Source of the DNA: a virus
Taxonomy: Duplodnaviria; Caudoviricetes
Reading direction: 5' to 3' (one strand)
IMG/VR virus record: IMGVR_UViG_3300032272_000024
Span: 1-47,323 of that record
DNA length: 47,323 bases
Of the stretch, positions 1 to 47,323 are shown piece after piece. A program made the translations under genes and the position numbers. Each line of letters begins with the position of its first letter. Position 1 is the first letter of the stretch. The notes beneath the pieces were generated by a model. It did not search any database. It saw only the letters and a list, made by a program, of their open reading frames with translations, and was not told the DNA's origin.

Positions 1-127
1 CAAGGTAACGGATTCGATTACACCGGGGCTATTAGCCGAGTTAGGGCAACAGCCTCCGCGTCGGTCGTACCCCAATCAATACCCGATTGAGTGGACATCT
101 GACAAACAGCGTAAAGCGTATTTTGCA
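1..127. repeat. Terminal overlap identical to 47197-47323 (circular assembly overlap)
   Basis: Exact 127-bp match of the two ends; a reading frame runs through the junction. Confidence 0.95.
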
Positions 128-469
128 ACTGACGGCTTTAGTAAAGGCATCCCGTACAATCGTTCCGGCGTACTTGTTACAAGTTGGGTAATCGTTGGCA
201 AGCGAATAGGTAATGGTTATGCAATCGTAGTCGAAAACAAACTGCCAGCGTCGCGCTATGTTGTGGGTACACTCGCTAAGGATTTAAAACGGGCTAGCGC
301 ACCACAACAACTATTTCACAAGATAACAGGCTGGCAGTTGGCAACCATTCCTGTGCATAAGTGGATGGAAATTGCGAAAGCAGAATTCGAGGTCGAGGTG
401 ATTAATCAAGTGAATATACGTATAAGAGGGCGGGCGTTTACAAGCGCACGGCGACGGAGGCAACAGTAA
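1..469 (+). CDS. 3' part of neck/tail-completion protein (HK97 gp10-like) that starts at 47093
   Basis: Frame starting at base 2 is open to TAA at 469 and in frame with ATG 47093 (about 190 aa in total); lies between head and adaptor genes; the 263..469 ORF is only its tail. Confidence 0.65.
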   Translation, partial: KVTDSITPGLLAELGQQPPRRSYPNQYPIEWTSDKQRKAYFATDGFSKGIPYNRSGVLVTSWVIVGKRIGNGYAIVVENKLPASRYVVGTLAKDLKRASAPQQLFHKITGWQLATIPVHKWMEIAKAEFEVEVINQVNIRIRGRAFTSARRRRQQ

Positions 470-1368
470 TGCAATCGCGTTATGAAAGTGTGTTCACAAC
501 ACCGCAAGCGGTTAGTGACCAATTGCTAAAAGCGGATACATCGACACCGCAATCGGTTGCTGATGAGTACGATGATTACTTCGCCTTAGCGAAATCATAT
601 TGCTTTCAAATATCTAAGATCATAGAGCAAACAACTAGACGCGCATTTGTGCCATACCGTGCAACGAAAACAACCTATACACGACAAGCCTTCAAAGAAG
701 AGAGCCTTGTTTATTCTGACGGTATTTATGAGTTTGATCTGGAAGATGACCTGCTTGCAATTGACAGCATAACAATTTCATCGGTTGTGAAAACAGCAAG
801 CGAATATCACCTAGCTGATGCGATGGGCAGTGTGAATGGATATCCATATAAGCAAGTGCAACTTGATCCTAGCGGGTTAAGCCTAAGCACAGATTTTGAC
901 GATAGCATTGACATAGTCGGGGAGTGGGGTACACATGATAACGTGTCAGACACCTACTCTAATGTGACGACCTTAATCGCTAACTTGACCGATTCACAGA
1001 CCACGATTGATGTAACCGATGGCGACGGTGCAAGTTATAACGTCTACGATTACATACGCATTAATGATGAATTGATGTTTATCACCGCCATTGCGACAAG
1101 TGGCGACCCTGACGTGTTGACCGTTGAGCGCGGTGTAAATGGTTTTACTGCAAGCGCACACACATTAGGCGACCAAATTACACGCTGGAATGTAGTAAAC
1201 GATGTGAAGATGTTGGCTACTCGCATGGTGGCGTATTGGTATAACAAGCGGAATGATGTTGGGGAGCAAGTCGCAGTCGTTAATGGTGCGGTTATCACGG
1301 CGCAATTTTCACAAGCGTTGGCACAGATTGCAAGCCGTCGTCAGCGCAACCGTTACGAGGTAGTTTGA
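469..1368 (+). CDS. Head-tail adaptor/connector with inserted beta-rich domain
   Basis: IIEQTTRRAF N-terminal and DVKMLATRMVAYWYNKR C-terminal motifs typical of gp6/gp15-like adaptors; synteny. Confidence 0.7.
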   Translation: MQSRYESVFTTPQAVSDQLLKADTSTPQSVADEYDDYFALAKSYCFQISKIIEQTTRRAFVPYRATKTTYTRQAFKEESLVYSDGIYEFDLEDDLLAIDSITISSVVKTASEYHLADAMGSVNGYPYKQVQLDPSGLSLSTDFDDSIDIVGEWGTHDNVSDTYSNVTTLIANLTDSQTTIDVTDGDGASYNVYDYIRINDELMFITAIATSGDPDVLTVERGVNGFTASAHTLGDQITRWNVVNDVKMLATRMVAYWYNKRNDVGEQVAVVNGAVITAQFSQALAQIASRRQRNRYEVV

Positions 1369-1835
1369 TGGGGATTACGCACGACATACAGCAACGGCTA
1401 ATCGCAATAGAGCGCACAATGATGTACAACGGCGAGGCTGTAAAAGCTAGCGAGTATGTAAGCGAAGGCATCCAGCCACCACAAACACCGTTGTTCGTTA
1501 ATCACCCTGTGGGTAGCGCGAAAGTCGAAGAAGGCAGCGGTTTCTACTTCATAACAAGGACGTGGGAATTAAAACTTTACGGGCGCAAAGAGGGTGATGG
1601 TGGGCGTGCTGAGAATGAGTTCCGCATGTACGATCTAAGTGATTTAGTTTACGCGCTATTTCTTACAAAACGTCGATTACAACTTGGCGACAATGGGGTG
1701 GATGGGATTGTCATGGCTCAACTGACAGGCGATAACGGTACTGAGATAGAACCCTATCCCATCGGTGACAAACAGTCTATGGACTTTTACGTAATTACAT
1801 TCAATATGGATATAACTTATAGGATCAAATGCTAA
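1365..1835 (+). CDS. Putative tail terminator
   Basis: 156 aa, upstream of tail tube gene, ends in alternating beta strand FYVITFNMDITY. Confidence 0.55.
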   Translation: MMGITHDIQQRLIAIERTMMYNGEAVKASEYVSEGIQPPQTPLFVNHPVGSAKVEEGSGFYFITRTWELKLYGRKEGDGGRAENEFRMYDLSDLVYALFLTKRRLQLGDNGVDGIVMAQLTGDNGTEIEPYPIGDKQSMDFYVITFNMDITYRIKC

Positions 1836-2080
1836 TGGCAGAGCAAAATGCACGATTAGGCAAGTATGGCGAATACACCCCACAACTGTGTGCCGTAACC
1901 AACCAATACCTAGGTACACGTCCGCAGAAAACAATCAAACTTAGCGATGAATATTATTGTCGTGTGCTATCAAAGGCGAATGGTTACGATACTAAAGCCA
2001 TTAAAAAAGAGTTGTTACGTGCTACAAAGCGAACAACCAAAACACAAGTAACAAGTGAGGAAGTAAGCAATGACAAATAA
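1829..2080 (+). CDS. Hypothetical basic protein
   Basis: ORF overlaps both neighbours in the tail operon. Confidence 0.5.
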   Translation: MLMAEQNARLGKYGEYTPQLCAVTNQYLGTRPQKTIKLSDEYYCRVLSKANGYDTKAIKKELLRATKRTTKTQVTSEEVSNDK

Positions 2081-2939
2081 TCTTAATGAGTTCGGTGGGC
2101 AGGGTATACAGATTGTCCATTGGTGCCTTTACGACACCGTAAGCAAGCAATACATTGCAGGGACAAGCGGGACGTTAGCGTCGGGCGAGGATTCGGGAAT
2201 GGGAACGTTGCAAGGTGCAAGCTCATTCAGCGCATCAATACCCGAAGCGGTTTCGATCCCACGTCCGGGTGATAACGGCAACTTGGGTAACTTCCAAAGT
2301 GCCAGTGCCGATAGCCCGACAGGCACTGACACCTATGTGTCGTTTAATCAAACATTTGACATTAAAGCAACCGATAGACTAATTAATGCGGTGGGACCAC
2401 ATGATGTTAGTTTGCTGTCAGGGAAATGCCAAACCTACACGCCCGTCTTTTTTGTTGTCAACTCCCCTGCTATGTCAGACGAAAGTGGTAGCGAAGGCGA
2501 GAACGGTTGGGTTGTTGAAGAATACTATTATGCCTTTGCACAACCATTGAGCGTTGCGGATAAATCAATCAACACCGCACACAATTACACGCATAAATTG
2601 ACATTCAATGAACGGGGTACAATGCCGTGGGGCGAGGCGATAACCGCAGTGAACTATGGTGTTGACAGCGCGTGGAAAAGTGACCCGTATTGGTCGCCGT
2701 ACCCGGTGTACTACCAGACATATGTAGGCGATGGCGCATCAACACAGACATTCACGCTAGACAAAATCCCCGTAGCTGATGACGGTGATGCCTTACAGAT
2801 TTGGGAAGCGGGGGTATCCTTAGTACACTCGACAAATTACGCTGTAAGCACGACAACAGGGGTAGTTACTTTTGTTGGTACAGACCCCGCAGACGGCGCA
2901 TTCGCAGTGTGCAAAGTGATGTATAACAGTTCATGTTAA
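2070..2939 (+). CDS. Major tail (tube) protein with C-terminal accessory domain
   Basis: 289 aa, T/S/G-rich, upstream of chaperone pair and tape measure; RBS GAGG. Confidence 0.6.
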   Translation: MTNNLNEFGGQGIQIVHWCLYDTVSKQYIAGTSGTLASGEDSGMGTLQGASSFSASIPEAVSIPRPGDNGNLGNFQSASADSPTGTDTYVSFNQTFDIKATDRLINAVGPHDVSLLSGKCQTYTPVFFVVNSPAMSDESGSEGENGWVVEEYYYAFAQPLSVADKSINTAHNYTHKLTFNERGTMPWGEAITAVNYGVDSAWKSDPYWSPYPVYYQTYVGDGASTQTFTLDKIPVADDGDALQIWEAGVSLVHSTNYAVSTTTGVVTFVGTDPADGAFAVCKVMYNSSC

Positions 2940-2961
2940 TTGACTAGGGGAAGCAAGTAAT

Positions 2962-3348
2962 ATGCCAAATAGTAGCTTTGAGTTCGCAGGACACCGCTTT
3001 ACAGTTCGTGAGGCGGTGGGTGCCGATGTCTTGCACGGTAATTTGTTTTTCGCCAATTTAGTTGATTCAATTGCTAGCGATATGGGCACCACAACAGATG
3101 ACCTCCATATCGCCTATATCTTAGGCGCAGAGTGGTTTTCGGGGATGCTGTTTCGTACAACGATTGAAAAGATTGATGAGAGCGATGATATAGAGTTACC
3201 CTTTATATGGATTAGCCCACACTCATCAACAGTTGAACAGGTATATGAATCGTACCAAAGTGTAGTTAGTGGTAGCCCTGTGTTGATGCGCTTATGGCGT
3301 AGCGCGTCAAGGGATGCTAACTTGGAGATACCCGACCCGGAAGAGTAG
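2962..3348 (+). CDS. Tail assembly chaperone (G-like)
   Basis: Between tail tube and tape measure genes. Confidence 0.6.
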   Translation: MPNSSFEFAGHRFTVREAVGADVLHGNLFFANLVDSIASDMGTTTDDLHIAYILGAEWFSGMLFRTTIEKIDESDDIELPFIWISPHSSTVEQVYESYQSVVSGSPVLMRLWRSASRDANLEIPDPEE

Positions 3349-3695
3349 CCCGCCAGCCCGAAATATTGGACGCTATAGCTAATGCCATTGCTAGGCGGGT
3401 TAAGTCACGGCATGTTACATTATCAGATGACCCCAACGAGATAAACGACAGATTACTTGAAATCAACAAAGAGGGGCAAAAGATAGGCAATAAGTACGAC
3501 AAGTGGATGCCCCGTAGTGACGAATCGTTTTACTATTACACGTTCTTTGAAGCACATAACATATTGCCCTTTAGTGGCGGATTGGCAAACCAGCCCGTGT
3601 GGTTGTTGCGTGATTGGACAGCGTTTATGGAGTTGACAGAATACAATGAGTTACTCGCAGAACGTGATCGCCTCACGAAAAGGCTTAACAAATGA
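3336..3695 (+). CDS. Tail assembly chaperone extension (GT-like), probably reached by -1 frameshift
   Basis: -1 frame is open from 3321 to 3695, has only a weak TTG start, contains LPFSGGLANQP; candidate shift site C CCG GAA at 3336-3342. Confidence 0.55.
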   Translation, partial: PGRVARQPEILDAIANAIARRVKSRHVTLSDDPNEINDRLLEINKEGQKIGNKYDKWMPRSDESFYYYTFFEAHNILPFSGGLANQPVWLLRDWTAFMELTEYNELLAERDRLTKRLNK

Positions 3696-5425
3696 GCAAT
3701 AACAATGACATCAAATTAACGTTTAAGGTTGATGTTGATAAAAAGTCCATTAACGATACGATCAAAAGCCTAAAAGAAATAGGCAAGGAAATTGATAATG
3801 TCGGAGCGGGTGCCGACGGGCTTCGCGCAAGGCTATCTGCGGGCGGTGGCGGTGGCATTAGCGCGGGTATTTCGTCACGACGCACATCTTCACCAAGCAC
3901 AAGCGCGGGGACTGGAATAGATAGGGAACTGGCAGGATTACGCCAAAGTCTACAAAACACAAGTGGGGGCGTAAGTGATTTTAGAGGCAATGTTTCCGAT
4001 TTCGGGGATGTTGCTTTAGGGGTTGCAGACACACTTGCTAGTGGTGGCGGGATTATTGATGTTGTGGGGCAAATTGCACAGATTAGCCCGCTTGCCAGCG
4101 CGGGACTTGGTTTGTTTCAGTCTGCGCTAGCACTCACACAACAAGAGGCACAGCGCGGAGCGGACGAACTTAATAGCCGTATTGATGCCCAACGTGAATT
4201 AGATGAAGCTATTGTGGACGGTTTAACCAGCCAAGATGCACAAGCCCAAATATCGCGCCTAAGCGAATTGCGCGATTTAGAGCAAGATAGGCTAGATAGG
4301 CTTGAAGAGGGTGCTAGGCAATTAGAAGAGCAGTTTGGTCCACTAACAGGTGTGCTAGAAGAGTTGCAACCGCAAGTCGGCGCGGTGATGGATGAGCTTG
4401 ATGAAAGCCGTGCTATATTCGAGGCTTATGGTAATGAAATTGAAAACCTGCAAGGTGCGCTTGATGAGGGTAGGCTAGCCACCAATGACGCGGAAAGTGC
4501 CGAAAGCGATCTGGCGGGGTCGCGTGATGATGGTGCAAGGGAAGCCGAGAAACTCGCTAAAGAAGAGGAAAAGCGTCAAGAGAAAATAGCTGATGCGATA
4601 CGCGAATCAGGTGAGGCAGTTGAGGACGCAAGGCGCAACTTTGCCAACGCCTCTGACGATATACGTAAGGAAACGTCACGCAATCTATCTGATGCTAGGC
4701 GTGGGGCTAAACGTGCATTAAGTGACCTTGCCACTGAAGCGAGGCGGGGCGCGGAGCAGGCTGGGCGGGCGTATAATGACGCTAGACTTGAAGCTGATAA
4801 GCAAGGTGCGGAAGAGCAACGTCAGCAAATAGTTGCCTTCAATCGTGAGATACGTGATATTATTAGGCAGGCGAATAGGGATCAATCGGACTTATTAGCC
4901 CAACGTGATTTCTTAGCGATAGACCAATTAAGTAAAGAAACGCAACGCGCATTAGAAGACACCGGAATCGCCGCCAATGACGAACGCTCAGACTTATTAG
5001 ACGCACAACAAATACGGCGCGATGACCTAAAGCGTAGTTACCAAATAGACCGTCGCGAAGCGCGAGTTGCCAGCAATCAACGCGCCAAAGATACGCGCAA
5101 GGCGTTACGTGATGAGTTATCCGATATACGCCGTGCAGGACGGCGCAAATTAGAAGACCAACGCACACTATTACAGCGCGAAATAGAGCAAGCGCAAATA
5201 GCACTAAAGCGCAAATTAGAGCTCGAGGGCGCATTTTATGAGCAGTCATTAGCCCTTGCCAGTCGTTTAAGTGGAGGGTCGTTAGGCGCGGGCGCGGGAA
5301 GTATATCAAACACAAGCAACAGTAGAACCAGTAATAATGCAAATATAACTATCAATGGGTCTAATTCAGCACAGATGCAACGCATTGTGATAGATACCTT
5401 ACAGCAAACAGGGATGATACAATAA
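3692..5425 (+). CDS. Tape measure protein (short)
   Basis: 577 aa, helical/coiled-coil, IKLTFKVDVD start and NANITING C-terminal motif; follows chaperones. Confidence 0.8.
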   Translation: MSNNNDIKLTFKVDVDKKSINDTIKSLKEIGKEIDNVGAGADGLRARLSAGGGGGISAGISSRRTSSPSTSAGTGIDRELAGLRQSLQNTSGGVSDFRGNVSDFGDVALGVADTLASGGGIIDVVGQIAQISPLASAGLGLFQSALALTQQEAQRGADELNSRIDAQRELDEAIVDGLTSQDAQAQISRLSELRDLEQDRLDRLEEGARQLEEQFGPLTGVLEELQPQVGAVMDELDESRAIFEAYGNEIENLQGALDEGRLATNDAESAESDLAGSRDDGAREAEKLAKEEEKRQEKIADAIRESGEAVEDARRNFANASDDIRKETSRNLSDARRGAKRALSDLATEARRGAEQAGRAYNDARLEADKQGAEEQRQQIVAFNREIRDIIRQANRDQSDLLAQRDFLAIDQLSKETQRALEDTGIAANDERSDLLDAQQIRRDDLKRSYQIDRREARVASNQRAKDTRKALRDELSDIRRAGRRKLEDQRTLLQREIEQAQIALKRKLELEGAFYEQSLALASRLSGGSLGAGAGSISNTSNSRTSNNANITINGSNSAQMQRIVIDTLQQTGMIQ

Positions 5426-5856
5426 TGGGATTTGTAACTACCGATTACCAAATTGTAAGCGGGTTGAATAACGCGGGGTCACTTGTCGCCGTAACGTCAA
5501 TTGAGGTTGGTGGTGTGGCGTTAGTAGAGCCGTTGGGGTTGCCGTTTGTCAATAAGGGGTTGCGAGTTACCCGCGCTAATGGAACAGTTGCTAGAGTTGG
5601 GAAACAGCGTACAGAGTGGCGAAGCAGTATGCTCTATACACAATGGCAACATCTCAAAGATAATTACGAGGGGTTAGTTACCGTTAGGCTAGCACTGGAC
5701 GGCGCAACATGGACAAATTACAACGCCGTGTTGACATTAAACGACCCCTTTGAAATGGAATATGTAGTTTTCTCTGCATCCGATAGTGATCCTGATTTTG
5801 ACGGTGGGGGTTTCTCTAATGCGGTGTGGACATTTAGCCAGTTAACAGCGATATAG
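5425..5856 (+). CDS. Distal tail protein-like
   Basis: 143 aa directly after tape measure, TAATG coupling. Confidence 0.5.
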   Translation: MGFVTTDYQIVSGLNNAGSLVAVTSIEVGGVALVEPLGLPFVNKGLRVTRANGTVARVGKQRTEWRSSMLYTQWQHLKDNYEGLVTVRLALDGATWTNYNAVLTLNDPFEMEYVVFSASDSDPDFDGGGFSNAVWTFSQLTAI

Positions 5857-5863
5857 GATATTA

Positions 5864-8800
5864 ATGCCATTCCCAAGCGCGTTATCATCAGGTAGGCAAG
5901 CACAACTTCGACAATTAGATAGTAACTTTCAACAGTATTTATTGCTTACTCCAAATACTGTTGTCTGGCAAACACAACCACTGGCGCAGGTTTCCGGTGC
6001 TATCCCCTATGCAGAATTCGATTGGGATGGCACAGATCAGGGCAATCGCGCTGATGTTCAAGTCGGTATGACGGTGTTAATCAGCACATCAACAGATTAC
6101 CGCGCAACCACGATATTCAGGGGGCGTGTTCGGGTTGCTCCTGATGGGACGGCGTTCTACCTTAATGAGACAAGTGTAAACTTAGAGACAACTTATTATG
6201 TGACTGTATTAGATGATTACGATATTCATGAACGCTTAGAGCGCAGGCTGGTTGATGGTACGCGCTTTATTGACTATGATATTATTTTTGATAAATTACC
6301 CCCAAGCATTACAGGATTGCAATCTTCTTATGTATCTACAGATGGCGGTGTAATTTCAATCGCGTTAAACCCAGATGTAACCGCAGAAGAGGTTGGGGCA
6401 AGCGTCACCACCTATCTATGGGATGTTGCCGATGGCACACTTACGTCGGGTACAACAGCCGATAAGGATATCGTGGTCGAGTTTGATCCTGCTAACGCCA
6501 CACACCGTTGGGTACGAATTACCGCAACTGATGACAATAACGTATCCCAATATTTTACATTTGAAGTATTCACCGTTGATGTTAGTCAAGCCTCCCCTAA
6601 TCATGTCCAACTTGGCACCGATAGCGTGTCTATATCTGCTACCCAAAACGAGGGGTTTAACGCCACTGTTGCGATATGGGACGGTTACGAAGAGATACTT
6701 GATAAGACACGCTGTACGATTGCATCTATAGATAATTACAACGATGTTAAGGAATTGCCTTTTACGTCGGGCGGTACTTATGAAGTTTTGATAGGCGACA
6801 CTATAACGGGCGACGTAAGTGGTGCTGTTGCGATTGTGGTAGCAATAGACATAAATAGCGGTACATGGGCAGGTGGAAATGCTGAGGGCGTTCTGTGGGT
6901 GAATGAGCAAACAGGCATATTTGAAATAGAGAACTTAGACGTTGATGCGAACTTAAATGTCGCGTCGGTCACTGTTGATAGTGAGTTTAATTATGTTACA
7001 CAGAATGTCACATTTGTGGGTCGCTTACAACAGGAAAGTTTGATTACACGGGGTGACGAGACTTTTGGGCAAGTGCAGACAGGCACATTAAACATTCAGG
7101 GTTTTTTGGCGCAACTGAACTCCGAGATTAAGGGACCGGGGTTGATGTTGTCTAACTCCGCAAATAGCTTTGAGTGGGGACAAGTCACGACATTAACAGT
7201 AGGGCGTGCGCTGTATTATGGCATGACGTATTACACAACCCTGCTAAACGTATCATCGGTTACACTCCCCAGCGATATTGCCGATTACGATTGGGGGGAG
7301 TATGTAATCCCACCGTCAGCAATGGGGCAATGGATTAATGATTTAGCAGATGACATCAACGCCCGCCTTGTTTTCGATGCTTCGGGTGGAGCAACTATTC
7401 AGAGGCAAGCAAGCATAGCAGGCACGGCAGGTTTAACCGATGTCTTGACATTCCACATTAATGACGGTGGTGAAAGTGACCTCGAAGAATGGGGGTACAA
7501 TCGCATTTACACCGATTCAACCGCCACCGCCATTATAGGCGCGGGTACGTTCAATACGACGACAAGCGAAGTTGCCGTGTATCGTGGGCAAGCCCCGTCA
7601 CAGAATTACGGGCCGGGCTGGGAACAGGGTCTACTTAATCAGCAAATTATGAAGTCTGATTTAACCGAAACCCAAGCGCAAGCCGAGACAGGTGCTAGAA
7701 TTTCAGCTTACCTTGCATCCATCAACCCGAAAGGGCAAATAAATGTAACTTTGCCTGCGGGCTATTATTGGCTAGTGCCAGCCGATCATTTATTGTATTC
7801 GTTTAACGTTGCGGATACCGAGAATATCAGGGGGTTGAATTTCGACTCTAACACAAAATGGGTATGTGTAAGTGTCGATTATGGGTATAACCCAGAGCTA
7901 CCCGCATATCAGGTTAATGCTACTTTTGAAGAGGTAACTGTCGGTGCGAATTATGGCATCACGGTTACACAGATCATCAACATAAACGACCTGACATTAC
8001 CTGATTTACCGCCAATAGGGGCGGGATTGGGGGCAGTTGACCCGTTGGTTAACTTCCCACTGGAAGACCCCGACTTTGATTTACCCGGTGGCGGTTCAGG
8101 TGGTATTCAACCCGGCGACCCCGAAAACATGCCAGCGGTTGGGTGTGACCAATTTAATGTCAATATGCGCTCTGGCAATAATGTATTAACTAAGAACGTG
8201 ACACAGGTTGGGGAAACATATTATATACAAGTCTCAGGCGACGGGGTTGTAGGTACTGCTACGCAGACCAATAATTATTTTGGCGGTAATGGTGATTTAA
8301 CATCACCCTACACATTAACTAAAACGGATAAAATCCCTTCGGGTAGTTGTACCCCTGTGTACGATGCTATAAATGACCGCATTGAGGGCTGTACATCCGC
8401 TGTAGCGACAGCTGTTGGATTTAACTTACTTAAGTTATACCCCAGCCTAGTTATGACATCGGTTTCATTCACCACGACATGGAACCAAACGCGCACGGGG
8501 GGAACTTTCGCACAAGAATTGATATTCGACGGCGTGGTAGTTGCGTCACAAACTGTACCCAACTCTATTACATCAGGTACAAGCATAGTAAGTTGGACAG
8601 GGTCACAAGCGGTTGATGCTTTTGAGATTGACTGTGGGGTGCGTAATAATAGCGATGGCGATGGGTCATATTCCAGATTAATTGCTTTAGCAATTACATT
8701 CACCACGACAGGGTTAAATGAGCGTGGGGACGCTTTTTATTATGGGTATCAAGATGGGGGTGCGGGGATTGCATACCCGCCGGGGCGCGGGTTGCTGTTG

Positions 8801-8977
8801 AACGGTAGCGCACCGACTACAGAGCCTTATAACTCTGGACACATTTACAATTTCTCTAAGGCGGGTACAGGATCGAAATTGACATTCAGATACGATGATA
8901 CTACTTACACTGATAATGAGAATGCAAAATTGCTTGTTACCGTCTGCGGTGCTGGCATGGCATTAACGGAGTTATAA
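5864..8977 (+). CDS. Large tail tip/baseplate hub protein
   Basis: 1037 aa, beta-rich, PKD-like segment (TYLWDVADG), Pro/Gly linker before C-terminal domain; synteny. Confidence 0.65.
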   Translation: MPFPSALSSGRQAQLRQLDSNFQQYLLLTPNTVVWQTQPLAQVSGAIPYAEFDWDGTDQGNRADVQVGMTVLISTSTDYRATTIFRGRVRVAPDGTAFYLNETSVNLETTYYVTVLDDYDIHERLERRLVDGTRFIDYDIIFDKLPPSITGLQSSYVSTDGGVISIALNPDVTAEEVGASVTTYLWDVADGTLTSGTTADKDIVVEFDPANATHRWVRITATDDNNVSQYFTFEVFTVDVSQASPNHVQLGTDSVSISATQNEGFNATVAIWDGYEEILDKTRCTIASIDNYNDVKELPFTSGGTYEVLIGDTITGDVSGAVAIVVAIDINSGTWAGGNAEGVLWVNEQTGIFEIENLDVDANLNVASVTVDSEFNYVTQNVTFVGRLQQESLITRGDETFGQVQTGTLNIQGFLAQLNSEIKGPGLMLSNSANSFEWGQVTTLTVGRALYYGMTYYTTLLNVSSVTLPSDIADYDWGEYVIPPSAMGQWINDLADDINARLVFDASGGATIQRQASIAGTAGLTDVLTFHINDGGESDLEEWGYNRIYTDSTATAIIGAGTFNTTTSEVAVYRGQAPSQNYGPGWEQGLLNQQIMKSDLTETQAQAETGARISAYLASINPKGQINVTLPAGYYWLVPADHLLYSFNVADTENIRGLNFDSNTKWVCVSVDYGYNPELPAYQVNATFEEVTVGANYGITVTQIININDLTLPDLPPIGAGLGAVDPLVNFPLEDPDFDLPGGGSGGIQPGDPENMPAVGCDQFNVNMRSGNNVLTKNVTQVGETYYIQVSGDGVVGTATQTNNYFGGNGDLTSPYTLTKTDKIPSGSCTPVYDAINDRIEGCTSAVATAVGFNLLKLYPSLVMTSVSFTTTWNQTRTGGTFAQELIFDGVVVASQTVPNSITSGTSIVSWTGSQAVDAFEIDCGVRNNSDGDGSYSRLIALAITFTTTGLNERGDAFYYGYQDGGAGIAYPPGRGLLLNGSAPTTEPYNSGHIYNFSKAGTGSKLTFRYDDTTYTDNENAKLLVTVCGAGMALTEL

Positions 8978-9874
8978 ATGGTTTTTTCACAAATACAATC
9001 GGCAAGGCGTGGTGTAAAAAAGAACGATGAGTACCCCGGTGTATTAGGCGATGGTTTCGGGAATGTACACGCTGGCGACGGTCAATATTGGGTACGTTTC
9101 CCCGCGGGCGCAAACCCTGACGGGCAAACAATGTTATCAGCACCACGCGCGATTCGCTATGATGCTGAATCGCCAATTATTGGGCGTGATAATGCGGATG
9201 TATTGGTACAGCGTGATAGTTACGATGGTGTCGAAAAAATATCCCGCATGGAGCCGACCTATACAAATCGAGTGGGGATTGATTCTAAAATCCTGAATTT
9301 CGCAGAACCTAGCACGAAATGGGTCGATGTACGTAACTTCATACGCTTGCTATCGCGCCCGACGGGTTCGGGTTTCGCAACTAGTGGTAACGTGACGATT
9401 AGAGAAGACCCGTTCCATGTCAACGACTTTAATGAATTCTCATCATTCACAGGTACTCTGCCAGACGATCAATTAGACATTGTGACCGACTTTCCAACAA
9501 CCGCAGGTAATCATCGGGTTGTGATTATATTTTTTGACAGGCTGGCTAACGCGCCTGTTGCCTATGGGAGTACAGAGCAATCGCTATCAATAGACATTGA
9601 CACAACTGATTATGATGAATGTTTTGACCAATTACTACACAATGAATTTACGCCATTGGTTGCCATTGGGTTGGCAGACGCACAAACCACCACATCGGCA
9701 GTTGATGTTATTGAGGATTTACGAACATGGCTACCCACACCACGTATTTACGGATTCCCTAATCCGATACCAGCAAATAAAGCTATTTTTTTACGTGCCA
9801 CACATCAGCAATTAGTATCCGATATGACTGTGTTGGGAGATTTGACAATTGAGGGGGAGTTAACAGTAATATGA
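8978..9874 (+). CDS. Minor tail protein
   Basis: 298 aa in tail-tip cluster. Confidence 0.5.
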   Translation: MVFSQIQSARRGVKKNDEYPGVLGDGFGNVHAGDGQYWVRFPAGANPDGQTMLSAPRAIRYDAESPIIGRDNADVLVQRDSYDGVEKISRMEPTYTNRVGIDSKILNFAEPSTKWVDVRNFIRLLSRPTGSGFATSGNVTIREDPFHVNDFNEFSSFTGTLPDDQLDIVTDFPTTAGNHRVVIIFFDRLANAPVAYGSTEQSLSIDIDTTDYDECFDQLLHNEFTPLVAIGLADAQTTTSAVDVIEDLRTWLPTPRIYGFPNPIPANKAIFLRATHQQLVSDMTVLGDLTIEGELTVI

Positions 9875-10740
9875 GCGTATTAACAAGAGTGCCTGCATTA
9901 GCAGTTAAAGAAAAAACGGTTATAACAATTTCTAGTGGGGCGGTTACAGTGGATCAACAGTACCATGCAATTGCAGCCGAAAGTGGTACTGCTGACAACT
10001 TAGACACGATTACGCTAAATTATAATACATTAGTTGTTTCAGGTACTACCTATCGACCCATACTGTGGATTACAGCCGATACAGGCGACACGATCACGTT
10101 AAAGAATGGTACGGGTAATATACAATTAACAGGCGGTACTGACCTTGCCTTAACAGACGGCGAATTCTACCAGCTTGTTTGGGATGGCACAAATTGGCTA
10201 GGGCAGGTCAACACAGGCAATTCAGGGTCTTCAACTGGAGCGTTAACTGAAGCAGTTGCGACTTACACAACGTCTGGATCTGCTGATGCATCGTGGACTA
10301 TTTCGGGATGGAGCGCATCTACAAATGTAACTCGGCTTGTTTTTGAATTATACATGAAACCATCTGCAACCAGTTCCCTCATTCTCAGGCCGAACTCTGA
10401 TACAACCGCAGCAAATTATTATGGCATGACCTCCGTAGAATATTCAACTACAATCACGGCAAATTCCGTGCTCGGCGGATCTGCCACACTTTCGCCGGGG
10501 GTAAGTTATTTCTCTAGCTCGTATGGGCACCCTGTTCTCATGAAGTTAGAGATTTTTAGACCAAACAATGCGACATACTACAAGAACTTCTTGTATCACA
10601 GTTCTGGGGAATTCACATCCCCGTTTGATTGGACTGGTTCGGGGTGGTGGGAATCTGCTTCAGCTATGACGAGTCTGTATGTGGCTCCAAGCACTGGAAA
10701 CTTTGCAATCGGTTCAGGGTATCGAGTTTACGAATCATAA
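9871..10740 (+). CDS. Tail fibre / receptor-binding protein
   Basis: T/S/G-rich, LVWDGTNW motif, aromatic-rich C-terminal beta domain. Confidence 0.6.
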   Translation: MSVLTRVPALAVKEKTVITISSGAVTVDQQYHAIAAESGTADNLDTITLNYNTLVVSGTTYRPILWITADTGDTITLKNGTGNIQLTGGTDLALTDGEFYQLVWDGTNWLGQVNTGNSGSSTGALTEAVATYTTSGSADASWTISGWSASTNVTRLVFELYMKPSATSSLILRPNSDTTAANYYGMTSVEYSTTITANSVLGGSATLSPGVSYFSSSYGHPVLMKLEIFRPNNATYYKNFLYHSSGEFTSPFDWTGSGWWESASAMTSLYVAPSTGNFAIGSGYRVYES

Positions 10741-10749
10741 GGGGTAAAA

Positions 10750-11163
10750 ATGTTATACACAGTACGCGGTAATAAAAAAATTCCTATAACAGAGGAAGAC
10801 CACCTTAGAGAAAAATTACAGGACGCTTTACCGGGTGATAATCTTGCAACATTGAAAACAAAGGATGCCACACTAAAGGGGCAAATTGCACAATTGGTAG
10901 AAATAAATAGAAAAAAACGACAAGAGGCAATCGCATCGAGTCGCGCTATAATCGGTGGCGTTAATACTTTTGAGAGCAATCCATTATCGTCATTCACAGC
11001 GCAAGACACATCGGTGATGACCAATCAATCCGTTGTTGCACACGTAGGTGAGCTAAGTGCAGTTGTTGAACTATTATGTGTCGTGCTATCGGCTCTGGGT
11101 GGTGATAACTTAAAGCGTGTGTTGGTATATATAAATAAAGAGTTAGACAATGTCGTCGAATAA
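10750..11163 (+). CDS. Hypothetical protein (possible fibre chaperone)
   Basis: RBS AAGGGG; follows the fibre gene. Confidence 0.45.
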   Translation: MLYTVRGNKKIPITEEDHLREKLQDALPGDNLATLKTKDATLKGQIAQLVEINRKKRQEAIASSRAIIGGVNTFESNPLSSFTAQDTSVMTNQSVVAHVGELSAVVELLCVVLSALGGDNLKRVLVYINKELDNVVE

Positions 11164-11191
11164 CACCTATTACCAACAGGTAATAAAAGTG

Positions 11192-11283
11192 TGATATACT
11201 GATAAACAAAAAGTGCGCCTACTGTGGCGAGGGGAGCCACACACGCCTAAACGTGCTGTAGGTCACACACACCTATTATATCA
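11192..11283. ncRNA. Candidate structured leader / antisense RNA (three-way junction)
   Basis: CCTAC/GTAGG closes hairpins TGTGGC/GCCACA and CACG/CGTG; extended -10 on + (11192-11200) and on - (11275-11283); A-rich tract 11204-11212. Confidence 0.4.
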
Positions 11284-11331
11284 TGATATGATGTAACAAA
11301 TATTATAATATGCGCTGAGGGGGCGCGAAAA

Positions 11332-11991
11332 ATGAAGGCAAACAACAAAACACCGGAACCTATCAGTGACAAACCTACTATGCAAGTAGACACAAGCGAG
11401 TTTCAGCAATTGCACAATCAGTTAGCTACAATCAACGAAACCTTAAACACACTCAAAGTAGACGTTGAGCGCAATATTGCTAACGTCAATAACCGTATTG
11501 ATGCCAACCGCGAGTATACCGATACTGAGGTATCCGTACTCAAGAGGAAAATGGATACGGCTAATGAGGAAATCCTAAAGAGAATTGATCGGGGAATTGC
11601 CAACGCTGTTAACACCGCAATGTTGCCGTTTGTAGGTGAACTCGCCACCGTTGACGGGCGTAGTAGACAAAACAAAGAAGGTGCGGAGATGATAAAATCT
11701 GACATTACCGAACTAAAAACAGAAGGTAAAAACACATTTACAGAGATACGTAATAATCACACCGAAAACCAGAACAAAATGGATAGATTGATTTTCGGGG
11801 TCTTTGGCGACGGTAAAACAAGCGACGGAATAATAGGCAAGGTTGGCGAATTAGAGGCAACCACAAAAAAACTAGACCGCGTATATGAATTCGTAGCAGG
11901 TATTAACTGGAGATTTGTGGCGGTAAGCGTGGGCGGTATAAGTTCTGCACCTGTTATTACCGCTATTTTAAAATTGTTCAATATCATATAG
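11332..11991 (+). CDS. Coiled-coil protein with C-terminal membrane anchor (lysis-region membrane protein)
   Basis: Long heptad region then hydrophobic FVAVSVGGISSAPVITAILKLF. Confidence 0.55.
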   Translation: MKANNKTPEPISDKPTMQVDTSEFQQLHNQLATINETLNTLKVDVERNIANVNNRIDANREYTDTEVSVLKRKMDTANEEILKRIDRGIANAVNTAMLPFVGELATVDGRSRQNKEGAEMIKSDITELKTEGKNTFTEIRNNHTENQNKMDRLIFGVFGDGKTSDGIIGKVGELEATTKKLDRVYEFVAGINWRFVAVSVGGISSAPVITAILKLFNII

Positions 11992-12002
11992 GAGAATGAA
12001 AC

Positions 12003-12224
12003 ATGAGTGACGTATTTAAGAGTAAGCGTTTTTACACAATGGTGGTCGGTTTAATATCATTGGTTTTAAGTAGCATTGTGCCTGAGCTTTCAGAACATTT
12101 AGACGTTATTGCACCGAGTATTGTGGCAATAGTTGGTATTTTAATTGGCGGGTACTCCGCACAAGACACCGCTATATCCTACAAAACAGGCACAAGTAAG
12201 TACGAAGCAAAGCAGGATCAATAA
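12003..12224 (+). CDS. Holin-like protein
   Basis: 73 aa, two TM helices, FKSKRFY N-terminal motif, charged C-terminus. Confidence 0.7.
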   Translation: MSDVFKSKRFYTMVVGLISLVLSSIVPELSEHLDVIAPSIVAIVGILIGGYSAQDTAISYKTGTSKYEAKQDQ

Positions 12225-12252
12225 TGCAGGTTTCCAAACTTTGGAGATTTCA

Positions 12253-12708
12253 ATGACGCGATTTCACAAAACGTTAACGCAAATGGTTGAGGATATATTC
12301 ATCACGTCTCAAGATGAGCATTTCAGGAGTGGCTATGATAGCGCGTTCTCGATTAGGCTGTGTCAATATGTAGACAAACACGGTCTAACTCCTGTGCTTG
12401 ATGCGGTCAAACAGTTCATTAACTGTACACCTAATGTCTCAAGACACGATGAAACCATAAGGGAGTGCCTCGTTCAATTACCGCACCATGTTAGAGATCC
12501 TGATGGTGTGGAAACATTGCGGTTATTTGCCGAATCGCTCATGCAGAGTGAGTTGCACACGGTTATTGACGGCGTTTGGTGTGCGCTTAGCACAATCGAA
12601 AGCCCAAAATCAATACCTACTATCGAAAAGGCGTTAGCTGATGGCGTGGTTAAAGGTGGAGACTGGGAAGAATTAATCAAAGAATTGAGGAAATATGAAA
12701 CTGTATAA
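12253..12708 (+). CDS. Hypothetical helical (HEAT-like) protein
   Basis: ATG 12253 with GGAG RBS preferred over listed 12145 start; ALSTIESPKSIPTIEKAL resembles a HEAT repeat. Confidence 0.45.
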   Translation: MTRFHKTLTQMVEDIFITSQDEHFRSGYDSAFSIRLCQYVDKHGLTPVLDAVKQFINCTPNVSRHDETIRECLVQLPHHVRDPDGVETLRLFAESLMQSELHTVIDGVWCALSTIESPKSIPTIEKALADGVVKGGDWEELIKELRKYETV

Positions 12709-13486
12709 CGTTTGGGAACGGTATTATCAACAGTTATCAAAAACGGGGCGCGTTGTATTGCATGTCACACAGTCAGCGTTGCTAATCGTGACGATTATAC
12801 TATTATCATCATGCACCCGCGATACCACGCCAACACCCACAGATGAGCCTACGCCCACGCAAGAGGTATTGGCAACGTTAGACGTGAATAATCCCCATGA
12901 TGGTTTACCAACAGACCCGCCCACAGAGATTGTTACCAACGCTAATTTAGTTGGCAATCCTGAGATAACAACGTTTCACTTTGAAGGCGTTGATAGAAAC
13001 GTCAATTACCCGCGTGGTTTTTTCCCGGTATGCGAACCATTTAACATTGTGGGCACTCGTTACCCATGCTCATATGTTGATACGCCCGACACCGTGGATG
13101 GTATATATGAACATGAAGGCAATTTCCTAGCTGGTTATTTCGGATTAGAGTTATCTCCGGTTGTTACGCTAAGACCATCTGACAATTACCGTTATATTGT
13201 ACGGTGTGATATTTCAGACGCTACATTTGGCAATGACAGTTACGGCGTTGTTGTCCGCTTTTTAAGTGATGAGTTTGATGGTGGGGTGTATACATTCCCA
13301 CGTTCTGACACGGGGCGCAATAGCCATGTATTCGTATTTGAGGTATCTGAACCGCTAGTGATTACGTATCAGTGCGGGATGGATATTGATTGGGCAACAC
13401 GCGAGTTAACATGGTCAATGGGGTACATGGGGTTACAGATCGTTGCACCTGATTATGGGAATAGCGATTTTGTGACATTGCCATAA
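12695..13486 (+). CDS. Predicted lipoprotein
   Basis: Hydrophobic stretch ending LLSSC (lipobox-like), then P/T-rich linker and beta domain. Confidence 0.6.
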   Translation: MKLYNVWERYYQQLSKTGRVVLHVTQSALLIVTIILLSSCTRDTTPTPTDEPTPTQEVLATLDVNNPHDGLPTDPPTEIVTNANLVGNPEITTFHFEGVDRNVNYPRGFFPVCEPFNIVGTRYPCSYVDTPDTVDGIYEHEGNFLAGYFGLELSPVVTLRPSDNYRYIVRCDISDATFGNDSYGVVVRFLSDEFDGGVYTFPRSDTGRNSHVFVFEVSEPLVITYQCGMDIDWATRELTWSMGYMGLQIVAPDYGNSDFVTLP

Positions 13487-13504
13487 CGTGGTATGCTTTA
13501 TTTT

Positions 13505-13620
13505 GAATGAAGGTTCGATTCCTTCTCGGTCATTGAGGTTTGGAACAAGTATGCCGTTCGATTCGGTGAATTGGCTTTGGAAGCCTAAATGCAATTACCC
13601 CGTTATGGGGTTTTTGTTTT
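13505..13620 (+). ncRNA. Candidate small RNA with two T-loop hairpins
   Basis: TGgTATGCT -10 at 13489-13497; GAAGG-TTCGATT-CCTTC and GCCG-TTCGATT-CGGT hairpins; terminator at 13597-13620. Confidence 0.45.
13597..13620 (+). terminator. Intrinsic terminator
   Basis: ACCCC-GTTAT-GGGGT followed by TTTTGTTTT. Confidence 0.7.
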
Positions 13621-13642
13621 ACAGGGGGGTATGTGGTATGAT
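13614..13642 (+). promoter_or_regulatory. Sigma70-type promoter overlapping the terminator T-tract
   Basis: TTGTTT-17 bp-TATGAT with extended TG. Confidence 0.5.
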
Positions 13643-13722
13643 TTCGATTATAGTTGGGAATTATGGCGATGTTCTGGTACTACCAATATTAGAATCAGCA
13701 AAACCCAATATTTTCTCGAAGC

Positions 13723-13756
13723 AAAAAGACGGCTACCATCTGGCAACCGTCTTTTT
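13723..13756. terminator. Bidirectional terminator between late and leftward early arms
   Basis: AAAAAGACGG...CCGTCTTTTT inverted repeat between convergent units. Confidence 0.8.
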
Positions 13757-13774
13757 GATTGCAGTAATTTATAG

Positions 13775-14002
13775 TCATCGGTAGCTATTTATTGCTGTCA
13801 TGGAGAGTTTCAACAACTTGGCTTTTAAAGTATCGCTGACATCCAAGCAATTAACATATTCAATTATGCGCTGATTACAGTCATTTCTTTTTTCTTGATC
13901 CATAATATCAAAGCACTCTGTAAATGTGCCTTCAAATAGCAAGCTGTCATCTTTAAAAAGTTGGTGACTGTTGTTGTTACCAGTATATTTGATTAGGAAC
14001 AT
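13775..14002 (-). CDS. Hypothetical protein
   Basis: ATG at 14002 with GGGGA RBS preferred over listed 14176 start, which overlaps the upstream gene. Confidence 0.5.
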   Translation of the reverse strand: MFLIKYTGNNNSHQLFKDDSLLFEGTFTECFDIMDQEKRNDCNQRIIEYVNCLDVSDTLKAKLLKLSMTAINSYR

Positions 14003-14006
14003 CGCG

Positions 14007-14339
14007 CTATTCCCCGTCGCCGTCGGTGGGCGCGGGGTTTCTGCGTACCCATACATTTTGACATCGTGAACATTCCATAAGCCCGCTAGCCGTTGCTTTG
14101 CCGACCCCTTCGCCATTGCACCCATAACAAATCTCCTGTTCGCTGTCGTCAGCGGGCGCGGGGGTGTTTTCACCATTGGCGTATGCTAAAAATGTATGTA
14201 CGGCTACGCCTGAGCCTTCATCGCCAATAACATGCAATGGCTCTTTAACGCCGTCTTGATAGATACGATACTCACTGCCTACGTGGGTTAATGTGTACCC
14301 ATTTTTAGCTAACATTGTTTTTTCTTTTGCATCCATCAC
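14007..14339 (-). CDS. Hypothetical protein with C-terminal CxxC...CxxC zinc ribbon
   Basis: CYGC / CSRC; GTGA coupling. Confidence 0.6.
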   Translation of the reverse strand: MMDAKEKTMLAKNGYTLTHVGSEYRIYQDGVKEPLHVIGDEGSGVAVHTFLAYANGENTPAPADDSEQEICYGCNGEGVGKATASGLMECSRCQNVWVRRNPAPTDGDGE

Positions 14340-14611
14340 GCGCCCTCACTTTTGTTTATCAATGCTTCGCTTTCCGCAAGTAGCGTATCTGCTACGACAC
14401 GGACATAATCTGGGACATTAGCATTAACACGCAACAAACCAGCCATGTTATTTACTCTGAATAAAAAGCCTTGATAGCCTTGTCGTTGTATTTGACTCCC
14501 CTGATCGCTTAACAACGCCTCAATTTGTGCCAGCTTCTTTTCCGCGCTGTCTGAAGTCTCAAATATCGCCTGTATTTCCTCTAACTTGTTAATGTTGCTG
14601 TCGCTCATCAT
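14336..14611 (-). CDS. Hypothetical protein
   Basis: Coupled ORF in leftward arm. Confidence 0.55.
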   Translation of the reverse strand: MMSDSNINKLEEIQAIFETSDSAEKKLAQIEALLSDQGSQIQRQGYQGFLFRVNNMAGLLRVNANVPDYVRVVADTLLAESEALINKSEGA

Positions 14612-14715
14612 TCACGCTCGCTTTCGTTTACTACGTAATTTCTTTATTTATTACATCCTAGAAGTTGGGGTCTATGTAGTCATGTTCATAGACCCCGTTT
14701 GTTGATTATTTAGTG

Positions 14716-15021
14716 TTAAATATCCATGATGTCATGGACATTCATTTGACCATCATCATATGTGTTATCCATGTTTTGGTAGTATGAATCCATTTCGTGT
14801 TTGTGGCGAAGGTATCGTGACCTAACATTGTTAACTAAGTTGCGGGCGCGTGTTAGAAGCAACCATGAGCTAGCCCCTTTTTTGCGATCCACAAACTCGG
14901 CTTTTTCTAGCGTGTCATATGTATCTTTTATCAGCACGATTAACGTGTTTAACTTTTGTATGGTGTCCATACTTCTAAATAGCTCAGTTAGTTCAGTTTG
15001 GACTTCGTTGTCACCCATCAT
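14716..15021 (-). CDS. Hypothetical protein
   Basis: Coupled ORF, GGAG RBS. Confidence 0.55.
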   Translation of the reverse strand: MMGDNEVQTELTELFRSMDTIQKLNTLIVLIKDTYDTLEKAEFVDRKKGASSWLLLTRARNLVNNVRSRYLRHKHEMDSYYQNMDNTYDDGQMNVHDIMDI

Positions 15022-15224
15022 TCACGCTCCTGATATTTACTTACGTCAACCTTGCCATAGTTCGTGTTTGTGAACGTGCAATTGTACATCGTGCATTGCT
15101 TGTTATCGCACGTAATGACCTCGCTCCAAGCGGTTGGCACAAATTTACCAGCGACTTGCTCCCAAGCGGTTGCTTGCTTCCCGTCGTTTCGCATTGCTTG
15201 CTTACACTTCTTACAATTCATCAC
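15018..15224 (-). CDS. Small zinc-binding hypothetical protein
   Basis: CKKC...CDNKQC; conserved junction motif at start. Confidence 0.55.
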   Translation of the reverse strand: MMNCKKCKQAMRNDGKQATAWEQVAGKFVPTAWSEVITCDNKQCTMYNCTFTNTNYGKVDVSKYQERE

Positions 15225-15451
15225 TCGTTATCCTTGTAAATACGATCATCAACAGCGTCACGAAAAGATAGTCCGGGCAGAGTATCCATTGTCGAATTAT
15301 CTACACAATCTCTGAACATCTTGTTTAGTTCGGCTTCTGAAATGCCATGCTCTAATCCACGCTCCCAATGAGGCACAACAAAGCGGTCAAAATATTTATC
15401 CCAAAATGTTGGTTTCGGTCTTATTAAATCCATTATCCATTTAAACATCAC
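15221..15451 (-). CDS. Hypothetical protein
   Basis: Coupled ORF. Confidence 0.5.
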   Translation of the reverse strand: MMFKWIMDLIRPKPTFWDKYFDRFVVPHWERGLEHGISEAELNKMFRDCVDNSTMDTLPGLSFRDAVDDRIYKDNE

Positions 15452-15657
15452 TTGTTATTCTCCCATTGCTCAACACCCCAGAGATACCAGCGTTGATAAA
15501 CTAAAAACTCCTGTACCTTACCGTCGGGATGCACCACGAATGTGAATGGTTCATCTCCGTGTTCATTGCAAATCCATACCTCAACATCCGTGAAAGATGT
15601 CTCCCACCCTGCTGGGTTATGGCACGATGGACAGTTTGCTTGCTTCTCACTCATCAC
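15448..15657 (-). CDS. Small zinc-ribbon hypothetical protein
   Basis: CPSC...CNEH; junction motif at start. Confidence 0.55.
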   Translation of the reverse strand: MMSEKQANCPSCHNPAGWETSFTDVEVWICNEHGDEPFTFVVHPDGKVQEFLVYQRWYLWGVEQWENNK

Positions 15658-15704
15658 TCGTTATCCTTTCTAGCGGGGATTACGCGCCCCCGTGCGGTTT
15701 CTAG

Positions 15705-15941
15705 TTAGCTAATTAATGGCAATGCGCGTTGTGCTGTTAAGTATCCGATTGCCAACGCCTTGATAATCGCTGTGCTTTCGGTTGCGTCTAATTTTATTAA
15801 CTCGCCTTCTGATGCCGTATGCGTACCGCCGAGTGTCATATCTAATACGAGTACACAGTTATTCGGTAGCCCCGCTTCCACAACTAGGTACACCCCTTCG
15901 TACTGTTGGTGGCGTACAATATCGCCTAATTCGATCATCAC
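15705..15941 (-). CDS. Hypothetical SH3/KOW-like protein
   Basis: IELGDIVRH N-terminal motif; GGAG RBS. Confidence 0.5.
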   Translation of the reverse strand: MMIELGDIVRHQQYEGVYLVVEAGLPNNCVLVLDMTLGGTHTASEGELIKLDATESTAIIKALAIGYLTAQRALPLIS

Positions 15942-15949
15942 TAACTCCC

Positions 15950-16513
15950 TTACCGCCTACGTCTTAAACTTCTGATTGTGTATTCGTGAAATGGCGTATC
16001 CATAAAATCATCCGGTATCGGTGCCACTTTAGTTTTTTTTTGGTCGCTAATGATCTTCGCTAGCGGGCTACCTTTCGTGACCGTCGATTGCTTCGCTTGT
16101 GCAATGTCAGCGTCCAGTTTCGCAAATTCGGTGAACCATGCCAGCGCGTATTTCTGTGTGTGGAATGCTTGCCGTTGATAAGTGTACAAATAACCTAAGT
16201 CGTGATTACGTTGCTCTTGTTGGGTTGCACATGGCAACAGCAATGAGTTAGCAGGTGGCGGGGCTGATTCGCTAATAATGGCATCCTTTAACCCATCAAT
16301 CAGGATTTGAACCCAATTTAATGATGATTCGTCATTACCGCGTAACTCATTGTTTTTGTATGCGGTTTGAAGTTTTGTTATTGCGTTATTGTAATGGTAC
16401 TCTGGCTCATATTGCCCTATTTCGTTGATTCCAAACCAGATGTCAATTTGAACATCCTTTAGTATGGATTGCGCTTGCTTCCAGTTCTTATTCGCTTCTG
16501 TCAAATAGGTCAT
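15950..16513 (-). CDS. Hypothetical protein
   Basis: 187 aa, TAATG coupling. Confidence 0.6.
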   Translation of the reverse strand: MTYLTEANKNWKQAQSILKDVQIDIWFGINEIGQYEPEYHYNNAITKLQTAYKNNELRGNDESSLNWVQILIDGLKDAIISESAPPPANSLLLPCATQQEQRNHDLGYLYTYQRQAFHTQKYALAWFTEFAKLDADIAQAKQSTVTKGSPLAKIISDQKKTKVAPIPDDFMDTPFHEYTIRSLRRRR

Positions 16514-16944
16514 TATTGCACCGCCTCGGCTAATGTTGGTTCGTAGAATACCGCGATTTGATGCGCGTAAACCGTAGTAAGCACATTGCAGGTCGTGAAT
16601 GGATTATGCACCCAAGCGCGATAGCTTTTAAGCAAGCTGTCAAATGATGTCGTTTCACTTTCAATCAATGCCAGCCGATAGCCAATTACATTACCGTTGT
16701 AATCGTACTGACGGACTTCGCAGAATGTGCCTGAGTGACCATCGCCAAAATGCGTTACATGCTTAACGTCACACATGATTGTCTGGCTGTCGATGACCAT
16801 CTGTACAACATCGCCGTCCTGACGTTGAAACCGCCCGATTTGGCGAGTCTTAGTATTCACAATCCATTCATCAGGAACGAATTGATTTTCATTCTTGTTT
16901 GTCACTATGCGTTTAATCATTTTTGACATAATTCCTAAATTCAT
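16513..16944 (-). CDS. Hypothetical protein
   Basis: 143 aa, GAGG RBS. Confidence 0.6.
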   Translation of the reverse strand: MNLGIMSKMIKRIVTNKNENQFVPDEWIVNTKTRQIGRFQRQDGDVVQMVIDSQTIMCDVKHVTHFGDGHSGTFCEVRQYDYNGNVIGYRLALIESETTSFDSLLKSYRAWVHNPFTTCNVLTTVYAHQIAVFYEPTLAEAVQ

Positions 16945-16977
16945 GGTATCCTCTTATATCCTTGCTAGATCGATTTG

Positions 16978-17017
16978 GGCGGTTACTCGTGAGTGGGTTG
17001 ACCGCCCTTTTGTTTTG
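16978..17017 (+). terminator. Hairpin with + strand T-tract inside the leftward arm
   Basis: GGGCGGT...ACCGCCC-TTTTGTT; oriented to stop rightward (antisense) transcription. Confidence 0.5.
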
Positions 17018-17021
17018 CGTG

Positions 17022-17672
17022 TTAGCTAGATGTAATCAGTTTTGCGAATTCAAGATTATCATTCACAATCGCGGTGTGGGCTTCGATTAAAGCACTATTG
17101 AGCATGTCCACCCGTGCCTCTAATTCCGCAACCCGCGCCGTTAACCGTGCGTTCTCAGCTTGCAGGCTTTCGATTGTCGACTGTGGCTGTGCTAGCCGTA
17201 ATCGGCTAGCGTCTACGTTTTTCATACCGCCACCATTTACGATATAAGCGGTGTTGGGCAATATCAGATGCACGCGGTACTCTGTACCCTCTACCGGGTC
17301 GCCAATTAATGTGACGGTGTCACCTGTCTTGATGCGTGGCGCGTCGTCAACTTGCGGTGCTTCGGGTTGTTGTGGTGCTAGGCTTGCGTTAAACAATATT
17401 GAGAATTGATACAGGACAGGCTCTGAACCAATACCGCCAGCCCATGAACTTGCTTCTGTGTCGTTGATTACGCCGTATTGGTTTGCAAAGTCGTCAGCAT
17501 AATTCTCGTTTTTGTGTTCCCCGAAGATGTAGACCGTTGCCCCGCCCATAAAATCTATTGTCAAATATGTGGCTTCTGGAAGCTCTGATTTAATCGCTTC
17601 TCTAATTTCTTCTTTTTCTACTAGTGTGTATGTCTTTGCATATTTTGTATCGGCTATCGGATATGCTTTCAT
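17022..17672 (-). CDS. First leftward early protein (SH3-like domain plus coiled coil)
   Basis: IKTGDTVTL motif, LQAENARLTARVAELE coil; downstream of strong promoter. Confidence 0.6.
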   Translation of the reverse strand: MKAYPIADTKYAKTYTLVEKEEIREAIKSELPEATYLTIDFMGGATVYIFGEHKNENYADDFANQYGVINDTEASSWAGGIGSEPVLYQFSILFNASLAPQQPEAPQVDDAPRIKTGDTVTLIGDPVEGTEYRVHLILPNTAYIVNGGGMKNVDASRLRLAQPQSTIESLQAENARLTARVAELEARVDMLNSALIEAHTAIVNDNLEFAKLITSS

Positions 17673-17706
17673 TGTATCGCGCTCCCTTGTTTGTTATCTT
17701 GTAACT

Positions 17707-17735
17707 ATCATACTCTATTTATTGCCATATGTCAA
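17707..17735 (-). promoter_or_regulatory. Leftward early promoter with operator TTGCCATATGTCAA (17722-17735)
   Basis: Minus strand TTGACA-17 bp-TATGAT. Confidence 0.8.
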
Positions 17736-17748
17736 GGAATTGATACCC

Positions 17749-17949
17749 CTAATCTTTAGGGGTACTTTGTGGCTTTACCCCACGCTTCACCACTTGCGGT
17801 TCAAATCCAAGCCTCACTAATATGGCGTTGCGTAGTTCGTTGGTTGCACTTGATGTTTTGCCGTGATGCGCCAGTTGCAACTTCACAAAAGCCTCCATCA
17901 CTTCATCAGTTACCGGTATGCGAATAACTTTAGTTTGATTGTTTCCCAT
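17749..17949 (-). CDS. Ribbon-helix-helix (Arc/CopG-like) regulator, probable repressor
   Basis: TKVIRIPVTDEVMEAFVKL strand-helix pattern; ATG 17949 with GAAGGGA RBS; sits between two identical operators. Confidence 0.6.
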   Translation of the reverse strand: MGNNQTKVIRIPVTDEVMEAFVKLQLAHHGKTSSATNELRNAILVRLGFEPQVVKRGVKPQSTPKD

Positions 17950-17980
17950 TGTATGTCCCTTCATTCGATTAATAATATTG

Positions 17981-18024
17981 ATTATAGTCAATTACTTGCC
18001 ATATGTCAACAAATGGCTTATAAT
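17981..18024. promoter_or_regulatory. Back-to-back promoters sharing operator TTGCCATATGTCAA (17996-18009)
   Basis: + strand TTGCCA-17-TATAAT (17996-18024); - strand TTGACA-17-TATAAT (18009-17981). Confidence 0.85.
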
Positions 18025-18057
18025 AGGGTAAATCAATCTAACAAAGGGAGCGAGTGA

Positions 18058-18495
18058 ATGAACTGCGTAAGTTGTGGAGAAGAAGCGTTGCCACCATTCC
18101 AAAAGTATAATTATTGTGGAGTTTGCGATGAGCAACGGCGCAATGAAAAGCCTATAATTGCTGAATATCAGGCGGGGGTATTGGGTTGGATACCGAATTC
18201 TCGAAGTATTGAATATTATTTCAAGGACTGGGAAATCGTTAATGAGGTGCAGGGTCTTAGTATATATGGAAAGGCGCAGGAATATTCTAATTATGGCACT
18301 CGTGCAATTATGACGGCTGATAACGGGGCTGTTATCGTGGCAAATGATTTTGAGATTACCAGCCTATTAGATCACCCTTGCAGATTCGCAGACAACCCAA
18401 CGCTTGACATTTTGCCAAGGCTTATTGAAAGTGAAAATCCTGATTACATTAACACAATTATTGAAGCAAGAAAACAAGCGGGGCTAGATAAATAA
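18058..18495 (+). CDS. First rightward early protein, N-terminal zinc finger
   Basis: CVSC...CGVC; AGGGAG RBS. Confidence 0.6.
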   Translation: MNCVSCGEEALPPFQKYNYCGVCDEQRRNEKPIIAEYQAGVLGWIPNSRSIEYYFKDWEIVNEVQGLSIYGKAQEYSNYGTRAIMTADNGAVIVANDFEITSLLDHPCRFADNPTLDILPRLIESENPDYINTIIEARKQAGLDK

Positions 18496-18496
18496 A

Positions 18497-19408
18497 ATGA
18501 CGATTACAGATTATGATTTGAGAATGTTGCGGACACCATTTCATGAGAGTTTGCACAGCTGGCTACAAGGCAATGCGTATTTATCGGAATACGAAATCAC
18601 AACGCGCATCGAAGCTATAGACCCCGCTTGGACAATGACTGAACCTGAAATTTGTCATCGTGACAAAAAGGTAACGGTCAAATTGGGTCTTACAATCCTG
18701 GGCGTTACGCGATGGGGCGTAGGGCAAGCAGAAGTCCAGTATATGAGAGACAAAAAAAATAAAAAGACGGGTGAAGTAATTGAAAAACGTTCACATATTG
18801 AGGCTAATGAAGCCGAGAAATCAGCGATCACGGACGCACTGAAACGTGCAAGCCGTATGTTTGGGATAGGTCGATACCTTCTAAAAATCCCTGACAACGT
18901 TCGGGATAACAATGCGTTAGGCAGTTGGTTAACCCAAAATTGGGATGCTATCATCGGTGGCACATCACAATCAAAGGAGCTACCTGAACCTGCTAGCGAG
19001 ATAGAAGTATCAACCGAAGCACCGCCGAAAACGAATGATGCGTTATGGTGGCAAGATGAGGAACAGTATTCTAAGATTATTAGCGGTGCGGTAAATAATG
19101 ACCTGACAATCTTTTACCTCGAAATGGCACTAGGTAGATCATTAACAACCTTCGCAACATATGAGACTGTCGTTGATGCTATCAAGTCGGTATTAGACGA
19201 TAATACCGATGTTATCCAGTACGCCCTTAACCGCTATTATACTCAGGCTATGGATAATGAGATCAAAGCAAACTTCAAAGCACTAAAGCACTTCACGAAT
19301 TGGTTAAACAAACATTATGAGGAATTAGATTTGCACGCTAGTTTTGATCTGCTTACATTTGAATCGAAAGTATATCACTATTATAAAGATAATATGGAGG
19401 CTGAATAA
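18497..19408 (+). CDS. Rad52/Sak-like single-strand annealing protein
   Basis: EAEKSAITDALKRASRMFGIGRYL signature; upstream of ssb. Confidence 0.85.
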   Translation: MTITDYDLRMLRTPFHESLHSWLQGNAYLSEYEITTRIEAIDPAWTMTEPEICHRDKKVTVKLGLTILGVTRWGVGQAEVQYMRDKKNKKTGEVIEKRSHIEANEAEKSAITDALKRASRMFGIGRYLLKIPDNVRDNNALGSWLTQNWDAIIGGTSQSKELPEPASEIEVSTEAPPKTNDALWWQDEEQYSKIISGAVNNDLTIFYLEMALGRSLTTFATYETVVDAIKSVLDDNTDVIQYALNRYYTQAMDNEIKANFKALKHFTNWLNKHYEELDLHASFDLLTFESKVYHYYKDNMEAE

Positions 19409-19611
19409 TGGCAAAACTTTTACGAGATGACTTAGATCAATTCTGGATTTGGGCGGAGGTTAACGGCTTGACTAGAGAAGATGTTTATCGTGAATTAGGC
19501 GTTACGAGGGCTAAGGACTTTACGGGGACAACGAAGGATGCAATACAGTTATTGAAGCCCACAGTTAATCGAATTCAAATATTAAAAGAACATAACAGAG
19601 GATATCAATAA
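19408..19611 (+). CDS. Hypothetical protein
   Basis: TAATG coupling on both sides. Confidence 0.6.
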   Translation: MAKLLRDDLDQFWIWAEVNGLTREDVYRELGVTRAKDFTGTTKDAIQLLKPTVNRIQILKEHNRGYQ

Positions 19612-20000
19612 TGGCAGGTTGGGAGCAAACAGTAATATTGGGGTTTGTAGGCAGATCGCCGGAGCTACGCTACACACAGTCAGGCGTAGCGGTGTGTAGT
19701 TTCAGTGTTGCGGTAACATCGTCATGGACTAAAGATGGCGAAAAGCAATCCAAGACCAATTGGTATTCCGTTAGCTGTTGGCGACAATTAGCGGAGGTTT
19801 GCAATCAATACGTCCACAAAGGTATGCAGGTCATGGTGGTTGGTACTGTGGAAGCACGGGGCTATACCAATAATAACGGTGAACCTAGCGCGTCACTAGA
19901 GCTGACAGCGCGTGATATTCAATTCTTAGGCAATCGTGCCGATAGTGGCGACAATCAAGGCGATGAACCGCCACAGAATAAAAACTCAATACCATTTTAG
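19611..20000 (+). CDS. ssb: Single-stranded DNA-binding protein
   Basis: ILGFVGRSPELRYTQSGVAVCSFSVA OB-fold; ends in IPF. Confidence 0.95.
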   Translation: MAGWEQTVILGFVGRSPELRYTQSGVAVCSFSVAVTSSWTKDGEKQSKTNWYSVSCWRQLAEVCNQYVHKGMQVMVVGTVEARGYTNNNGEPSASLELTARDIQFLGNRADSGDNQGDEPPQNKNSIPF

Positions 20001-20011
20001 ACATTAACGAG

Positions 20012-20254
20012 GTGTATGATATGAGTAAGCACAGTGATATTGTGAAAAATATTGATAAGATGGGCATTGAGCAAATCAAGGCGGATTTAGCGTTACATCG
20101 TGAGTTCTTTGACTTTCTGAGAGCAAATGACTATCTTCATGAGTTGCAAGACTTGGCGTGGCAACGTACTAAAGACGCTGAAAGTGCTAAGGATTATTAC
20201 GCTGAATTGTCAGCAATGATAAGCGTATTAGACGAAAGCAACAAACAACCATGA
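20012..20254 (+). CDS. Hypothetical protein
   Basis: ORF with GAGGTG RBS (true start may be 20021). Confidence 0.55.
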   Translation: MYDMSKHSDIVKNIDKMGIEQIKADLALHREFFDFLRANDYLHELQDLAWQRTKDAESAKDYYAELSAMISVLDESNKQP

Positions 20255-20496
20255 ATAGAACAAACCTAACGGGGTTAGTATTTCCAGCACCCACAGACCC
20301 GCCGTCGCCTGATTACTCATTTGATTATGTGTGCGCCGTTGATGGCTATGGCGATGGGTGTATGACTAAGTGGCAAGCTAGACCGATATTCGAGTCGGAT
20401 GTAACCTGGGAATATGGCAATGATGAAGGGTCGCATTATATCGAATGCCCTAACTGCGGTAAAATGTATCTTGAGTGTCAACACTTTAACCTGTAA
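20251..20496 (+). CDS. Zinc-ribbon hypothetical protein
   Basis: IECPNCGK; ATGA coupling. Confidence 0.5.
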   Translation: MNRTNLTGLVFPAPTDPPSPDYSFDYVCAVDGYGDGCMTKWQARPIFESDVTWEYGNDEGSHYIECPNCGKMYLECQHFNL

Positions 20497-20549
20497 CGAC
20501 TATCTAACGCAAGCATAGCCACTATCACAGGTGGCTATTATCAATTGAG

Positions 20550-21080
20550 GTGATTATGACGGCAACAACAAGCATCACAGTAATAAGCGACTTTACTCAA
20601 GCGTGTACCATCGGTCAACAGTTGGCTAAAGATGAGGACGACCTGCGCTGGCGGTTAGCTGAGTTATGCGCAGTGGTGGTTCGTGGCAAAGAATATGGTA
20701 GTAGCCGTGTGGAAAAGTTCGCTAAAGCCATTGACCGCAGTAAATCATTTGTTTACGATTACGCCAACCTAGCCACGTTTTACGATTCGCCTGAAGCGCA
20801 AGAAACGTTATCGTTCCCCTTTGCCACGTTCCAAAAGGCGCGATTAATCATGAGGTACACATCTGACAAGCCACTAGGTCTATACTGGCTAGATCGTACT
20901 GTCGGCAACGCTTATACATATGAGCAACTAGGCACAGAATTAGAGCAAGAATTTAAAGGCAAGTTACCGCCCAATGAGCCGATTGTTAGCGGTGTTTACA
21001 TGCGCTCACAGTTACGCGACTTGATTAACAAGCTACCAGCAGGACGGCAATATAAAGTTAGAATTGAGGGGGTGGAATGA
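20550..21080 (+). CDS. Putative HTH DNA-binding protein
   Basis: WRLAEL...EKFAKAIDRSKSFVYDY helix-turn-helix pattern. Confidence 0.5.
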   Translation: MIMTATTSITVISDFTQACTIGQQLAKDEDDLRWRLAELCAVVVRGKEYGSSRVEKFAKAIDRSKSFVYDYANLATFYDSPEAQETLSFPFATFQKARLIMRYTSDKPLGLYWLDRTVGNAYTYEQLGTELEQEFKGKLPPNEPIVSGVYMRSQLRDLINKLPAGRQYKVRIEGVE

Positions 21081-21489
21081 TGCGCTGTATTATTTGTGGC
21101 AGTGATTGCACAGTGAATAGTAAAGGCAAGTGTATTGTGTGCGAACAGACAATAAAAGGTGATGAGCCAGTAAACATCGACTATGCACAATTGAACGCAT
21201 GGCGACGGCGCGTAGAACGTGAAAACACTACCAGCATCAACCCACCGACACAGCCACATTACGGCGTATCGCTGACATCGAGGCTAAACTCACGGTTGCG
21301 CTGAATGACCAACTAGAGGCGGAAGCCAACGCCAGTAAGTTGAAATCAGAGAATACGCGCTTACGTGCGCTATTGGCGCGTGTCGCTGATGAGACGTATG
21401 TGATTGAATCGTGTCTTACTGAAGATTGCATTGTTATCCCAAATGGTTTGTGGATGACAATTAAGAGTGAAGTAACCATTGATAAATAA
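21077..21489 (+). pseudogene. Gene apparently split by a -1 frameshift near 21240
   Basis: 21077 ORF stops at 21304, but a start-less -1 frame (21223-21489) encodes a protein-like coiled coil. Confidence 0.4.
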
Positions 21490-21530
21490 TCCAACCTATT
21501 ACAGATATAAGCAGGTTGAAAGGATAACGA

Positions 21531-21737
21531 GTGATGAAATGTGGGTGCTGTAGAAGTCTAAGCCGTAAGCCAAGCAATCGGCTATCGTTCAGCGAACTCA
21601 TGGCATTGCCACTCGCAGATAGGCGACGTGTAATTGCTGAGGCACAACGCGAATCAAATGCCTACATTGCAGAGAACGATATTGATCCCGCAGACGAATT
21701 GAACGAAGATTATTATGAGGATAACGCCAGTGAGTGA
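21531..21737 (+). CDS. Hypothetical protein
   Basis: Junction motif/RBS at start; ELMALPLADRRRVI motif. Confidence 0.5.
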   Translation: MMKCGCCRSLSRKPSNRLSFSELMALPLADRRRVIAEAQRESNAYIAENDIDPADELNEDYYEDNASE

Positions 21738-22008
21738 TTACGAAATCGTTTATAACATATTCCGCAATTGGCTAAATAACCAAGCCTCAAATAGCGATGT
21801 CGACTACCTGCTGTTTCACTGGCATAGTAGATTTGCGCCAGAGACTCCACGAGTCGCTTTCGATGCGATGGGTGACGCGGTGATTGGGGAGTACCCGTTC
21901 AATCGGTGGGAGTTCGCAAAAGCCGTAAATGACGTGATGACAGATAAACATGGTGAGCCGAGATTTTTCGGTAAACACACTTATGATAATGACAAGGATA
22001 ACAAATGA
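21715..22008 (+). CDS. Hypothetical protein; 3' end duplicated at 23506-23588
   Basis: ORF (true start may be GTG 21730). Confidence 0.55.
   Translation: MRITPVSDYEIVYNIFRNWLNNQASNSDVDYLLFHWHSRFAPETPRVAFDAMGDAVIGEYPFNRWEFAKAVNDVMTDKHGEPRFFGKHTYDNDKDNK
21917..21999 (+). repeat. Repeat A copy 1 (83 bp; copy 2 at 23506-23588)
   Basis: 5 mismatches by manual alignment. Confidence 0.9.
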
Positions 22009-22205
22009 TGAGTTCCGATAACTGGATGCAAAAAGAAATTGCGAAGCGTGATGAAAACGGCGACGGTTTCGGCTATATTCGCCTGCAAATTGATGGTATT
22101 GATTCCGTGCTGGCAAGGTGTGGTGACGATGAGACGGAATTCATTGCACAACTAACTAAATCACAAGATGAATTGCTGGCACTATTGCCTATCGAACCCG
22201 ACTAA
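22005..22205 (+). CDS. Hypothetical protein
   Basis: Coupled ORF. Confidence 0.5.
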   Translation: MMSSDNWMQKEIAKRDENGDGFGYIRLQIDGIDSVLARCGDDETEFIAQLTKSQDELLALLPIEPD

Positions 22206-22213
22206 CTTTGCAC

Positions 22214-22257
22214 GAATAATGAAAGGGTAACAAGTGATGAGTGACACACTGTTTGAT
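22214..22257 (+). repeat. Repeat B copy 1 (44 bp identical; copy 2 at 23843-23886)
   Basis: Covers RBS and first codons MMSDTLFD. Confidence 0.9.
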
Positions 22258-22506
22258 CTCGATGCAATTCCCATAGCACCACCAAAAGCAACAAACACGA
22301 CGCGCTATATTTTGTATTACGAATATGACGGGACAACATACCTATATAGAGGTGACCTTTTGTTTATCAAGGCAAGCGACATGGGACACAAACAACCAAA
22401 GAAATACAAAACCTATGGTTGGGCTACTAAACGCGCTCACGAGTTAAACAACGCACGTACTGAGCTAGGCAAGGGGAACATAATAGTGAAGGTTAAAGCG
22501 TGGTAA
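22234..22506 (+). CDS. Hypothetical protein
   Basis: Starts within repeat B. Confidence 0.55.
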   Translation: MMSDTLFDLDAIPIAPPKATNTTRYILYYEYDGTTYLYRGDLLFIKASDMGHKQPKKYKTYGWATKRAHELNNARTELGKGNIIVKVKAW

Positions 22507-22654
22507 TTGCACGAATCGTAACAACGCGCTATACTATGTGTGTGCTGTAAATAAAAAATCCCCTGACGCAAATCAGGGGTTCAGCACAAAACAGTCAACG
22601 TGTCATTGAAGGATTGTTAACAAGAATTATACCAACGTCCGGCGAATGGCGCAA
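22507..22654. promoter_or_regulatory. Sense promoter / antisense RNA cassette 1
   Basis: + TTGCAC-17-TATACT; A-tract plus CCCCTGA/TCAGGGG hairpin (a minus-strand terminator); - TTGCGC-17-TATAAT (22654-22626). Confidence 0.7.
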
Positions 22655-22683
22655 CCTATTACATAATGAAAGAGGATTAGATT

Positions 22684-22926
22684 ATGGATTTTAGCAAGTG
22701 GCTAAACGATCAAATCGAAATGGCAGAGCAATATAGATCATTGTCTGTTATGAACCACAACTCAGCTATGGCTATGGCAAGCGCAGAATTCATGCACAAG
22801 TTAGGCATAGCTAAGGAAATTTACGCCACATTCCAAGCCTACGAAGACGCTAATACCGTTGTGTTAAAGAGTGTGGACGGCGTGGCGATGTCGATTGACA
22901 GCAAGGCAAAAGAGGGCAACGAATAA
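22684..22926 (+). CDS. Hypothetical protein
   Basis: GAGGA RBS after cassette 1. Confidence 0.6.
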   Translation: MDFSKWLNDQIEMAEQYRSLSVMNHNSAMAMASAEFMHKLGIAKEIYATFQAYEDANTVVLKSVDGVAMSIDSKAKEGNE

Positions 22927-22984
22927 TGAGTGACAATAAATACATACCCCGCACATTCCAAACTCCCAACGCGCATGTTGATGA
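22920..22984 (+). repeat. Repeat C copy 1 (65 bp identical; copy 2 at 24457-24521)
   Basis: Encodes MSDNKYIPRTFQTPNAHVDE in both copies. Confidence 0.95.
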
Positions 22985-23135
22985 GATTGCTTTATTTAAG
23001 ATGTGGTTAGAAGATGAGCGTATGACCTTAGCGTATGACCAAAAGACATTGACTAGGGTCGAGGAACAGTTTGATCGTTATATAGCTCCATTAATCATCC
23101 CTTATGCACCAAAAACAGATGAGGTTGGCGAATAA
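22926..23135 (+). CDS. 69-aa protein sharing its first 20 aa with the replication initiator
   Basis: Repeat C; TAATG coupling on both sides. Confidence 0.6.
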   Translation: MSDNKYIPRTFQTPNAHVDEIALFKMWLEDERMTLAYDQKTLTRVEEQFDRYIAPLIIPYAPKTDEVGE

Positions 23136-23467
23136 TGGATAAAACACAAGTATCCGCCGATTACATACAACCTAGCCATTTTACAATGATTCCCTTCATG
23201 GCAATGGATGACTTAGACCCGTATGAACTGGCGTTATATATGCGGTATGTCCGCATTGCATTTAAATATAATAAATCCACCGTTGGCAATAAACATCTTG
23301 CAGAGTGGACAAAAATGTCTGTGTCGAAAGTTAAAACAACCCGCGCGTCATTGGCAGAAAAGGGTTACATTTTGGTCACTGAACGGACATTAACAGGGCA
23401 AACAACGCTAGTAACTCTCAAGAATAAATGGGGGGAAAACTACGTGCGTTACAGCGAGGGGGGGTAG
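23135..23467 (+). CDS. Winged-HTH replication-initiator-like N-terminal domain, ending at a G7 tract
   Basis: HFTMIP...LDPYELALYM...LAEWTKMSVSKVKTTRASLAEKGYI; +1 frame continues to 23597. Confidence 0.65.
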   Translation: MDKTQVSADYIQPSHFTMIPFMAMDDLDPYELALYMRYVRIAFKYNKSTVGNKHLAEWTKMSVSKVKTTRASLAEKGYILVTERTLTGQTTLVTLKNKWGENYVRYSEGG

Positions 23468-23505
23468 CCACAAGATAACCACTAAGAAGAATATAAAGAA
23501 TAAGA

Positions 23506-23588
23506 CAAAAGCCGTAAATGATGTGATGACAGATAAACACGGTGAGCCGAGGTTTTTCGGTAAACACGCTTATGACAATGACAAGGAT
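23506..23588 (+). repeat. Repeat A copy 2
   Basis: Matches 21917-21999. Confidence 0.9.
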
Positions 23589-23596
23589 GATGAATA

Positions 23597-23848
23597 ATGA
23601 GTAAACAAAATAACCCTTATTTAAAGATGGATCACTCAACACGACGCAAGCGTTTACCTGCATTTATTGCGGGCATGAGGCGCGGGATTATAAATGGTGA
23701 TAGAACTGGGCATTATGGCGGGATAAACCGCGATGAACGTCTTCAATGGATCGAATGGGCGGAAATCGCATTAGATGATACTACGATGCCAATGGAAGAC
23801 GTGGCAATAGACGAAACGCCATTAGTATTTGATGACTTGCATGAATAA
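23597..23848 (+). CDS. Hypothetical protein
   Basis: AAGGA RBS. Confidence 0.55.
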   Translation: MSKQNNPYLKMDHSTRRKRLPAFIAGMRRGIINGDRTGHYGGINRDERLQWIEWAEIALDDTTMPMEDVAIDETPLVFDDLHE

Positions 23849-23886
23849 TGAAAGGGTAACAAGTGATGAGTGACACACTGTTTGAT
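23843..23886 (+). repeat. Repeat B copy 2
   Basis: Identical to 22214-22257. Confidence 0.9.
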
Positions 23887-24099
23887 AACAGCCCACCATT
23901 CCAGCCTCCACGCAATCACCATGACATGGAATCGTTAACGCAATACCATCATATTATGAACTTGTATGAAGACTTAAACAAGTGGCAGGTATTGACTATA
24001 AAAGTATGGCATCACGCAAAAGAAGGCGACATAATTATGCCTGATGAGTTGTGGAACGAGATTGATAAGGCGATTGAAACACGGTATGACTGCGACTGA
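23863..24099 (+). CDS. Hypothetical protein
   Basis: Starts within repeat B copy 2. Confidence 0.55.
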   Translation: MMSDTLFDNSPPFQPPRNHHDMESLTQYHHIMNLYEDLNKWQVLTIKVWHHAKEGDIIMPDELWNEIDKAIETRYDCD

Positions 24100-24101
24100 C
24101 T

Positions 24102-24251
24102 TTGCACATTCCACCATTACGATATATACTATGTGTGTGTTGTGAAGCAAATAAAAAAACCCGTGATTAGTCGTCACGGGGCTTCGTAGACACAAACTTT
24201 TCAAGGGGCTGTGCTTAACAGCAATTATAGCACAGCCTCTAAATTACGCAA
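24102..24251. promoter_or_regulatory. Sense promoter / antisense RNA cassette 2
   Basis: + TTGCAC-17-TATACT; A-tract plus CCCGTGA/TCACGGG hairpin; - TTGCGT-16-TATAAT with extended TG (24251-24224). Confidence 0.7.
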
Positions 24252-24268
24252 CTATGAGAGGATTAGAG

Positions 24269-24463
24269 ATGGATAACATTTACAAAGATTTATATAAGGC
24301 ATTGGTTGAATTGGAAATGATTGATGTGATTGTTGATGCCGCTTGGGTTCGTGTTACGCACACCGAAACCGAGGAAGAAGAAACGCAGGCACGAGTAGAC
24401 AGAATCAATCTGTTAAACTTGCTCACAAAAACAGAGTTTGCGATTAAAGAGGACAGCGAATAA
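24269..24463 (+). CDS. Hypothetical protein
   Basis: ATG 24269 with GAGGA RBS, same context as 22684. Confidence 0.6.
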   Translation: MDNIYKDLYKALVELEMIDVIVDAAWVRVTHTETEEEETQARVDRINLLNLLTKTEFAIKEDSE

Positions 24464-24521
24464 TGAGTGACAATAAATACATACCCCGCACATTCCAAAC
24501 TCCCAACGCGCATGTTGATGA
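24457..24521 (+). repeat. Repeat C copy 2
   Basis: Identical to 22920-22984. Confidence 0.95.
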
Positions 24522-25476
24522 ATTAATGCACCTGCTGTCAGGTAACGAGTTTAAGTTATTGATTTTCGCTACACGCCACATATTAGGCTGGCAAGATAAA
24601 ATTTCATCACGTAAAGCGAATATCAGTCTTTCGATGTTTGAAAAAGGGTTTACGACTAAAGACGGCACACATTATAACGGTTGTGGTCTGGCGAAAGGCA
24701 CGATCATAAGCAACCTTGCACCACTGGCGAAGTTTAATATTCTGATACCCGTTGGCAAAGCAACCAATGCAGGTCAGAAATACGAACTTACCACTAACCC
24801 TGACATTAACGGTCTTACAGAACGCCATAACGAATCGAAAACATCCAAACAAAAACAGACTGCTAAGGCGCGTAAAATTAACAAGAATAACACAGGGGGT
24901 CAGTTGAACAGTACTAGTACAGTTGAACAGACCACTGGTAGTACAGTTGAACAGACCGGAGGGGGTCAGTTGAACAGTACAGAATCAAACCCACTATCAA
25001 ACACAAAGAAACAAAAGTTGCAATCAGAAGATTGCGGCACGATTCCTTTTGACTCTAAACCGAGTCAAAAACAGATGTTTGGGCATATACTGATATTGTT
25101 TAATTATGATGTTGGGAAGTTAACAAAAACGCTTAAATCTACAATTGGCAAGGTAGCAAAGGAATTACGAGAAGCTGATTATTTACTTGAGGATGTGACG
25201 GGTATTTATAATCATGTGGATAGTAAAGATTTTTCAGGTGGGTTTACACCATCAGCATTATTGAAGTATGCAAGTGAATGGCACTCGCAACAGCCCGCGC
25301 AACTAGAACCCAAGCCCGCCCCGCGCCCGCCGTTGGCACTCCCACCGAGAAGTATAATTGAGAAGTGGGTAGGCAAGGGCAAGACGCGCCGTGATATGGT
25401 TAACTTAATGGTGGTAGGTGGCATATCCGAAACCAAATCGAATGAGTACCTAGACGAATGTGGAGTAACAGCATGA
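24463..25476 (+). CDS. Replication initiator (lambda O-like N-terminal domain)
   Basis: FQTPN...LSGNEFKLLIFATRHILGWQ...ISLSMF; internal iterons; followed by DnaB. Confidence 0.8.
   Translation: MSDNKYIPRTFQTPNAHVDELMHLLSGNEFKLLIFATRHILGWQDKISSRKANISLSMFEKGFTTKDGTHYNGCGLAKGTIISNLAPLAKFNILIPVGKATNAGQKYELTTNPDINGLTERHNESKTSKQKQTAKARKINKNNTGGQLNSTSTVEQTTGSTVEQTGGGQLNSTESNPLSNTKKQKLQSEDCGTIPFDSKPSQKQMFGHILILFNYDVGKLTKTLKSTIGKVAKELREADYLLEDVTGIYNHVDSKDFSGGFTPSALLKYASEWHSQQPAQLEPKPAPRPPLALPPRSIIEKWVGKGKTRRDMVNLMVVGGISETKSNEYLDECGVTA
24896..24980 (+). repeat. Origin iterons: 4 x CAGTTGAACAG inside the initiator gene
   Basis: Copies at 24901, 24920, 24944, 24967; A-rich flanks. Confidence 0.8.
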
Positions 25477-26888
25477 GCGCAACCCCCCAACCTGATAACG
25501 CAACGAATATAATTACAATGCCCGGTGTGCAGACCGTCGCTAGTGAGTGGCACGAATACGCGATATGCGGTGCGGTGCTTCACAATCAGTCGCAATTCCT
25601 GACGTGTGCCGACATTGTAGAGCCTAGCGACTTTACAGTCCCATTTTGCGCCGAGTTCTGGCGTGTGGCGGTGTGCATGGTGTTAGATGGTCAAGTTTTG
25701 GATCGTGGAATGATTGCAACCAATCTAATGCAACCGTTAAGCATGTCTCATCAGGACGTGTTAGAACGGATTACAAAGTTGTTAGCAATGCCGGGGAAGA
25801 CTGACAACGGTGAACAGTATGCCAAAATCATCTCTGAACGCGCCCAACGCTTGCGGATGGTTCAGGCAGTACGTCAAAATGAAAAACGCATACTAGATTT
25901 AACCACACCATTAGAGCAGGTGATTGATGTATCAAATGACGCATGGTTTAAAGCCACATTGACCGCCAATGAAAAACCCGCCGATATTGGTTCAAGTATT
26001 GAGCGCACGATTGACACCCTAAAAAAGCAAGCCAAATTGACAAATAACACAGTCCCAACGGGCTTTGATAACTTCGATGAGTGGTCAGGTGGAATAAAGC
26101 GCGGTGAGGTTGGTCTGGTTGTTGGCAATAACGGAACTGGCAAAACACAATGGCTATTAACCGTTATTCGCGCTGTAGGCATGTTTTTAGGCGATTTGAG
26201 TACCAAACAGGCGCAAACACCCATGATAGCGTTTTTTAGCTTGGAAATGAGCGAAGACCAGATTAACCGTAATTTCATCCAAATGGAGTCAAATGTCTAT
26301 CGGAGCAAGACCCATAACCCCGAAAAATTAGATACGCAAGATTGGGACGCGCTAGCCACCGCGCAAGCGTCAATCAGTAAATGGAATGTGCTTATGTTTG
26401 ATAGCCCGAAATACAACACAGTAGAAGCAATAAAGCGTAAGGTCCGGGAGTTGCAACAAAAGCATGATGTTGTGTCGGTTGTGATTGATGGTCTGTGGAA
26501 GCTAAAAAACCCGCACATTGTAGGCACGAAAAACGATACAGGGAACGTACAGCACTATCCACACACCGCGCCCGCAGTGGTCGAAATGGCACGATCATTA
26601 AATGTGGGCGTACTCATGGCGCATCAATACAATAAGGATGGTAAGAAGCATATCCTCAAAAATACGCCGGAACTATGGTGCTTAGACGGCGCGGGTTTCG
26701 TGACCAACGATGTTCAGATGGTACTCGCAATTAAAAAAGGGGTATCCGCTAGCAGAGACTTCTATCCGATTAAAGCGCGTGGGTTGACGGCGCGTGATGA
26801 GCCGTTCGGGATGGATTACGATAGCAAAAGCGCGTTGTATTTTGAATATATCGACATTGATAAGGATACCAACGATGTCCCATTCTAA
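25473..26888 (+). CDS. dnaB: DnaB-like replicative helicase
   Basis: VPTGF..FD, Walker A GNNGTGKT, FFSLEMS, VVIDGL; ATGA coupling. Confidence 0.9.
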   Translation: MSATPQPDNATNIITMPGVQTVASEWHEYAICGAVLHNQSQFLTCADIVEPSDFTVPFCAEFWRVAVCMVLDGQVLDRGMIATNLMQPLSMSHQDVLERITKLLAMPGKTDNGEQYAKIISERAQRLRMVQAVRQNEKRILDLTTPLEQVIDVSNDAWFKATLTANEKPADIGSSIERTIDTLKKQAKLTNNTVPTGFDNFDEWSGGIKRGEVGLVVGNNGTGKTQWLLTVIRAVGMFLGDLSTKQAQTPMIAFFSLEMSEDQINRNFIQMESNVYRSKTHNPEKLDTQDWDALATAQASISKWNVLMFDSPKYNTVEAIKRKVRELQQKHDVVSVVIDGLWKLKNPHIVGTKNDTGNVQHYPHTAPAVVEMARSLNVGVLMAHQYNKDGKKHILKNTPELWCLDGAGFVTNDVQMVLAIKKGVSASRDFYPIKARGLTARDEPFGMDYDSKSALYFEYIDIDKDTNDVPF

Positions 26889-27996
26889 CTTGATTAATGA
26901 GCTTACAAACGAAATAGCGTACTGTGTTGATCGTGACCCGAAACACGCGCAACGCCTGACTAAGTTGGTAATCGGTGTTGAGGCTGGTAATGAGAACGCG
27001 ATACAGGACGCGCAGGGGGTGCTATCAACGCAACACAACACACTAGAAAAAGTATTTGCAGACGCGCCGAAGATGATACGCGCTAGTATGTCCGGTGCGT
27101 TTATGAACAAAGATGTCAATCAGGCGTGGTTAAAAATCCAATTAGATGGCGGGTTTAACAGGTTTAAGGGCAACGGCGTATTCGCTCACTCGTTTAAAGC
27201 AACAAATTGGGATGTCGAGGCGTTTATCCGCGAAGTGTGCAAGGGCTATGCGTGGGCAGTTGGTACGTATACGGATAATCATCGTGATGACAAGAAATTC
27301 ATTTCGTCTCAATTATTGGCGTTAGATTTTGACGACAATGTGACGATTAGTGAGTTATTAGAGGTGGAATTTATCCAGCATTATGTAACGTGTTTGCACC
27401 CGTCACCATCACATACACCGCAATACGCCAAAACTCGCGCCATATTTGTCTTGAGTGAACCTGTGTTCGATAGTCAACAACGCCAAAATTATCAACAGGC
27501 GTTGATTGATTATTTCCAGAATTACAAACCTGATAGTAAATGTTACGATTCTCCCCGTTTTTTCTATGGCTCAGACGCTAAAGGTGCGATGGTCAACTTT
27601 AGGGGCTGTTTGCCGATTAGCGTATGTGAACAAATGGCAGAAGCGTATTTGCAACGCGAAGAAGATAAACGCCAATTCCGATTACAGCAACGCGAGGCAC
27701 GACGCAAGGAATTCCCGAAAACCGAAGCGGGTACACAGAATTATATAAAAGCTGTTTTAGACGATGAATTGCGTAATTTGAATATGGAAACCGAAGGCGA
27801 TAGAAATAACCACTTATTCCGTACAGCCTGCAATCTTTACAGCATGACGATGTCCGGTGAGTGGGGCATAAGCGAGGGTTGGGTTACAGGGGAGATGACA
27901 AACTCTGGACATTCAATCGGACTAGAAAAGCACGAAATAGAATCGGCGTTGAAATCAGCATTGAAAACAGCAAGCCCACGTTATTTAGAGATATAG
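26875..27996 (+). CDS. AEP-type primase/polymerase with PriCT-like C-terminal domain
   Basis: LALDFDD, HPSPSH, K.RAIFVL, D..RFFYG, GDRNNHLF motifs; ATG 26875 with AAGGA RBS. Confidence 0.75.
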   Translation: MSHSNLINELTNEIAYCVDRDPKHAQRLTKLVIGVEAGNENAIQDAQGVLSTQHNTLEKVFADAPKMIRASMSGAFMNKDVNQAWLKIQLDGGFNRFKGNGVFAHSFKATNWDVEAFIREVCKGYAWAVGTYTDNHRDDKKFISSQLLALDFDDNVTISELLEVEFIQHYVTCLHPSPSHTPQYAKTRAIFVLSEPVFDSQQRQNYQQALIDYFQNYKPDSKCYDSPRFFYGSDAKGAMVNFRGCLPISVCEQMAEAYLQREEDKRQFRLQQREARRKEFPKTEAGTQNYIKAVLDDELRNLNMETEGDRNNHLFRTACNLYSMTMSGEWGISEGWVTGEMTNSGHSIGLEKHEIESALKSALKTASPRYLEI

Positions 27997-27999
27997 AGG

Positions 28000-28449
28000 A
28001 TGATTATGGAAATTGAAATTTACACATCTGGGAAAGTAGAACCACGCAATAGCAATCATGGCGGTTACGCAGTTCTACTTGTCGCAAAAGATGAGTATGG
28101 AAACATCTTAAGAGTTAAGTCTATCATAGGTTACAAGTTTGGAGCAACCGCTTATGAGTGCCAAGCGGATGCAATCAACGTAGGATTGAAAGCATTGAAT
28201 GCGCCATACGGTAACAAGTTGACGATTTATAGTCGTAATATGACACTCGTTAATGTGCTTAACGGCGTTAATGAGGCAAACAAAAACAAGGAATTAATCA
28301 CGATCACTCAAAAGGAATTAGCGAAACACGGCGATGTTAGTATCCAGTTCGCATCGAAGCAGGACATGCTAGAATTATTGTATATGCAGGAAGCGGATAA
28401 AATGGCGATACAAGTGTGTAGAAGTGGAACGAACAATGAAACAACTTAA
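28000..28449 (+). CDS. RNase HI-fold protein, likely catalytically inactive
   Basis: IEIYTSG...GGYAVLL...LTIYSRN...EADKMA aligns with RNase HI but lacks three carboxylates. Confidence 0.7.
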   Translation: MIMEIEIYTSGKVEPRNSNHGGYAVLLVAKDEYGNILRVKSIIGYKFGATAYECQADAINVGLKALNAPYGNKLTIYSRNMTLVNVLNGVNEANKNKELITITQKELAKHGDVSIQFASKQDMLELLYMQEADKMAIQVCRSGTNNETT

Positions 28450-28618
28450 ATCAATACCAGCGCGATTCGATACCGAACGCATTACACCTGGCACCATTAA
28501 GGTCACGGTGGTGACTGACGACGGCTCAACTATTACGCGCTACGGTTGCGACGTAGCAGTGTTGTATGATGAGATTAAGCGTGATTATCGTGATGGAATG
28601 ATGAGTGAGGGAGTATAA
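28436..28618 (+). CDS. Hypothetical protein
   Basis: Short coupled ORF. Confidence 0.45.
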   Translation: MKQLKSIPARFDTERITPGTIKVTVVTDDGSTITRYGCDVAVLYDEIKRDYRDGMMSEGV

Positions 28619-28621
28619 GAG

Positions 28622-29515
28622 GTGAGACACTGGACGCATGATTATTACACATCACAGATAGAACGCAAGCCAATTCGCTTTGTGGTATCGCTGTCTAGCG
28701 GTGTTCCTAGCGCGGTGGCGGGCGATTTAATGCTAAAGCACTTCGGCAAAGGGCAAGTCGAGATGTTGTTTGCAGACACACTTGTCGAGGATGCAGATAA
28801 TTACCGATTCTTAAATGATCTAAAGCAACGTTGGCAAGTGCCGATCACTCGACTGTGTGAAGGTAGAACGCCATTACAAGTATCTGAAGATGCAAGCATT
28901 ATTCCAAACCAACGGATTGCACCGTGTACGTTCAAATTAAAAATCAAGCCAATAATGGATTACGTCAAGGCGTTAAGTGTGGATTATACGGTTGTGATGG
29001 TGCTAGGTATGGATCATAAAGACAAGCTCAGAGGTAGATTAGAAGCCCCAATCCGCAACTATAAATCAATCAACATAAATGTGTTCTATCCGTTGCTGGT
29101 GTATAAAGTTTATGAATCTCAAGATTATTGTAAGTTGGTAATGAATTTGCAACCACCACGAATGTACACATGGGGGTATAAACATGCCAATTGTGGGGGG
29201 GCTTGTGTTAAGCAAGGTAATAGGGACTGGAAGCGAACACTGACATATAAGCCTGATTTGTTCGCAGAGTACGAGGCGTGGGAACAAGGTATGCACGAAA
29301 AGTCAGAACATTTTAAGAAACATGGCTTTTTGCGCGATAGCAGGCAGGGGGAGGTAAAAGGAAAGACGCTTAAAACATTACGCGCTGAGATCAACGAATT
29401 AACGCAGGATACCTTACCCCTGTTTGCTATAAACGATGAATTAGAACACGGCTGTACAACTGGCGAGTGTGGCGTAAATGCGGAATGGCAAGAATTGGGA
29501 GCGACCAATGAGTAA
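28622..29515 (+). CDS. PAPS-reductase / PP-loop (adenine nucleotide alpha-hydrolase) family protein
   Basis: VSLSSGVPSA PP-loop, FADT..ED.D.YRFL, CTFKLKIKP, HANCGGACVK, C-terminal C...C. Confidence 0.8.
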   Translation: MRHWTHDYYTSQIERKPIRFVVSLSSGVPSAVAGDLMLKHFGKGQVEMLFADTLVEDADNYRFLNDLKQRWQVPITRLCEGRTPLQVSEDASIIPNQRIAPCTFKLKIKPIMDYVKALSVDYTVVMVLGMDHKDKLRGRLEAPIRNYKSININVFYPLLVYKVYESQDYCKLVMNLQPPRMYTWGYKHANCGGACVKQGNRDWKRTLTYKPDLFAEYEAWEQGMHEKSEHFKKHGFLRDSRQGEVKGKTLKTLRAEINELTQDTLPLFAINDELEHGCTTGECGVNAEWQELGATNE

Positions 29516-29750
29516 AGTATGTAACCCTGATGGGGCATATACAGAAGCATTTAACGAGATAGACGACCAATTAAGAGCCGATGTTGACGCGATACGGGGC
29601 AAGTTAGGTATATGGTTGCGCAACAATGACGCTGATTGCATTGACGTAAGGTTAGCGTGGGAAGCGGTGATAAGTCACATGCAGTTTGTTGCTGAGGGCG
29701 AGTGGTTAAGTTGTCGCGACGAAATGAATAGTGAGGAGCAAGCGGAATGA
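29508..29750 (+). CDS. Hypothetical protein
   Basis: ATG 29508 with GGAG RBS. Confidence 0.5.
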   Translation: MSKVCNPDGAYTEAFNEIDDQLRADVDAIRGKLGIWLRNNDADCIDVRLAWEAVISHMQFVAEGEWLSCRDEMNSEEQAE

Positions 29751-29826
29751 AAAAGTACATTTACTATGTAGCGCAGTGCGACGGCGGGAAAGTCCTACTT
29801 AGGCGCGATGGAATGGGACAGTGTGA

Positions 29827-30120
29827 ATGAGCAAAAATAGGCACAACCCCAAGAGAGACGCTAATGAACCTGAAATCGTCAACGCGCTATATGAGATTGT
29901 AGATAGCAAAAAGGATATCGAGCGCAACAACGGGACAGATGAGCCGGACTTGCGCGTGTGGTATCGTGATACGCTCTATTGGTTGGAAGTGAAAACGGAA
30001 ACGGGTAGGCTGTCCGATGGTCAACGTGATTGGATAGACCGCGCTATAAGGTGTGGGCAAAATGTATTTGTAGTGCGTAGCGTTGACGACGCGCTTAGAG
30101 CGATAGGGGCGGTTGATTGA
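29827..30120 (+). CDS. VRR-NUC / PD-(D/E)xK nuclease (resolvase-like)
   Basis: RDANE..IV..L, EPDL, WLEVKT..GRLS..Q..W, VVRSVDDAL. Confidence 0.85.
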   Translation: MSKNRHNPKRDANEPEIVNALYEIVDSKKDIERNNGTDEPDLRVWYRDTLYWLEVKTETGRLSDGQRDWIDRAIRCGQNVFVVRSVDDALRAIGAVD

Positions 30121-30482
30121 TGGGTAAAATCACAATCGCAATTGTAGGCAGTCGTAAATGGCGTGATCGTCAAGCGGTGCGTGATTGCATTAGTGTGTTA
30201 GACCCCGAACGCCATAGAATTATCTCAGGCGGTGCGCGTGGTGTGGATAGCCTAGCGCGTCGATATGCCAATGAGTACGGGATTGAATTCCAAGAGTTCC
30301 CCGCGAATTGGGATGAACTTGGGAAACGTGCGGGTATGATCCGCAATGGGGAGATGATAAAACATGCCGACGTACTCTATGCGTTTATACTGAACAGTAG
30401 CAATGGCACACAAAACATGATTGATCGCGCCGAGCGCAAGGGTTTAAAGCACATATACGTAGATAGGCGCAGTGATGAATAG
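30117..30482 (+). CDS. SLOG family (YspA/DUF2493-like) protein
   Basis: IAIVGSR, IISGGARGVD, PANW...GKRAGMIRN, SNGT..MI. Confidence 0.85.
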   Translation: MMGKITIAIVGSRKWRDRQAVRDCISVLDPERHRIISGGARGVDSLARRYANEYGIEFQEFPANWDELGKRAGMIRNGEMIKHADVLYAFILNSSNGTQNMIDRAERKGLKHIYVDRRSDE

Positions 30483-30789
30483 AGATAGATATATACAGCT
30501 ATGTTATGAGGTTGTTGATTGCCTCCATAACCTGATGTACCACGAAAGCAAAGGGCGCGGTGTCGGTGACGACCAATGGCAAGCGTGGTGCGATAAGCAA
30601 TTGGCGTTGTTAGTTGAGGCGAAAACGATGATAGATAGCGAATTGAGTGAAGGCACAATCGAGTGTGACGGTTCGCTATGCGCTGGCAACCCGACTAATG
30701 AGAATATGCACATATGCGATTGGTGTGATAAAACGGAGTTCGGGGTATTCCCTGACGAATATACTGAAAAGGGCAATGACAATGAATGA
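30472..30789 (+). CDS. Hypothetical protein
   Basis: C-terminal Cys cluster; coupled. Confidence 0.5.
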   Translation: MMNRDRYIQLCYEVVDCLHNLMYHESKGRGVGDDQWQAWCDKQLALLVEAKTMIDSELSEGTIECDGSLCAGNPTNENMHICDWCDKTEFGVFPDEYTEKGNDNE

Positions 30790-31063
30790 TGATTTTATAA
30801 AGATGATATTGGTACGGTGTGCGAGAAGTATAGCTATGCTATCAACAGAAGAATTAGAGGCATATGTAAATGACCACCAACGTAACGCACAACAGTGGGA
30901 TAGCATTGGTTCGCTACTTGAGCCTACAGCATACAGAGATGGAATGTATAACGGTGCTAATGAAGACGCAAAATATCAACTTGCGATTGCTGAGAAGCTG
31001 TTAGAAGTTCGCAAATTGATAGATAAACGCGAACTACACGCCGAGAAATTCAGAAACAAATAA
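30782..31063 (+). CDS. Hypothetical protein
   Basis: Shorter start preferred over listed 30647. Confidence 0.5.
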   Translation: MNDDFIKMILVRCARSIAMLSTEELEAYVNDHQRNAQQWDSIGSLLEPTAYRDGMYNGANEDAKYQLAIAEKLLEVRKLIDKRELHAEKFRNK

Positions 31064-31075
31064 CGAGTGAACGCA

Positions 31076-31106
31076 AAACGGGCTAGCCATTATGGTTAGT
31101 CCGTTT
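31076..31106. terminator. Terminator-like hairpin before par locus
   Basis: AAACGGGCTAGCCA / TGGTTAGTCCGTTT inverted repeat. Confidence 0.55.
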
Positions 31107-31207
31107 CGTGACGGGAGTGCTAAGGAGCGTATAGGTAGTATAGCGGATATGTTTGCGTTGGGGTAGTGGGATGTAACGAGATTGTAATGTTAAACAGTAT
31201 GTAATTG

Positions 31208-31247
31208 TGGTATACTAACGGTATACAGTGGTATACGTAAAGTATAC
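31208..31247. promoter_or_regulatory. Candidate parC centromere/operator: four phased GTATAC palindromes overlapping an extended -10
   Basis: GTATAC at 31210, 31221, 31231, 31242 (spacing 11, 10, 11); TGgTATACT at 31208-31216. Confidence 0.65.
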
Positions 31248-31265
31248 GCGATTAAGGAGGCTATT

Positions 31266-32483
31266 TTGGCAAAAAGAAAGCAACAAGAAAACTCAAGCGG
31301 GCTACTCGATATAGTAGTTGATATTGGCAATAGCCTATGGAAAGTAATGATCCAAGGTAGACCCTCAACAGCTTGCGTATTCCCCCATTCGATTAAGTAT
31401 ATCAGTGAGCGCAAATTTGCAAGCGAGGGCAAACGTTTTGAAAAGGGGTATCAGGAATTACATGATATTGATTTTGGGACGTTCGCATATCGGTATAAAG
31501 TAAAGGGTGGTTGGGATACTGCTTATGTTTCAGCTGGTAGCACTGCGGAGAATAAAGAAACTGAGGGTATCAAAGTAGGTGCTGAGAAATACATTCGCCA
31601 ATATTATGGTGTTGCCCTCACTTATCTTTTGTTGCAAATGTTCCCAGATGGGTGTGATAACCCAATTCGGTTAACAGTCGGACATCCAGCTAGTGATATT
31701 GAATATCGTGATGCGATGATTGATAGTGTAATTGGGAACCATTTCGTAAAATTATTAAATGGTGAAAAGATTAAGTTTGTAATCAAGTCTGTGATTCCTT
31801 ACGAAGAAGGTGTAGCAGCAGGTCGTAATTTTGTTTACACACGCGATGGGATCCATTACCGCCAAATGTCACAGCAGTTTAATGAGGGGCTTGGTTTGGA
31901 TATTAACATCGGTGGCGGTATCTCATCAGTAACGCCATACAGCCCACAAACTGGTTGGGTTGATTATGGCAATAGCACGTCTATTGGTTCTGGGATCAAT
32001 GACATAATGAAAAGTATTGGTTCTGATATTTTGCAAGAGTACGCTCAGTCATTCACAGATAACAAGGATGGCAATCTCGCGCTAGATGCGCGTATGCGTA
32101 TGACTGTGAAAACGGGGAAGTATTGGCAGAATGGGTATAATTTGGATGTGGCACACATTGTAAAGGATAGCACTCGTGTATTTCGTAACAACCTGAGAAC
32201 AGCCATTATAACGGCAGGCGGTGTTGGTCGTTTTCGGTTCATTACTATTTCCGGTGGTGGCGGTGGTTATATGTGGAAGTCTTTAATGGATAACGATACT
32301 TTGAATTTTAACCCTGATTTTATATTTCCTGCGTTGGATAGCGACGGTGTAGTTAAAGAAGATTTAGAACACATGATGCTAGAAGAAATGCACTACAGCG
32401 TTTTGTTTGGCGCAGATAAAACAACATCTGCAAAAATATATAAGATAAGTCAGGAATCAAAACCGAAACGGCGCAGACGGTAA
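31266..32483 (+). CDS. parM: Actin-like ATPase, ParM/StbA (Alp) family
   Basis: Phosphate-1 VDIGNSLWK, LTVGHP, connect-1 YEEGVAA, phosphate-2 INIGGGISS, adenosine ISGGGG; AAGGAGG RBS. Confidence 0.8.
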   Translation: MAKRKQQENSSGLLDIVVDIGNSLWKVMIQGRPSTACVFPHSIKYISERKFASEGKRFEKGYQELHDIDFGTFAYRYKVKGGWDTAYVSAGSTAENKETEGIKVGAEKYIRQYYGVALTYLLLQMFPDGCDNPIRLTVGHPASDIEYRDAMIDSVIGNHFVKLLNGEKIKFVIKSVIPYEEGVAAGRNFVYTRDGIHYRQMSQQFNEGLGLDINIGGGISSVTPYSPQTGWVDYGNSTSIGSGINDIMKSIGSDILQEYAQSFTDNKDGNLALDARMRMTVKTGKYWQNGYNLDVAHIVKDSTRVFRNNLRTAIITAGGVGRFRFITISGGGGGYMWKSLMDNDTLNFNPDFIFPALDSDGVVKEDLEHMMLEEMHYSVLFGADKTTSAKIYKISQESKPKRRRR

Positions 32484-32938
32484 TGAAAAAACAAAAAAGT
32501 GATATTCGATTAATACAAGCGAAGCTGAATCGCAACAAGAAACGGGAGGCTGATTTAGTCTCTCTAATCGAAAAGTGGGAAAGCACCAAAAACCCAAAAA
32601 ACCCAGACGATCATGAGTTTACTCAAAAAGATGTAATTATGATGGCACTGGAGGAATGGTCTGAAACAGTCCCCGAGTATCCACCTAATAGCGAATATAT
32701 ATTTTCGCTACTGAATGAGTTTCATTGCGAAATACAAAAGACTATAAAAGAATCTCACGATGTTTTGATGCAAGCATTACTGGGGTTAGATTTAACAACA
32801 TATGTAAACACTGAAACGGGGCGCAGTATGCACGATGAAGTAGGTGGGTTGTTAGTCGATGAAGAAACATTAAACAATCTTACAAGTGAACCAACCATAG
32901 AATACGATGGCAATAGTGATGAGCCTGATGGATGGTAA
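32483..32938 (+). CDS. Putative partition adaptor (ParR-like)
   Basis: TAATG-coupled to the actin; basic strand-helix-helix N-terminus and acidic C-terminal tail. Confidence 0.6.
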   Translation: MKKQKSDIRLIQAKLNRNKKREADLVSLIEKWESTKNPKNPDDHEFTQKDVIMMALEEWSETVPEYPPNSEYIFSLLNEFHCEIQKTIKESHDVLMQALLGLDLTTYVNTETGRSMHDEVGGLLVDEETLNNLTSEPTIEYDGNSDEPDGW

Positions 32939-33520
32939 ATGATTTTAAAAGGTCAGACAATGGAAACATCAGTCGTTTATTTAATAAAAGCAAGCAATTT
33001 CAAAATTGATGGGATTGTTGTAAAGGGTGGGAAAGCCCATAACCACACATTAGAAGATAGATTCAAATATGCTAGTGAAACAATAAAAAGCAAAAATGAG
33101 CTAGTGTTTGATAGGTGGTATGCAGAAGTTGAAGGCGATGGGGATTGGCATGAAAGAGCATTGTTATATGCGCTTTCGTTGAAATTAGCACCAATTATGT
33201 CAAAAGGTGGAAACCAAACGGAGTTTTTTACTGCGTTTTATTACACACGGGAAAACCCAAGTATGAATATCTTCAGGTGGGACAACAACAACGCAAGTGA
33301 TGTTATGTCATTATTATCAGCTATTCCACCGCATGGCAACTATGAAGCATTTGGGTTATATCTAGCTTCTGTGTTTGGGGGATACACAAGAAAGCGAAGC
33401 GGGCGTTTCCCCGCTTATTGTTATCGCGATAATAAAGGAGTTCATATTGACTTGTCGAGGGACAGACCATCGTGGGCTGTTGAAAGAATGAGGGCAAAGA
33501 TAAGAAGAACAATTAAATAA
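32939..33520 (+). CDS. Possible GIY-YIG/T5orf172-like protein
   Basis: VVYLIK...VKGG.A....EDRF and ERALL pattern; weak. Confidence 0.35.
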   Translation: MILKGQTMETSVVYLIKASNFKIDGIVVKGGKAHNHTLEDRFKYASETIKSKNELVFDRWYAEVEGDGDWHERALLYALSLKLAPIMSKGGNQTEFFTAFYYTRENPSMNIFRWDNNNASDVMSLLSAIPPHGNYEAFGLYLASVFGGYTRKRSGRFPAYCYRDNKGVHIDLSRDRPSWAVERMRAKIRRTIK

Positions 33521-33562
33521 CACCACGCTAGACGAACTTGAATACTTTTAAGGAGCGCGACA

Positions 33563-33943
33563 ATGAGCAATGACGATGCGTGGAACGAATGGTTAACTAG
33601 GGAGGCTATCGCAAAACGCAAGCAGACTGCCACATACCTGACGGAACGACTGGCGTATGTGGCAGACAACAGCGCATTAGTTGAAATGGTAGGGCAACAC
33701 GAACACGATTTACTACGAGTGCTGATGCCTGAAATTCGTGGTGACACACAAGTGATACATACGATCAGGGGCAAATGGTCACTCCCCGTTTCAATTGCAA
33801 CCAGTGAGAGTGTGCCAGAAGATAGCATGATTGCGCTTGTTACAATGAGGGCGGTAGAGGTGAATTATGAGAAATTAGAGGTAGGCTTTGACGGCATTAA
33901 CAATATCTTAGTTGTGCGGAAGATGAGCAACGACAATCGGTAA
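33563..33943 (+). CDS. Hypothetical protein
   Basis: AAGGAG RBS. Confidence 0.55.
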   Translation: MSNDDAWNEWLTREAIAKRKQTATYLTERLAYVADNSALVEMVGQHEHDLLRVLMPEIRGDTQVIHTIRGKWSLPVSIATSESVPEDSMIALVTMRAVEVNYEKLEVGFDGINNILVVRKMSNDNR

Positions 33944-33982
33944 TCGAATAATCCAAACTTTGGAAAATTAAGGAGCAAAGCA

Positions 33983-34300
33983 ATGAAAGTTAAAATCAGA
34001 GTAGCAGATTTAGAGAAGTTTCGCGGGCATATCACGCGGATTGAAATTGAGGAGTATGGGGTTAACTTAGTAAATATGGAGCGATGGGTGATAGATACAG
34101 ACGATCCGATTCGCGTTAAGCACAATTTAGCGATGTTTATGGATACAAGTGGGCGCGTCGTTAATGTGCCGAAACGGGATGTTGCCACCGTAACGCTCAT
34201 TGATTACGATAAGCAGATTGAAGACATCAAAGAGCTTAAAGCAGAGTTGCTAGATACTATGTTGGAATTAAATGCCATCATTAAGGCGGGTAATGAGTAA
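33983..34300 (+). CDS. Hypothetical protein
   Basis: AAGGAG RBS. Confidence 0.55.
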   Translation: MKVKIRVADLEKFRGHITRIEIEEYGVNLVNMERWVIDTDDPIRVKHNLAMFMDTSGRVVNVPKRDVATVTLIDYDKQIEDIKELKAELLDTMLELNAIIKAGNE

Positions 34301-34305
34301 CCCCA

Positions 34306-34521
34306 ATGCGTAGTACCGAACGGAACGACTTAGAGAAGCGCATCAACCGTGTGCTAGCGTCATTAGCGGAGTTTAACATCAAGCCACACTGCATCCGGCT
34401 ATCGCGCTATAACCGCAGACTATTGCGGTACTATGCCGATTACAAGGGCATACCGCTATATATGTCGCTGTTGGTTGATGATTTTGTCATCGAAGCAGGG
34501 GATAAGGAGCAATGGCAATGA
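34306..34521 (+). CDS. Hypothetical protein
   Basis: ORF in operon. Confidence 0.45.
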   Translation: MRSTERNDLEKRINRVLASLAEFNIKPHCIRLSRYNRRLLRYYADYKGIPLYMSLLVDDFVIEAGDKEQWQ

Positions 34522-34524
34522 AAG

Positions 34525-34917
34525 TTGAAATACGCACGCGAGTGCGGAAAGTGGGGAGTGATGGGTAAGATAGACTTACTAGAAGAATTGTATAACAAGT
34601 TGCTGACGGGGGAGTGGGTTGCGGACAAAAATTGGCATAAGCAATTGATAGCTTATCACAAACCCGTACCGTCATGGGACGGTATTAGACATGAATACAA
34701 GAGAAAGTGGGGAGTGATGATTACCTCAGACAGTAACGACGACGAAAAAACACAAGTGATTATCGTTTGGGAAGGTGAAAACGGCAAAGAGTGTCGGGAG
34801 GTGATAGAGCTAAATGGCATAGAGCCTGTTGCCATACGGAGCAAGTATGACCGATTGATTTTTAAGGGCAGTGGCACTAACAAAGGGACGATTGAATTTG
34901 AGCATGAAGGTGGGTAA
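34525..34917 (+). CDS. Hypothetical protein, apparently a fusion of two cassettes
   Basis: 17-bp GAAAGTGGGGAGTGATG occurs twice in frame (34547, 34703); start uncertain. Confidence 0.45.
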   Translation: MKYARECGKWGVMGKIDLLEELYNKLLTGEWVADKNWHKQLIAYHKPVPSWDGIRHEYKRKWGVMITSDSNDDEKTQVIIVWEGENGKECREVIELNGIEPVAIRSKYDRLIFKGSGTNKGTIEFEHEGG

Positions 34918-35286
34918 GTGATGAATAACGACGGGGAATTATTGGCACACCTAAAGAATATGAAACGGTTATGTGCGGAAATGATTGCACATAACGAAAA
35001 GGCACGGCGCGAATACGAGGACTGTCTACCGGACGAACAAAAATCATACAACAATCGGCGCGATGGTAATAAGTTAATAAATGGTGTGTTCTTAGATATT
35101 AAAGAATTACACGATTTCGACGCTGACGCAGAGCTTACAATCTATTTACATCCCACATTTGCCAAAAAATATATGAGGTTGGTATACCCTAGCAGGGGCG
35201 TGAGCGACCTTACTAAATTGTATGGTTACACTGTCGTAATTGAGGACAGACTAGTGGGGGATTGGGAGGTGAGGAATAATGAGTGA
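34918..35286 (+). CDS. Hypothetical protein
   Basis: ORF in operon. Confidence 0.5.
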   Translation: MMNNDGELLAHLKNMKRLCAEMIAHNEKARREYEDCLPDEQKSYNNRRDGNKLINGVFLDIKELHDFDADAELTIYLHPTFAKKYMRLVYPSRGVSDLTKLYGYTVVIEDRLVGDWEVRNNE

Positions 35287-35348
35287 TAGATTGTACCATG
35301 CAACTATTTTCACAGTTATGGCGATTGGGGTACTTACGGGGACGCTAG

Positions 35349-35759
35349 ATGATATTTTCGGTGCGTCTGTTGTATATATTGCAACTCAAGTGTTTTGGAG
35401 GATGGGGTATAGTGATGGGCGATAAGGGAATCCTTTTAGCGCATACCAAGAAATACGCCCTATCAGGTGATCCGCTTGTGCGTGGGTTAATGTTAGCGAC
35501 AATTCAGGGTATCGCCAGAGATATGTCAAGTTGCGATACCATGGGGTTAATTGATATTGTAGATTACCCCATTAGGGAGGGTTTTAGCGCGGTTGACCCT
35601 GTAATTATATTATCTTCATTTGATTACCGTATTCTACATACGAAACGCCAGATTAAAGACGCGATTAATTTCTGGGAAGTGTACAAGTTGTTGACGGACA
35701 GCAATGAGCCAAAATACCAGTTAATGAGATTGAACATGAAGGTGGCGAGGAATGAGTGA
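35349..35759 (+). CDS. Hypothetical protein
   Basis: ORF; true start may be about 35412. Confidence 0.45.
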   Translation: MIFSVRLLYILQLKCFGGWGIVMGDKGILLAHTKKYALSGDPLVRGLMLATIQGIARDMSSCDTMGLIDIVDYPIREGFSAVDPVIILSSFDYRILHTKRQIKDAINFWEVYKLLTDSNEPKYQLMRLNMKVARNE

Positions 35760-36045
35760 ATTATTGCGTCGTGTAGACCTTCGTATTTATTTTATAAGTC
35801 GTGCGATTAGCCACACCGTATTTCACTGGTTGGTCAGACGTGTTGGTTTTTATCGCGCTTGCGGGTTGCGTAAAGGATATGCAGAGCGCAATCGGATCGA
35901 CCTACTAAAACGATATGAAGACCAATTAAACAGTAGGGACAAGATTGAAAATCATTTAACTCAGGAAATTATAAAGAGGATGATTGAACGACTTGATTAC
36001 GGAATTATGTATGGCGAAGGCAGTTTTGAACGTGACCATGAGTGA
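35752..36045 (+). CDS. Hypothetical protein
   Basis: Coupled ORF. Confidence 0.45.
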   Translation: MSELLRRVDLRIYFISRAISHTVFHWLVRRVGFYRACGLRKGYAERNRIDLLKRYEDQLNSRDKIENHLTQEIIKRMIERLDYGIMYGEGSFERDHE

Positions 36046-36049
36046 CGGT

Positions 36050-36146
36050 TTGCGATAAATTGGGATATACGCTATGCTACCTGTAATGCTTTATCTCCCT
36101 GAGCAAAGTTATGACAACGACCCGTTCCCCGACGGGTTTTTGTTTT
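36050..36146 (+). ncRNA. Promoter-to-terminator small RNA cassette (about 55-60 nt transcript)
   Basis: TTGCGA-17-TATGCT (36050-36078); terminator ACCCGT/ACGGGT plus T-tract (36120-36146); CU-rich TCTCCCT. Confidence 0.5.
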
Positions 36147-36190
36147 AAAAACGGTCTATGCTATACTTTCCCTAAAACATGGAGGGCGAT

Positions 36191-36556
36191 ATGGACAACG
36201 ACTACCTTGCATATTTTCGTAAAATCAATGACGATTGCACCCCCGCCAAAGCGATTCCAACGGAATACGGGGCGTACATAGCGACGGGGGAACGACCAGA
36301 CCCTGTATTGACCCCGCGACTTACCAAACATGAGCGCAACATCCAAATGCAAGCTATCGGCACACATTGGTATTGTCAGAAGTGCGACGAACATAAGCCC
36401 GTTAGTCACTTCTACAAAGGCGATAACTTCAAGACGACGGGGAAGTCCAACCCGAATGGCTATTACAACGTATGCAAGCCGTGTTGGTCACAATACGTTA
36501 ACGCTAAGAATAAAGCGCGTCGGCTAGCAAGCCGTTATAAGCGGGCGCGTTTATAG
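36191..36556 (+). CDS. Zinc-finger protein (CxxC...CxxC, HNH-associated type, no nuclease domain)
   Basis: CQKC.EHKPVSHFY...CKPC; GGAGG RBS; upstream TGcTATACT. Confidence 0.6.
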   Translation: MDNDYLAYFRKINDDCTPAKAIPTEYGAYIATGERPDPVLTPRLTKHERNIQMQAIGTHWYCQKCDEHKPVSHFYKGDNFKTTGKSNPNGYYNVCKPCWSQYVNAKNKARRLASRYKRARL

Positions 36557-36560
36557 AAAT

Positions 36561-36656
36561 TTGACGTAATTAATACATGCGTGGTACACTGTGGGCAACA
36601 TCACCATCAACATAAGTTCGTTCCTTTAAGATTGCACCCGCTCTGGTGGGTGTTTT
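36561..36656 (+). ncRNA. Promoter-to-terminator small RNA cassette (about 60 nt transcript)
   Basis: TTGACG-18-TACACT with extended TG; terminator CACCCGC/GTGGGTG-TTTT. Confidence 0.5.
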
Positions 36657-36666
36657 CGATTCGTAG

Positions 36667-36963
36667 TTAACACGCGCCAGTGTTCGCGCACACGTCATTA
36701 ATAACCTGTTGCGATTGTGCCAAGTAGGGCGCGATGATTAGCGCATAGCACAGCACACTTGATATGAATAACAACATAGCAACGTAAAGCCACACATGAT
36801 TGCTCTTGCGTGGTTTTTGTTTTTGCAAAATCGCATCAACTTTGTATAGCCACTTATCGGCAATCGGGTGTTCAGTAATTAACAGCACCTTACGCGCTTG
36901 TGTGTATCGCTTTTTTTCGATTAGCTTACGTGCCCTCATTAACTGTTGGCGAGTGATTGACAT
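36667..36963 (-). CDS. Single-pass membrane protein (moron), Anaerolineae-like N-terminal motif
   Basis: ARKLIEKKRYTQARKVL...HPIADKWL then TM helix; own RBS and TGcTATACT. Confidence 0.65.
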   Translation of the reverse strand: MSITRQQLMRARKLIEKKRYTQARKVLLITEHPIADKWLYKVDAILQKQKPRKSNHVWLYVAMLLFISSVLCYALIIAPYLAQSQQVINDVCANTGAC

Positions 36964-37014
36964 ACTTAGACCACCTTTATTTTTAACCTTTACTTTAGTA
37001 TAGCATGGGATTTT

Positions 37015-37578
37015 ATGGCGTTAGCTGACACTGCGGTTGCGACGTGGGTAAACATCGACACCCTTAAATATTGGGATGGTAATTATAATCACGGCAATAT
37101 CGGTGCGGTTATGTCTAGTATTGAGGCTTTTGGTTTCCTCAATGCACCACGATTATGGCAAGACAACATAGTCATGGCTGGCAATCACGCTTTAAATAGC
37201 GTTCGCCAATTGGTCAAGGGCGGGTGGGAGCCATACGGCGGTGCGATACGTGTTAACGGTGATGCCATCGAGTTACTTACAGTTGATATGTCCTATTTAA
37301 CGTATGAGCAAGCTAAAGCGTTTGCCGTCGCAGACAATCGCACCGCTAGCCTAGCAGAGCCTGACGAATACGCGCTAGTCGAGTTATTGCAGGAGTTTGC
37401 CAATAGTGAAGACGATAGCCTGTTAAATGCAAGCGGGTACGATGGTGATGATCTTGACGCGATGTTGAGTGATTTAGGGTTCTCACCCGTTAGTATAAGT
37501 GAACAGCCATCATTAGACTTGTTAACACCGCTTATATGCCCACATTGTGGTAAGGACACACGAATTGACAACAGTTAA
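37015..37578 (+). CDS. ParB/Srx-like N-terminal domain protein with C-terminal CPHC
   Basis: SIEAFGF, IVMAGNH, AFAVADNRTA, GYDGDDLD motifs. Confidence 0.8.
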   Translation: MALADTAVATWVNIDTLKYWDGNYNHGNIGAVMSSIEAFGFLNAPRLWQDNIVMAGNHALNSVRQLVKGGWEPYGGAIRVNGDAIELLTVDMSYLTYEQAKAFAVADNRTASLAEPDEYALVELLQEFANSEDDSLLNASGYDGDDLDAMLSDLGFSPVSISEQPSLDLLTPLICPHCGKDTRIDNS

Positions 37579-38197
37579 ACTAGTGGTTGATTATTGTTCA
37601 TATCAAGCAAGCAAGTATGCTGTAACGCATTGGCATTATAGTAAATCAATGCCAGCAGGTAAGGTTGTGAAGTGCGGAGTGTGGGAATGTGGGTTATTTG
37701 TTGGTGTGGTTCTATTTTCTAGGGGCGCAAATCAAAATATTGGTAAGGCATATGGGTTAAGTCAGACGGGTGTCTGTGAGCTGTCACGAGTCGCTTTGTC
37801 GAAACATATTGCACCCGTAAGTCAAATCATCAAGCATTCAATAAAGTTATTGAAGAAAAAATCACCTGCAATGAGACTTATTGTAAGTTATGCAGACTTA
37901 GATCAATCACATACTGGGCTTGTGTATCAGGCAGGTAATTGGGCTTATGTAGGGAAAGTGCAACAAAACGGAGGCACACCTCGATACAAAGTGAACGGAA
38001 AAGTATTGCATGGCAGACAAGTACATTCACTCTGGGGCAAGGGCACACAAAATATTGATTGGTTGCGGAAGCACAAAGACCCTAAAGCAGAACTTGTTCT
38101 TACAAAAGGTAAATACAAGTATTTGTATCCATTAGATCGTGCTATGAGAAAACAAATAATGCCATTAGAACAGCAGTACCCGAGGCAAGAGATATAA
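37565..38197 (+). CDS. mom: Mom-family adenine-modifying GNAT-fold acyltransferase
   Basis: HWHYS, GVWE..FVGVVLF, ELSRVAL, IVSYAD...HTG.VYQAGNW.Y.G, KYKYLYPL; TTG 37565 with AAGGA RBS. Confidence 0.85.
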   Translation: MTTVKLVVDYCSYQASKYAVTHWHYSKSMPAGKVVKCGVWECGLFVGVVLFSRGANQNIGKAYGLSQTGVCELSRVALSKHIAPVSQIIKHSIKLLKKKSPAMRLIVSYADLDQSHTGLVYQAGNWAYVGKVQQNGGTPRYKVNGKVLHGRQVHSLWGKGTQNIDWLRKHKDPKAELVLTKGKYKYLYPLDRAMRKQIMPLEQQYPRQEI

Positions 38198-38202
38198 CAC
38201 AT

Positions 38203-38271
38203 GCGAGTACCTAGAGGTAGTATCTGCATAACCATATGCAGGGGTGGCGGTTCAATCCCGACCTACTCGCT
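38203..38271 (+). tRNA. Non-canonical tRNA-like RNA with tRNA-Gly identity elements
   Basis: Perfect 7-bp acceptor GCGAGTA/TACTCGC plus T discriminator; T-loop TTCAATC on a 5-bp stem with bulged A; CTGCATA-ACCA-TATGCAG arm; reduced D arm; no encoded CCA. Confidence 0.7.
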
Positions 38272-38290
38272 TAAGCAATAAAGGTAATCA

Positions 38291-38932
38291 ATGACTAAAA
38301 AAGCGCACCTATGGGAACGTCAGAAAACGGATACAGACAAATCGTATTCGGCTTTTTGCGTGTACCGTGATATGGGGCGTGATAGGTCAATTAGGGGTGT
38401 CGGACGAGAGTTAGGTAAAAGTAAGGCGTTAATTGATAGGTGGTCGTCTAAACATGATTGGGTGAACCGTGTAAACGCCTACGATGATTACTTAGAGGCA
38501 CAACAGCGCAACGCCTATGAAACCAGCGTAACCGATGCGAAGGCTAAACACGTCGCGGGGATGGTTAAGCGTGTATCGAAATTATATGAACAGTGGGACA
38601 CCGCCTATGAGCATTCTAAATTGCTGGCAGTTAAGCGCACGATAGAACGCGATGGTAAGACAATCGAAATCACCGCGCTAGACACTGACGACCAGCACCG
38701 CTTCGCAAAGTGGCTAGCGGACATTGACAGCCTAGCGCGTCGCCAGTATGAGATGCCTGATAGGTATACGCACCAAAAGCAGGATGTTGAAATTAAAGAC
38801 TGGCGTTCGGAAGCTGTCCAAGATATACGCGCTGGCACAATAAGTTACAGCGATTTAGCGACAGCCTTTGATGTTGATTTAGCGCAAGAATTATTTAAAC
38901 AAGCGGGCGTACCGATTGAACAATCTACCTGA
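38291..38932 (+). CDS. terS: Terminase small subunit
   Basis: WERQ..T.KSY.AF..YRDMG..RSI HTH, RWSSKHDWVNRV.AYD; directly upstream of terL. Confidence 0.8.
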   Translation: MTKKAHLWERQKTDTDKSYSAFCVYRDMGRDRSIRGVGRELGKSKALIDRWSSKHDWVNRVNAYDDYLEAQQRNAYETSVTDAKAKHVAGMVKRVSKLYEQWDTAYEHSKLLAVKRTIERDGKTIEITALDTDDQHRFAKWLADIDSLARRQYEMPDRYTHQKQDVEIKDWRSEAVQDIRAGTISYSDLATAFDVDLAQELFKQAGVPIEQST

Positions 38933-40394
38933 TTACTTGATACCACATGCTAATGAGTACCGCTATAACACGCGGGTCAAGAATAAACCACATACCCGCG
39001 CTGACTATGCACAGCACATGCAGATCATTAATAAGCGGGGGGAGTTGGTTCACTTCGAGCCGAACCGCGTCCAATCTACGTATATGGCTAATCGCGGACA
39101 AAAGAATTTAGCACTCAAGGCTAGACAGCAGGGTCTATCATCGGTAGTGGTGTGGGACGGCACACTTGAGGCAATGACACAAACGAGTTTCCAAGCGGTA
39201 TTGGCGCACGATAGTGTGACGACTGAAAAGATGAGGTCACTATCGCGTTTTTATTACGATTCGTTGCCAGCGCATATGAAGCCAAAGCGAACACGCGATA
39301 ACGCGACCAAAACCACGTATGCACATACTAGCAGTGAAGTAACGATAGTCACGGCAGGGAGTGCCAATACGGGGCGTGGTGGTACATATCATCGTATACA
39401 TGGTAGTGAGGTAGCCTACTGGAAAGATGCACCCGCAATCATCGCGGGGCTAATGCAGGGGTTAACGCCTGATGGGAGTGTCGATTTTGAAGGCACTGCA
39501 AACGGGGCGCAGGGCTGGTTTTACGATCAATGTATGCGGGCTATGGACGGTGACACAGAATGGACATTCCATTTTTTCCCGTGGTACTGGATGCAAGAGT
39601 ATGCCACGCCACTGACCGACGATGAGAAAGCAACATTCACCTTAAGCACATCCGGCAGTAGTGTAACGCTATCGGAACATGAGTTAGTTCACGAAAAAGG
39701 GTTAAGCCTAGAGCAAATTAAATGGCGACGTGCCAAAAAGCGCGAACTCCCATTCACATTTGAGCAAGAGTACCCAGAGACAGCAATGCAAGCGTTTATA
39801 TCTGGCGGGCAATCCGTATTCGGGGATATACGCCACGCGGTTAAGTGGATAGGTGCTAGGCAAGGTGTACCAACTGCAAAGCACCGTTATGTAGCTGGTA
39901 TTGATTGGGGTCAAGATAATGATTACACCGCAATATCTGTTATGGACGCAACCACAAATGAAGAGGTACACATTAGCCACTTCAACAAAATGCCGTGGGG
40001 CGAGATGAGATCAATCATCGCAGACATCTGTATCCATTGGGGCGTTGAAACAGTTCAACCCGAACGAAACAATATGAGCGCAAATATTGAAGAACTTAAA
40101 AAATTATTTAATAACAAGGGATTTAGAACTAATACCAGAAGTGTGGACACCAACAACTCCAAAAAAAGTAAGTGGGTTCATAACTTGTATAAGGCGTTGC
40201 ATGATGAAGGGTTGCGCTTGTTAGACCCCGAAGATAACACGGGTGTGAGATACGCCACACATGAATTAAACGCATTCATTCAGACACAGTTGCCGTCCGG
40301 TGTTTACAAGTACGGCGCGATGAATGGGAAGCATGACGATACGGTAATGGCGCGTATGTTGGCATTAGACGCGGTTAATAGGATGGTTTGGTAA
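38916..40394 (+). CDS. terL: Terminase large subunit
   Basis: LKARQQGLS Walker A, GRGGT...HGSEVAYW, EGTANG, GIDWG, HDDTVMA. Confidence 0.92.
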   Translation: MNNLPDYLIPHANEYRYNTRVKNKPHTRADYAQHMQIINKRGELVHFEPNRVQSTYMANRGQKNLALKARQQGLSSVVVWDGTLEAMTQTSFQAVLAHDSVTTEKMRSLSRFYYDSLPAHMKPKRTRDNATKTTYAHTSSEVTIVTAGSANTGRGGTYHRIHGSEVAYWKDAPAIIAGLMQGLTPDGSVDFEGTANGAQGWFYDQCMRAMDGDTEWTFHFFPWYWMQEYATPLTDDEKATFTLSTSGSSVTLSEHELVHEKGLSLEQIKWRRAKKRELPFTFEQEYPETAMQAFISGGQSVFGDIRHAVKWIGARQGVPTAKHRYVAGIDWGQDNDYTAISVMDATTNEEVHISHFNKMPWGEMRSIIADICIHWGVETVQPERNNMSANIEELKKLFNNKGFRTNTRSVDTNNSKKSKWVHNLYKALHDEGLRLLDPEDNTGVRYATHELNAFIQTQLPSGVYKYGAMNGKHDDTVMARMLALDAVNRMVW

Positions 40395-40397
40395 TAG

Positions 40398-42701
40398 ATG
40401 CTTAATGCAATCCAAAAAATATTTAAGCGCGGGAAACAGTCGCAACCTCAAAAGAACTGGGGTACATCGACACATCTATATCCGCTTGGGTTTAGCACCA
40501 ACGATTCGGATATACAATACAGTAAACAGGGCGCGGCGGCTTCTTTCGCATTCGTGCCAGAAGTCAATAATAGTATATCGTCAATTGTCAGTGCAGTTAG
40601 TTTACTGGAGTGGAATATTGTCAAGTATCCGTTGGGTTTGCGCCGTGAGAATGGGCGGGTAGTTGATGGCGAGGTACTAGCATCCAGTTCTGATTTACAA
40701 AAACGCCACCCCTTCCAACGTGCATTGACTAAGTTTCAAACTGATAACGGGTTTTCGTTATTGTCTACAATCGCGTTGGATTACACATTGTATGGCGAGA
40801 TTGTTCTGGAGGTTGCGACTAACCAATTTGATTCTAACCCTGTTATTGAGTGGCTAAACCCCCTAGGCGTATCTGTGTTTGCAACGAATGAAATAGAGTG
40901 GTTTCAGTACGGCTGGAATCAATCGTTCGTGCGGATATTACCTAGCGACGTGGCATATATCCACAACCGGAATACATTCAATGACTTTGTAGGCTACCCG
41001 CAAGTATTGGCGGTTTTAGATGAGGTCAATATTAAGCGCAACCTTAATCGGTTCTTGCGCGATTACTTCTTAAATAATGCCCGCCCCGGCATGGTGTTGT
41101 CACCATCAACACCCGAAGGCGATTTATCCGATCCTGATTATGCCAATTTAAAAAAGGCGATACGGGACAGCTTGCAGGGCGTGGGCAATCAATATAACAC
41201 ACTGATTGCACAGAAATCATTGAATGTACAGGCGTTTGAGCAACCGGATATAAGTCGCAACGTGTCGCTATCCGAAGAGCAAGCCAACGCGATATATGAG
41301 CTATTTGGTGTGCCCCGCGCAATGCGTGGCAATACGAATATCACGCCTTACAAAGACGGTGACGAAACAACGCAACGCTTTTATTTGAACACCGTTCTAC
41401 CTTTCGCAACAAAGGTGCTACAGTCGTTCATCAACGCTGAGTTGATGCCCTACTTTGATGACACCAATGGTCAAGTGGTATTCGAGTTTGATACAAGCGC
41501 ATTTGACCGCGTAACCCAAGCGGATTTACTAGAGGCGCAAGTCGTTGATGTAAACCTGAACAACGGGATTATTACCATGTGGGACGCGGCCCGGATACAA
41601 GAGCAGACCCTGCATGACGAGATGAAAGATTTAGTTTTAATACAAGGTGTGCCTGTTCCCCTGTCAGAGTTAAGGACATATTGGGAAAAGCAATTATTGG
41701 TTTCACCCTCGCCTTACAACGCGCAAGAAGTTACGGGCGAGCCATTGCCTGAGCCTGCACAGCCCGAAGATGTTATTCCAACTATTGAGGGTGGTGAGCC
41801 TGTAAGTGATGAGTTTATTGAGGAAGCGATTGATAACGGCGTAACCCGAAGCCATAAGCATCACGACCATACGCACCTGAGTGCGTTATTCAACGGTGAC
41901 CCTAGTGAAGGCGAAATAGAGGCGCGGGTAAGTGATAGCCTCAAGTCATACCAGAAGTATGCGCTACGGCGTTGGGGCAAAAAGTCTATTGATGGATTTA
42001 AGTCCGACATCCTTCCGGCGTATATCCATTACGCAATCATTGATGCGCTTGACGAAAGCACCACACATGACGATGTCATTGATGTATTCAAGACTATCTT
42101 TGATAACCCTAGGGTGAAATCTATTACTACCTACCAACGCGCTATACGTGAATTTGCGCGCGGGTTATGGAGTGGTGATATTGACCGTAGGCAATTTGAA
42201 AGTGACCTTGACCGTCGGATAGACAACTCGTTTAATGAGGCGTTTGCAAGGGGGTTGGATCGGGGGGGGTTGGCATTAGCAGATTTAACTGCGAGTGAAG
42301 CCAACGAACTGGCTACACTCATTAGCAATGAGCAGGGGTTTATACCCGCACTCGCGGATTACATTGAAGCGAATAGTCGTAGCGAAGGTGGTTCACTAAG
42401 CAAGATTATTGGGCGCGTGAACGGGTGGGTGCCACGATACAACCAAGTCGAGAACTTAGGCTTTATTGTAGCAAGCCGTAACAAGAAAATATTGTGGAAA
42501 TACGACCCAAGAAAAGAGCATTGCCTAAGCTGTAAGAAATTGAACGGTCAGGTTAGACGCGCCTCATTTTGGAAGCGCATTAATTTACAGCCACAATCAC
42601 CGAGGCTGGAGTGCTTTGGTACTTATTGCGGTTGTGAATTTATTGAAACCGACAAACCGGTAACGAAGGGGCGTATGCCCAACTTAAGGTTAAGAGGGTA
42701 A
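40398..42701 (+). CDS. Portal protein fused to C-terminal head-morphogenesis (MuF/gp7-like) domain
   Basis: HK97-type portal motifs (LYGE, WLNP, FLNNARPG, IYELFGVP) then linker and HCLSC..LNGQ...C...CGC. Confidence 0.85.
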   Translation: MLNAIQKIFKRGKQSQPQKNWGTSTHLYPLGFSTNDSDIQYSKQGAAASFAFVPEVNNSISSIVSAVSLLEWNIVKYPLGLRRENGRVVDGEVLASSSDLQKRHPFQRALTKFQTDNGFSLLSTIALDYTLYGEIVLEVATNQFDSNPVIEWLNPLGVSVFATNEIEWFQYGWNQSFVRILPSDVAYIHNRNTFNDFVGYPQVLAVLDEVNIKRNLNRFLRDYFLNNARPGMVLSPSTPEGDLSDPDYANLKKAIRDSLQGVGNQYNTLIAQKSLNVQAFEQPDISRNVSLSEEQANAIYELFGVPRAMRGNTNITPYKDGDETTQRFYLNTVLPFATKVLQSFINAELMPYFDDTNGQVVFEFDTSAFDRVTQADLLEAQVVDVNLNNGIITMWDAARIQEQTLHDEMKDLVLIQGVPVPLSELRTYWEKQLLVSPSPYNAQEVTGEPLPEPAQPEDVIPTIEGGEPVSDEFIEEAIDNGVTRSHKHHDHTHLSALFNGDPSEGEIEARVSDSLKSYQKYALRRWGKKSIDGFKSDILPAYIHYAIIDALDESTTHDDVIDVFKTIFDNPRVKSITTYQRAIREFARGLWSGDIDRRQFESDLDRRIDNSFNEAFARGLDRGGLALADLTASEANELATLISNEQGFIPALADYIEANSRSEGGSLSKIIGRVNGWVPRYNQVENLGFIVASRNKKILWKYDPRKEHCLSCKKLNGQVRRASFWKRINLQPQSPRLECFGTYCGCEFIETDKPVTKGRMPNLRLRG

Positions 42702-42704
42702 TTT

Positions 42705-45260
42705 ATGCCAGTGAATAAACAGCGCATTAAGAATTTTACAAACAGACATCCTGACGATCTCATTAAGCGAGCTGATAAGAACCCATTAGAATTTGAGGGG
42801 TATTTGGTACGCTTTAGTGATGATCGTGATCGTGATTTAACCCAAGAGTGGTTTAGCAAAAACACATGGTTCATGCGTAGCGTGGCGGGGTATGGGATTA
42901 AAGGCAAGCCTGTCAATTACCAGCATGGCATGGATGAAACCTTCGGGGCGTTTCCTATAGGTGTATTCAGTTTTGATGATGAGGACGATATTGGGTTGTT
43001 CGTTCGTGGGCAATTAAACACACGTAGAGAATATATCGAAATGCTTAGAGAGTTAGGTCGCGTTAAGGGTTACACGTTAAGCGATAGCCAGTTAAGGAAA
43101 CGTGCCGACGTGGCATTCAAGGCGGTTGAAAGATTAATAACAGAAGTCCCACAACAGCAAAGCATGGGCGCAGATTTAGCCGCCTTCAAAGTAGATGAGA
43201 AAACAGGGCATATTGAGCAATGCGGGATTGTACACGGCGCATTGACACCAACCCCTGCCGATAATAAAAATCCGATAGTGCAGTTTAAGTCTGCACTCAA
43301 TTATGTAATGGCTATCGAAAACGATAGCCAAACATTCTTATTCAATGATGGTAATTCACGGCAACGCGCAAGTGATAACGGAACTGCCAAAATGGTAAAC
43401 CCTCTTAAGGTAAATCCAGATATGGCATATGTGAACGCTAGCGACAGCCGTTTTGCAACACACGGTAACGATAATAATTCAAAGGAAAATCCAGTGGCTA
43501 AAAAGTCATTAAAAGAGATGTCACCCGAAGAGAGAGAATTGCTTCGGAGCATCGTTAAAGAGATCGTCTTAGAGCTATCCGAAGAATCGGATATGGAAGC
43601 AGACGATGCAGACGTAATTGCAATGGTTGATGAAGTCGAAGAAGAAATCAAGATGTCTGATGAAGAAGAAATCAAGATGTCCGACGAAGAAGACGACGAC
43701 ACAACCAAAGCAGAAGAGTTGGACGAAGACGAAATCGTGAAGCGCGTGAAAGCATATTTCGCATTGCCCACGATGATTAAGCAACATTTAGACGCACGGG
43801 CGAAGGCAACAAAAGCGCGTAAGTCGATTGCCAAGGGTGCGTTAGCAGACCATATGAACAACGCGCCAACCAAATCCAAAAAGTCTCAGGTAGGCGGTAT
43901 GCAGGTAGCAAACAACGGGGGATACTCCCCAACGACACCACAAAGCAACAGCCGGATTAGCGTATGGAATGAGCGCAAGTATGCAGGTTTAACTGCTGAG
44001 TCAATGGCGTTAGGGCTTAAGATTGCGTCCCAAGCGTTATACCCCTATGGTGCGCCAGAAGGGACTACATTAGGCGATTTCGTAAAGTCTGGTATTGTCT
44101 CCGAAAGCTACATCAAAACTATGGCACACAAAGCAATGCCAATTATTGAACGCGCTGACGGGTTTAAGTCAAGCGGTGTTTTTGATAACATGATGGAACA
44201 TGATCGCATTGCCATGAAGTCGGCGATGCCGTTTAAAGCTAATGAGCTAGATGCCGTGTCCATCGCAAATCAAGGCGCCGAGTGGGCGTTTATCTTCTAC
44301 GATACGCGCTTATGGGAACGCGCTCGCCACGAAACAGAACTGTTTAACATAATGACAAGCCGTGGTATGCGTACTGCCGATGTAACAGGTAAGACCATGA
44401 ACGTGAAATTGAATACGGGCTCGCCAACCGTTTACACCGCGCCGGAGGGCATGAGCGTGGGTGCTGACGGCAGACCCGAAGTCGTTGTCCAAACAACCCC
44501 ATTCACAACCAACGAAGTCCAAAAAGACGTTAAGAAACACATGCTTGCAACAGGGTTTACGGATGAATTAAACGAGGATAGCATTATCGCTATTCAGCAA
44601 TTCTTGGATCAAGATGTTGTGACCACGTTGTCCGAAGCACTCGAAGACGCTATGAATAACGGTGATACCACAGCCGACGCAACCAACATTAATACCGACT
44701 CTATTCCGGCTACTGGCATCCAAACGCCTTTGTATATCGCGTTTGATGGATTACGTCACAATTGGTTAGTGGACAACACAGGGCAAGGTAACGCTACAGG
44801 GGTTGCGCTTGCATTAACTGATTATGAAGACACGATCATGCTGTTAGACCCAACGATTGTGAATCGCCGACAGAATATGTTGTTCGTGATTGATTACAAA
44901 ACCGAAAGTGCAACGCGCAAGTTACCAGAGCTTTTGACTGATGATGTTAAACGATCCGGTGGTACAGCCTTTGCAGGTCAAATCGGTGACTTATTCAGCG
45001 TTCCTGTGTATATGAGCGGGTTTGCACGACTAAGTGAAGCCGACGGCAAAATTAGCACCGTAACCCCCGCCAACAACACAAAGGGGACAATCCAAGTGAT
45101 TTATGCTCCATATTGGCAATACGGGCGTAGTCGTGATGTGACAATCGAATTAGAGCGTTATGCACAATCAAGTGCAACCGTAGTAGTTGCCAGCGTTCGC
45201 CACACATTAGCGGCGCGTGGTGCTTATGCTTCTGCTGGTACGTACAACATAACCGTGTAG
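42705..45260 (+). CDS. Prohead protease - scaffold - major capsid polyprotein
   Basis: FEGYLVRF..DRD...E.F, VNYQHG, DDIGLFVRG, ALTPTPA protease motifs; acidic scaffold; HK97-fold capsid (LEDAMNNGD, AFDGLR). Confidence 0.85.
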   Translation: MPVNKQRIKNFTNRHPDDLIKRADKNPLEFEGYLVRFSDDRDRDLTQEWFSKNTWFMRSVAGYGIKGKPVNYQHGMDETFGAFPIGVFSFDDEDDIGLFVRGQLNTRREYIEMLRELGRVKGYTLSDSQLRKRADVAFKAVERLITEVPQQQSMGADLAAFKVDEKTGHIEQCGIVHGALTPTPADNKNPIVQFKSALNYVMAIENDSQTFLFNDGNSRQRASDNGTAKMVNPLKVNPDMAYVNASDSRFATHGNDNNSKENPVAKKSLKEMSPEERELLRSIVKEIVLELSEESDMEADDADVIAMVDEVEEEIKMSDEEEIKMSDEEDDDTTKAEELDEDEIVKRVKAYFALPTMIKQHLDARAKATKARKSIAKGALADHMNNAPTKSKKSQVGGMQVANNGGYSPTTPQSNSRISVWNERKYAGLTAESMALGLKIASQALYPYGAPEGTTLGDFVKSGIVSESYIKTMAHKAMPIIERADGFKSSGVFDNMMEHDRIAMKSAMPFKANELDAVSIANQGAEWAFIFYDTRLWERARHETELFNIMTSRGMRTADVTGKTMNVKLNTGSPTVYTAPEGMSVGADGRPEVVVQTTPFTTNEVQKDVKKHMLATGFTDELNEDSIIAIQQFLDQDVVTTLSEALEDAMNNGDTTADATNINTDSIPATGIQTPLYIAFDGLRHNWLVDNTGQGNATGVALALTDYEDTIMLLDPTIVNRRQNMLFVIDYKTESATRKLPELLTDDVKRSGGTAFAGQIGDLFSVPVYMSGFARLSEADGKISTVTPANNTKGTIQVIYAPYWQYGRSRDVTIELERYAQSSATVVVASVRHTLAARGAYASAGTYNITV
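43638..43685 (+). repeat. 24-bp tandem duplication (EEEIKMSD x2) in scaffold region
   Basis: GAAGAAGAAATCAAGATGTCYGAY twice. Confidence 0.85.
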
Positions 45261-45270
45261 GAGCTAACCA

Positions 45271-45765
45271 ATGGCTAATGTATATAATCTAAAAAAAGGG
45301 GTCAGTGAAACAACCGACCTCAAAGACGTAACAACAACCGCAGCCGAGTTGAACTTACTAACAGGTGTAACCGCCACCCCCGCAGAGTTAAACACCCTTG
45401 TCGGTTCGCCACAGGGCGCGACGATTGTGGTCGGTGCTGATGCGGGTACAACAGTGGCGGTTACGATTCAGTTAACAGACGCTGACGGCACAGACTTGGC
45501 AGTACGTGGTAATGTGTTCGGGTATCTATCCGACGACGCTACGGGCGATAGTATCGCGGGCACTGCCCCGTCTGGTGGAGTTGCCGTTGGTACTGATGGT
45601 TTAGCTATCCCACTTATAGCGGGAAAGGCGTGGCGTTTTACAAGCGAAGCGGATGGTGATATTGATTTGGTCGTTACCGAAGCGGGCGCGGATACGTGGT
45701 ACTTAGTGCTAGTATTCCCCAACGGCTTACTAACCGTTTCCGATGCAATCACCTTCACGGCTTAA
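45271..45765 (+). CDS. Head decoration/fibre-like structural protein
   Basis: Follows capsid; TATAAELN-type repeats; A/G/T-rich. Confidence 0.55.
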   Translation: MANVYNLKKGVSETTDLKDVTTTAAELNLLTGVTATPAELNTLVGSPQGATIVVGADAGTTVAVTIQLTDADGTDLAVRGNVFGYLSDDATGDSIAGTAPSGGVAVGTDGLAIPLIAGKAWRFTSEADGDIDLVVTEAGADTWYLVLVFPNGLLTVSDAITFTA

Positions 45766-45768
45766 CCG

Positions 45769-45972
45769 ATGAAATATATAGCCGTTAAGGGATATACCAA
45801 TAGTGTAACAAAGCACAAATTCTCTATTGGCACAGTCGTTAATAAGTCCGATATAGACGCGGGCTTATTAACGTTGTTGCTCCAAGAGGGGGTTTTGATC
45901 GAAGGCGACACATTGCCTATCAAAGCGACACAACCAAAACGTAAAGCAAATAGAACACGCAGGAGTAAATAA
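45769..45972 (+). CDS. Small head-region protein
   Basis: 67 aa, basic tail; typical post-capsid position. Confidence 0.55.
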   Translation: MKYIAVKGYTNSVTKHKFSIGTVVNKSDIDAGLLTLLLQEGVLIEGDTLPIKATQPKRKANRTRRSK

Positions 45973-45974
45973 CA

Positions 45975-46337
45975 ATGAGTGAAGTACAAACTCAAGGCAT
46001 ACCAAACAATCCTCAATACGGGGTTGCGCCTACACTACCAACACAAACGGCGTTAGTTGATGGTGCTATCACGCTTTTGGCTGGTGGTGTCGTTGAACTT
46101 ACAAAAGCTACGGCGGGTGCTTTTACACTTGCCAACCCGGCAGGAGATGGTCACGTTTTATATATCTCAGCTAAAACAGCTGCGGCTCATGTAATCACAA
46201 TTGCTGACGGGCTTCACGGCTTAGGGACGGGCGAAGATGTCGCCACTTTTGGCGGTGCAATTGATGATTGTTTAATACTTGCCTCAAATGGCGGGTATTG
46301 GATGCAAGTATCAAACATTAATGTAACAGTAGCATAA
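45975..46337 (+). CDS. Putative virion structural protein
   Basis: A/G/T-rich beta protein; AGGAG RBS. Confidence 0.55.
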   Translation: MSEVQTQGIPNNPQYGVAPTLPTQTALVDGAITLLAGGVVELTKATAGAFTLANPAGDGHVLYISAKTAAAHVITIADGLHGLGTGEDVATFGGAIDDCLILASNGGYWMQVSNINVTVA

Positions 46338-46370
46338 TAGGAGGGGCTAGTGTGACGCTAGCCCATACCC

Positions 46371-47093
46371 ATGACTTTAATACTTCCTAACTCTAATTTT
46401 GACAAGTTAGACAAGTTTGGGCAAAATGCCGATGTTGACGCGGCTGAAGATGTTTGGTCATTCGGTGGCGACTATCCTTTCCCCGCCACAGCCTTAGCCA
46501 CCACAATCGAAAGCTCAGACGCGGCGGATACAAGCGCGGGCACAGGTGCACAGACTGTAAAAGTTTACGGGGTTGATGCCGATTATATGGCAATCTCTGA
46601 AACGGTTACACTAGACGGCACAACACCCGTCGCCCTAACTAATGAATACCTGCGCGTGTTCCGCGCATTTGTGGAGGAATCGGGAACAACCGAAACGAAC
46701 GAAGGCACTATAGATATAAAGCACACCACAACCGTAATTGCACAAATAGCTATTGGGTTGGGTCAAACCACGATGGCAATTTATACCGTGCCTGCTGATT
46801 ACCGTTTTGCGACGATCAATCATTTAACCGCTTCAATGGTAGGGACGGGCGCAAGTAGTGACGCTGATTATGCATTGATGGTGCGCGAATTTGGAAAATC
46901 ATGGCGGACGGTAGACCTTGACACCTTTTCAACGGGTGCACCCGCAGATCAATCCTATGAGCCCGGGAAAGACATCCCCGCTAAAGCTGATATAAAAATT
47001 AGGATTACGCGGGTATCATCGGCGAACCGCGATATAAAAGCCAGTTTTTACGGGATACTGTTCAAGGGTTCTGTGAAATCGAGTAGTTTCTAA
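46371..47093 (+). CDS. Putative virion structural protein
   Basis: KFGQN.DVD...EDVW and DTSAGTGAQTV.VYG.DADY motifs, which I associate with phage head-region proteins. Confidence 0.55.
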   Translation: MTLILPNSNFDKLDKFGQNADVDAAEDVWSFGGDYPFPATALATTIESSDAADTSAGTGAQTVKVYGVDADYMAISETVTLDGTTPVALTNEYLRVFRAFVEESGTTETNEGTIDIKHTTTVIAQIAIGLGQTTMAIYTVPADYRFATINHLTASMVGTGASSDADYALMVREFGKSWRTVDLDTFSTGAPADQSYEPGKDIPAKADIKIRITRVSSANRDIKASFYGILFKGSVKSSSF

Positions 47094-47323
47094 TGACGGT
47101 ACGTTTTACGCTTAAAGCCAATGCCGATACACGCGGGTTAGACAATGCGATTAAGGAAATTAATCGTATAGGAAAGATAGTCGAGGTTGCGGGAAACAAG
47201 GTAACGGATTCGATTACACCGGGGCTATTAGCCGAGTTAGGGCAACAGCCTCCGCGTCGGTCGTACCCCAATCAATACCCGATTGAGTGGACATCTGACA
47301 AACAGCGTAAAGCGTATTTTGCA
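47093..47323 (+). CDS. 5' part of neck/tail-completion protein continuing to 469
   Basis: TAATG-coupled ATG; MTVRFTLKANADTRGLDNAIKEI open across the junction; missed by the ORF track. Confidence 0.7.
   Translation, partial: MTVRFTLKANADTRGLDNAIKEINRIGKIVEVAGNKVTDSITPGLLAELGQQPPRRSYPNQYPIEWTSDKQRKAYFA
47197..47323. repeat. Terminal overlap identical to 1-127
   Basis: Exact match. Confidence 0.95.

Follow-up and report, generated by a model that had tools for sequence, protein, structure and literature searches.

The Mom protein of phage Mu moves glycine from Gly-tRNA-Gly onto the N6 of adenine, and, in the part of the report consulted (Silva et al. 2026, PMC13219725), it is described as accepting all three E. 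coli Gly isoacceptors and refusing mischarged Gly-tRNA-Ala, its authors supposing that the acceptor end is what the enzyme reads. The use of Gly-tRNA-Gly as donor by Mom, on which the original prediction leaned, is thus correct for Mu Mom. In the ssrA islands of Dehalococcoides, a conserved 76-bp tRNA-Gly-like 'pseudo-tRNA' with the anticodon DCC lies in a mom homolog belonging to a parB-mom module (McMurdie et al. 2011, PMC3146451). The locus, described for 16 islands as well as one fosmid, occupies the 5' part of mom, and the sections of the article available to us propose no function for it. Non-ribosomal use of glycyl-tRNA is described in staphylococci, where the tRNA-Gly species NP1, NP2 and NEW act as donors for Fem transferases (PMC4052509, PMC4574755, PMC9976931, consulted in part). 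The 49-65 and 51-63 pairs, which tune EF-Tu binding, are altered in these cell-wall tRNA-Gly (PMC4052509, PMC4574755), and the bacterial GlyRS identity set comprises G1-C72, C2-G71, U73, C35 and C36 (PMC9976931).

The window, i.e., the whole stretch of DNA analysed here, is the 47,323-base Caudoviricetes virus record IMGVR_UViG_3300032272_000024 (positions 1 to 47,323). It carries a mom gene followed by a tRNA-Gly-like RNA in the following block:

37015..37578, + strand: ParB-like N-terminal-domain protein of 187 aa (PHROG 620, E 2.4e-18)
37565..38197, + strand: Mom-family GNAT DNA aminoacyltransferase (PF25680, E 6e-44)
38203..38271, + strand: tRNA-Gly-like RNA of the short-D class, 69 nt long up to discriminator U73, CCA not encoded (sequence; model R1, 37.3 bits)
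38291..38932, + strand: terminase small subunit, terS (PHROG 6299, E 2e-22)
38916..40394, + strand: terminase large subunit, terL (PHROG 2, E 4e-25)
from 40398, after terL: portal gene (PF04860)

The profile matches leave the predicted order ParB-like gene, mom, RNA, terS, terL standing. The stop of the ParB-like gene overlaps the start of mom, which we place at the TTG at 37565, preceded by TAAGGA, within a longest open reading frame that opens at the GTG at 37547; a tblastn search with the ParB-like protein gave matches in 68 of the 101 related mom loci. Five nucleotides separate the mom stop (38197) from the RNA (38203), and terS has its own ribosome-binding-like AAAGGT at 38280-38285. A scan for promoters and terminators returned three promoter-like sites, where 4.8 were expected, and none at the RNA. 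Among the sequencing runs listed for the stretch, none is of RNA; the one DNA run covers the stretch with zero differing letters, and is possibly the window's own source, hence not independent. The suggestion that the gene order couples modification to packaging held in part: of 42 sampled loci (every second one of 83), 26 have a terminase subunit gene as the next gene, but phages Martha and Appa and the Dehalococcoides islands have mom and the RNA elsewhere. Shared late transcription is the simpler reading, and physical coupling of mom and the RNA to packaging was rejected as unsupported. Further upstream, at 31266-32938, an actin-like protein (E 1.3e-6 to Pfam ALP_N) and, behind it, a 151-aa open reading frame possibly form a plasmid-type segregation pair, and a 98-aa open reading frame with a hydrophobic stretch lies on the minus strand at 36667-36963, just before the parB-mom block.

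The predicted 69-nt cloverleaf is present in the sequence at 38203-38271, with the following parts:

38203-38209 / 38264-38270, + strand: acceptor stem of 7 bp (GCGAGTA/TACTCGC), its 5' strand starting G1, C2, G3
38211-38220, + strand: mini D hairpin CTA-GAGG-TAG
38224-38241, + strand: anticodon arm of 7 bp with an ACCA loop, or of 5 bp with an 8-nt loop (pair probabilities 0.84-1.0)
38246-38263, + strand: T arm GGCGG-TTCAATC-CCG(A)CC, with a bulge that is common in relatives and pairs backed by covariation, weakly predicted in the window copy alone

The ACC anticodon occupies 38231-38233, the variable region reads GGGT, the discriminator is U38271, and A38261 is unpaired in the T stem, between tRNA positions 63 and 64. 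Folding of this copy is more stable than expected (z = -2.79; among 200 shuffled sequences, 3 were equally stable), and the acceptor pairs have probabilities of about 1.0 (pairs 1-5), 0.6 (pair 6) and 0.1 (pair 7). The cloverleaf, present in the sequence and supported by the family, is however not the minimum-energy fold (-22.5 against -26.4 kcal/mol, a difference of 3.9 kcal/mol); the latter pairs the variable GGGT with ACCU of the 3' strand of the T stem. The pairing probability of the family T arm is about 0.02 in the window copy compared with a mean of about 0.6 in 67 relatives, which counts against the donor function proposed below; it is therefore the family, not the energetics of the single copy, that supports this T arm.

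As had been anticipated, ARAGORN at default settings does not call the RNA in the window, and neither does Rfam, the RF00005 gathering score being passed at 1 of 10 relative loci. ARAGORN with -ps80 does report it, among 19 mostly spurious calls, and the relaxed mode is too noisy for counting (19 and 132 calls). The covariance model R1, built without the window, gives the RNA 37.3 bits as its sole match in 47 kb; since ordinary tRNA-Gly reaches 61 bits with the same model, R1 is not specific to Mom-linked RNAs, and specificity therefore rests on motif comparison and position. For the bulged-arm motif, the window has a single match and 100 shuffles gave none. With C8, a mini D hairpin, an anticodon loop of 4 or 8 nt and a bulged T stem, the RNA departs from canonical elongator tRNA-Gly. 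It is a tRNA-Gly look-alike, and belongs to a Mom-linked family that is real, specific and widespread.

Comparison of relatives revealed covariation in all four stems. In alignment A3 (38 full-length motif-picked copies, aligned without structure, the T arm being fixed by the search motif), acceptor pairs are formed in 100% of cases and 170 double changes were counted, compared with 53 after shuffling. Alignment A5 (98 model-aligned matches from 100 chosen loci, mostly positives), which leans towards its own structure, yielded 564 against 140, and its covariation includes four of the five T-stem pairs. In these tests, 0 of 500 shuffles reached the observed values and slid controls were low; pair counts were not taken from the plain alignment A2, in which the short forms are misplaced.

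Features were then compared between 85 Mom-linked RNAs (collapsed at 90%, after three rows, namely two other tRNAs and one partial, had been dropped) and 50 control tRNA-Gly. U8 and U33 are near-universal in tRNAs, and tRNA-Gly(ACC) is rare in bacteria. U8 is present in 7 of 85 Mom-linked RNAs versus 46 of 50 controls, U33 in 34 of 85 versus 44 of 48, A34 (anticodon ACC) in 38 of 85 versus 0 of 48, and a D region of at most 15 nt in 37 of 85 versus 2 of 50. The T loop opens with TTC in 25 of 85, and CCA is encoded in 55, the other 30 including three rows that end at the discriminator. The T stem carries a bulge in 69 of 85, and the bulged base is always A. That the stem is unbulged in 16 of 85, and that the bulged form keeps three G-C/C-G pairs, both count against the donor function.

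The GlyRS identity elements are retained, as predicted: G1-C72, C2-G71, U73, C35 and C36 are all found in the window RNA, which lacks C50-G64 and G10, also read by T. thermophilus GlyRS. Among motif-picked relatives, whose acceptor identities are partly fixed by the search descriptor, the centre of the anticodon loop, not fixed by the motif, is CC in 80 of 81, GG in 0 of 81 and AA in 16. Given that Mu Mom tolerates all Gly isoacceptors and supposedly reads the acceptor end, the conserved C35-C36 points to GlyRS.

Linkage to Mom was assessed from both directions. Starting from the RNA, the strict motif (bulged T arm plus acceptor end) occurs in about 1500 IMG/VR stretches, by the estimate of the search tool. 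A Mom gene was found at 75 of 80 bulged-motif viral loci with full flanks, compared with 1 of 80 canonical tRNA-Gly loci, a control in which the Gly acceptor end is identical but the T arm regular, the T loop and acceptor end being fixed by its pattern. The Mom profile behind the figure of 75 was built from those loci, and the independent profile A1 gives 73 of 80; all 43 of the 43 weak Mom neighbours score above Pfam's Mom cut-off. Of the five loci counted as lacking Mom, three are truncated at most 121 nt upstream, one (L048) has its Mom about 1.3 kb off, and L088, a fragment estimated as 54% complete, has the RNA and no Mom, which counts against the donor function. The same holds for the complete genome of phage P8625 (NC_029047), in which the RNA is present and Mom was not detected. 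There the RNA (L491:1477-1552) shows a C-C mismatch in the T stem, lies inside a 64-aa open reading frame and comes after a ParB-methyltransferase gene and ahead of the genes that precede terL; it may be a relic left after gene replacement, or the partner of an unrecognised transferase. At L291, the sole control locus with Mom, the protein groups with that of Mu, and the tRNA-Gly that comes after it has a regular T stem. At L048:1564-2934, a group-1 glycosyltransferase-like gene sits between Mom and the RNA, a hint of a further DNA-modifying step.

Starting from the protein, 145 loci were picked by Mom alone (19 and 80 from IMG/VR, 46 from GTDB). A scan of the 450 nt downstream with a structural descriptor gave a Gly-type cloverleaf at 113 of them, against 9 of 1818 background windows; the breakdown is 95 bulged, 18 unbulged, 30 with none and 2 truncated. 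After collapse at 85% Mom identity and addition of covariance-model matches, the RNA lies within 450 nt at 91 of 101 loci, so that the comparative test set beforehand, a conserved equivalent with covariation and bulge beside other mom genes, gave a positive answer. The remaining ten comprise three with a match elsewhere in the locus, one variant without U73 and six with none. In metagenome loci, whose contigs partly overlap the earlier set, the RNA was found in 34 of 41, the seven misses ending inside mom or at most 20 nt past the match. In a set of 13 loci from annotated phages, the RNA is present in three, B2_17, Martha and Appa (where it is unbulged and on the opposite strand), and missing from ten. 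No RNA was detected in Mu or in any of the 19 Mu-type loci searched (of 45), nor at six of the 101 loci and in phiEf11, whose Mom proteins are clade-mates of those with the RNA; both absences count against the donor function. At least three deep Mom groups contain the RNA; in two of them it sits at the 3' end of mom, in the third within the 5' end of the gene. The FastTree tree supports the presence of the RNA in several deep groups, but with long branches and some 'none' labels due to descriptor misses, gains and losses cannot be counted from it.

An ordinary tRNA-Gly supplementing translation, an attachment-site remnant or a decayed pseudogene hitch-hiking with mom would explain why ARAGORN or annotators label some copies tRNA-Gly (7 of 19 loci; B2_17) and why P8625 has the RNA in the absence of Mom. 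Compensatory changes in every stem, the constant bulge and the fact that U8, U33 and TΨC are systematically lost argue against both decay and decoding, as do the position of the RNA between mom and the terminase genes and the single canonical viral tRNA-Gly that adjoins Mom among 80. In five host genomes, moreover, the model has other matches away from mom, presumably the normal tRNA-Gly. At the level of sequence, covariation and specificity thus contradict and largely refute this reading, which we hold to be very improbable.

How the RNA relates to the mom reading frame raises another possibility. The arrangement in the window is atypical: the mom stop precedes the RNA in just 5 of 83 relatives, and in the other 78 the mom frame overlaps it. 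This frame is free of stops across the RNA in 66 of 78, compared with 39 and 30 for the other two frames (p 2e-9), and where mom reads through the RNA, the start of the next gene falls between -8 and +10 nt from the mom stop in 50 of 63 cases. A tRNA mimic acting in cis within the mom mRNA, bound by Mom or GlyRS or cut by RNase P, could tune the synthesis of Mom rather than serve as a donor. Both the frame and the tight junction with the next gene fit this idea, and excision would take away the stop of mom, or its start in the 5'-embedded group. The read-through is nevertheless accounted for by translational coupling to the next gene: Mu Mom terminates at YPK, about where most family RNAs begin, and, with the next gene starting at the mom stop, the read-through tail is therefore probably a translational-coupling spacer. 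Free-standing copies also speak against a cis element, namely those of the window, of L005 (about 260 nt away), of L048 and the unbulged opposite-strand copy in Appa; furthermore, the CCA encoded in 55 of 85 and the constant C35-C36 suit charging of a free RNA. We consider a purely cis-acting role unlikely. Cis and donor roles could coexist, and the cutting of the mom message upon excision of the RNA would support a possible cis role alongside that of donor.

The enzyme itself is a member of the Mom family (PF25680, 150.6 bits against a curated cut-off of 27.1) and is related to Mu Mom (PDB 8bv8; E 8e-10, hhalign probability 98.6). Its residues H24, Y25, R75, S86, D111 and Y121 align with H58, Y59, R111, S124, D149 and Y159 of Mu Mom, i.e., six of the eight residues needed in Mu, and the C-terminal YP(K/R) is shared as well. 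The other two are not kept, Mu R151 being replaced by D113 and Mu W48 by Q14; the missing essential R151 counts against the donor function. The two systems also differ in that Mu draws on host isoacceptors, such an RNA being absent from it, and in that a ParB-like gene replaces the com regulator gene of Mu here.

Taking these data together, we regard it as likely that the RNA is a dedicated non-ribosomal glycyl donor for Mom and not a codon reader. RNase P and CCA addition form the maturation route of tRNAs. The RNA would be co-transcribed late with parB, mom, terS and terL, and be freed by host RNase P, 3' trimming and, for copies such as that of the window, which has no CCA, the CCA-adding enzyme. 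Charging by host GlyRS is predicted from the identity elements G1-C72, C2-G71, U73 and C35-C36. The bulged A, beside the 50-64 and 51-63 pairs, together with the loss of U8, U33 and the elbow and the short D arm, is predicted to keep the RNA off EF-Tu and the ribosome. By homology with Mu, for which these steps are described, Mom would place the glycyl group on adenine N6 of double-stranded DNA, and the glycylated adenine would rearrange to N6-carbamoylmethyl-adenine, progeny DNA being thereby shielded from nucleases. The RNA would probably boost supply rather than be strictly required.

Alternatively, the RNA could act as a Mom-binding decoy or antitoxin which, by sequestering Mom or competing for GlyRS, limits host-DNA modification or the drain on Gly-tRNA until late infection. 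The tight linkage between Mom and the RNA also fits a decoy, as does the retention of the acceptor branch with loss of the elbow. Yet an inhibitor has no need for C35-C36, which the isoacceptor tolerance of Mu Mom suggests Mom ignores, and a charged Gly-acceptor RNA is chemically the substrate of Mom. These points make a decoy improbable in our view, and the donor function remains our preferred reading.

Compared with the staphylococcal cell-wall tRNA-Gly, as described in the sections of those papers available to us, the Mom-linked RNAs likewise retain Gly identity and often lose G18-G19 and U55-C56, and in both cases escape from EF-Tu and feeding of a GNAT-fold transferase are proposed. The staphylococcal species are, however, chromosomal, UCC-only and full cloverleaves, with A49-U65 and A51-U63 weakening EF-Tu binding, whereas the Mom-linked RNAs are encoded by mobile elements, carry a bulged A and any N34, are often D-arm-reduced, usually lie inside the enzyme gene and would serve DNA. 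The window RNA has G49-C65 (G49-C65 is present in 79 of 85 relatives), C51-G63 and ACC, and is thus not a member of that group, though proposed to work alike. An unpaired T-stem A is also found in 8/4 tRNA-Sec and in selC* tRNA-Cys with its bulge A51a (PMC5389517, PMC7609411, in the parts consulted); those RNAs serve translation, and their unpaired base belongs to the 5' strand of a 4-bp stem next to an 8-bp acceptor, while Mom-linked RNAs have a 7/5 branch with the bulge on its 3' strand. The literature examined, much of it in part, holds no tested precedent for EF-Tu exclusion by such a T-stem bulge, which counts against the donor function.

With the Dehalococcoides locus, the window shares the tRNA-Gly-like fold, the anticodon type (ACC) and the parB-mom context, and both RNAs probably belong to the same family, the likeness being drawn from the published description (PMC3146451, consulted in part). 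The window RNA differs in being free-standing 3' of mom, without CCA and with a short D arm, and the family extends over the phages and prophages of many phyla. In the portions of the literature examined, including PMC5389517, PMC7609411 and PMC7824862, no paper ties such RNAs to the donor of Mom or describes this bulge, and the words 'tRNA-like' and 'neighborhood' are absent from the main text of PMC13219725; its supplement and the wider literature may bear on novelty. The co-location itself was already in print in 2011 for the Dehalococcoides islands.

More tentatively, with slightly less than even confidence, we propose that Mom and the RNA constitute a self-contained two-part DNA-hypermodification module across many phages and prophages. 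One transcript would give both the enzyme and an orthogonal aminoacyl carrier, usually inside its codons; the T-stem bulge would represent a new EF-Tu antideterminant, the family would include natural D-arm-reduced bacterial tRNAs, and excision of the carrier would inactivate the mom message, balancing both products. If the donor reading is true, the oddity of 2011, a 'pseudo-tRNA' inside mom, would be explained by the finding of 2026 that Mom consumes Gly-tRNA. How tRNA-dependent transferases win aminoacyl-tRNA from EF-Tu is raised as an open question in the part of PMC4052509 consulted; in the present system, the carrier would be supplied by the virus itself. The family offers many natural variants for mapping the minimal recognition by GlyRS and Mom, and cultured phages with the RNA (Salinibacter B2_17, Arthrobacter Martha) make the donor idea directly testable. 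Many copies are missed by tRNA callers or annotated as protein tails.

Several individual loci depart from the common pattern. In Microbacterium phage Appa (L394:2127-2201), an annotated tRNA-Gly(CCC) with an unbulged T stem lies just past mom on the opposite strand. At L201, mom is directly followed by a cloverleaf-like sequence with Gly acceptor pairs and a C discriminator, possibly decayed or of altered identity. Mom genes without the RNA form a small tree group (L244, L148 and L391, the latter being phiEf11), with members from a Leptotrichia genome and an Enterococcus phage. Two different Mom genes lie close by at L045, L061, L076, L196, L210, L211 and L263, where a single RNA often separates or follows the two. 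Lastly, at the locus whose mom is nearest to that of the window in the tree, a tmRNA gene (L140:644-1002) is located about 1.5 kb upstream of mom, which recalls the ssrA-integrated islands of Dehalococcoides.
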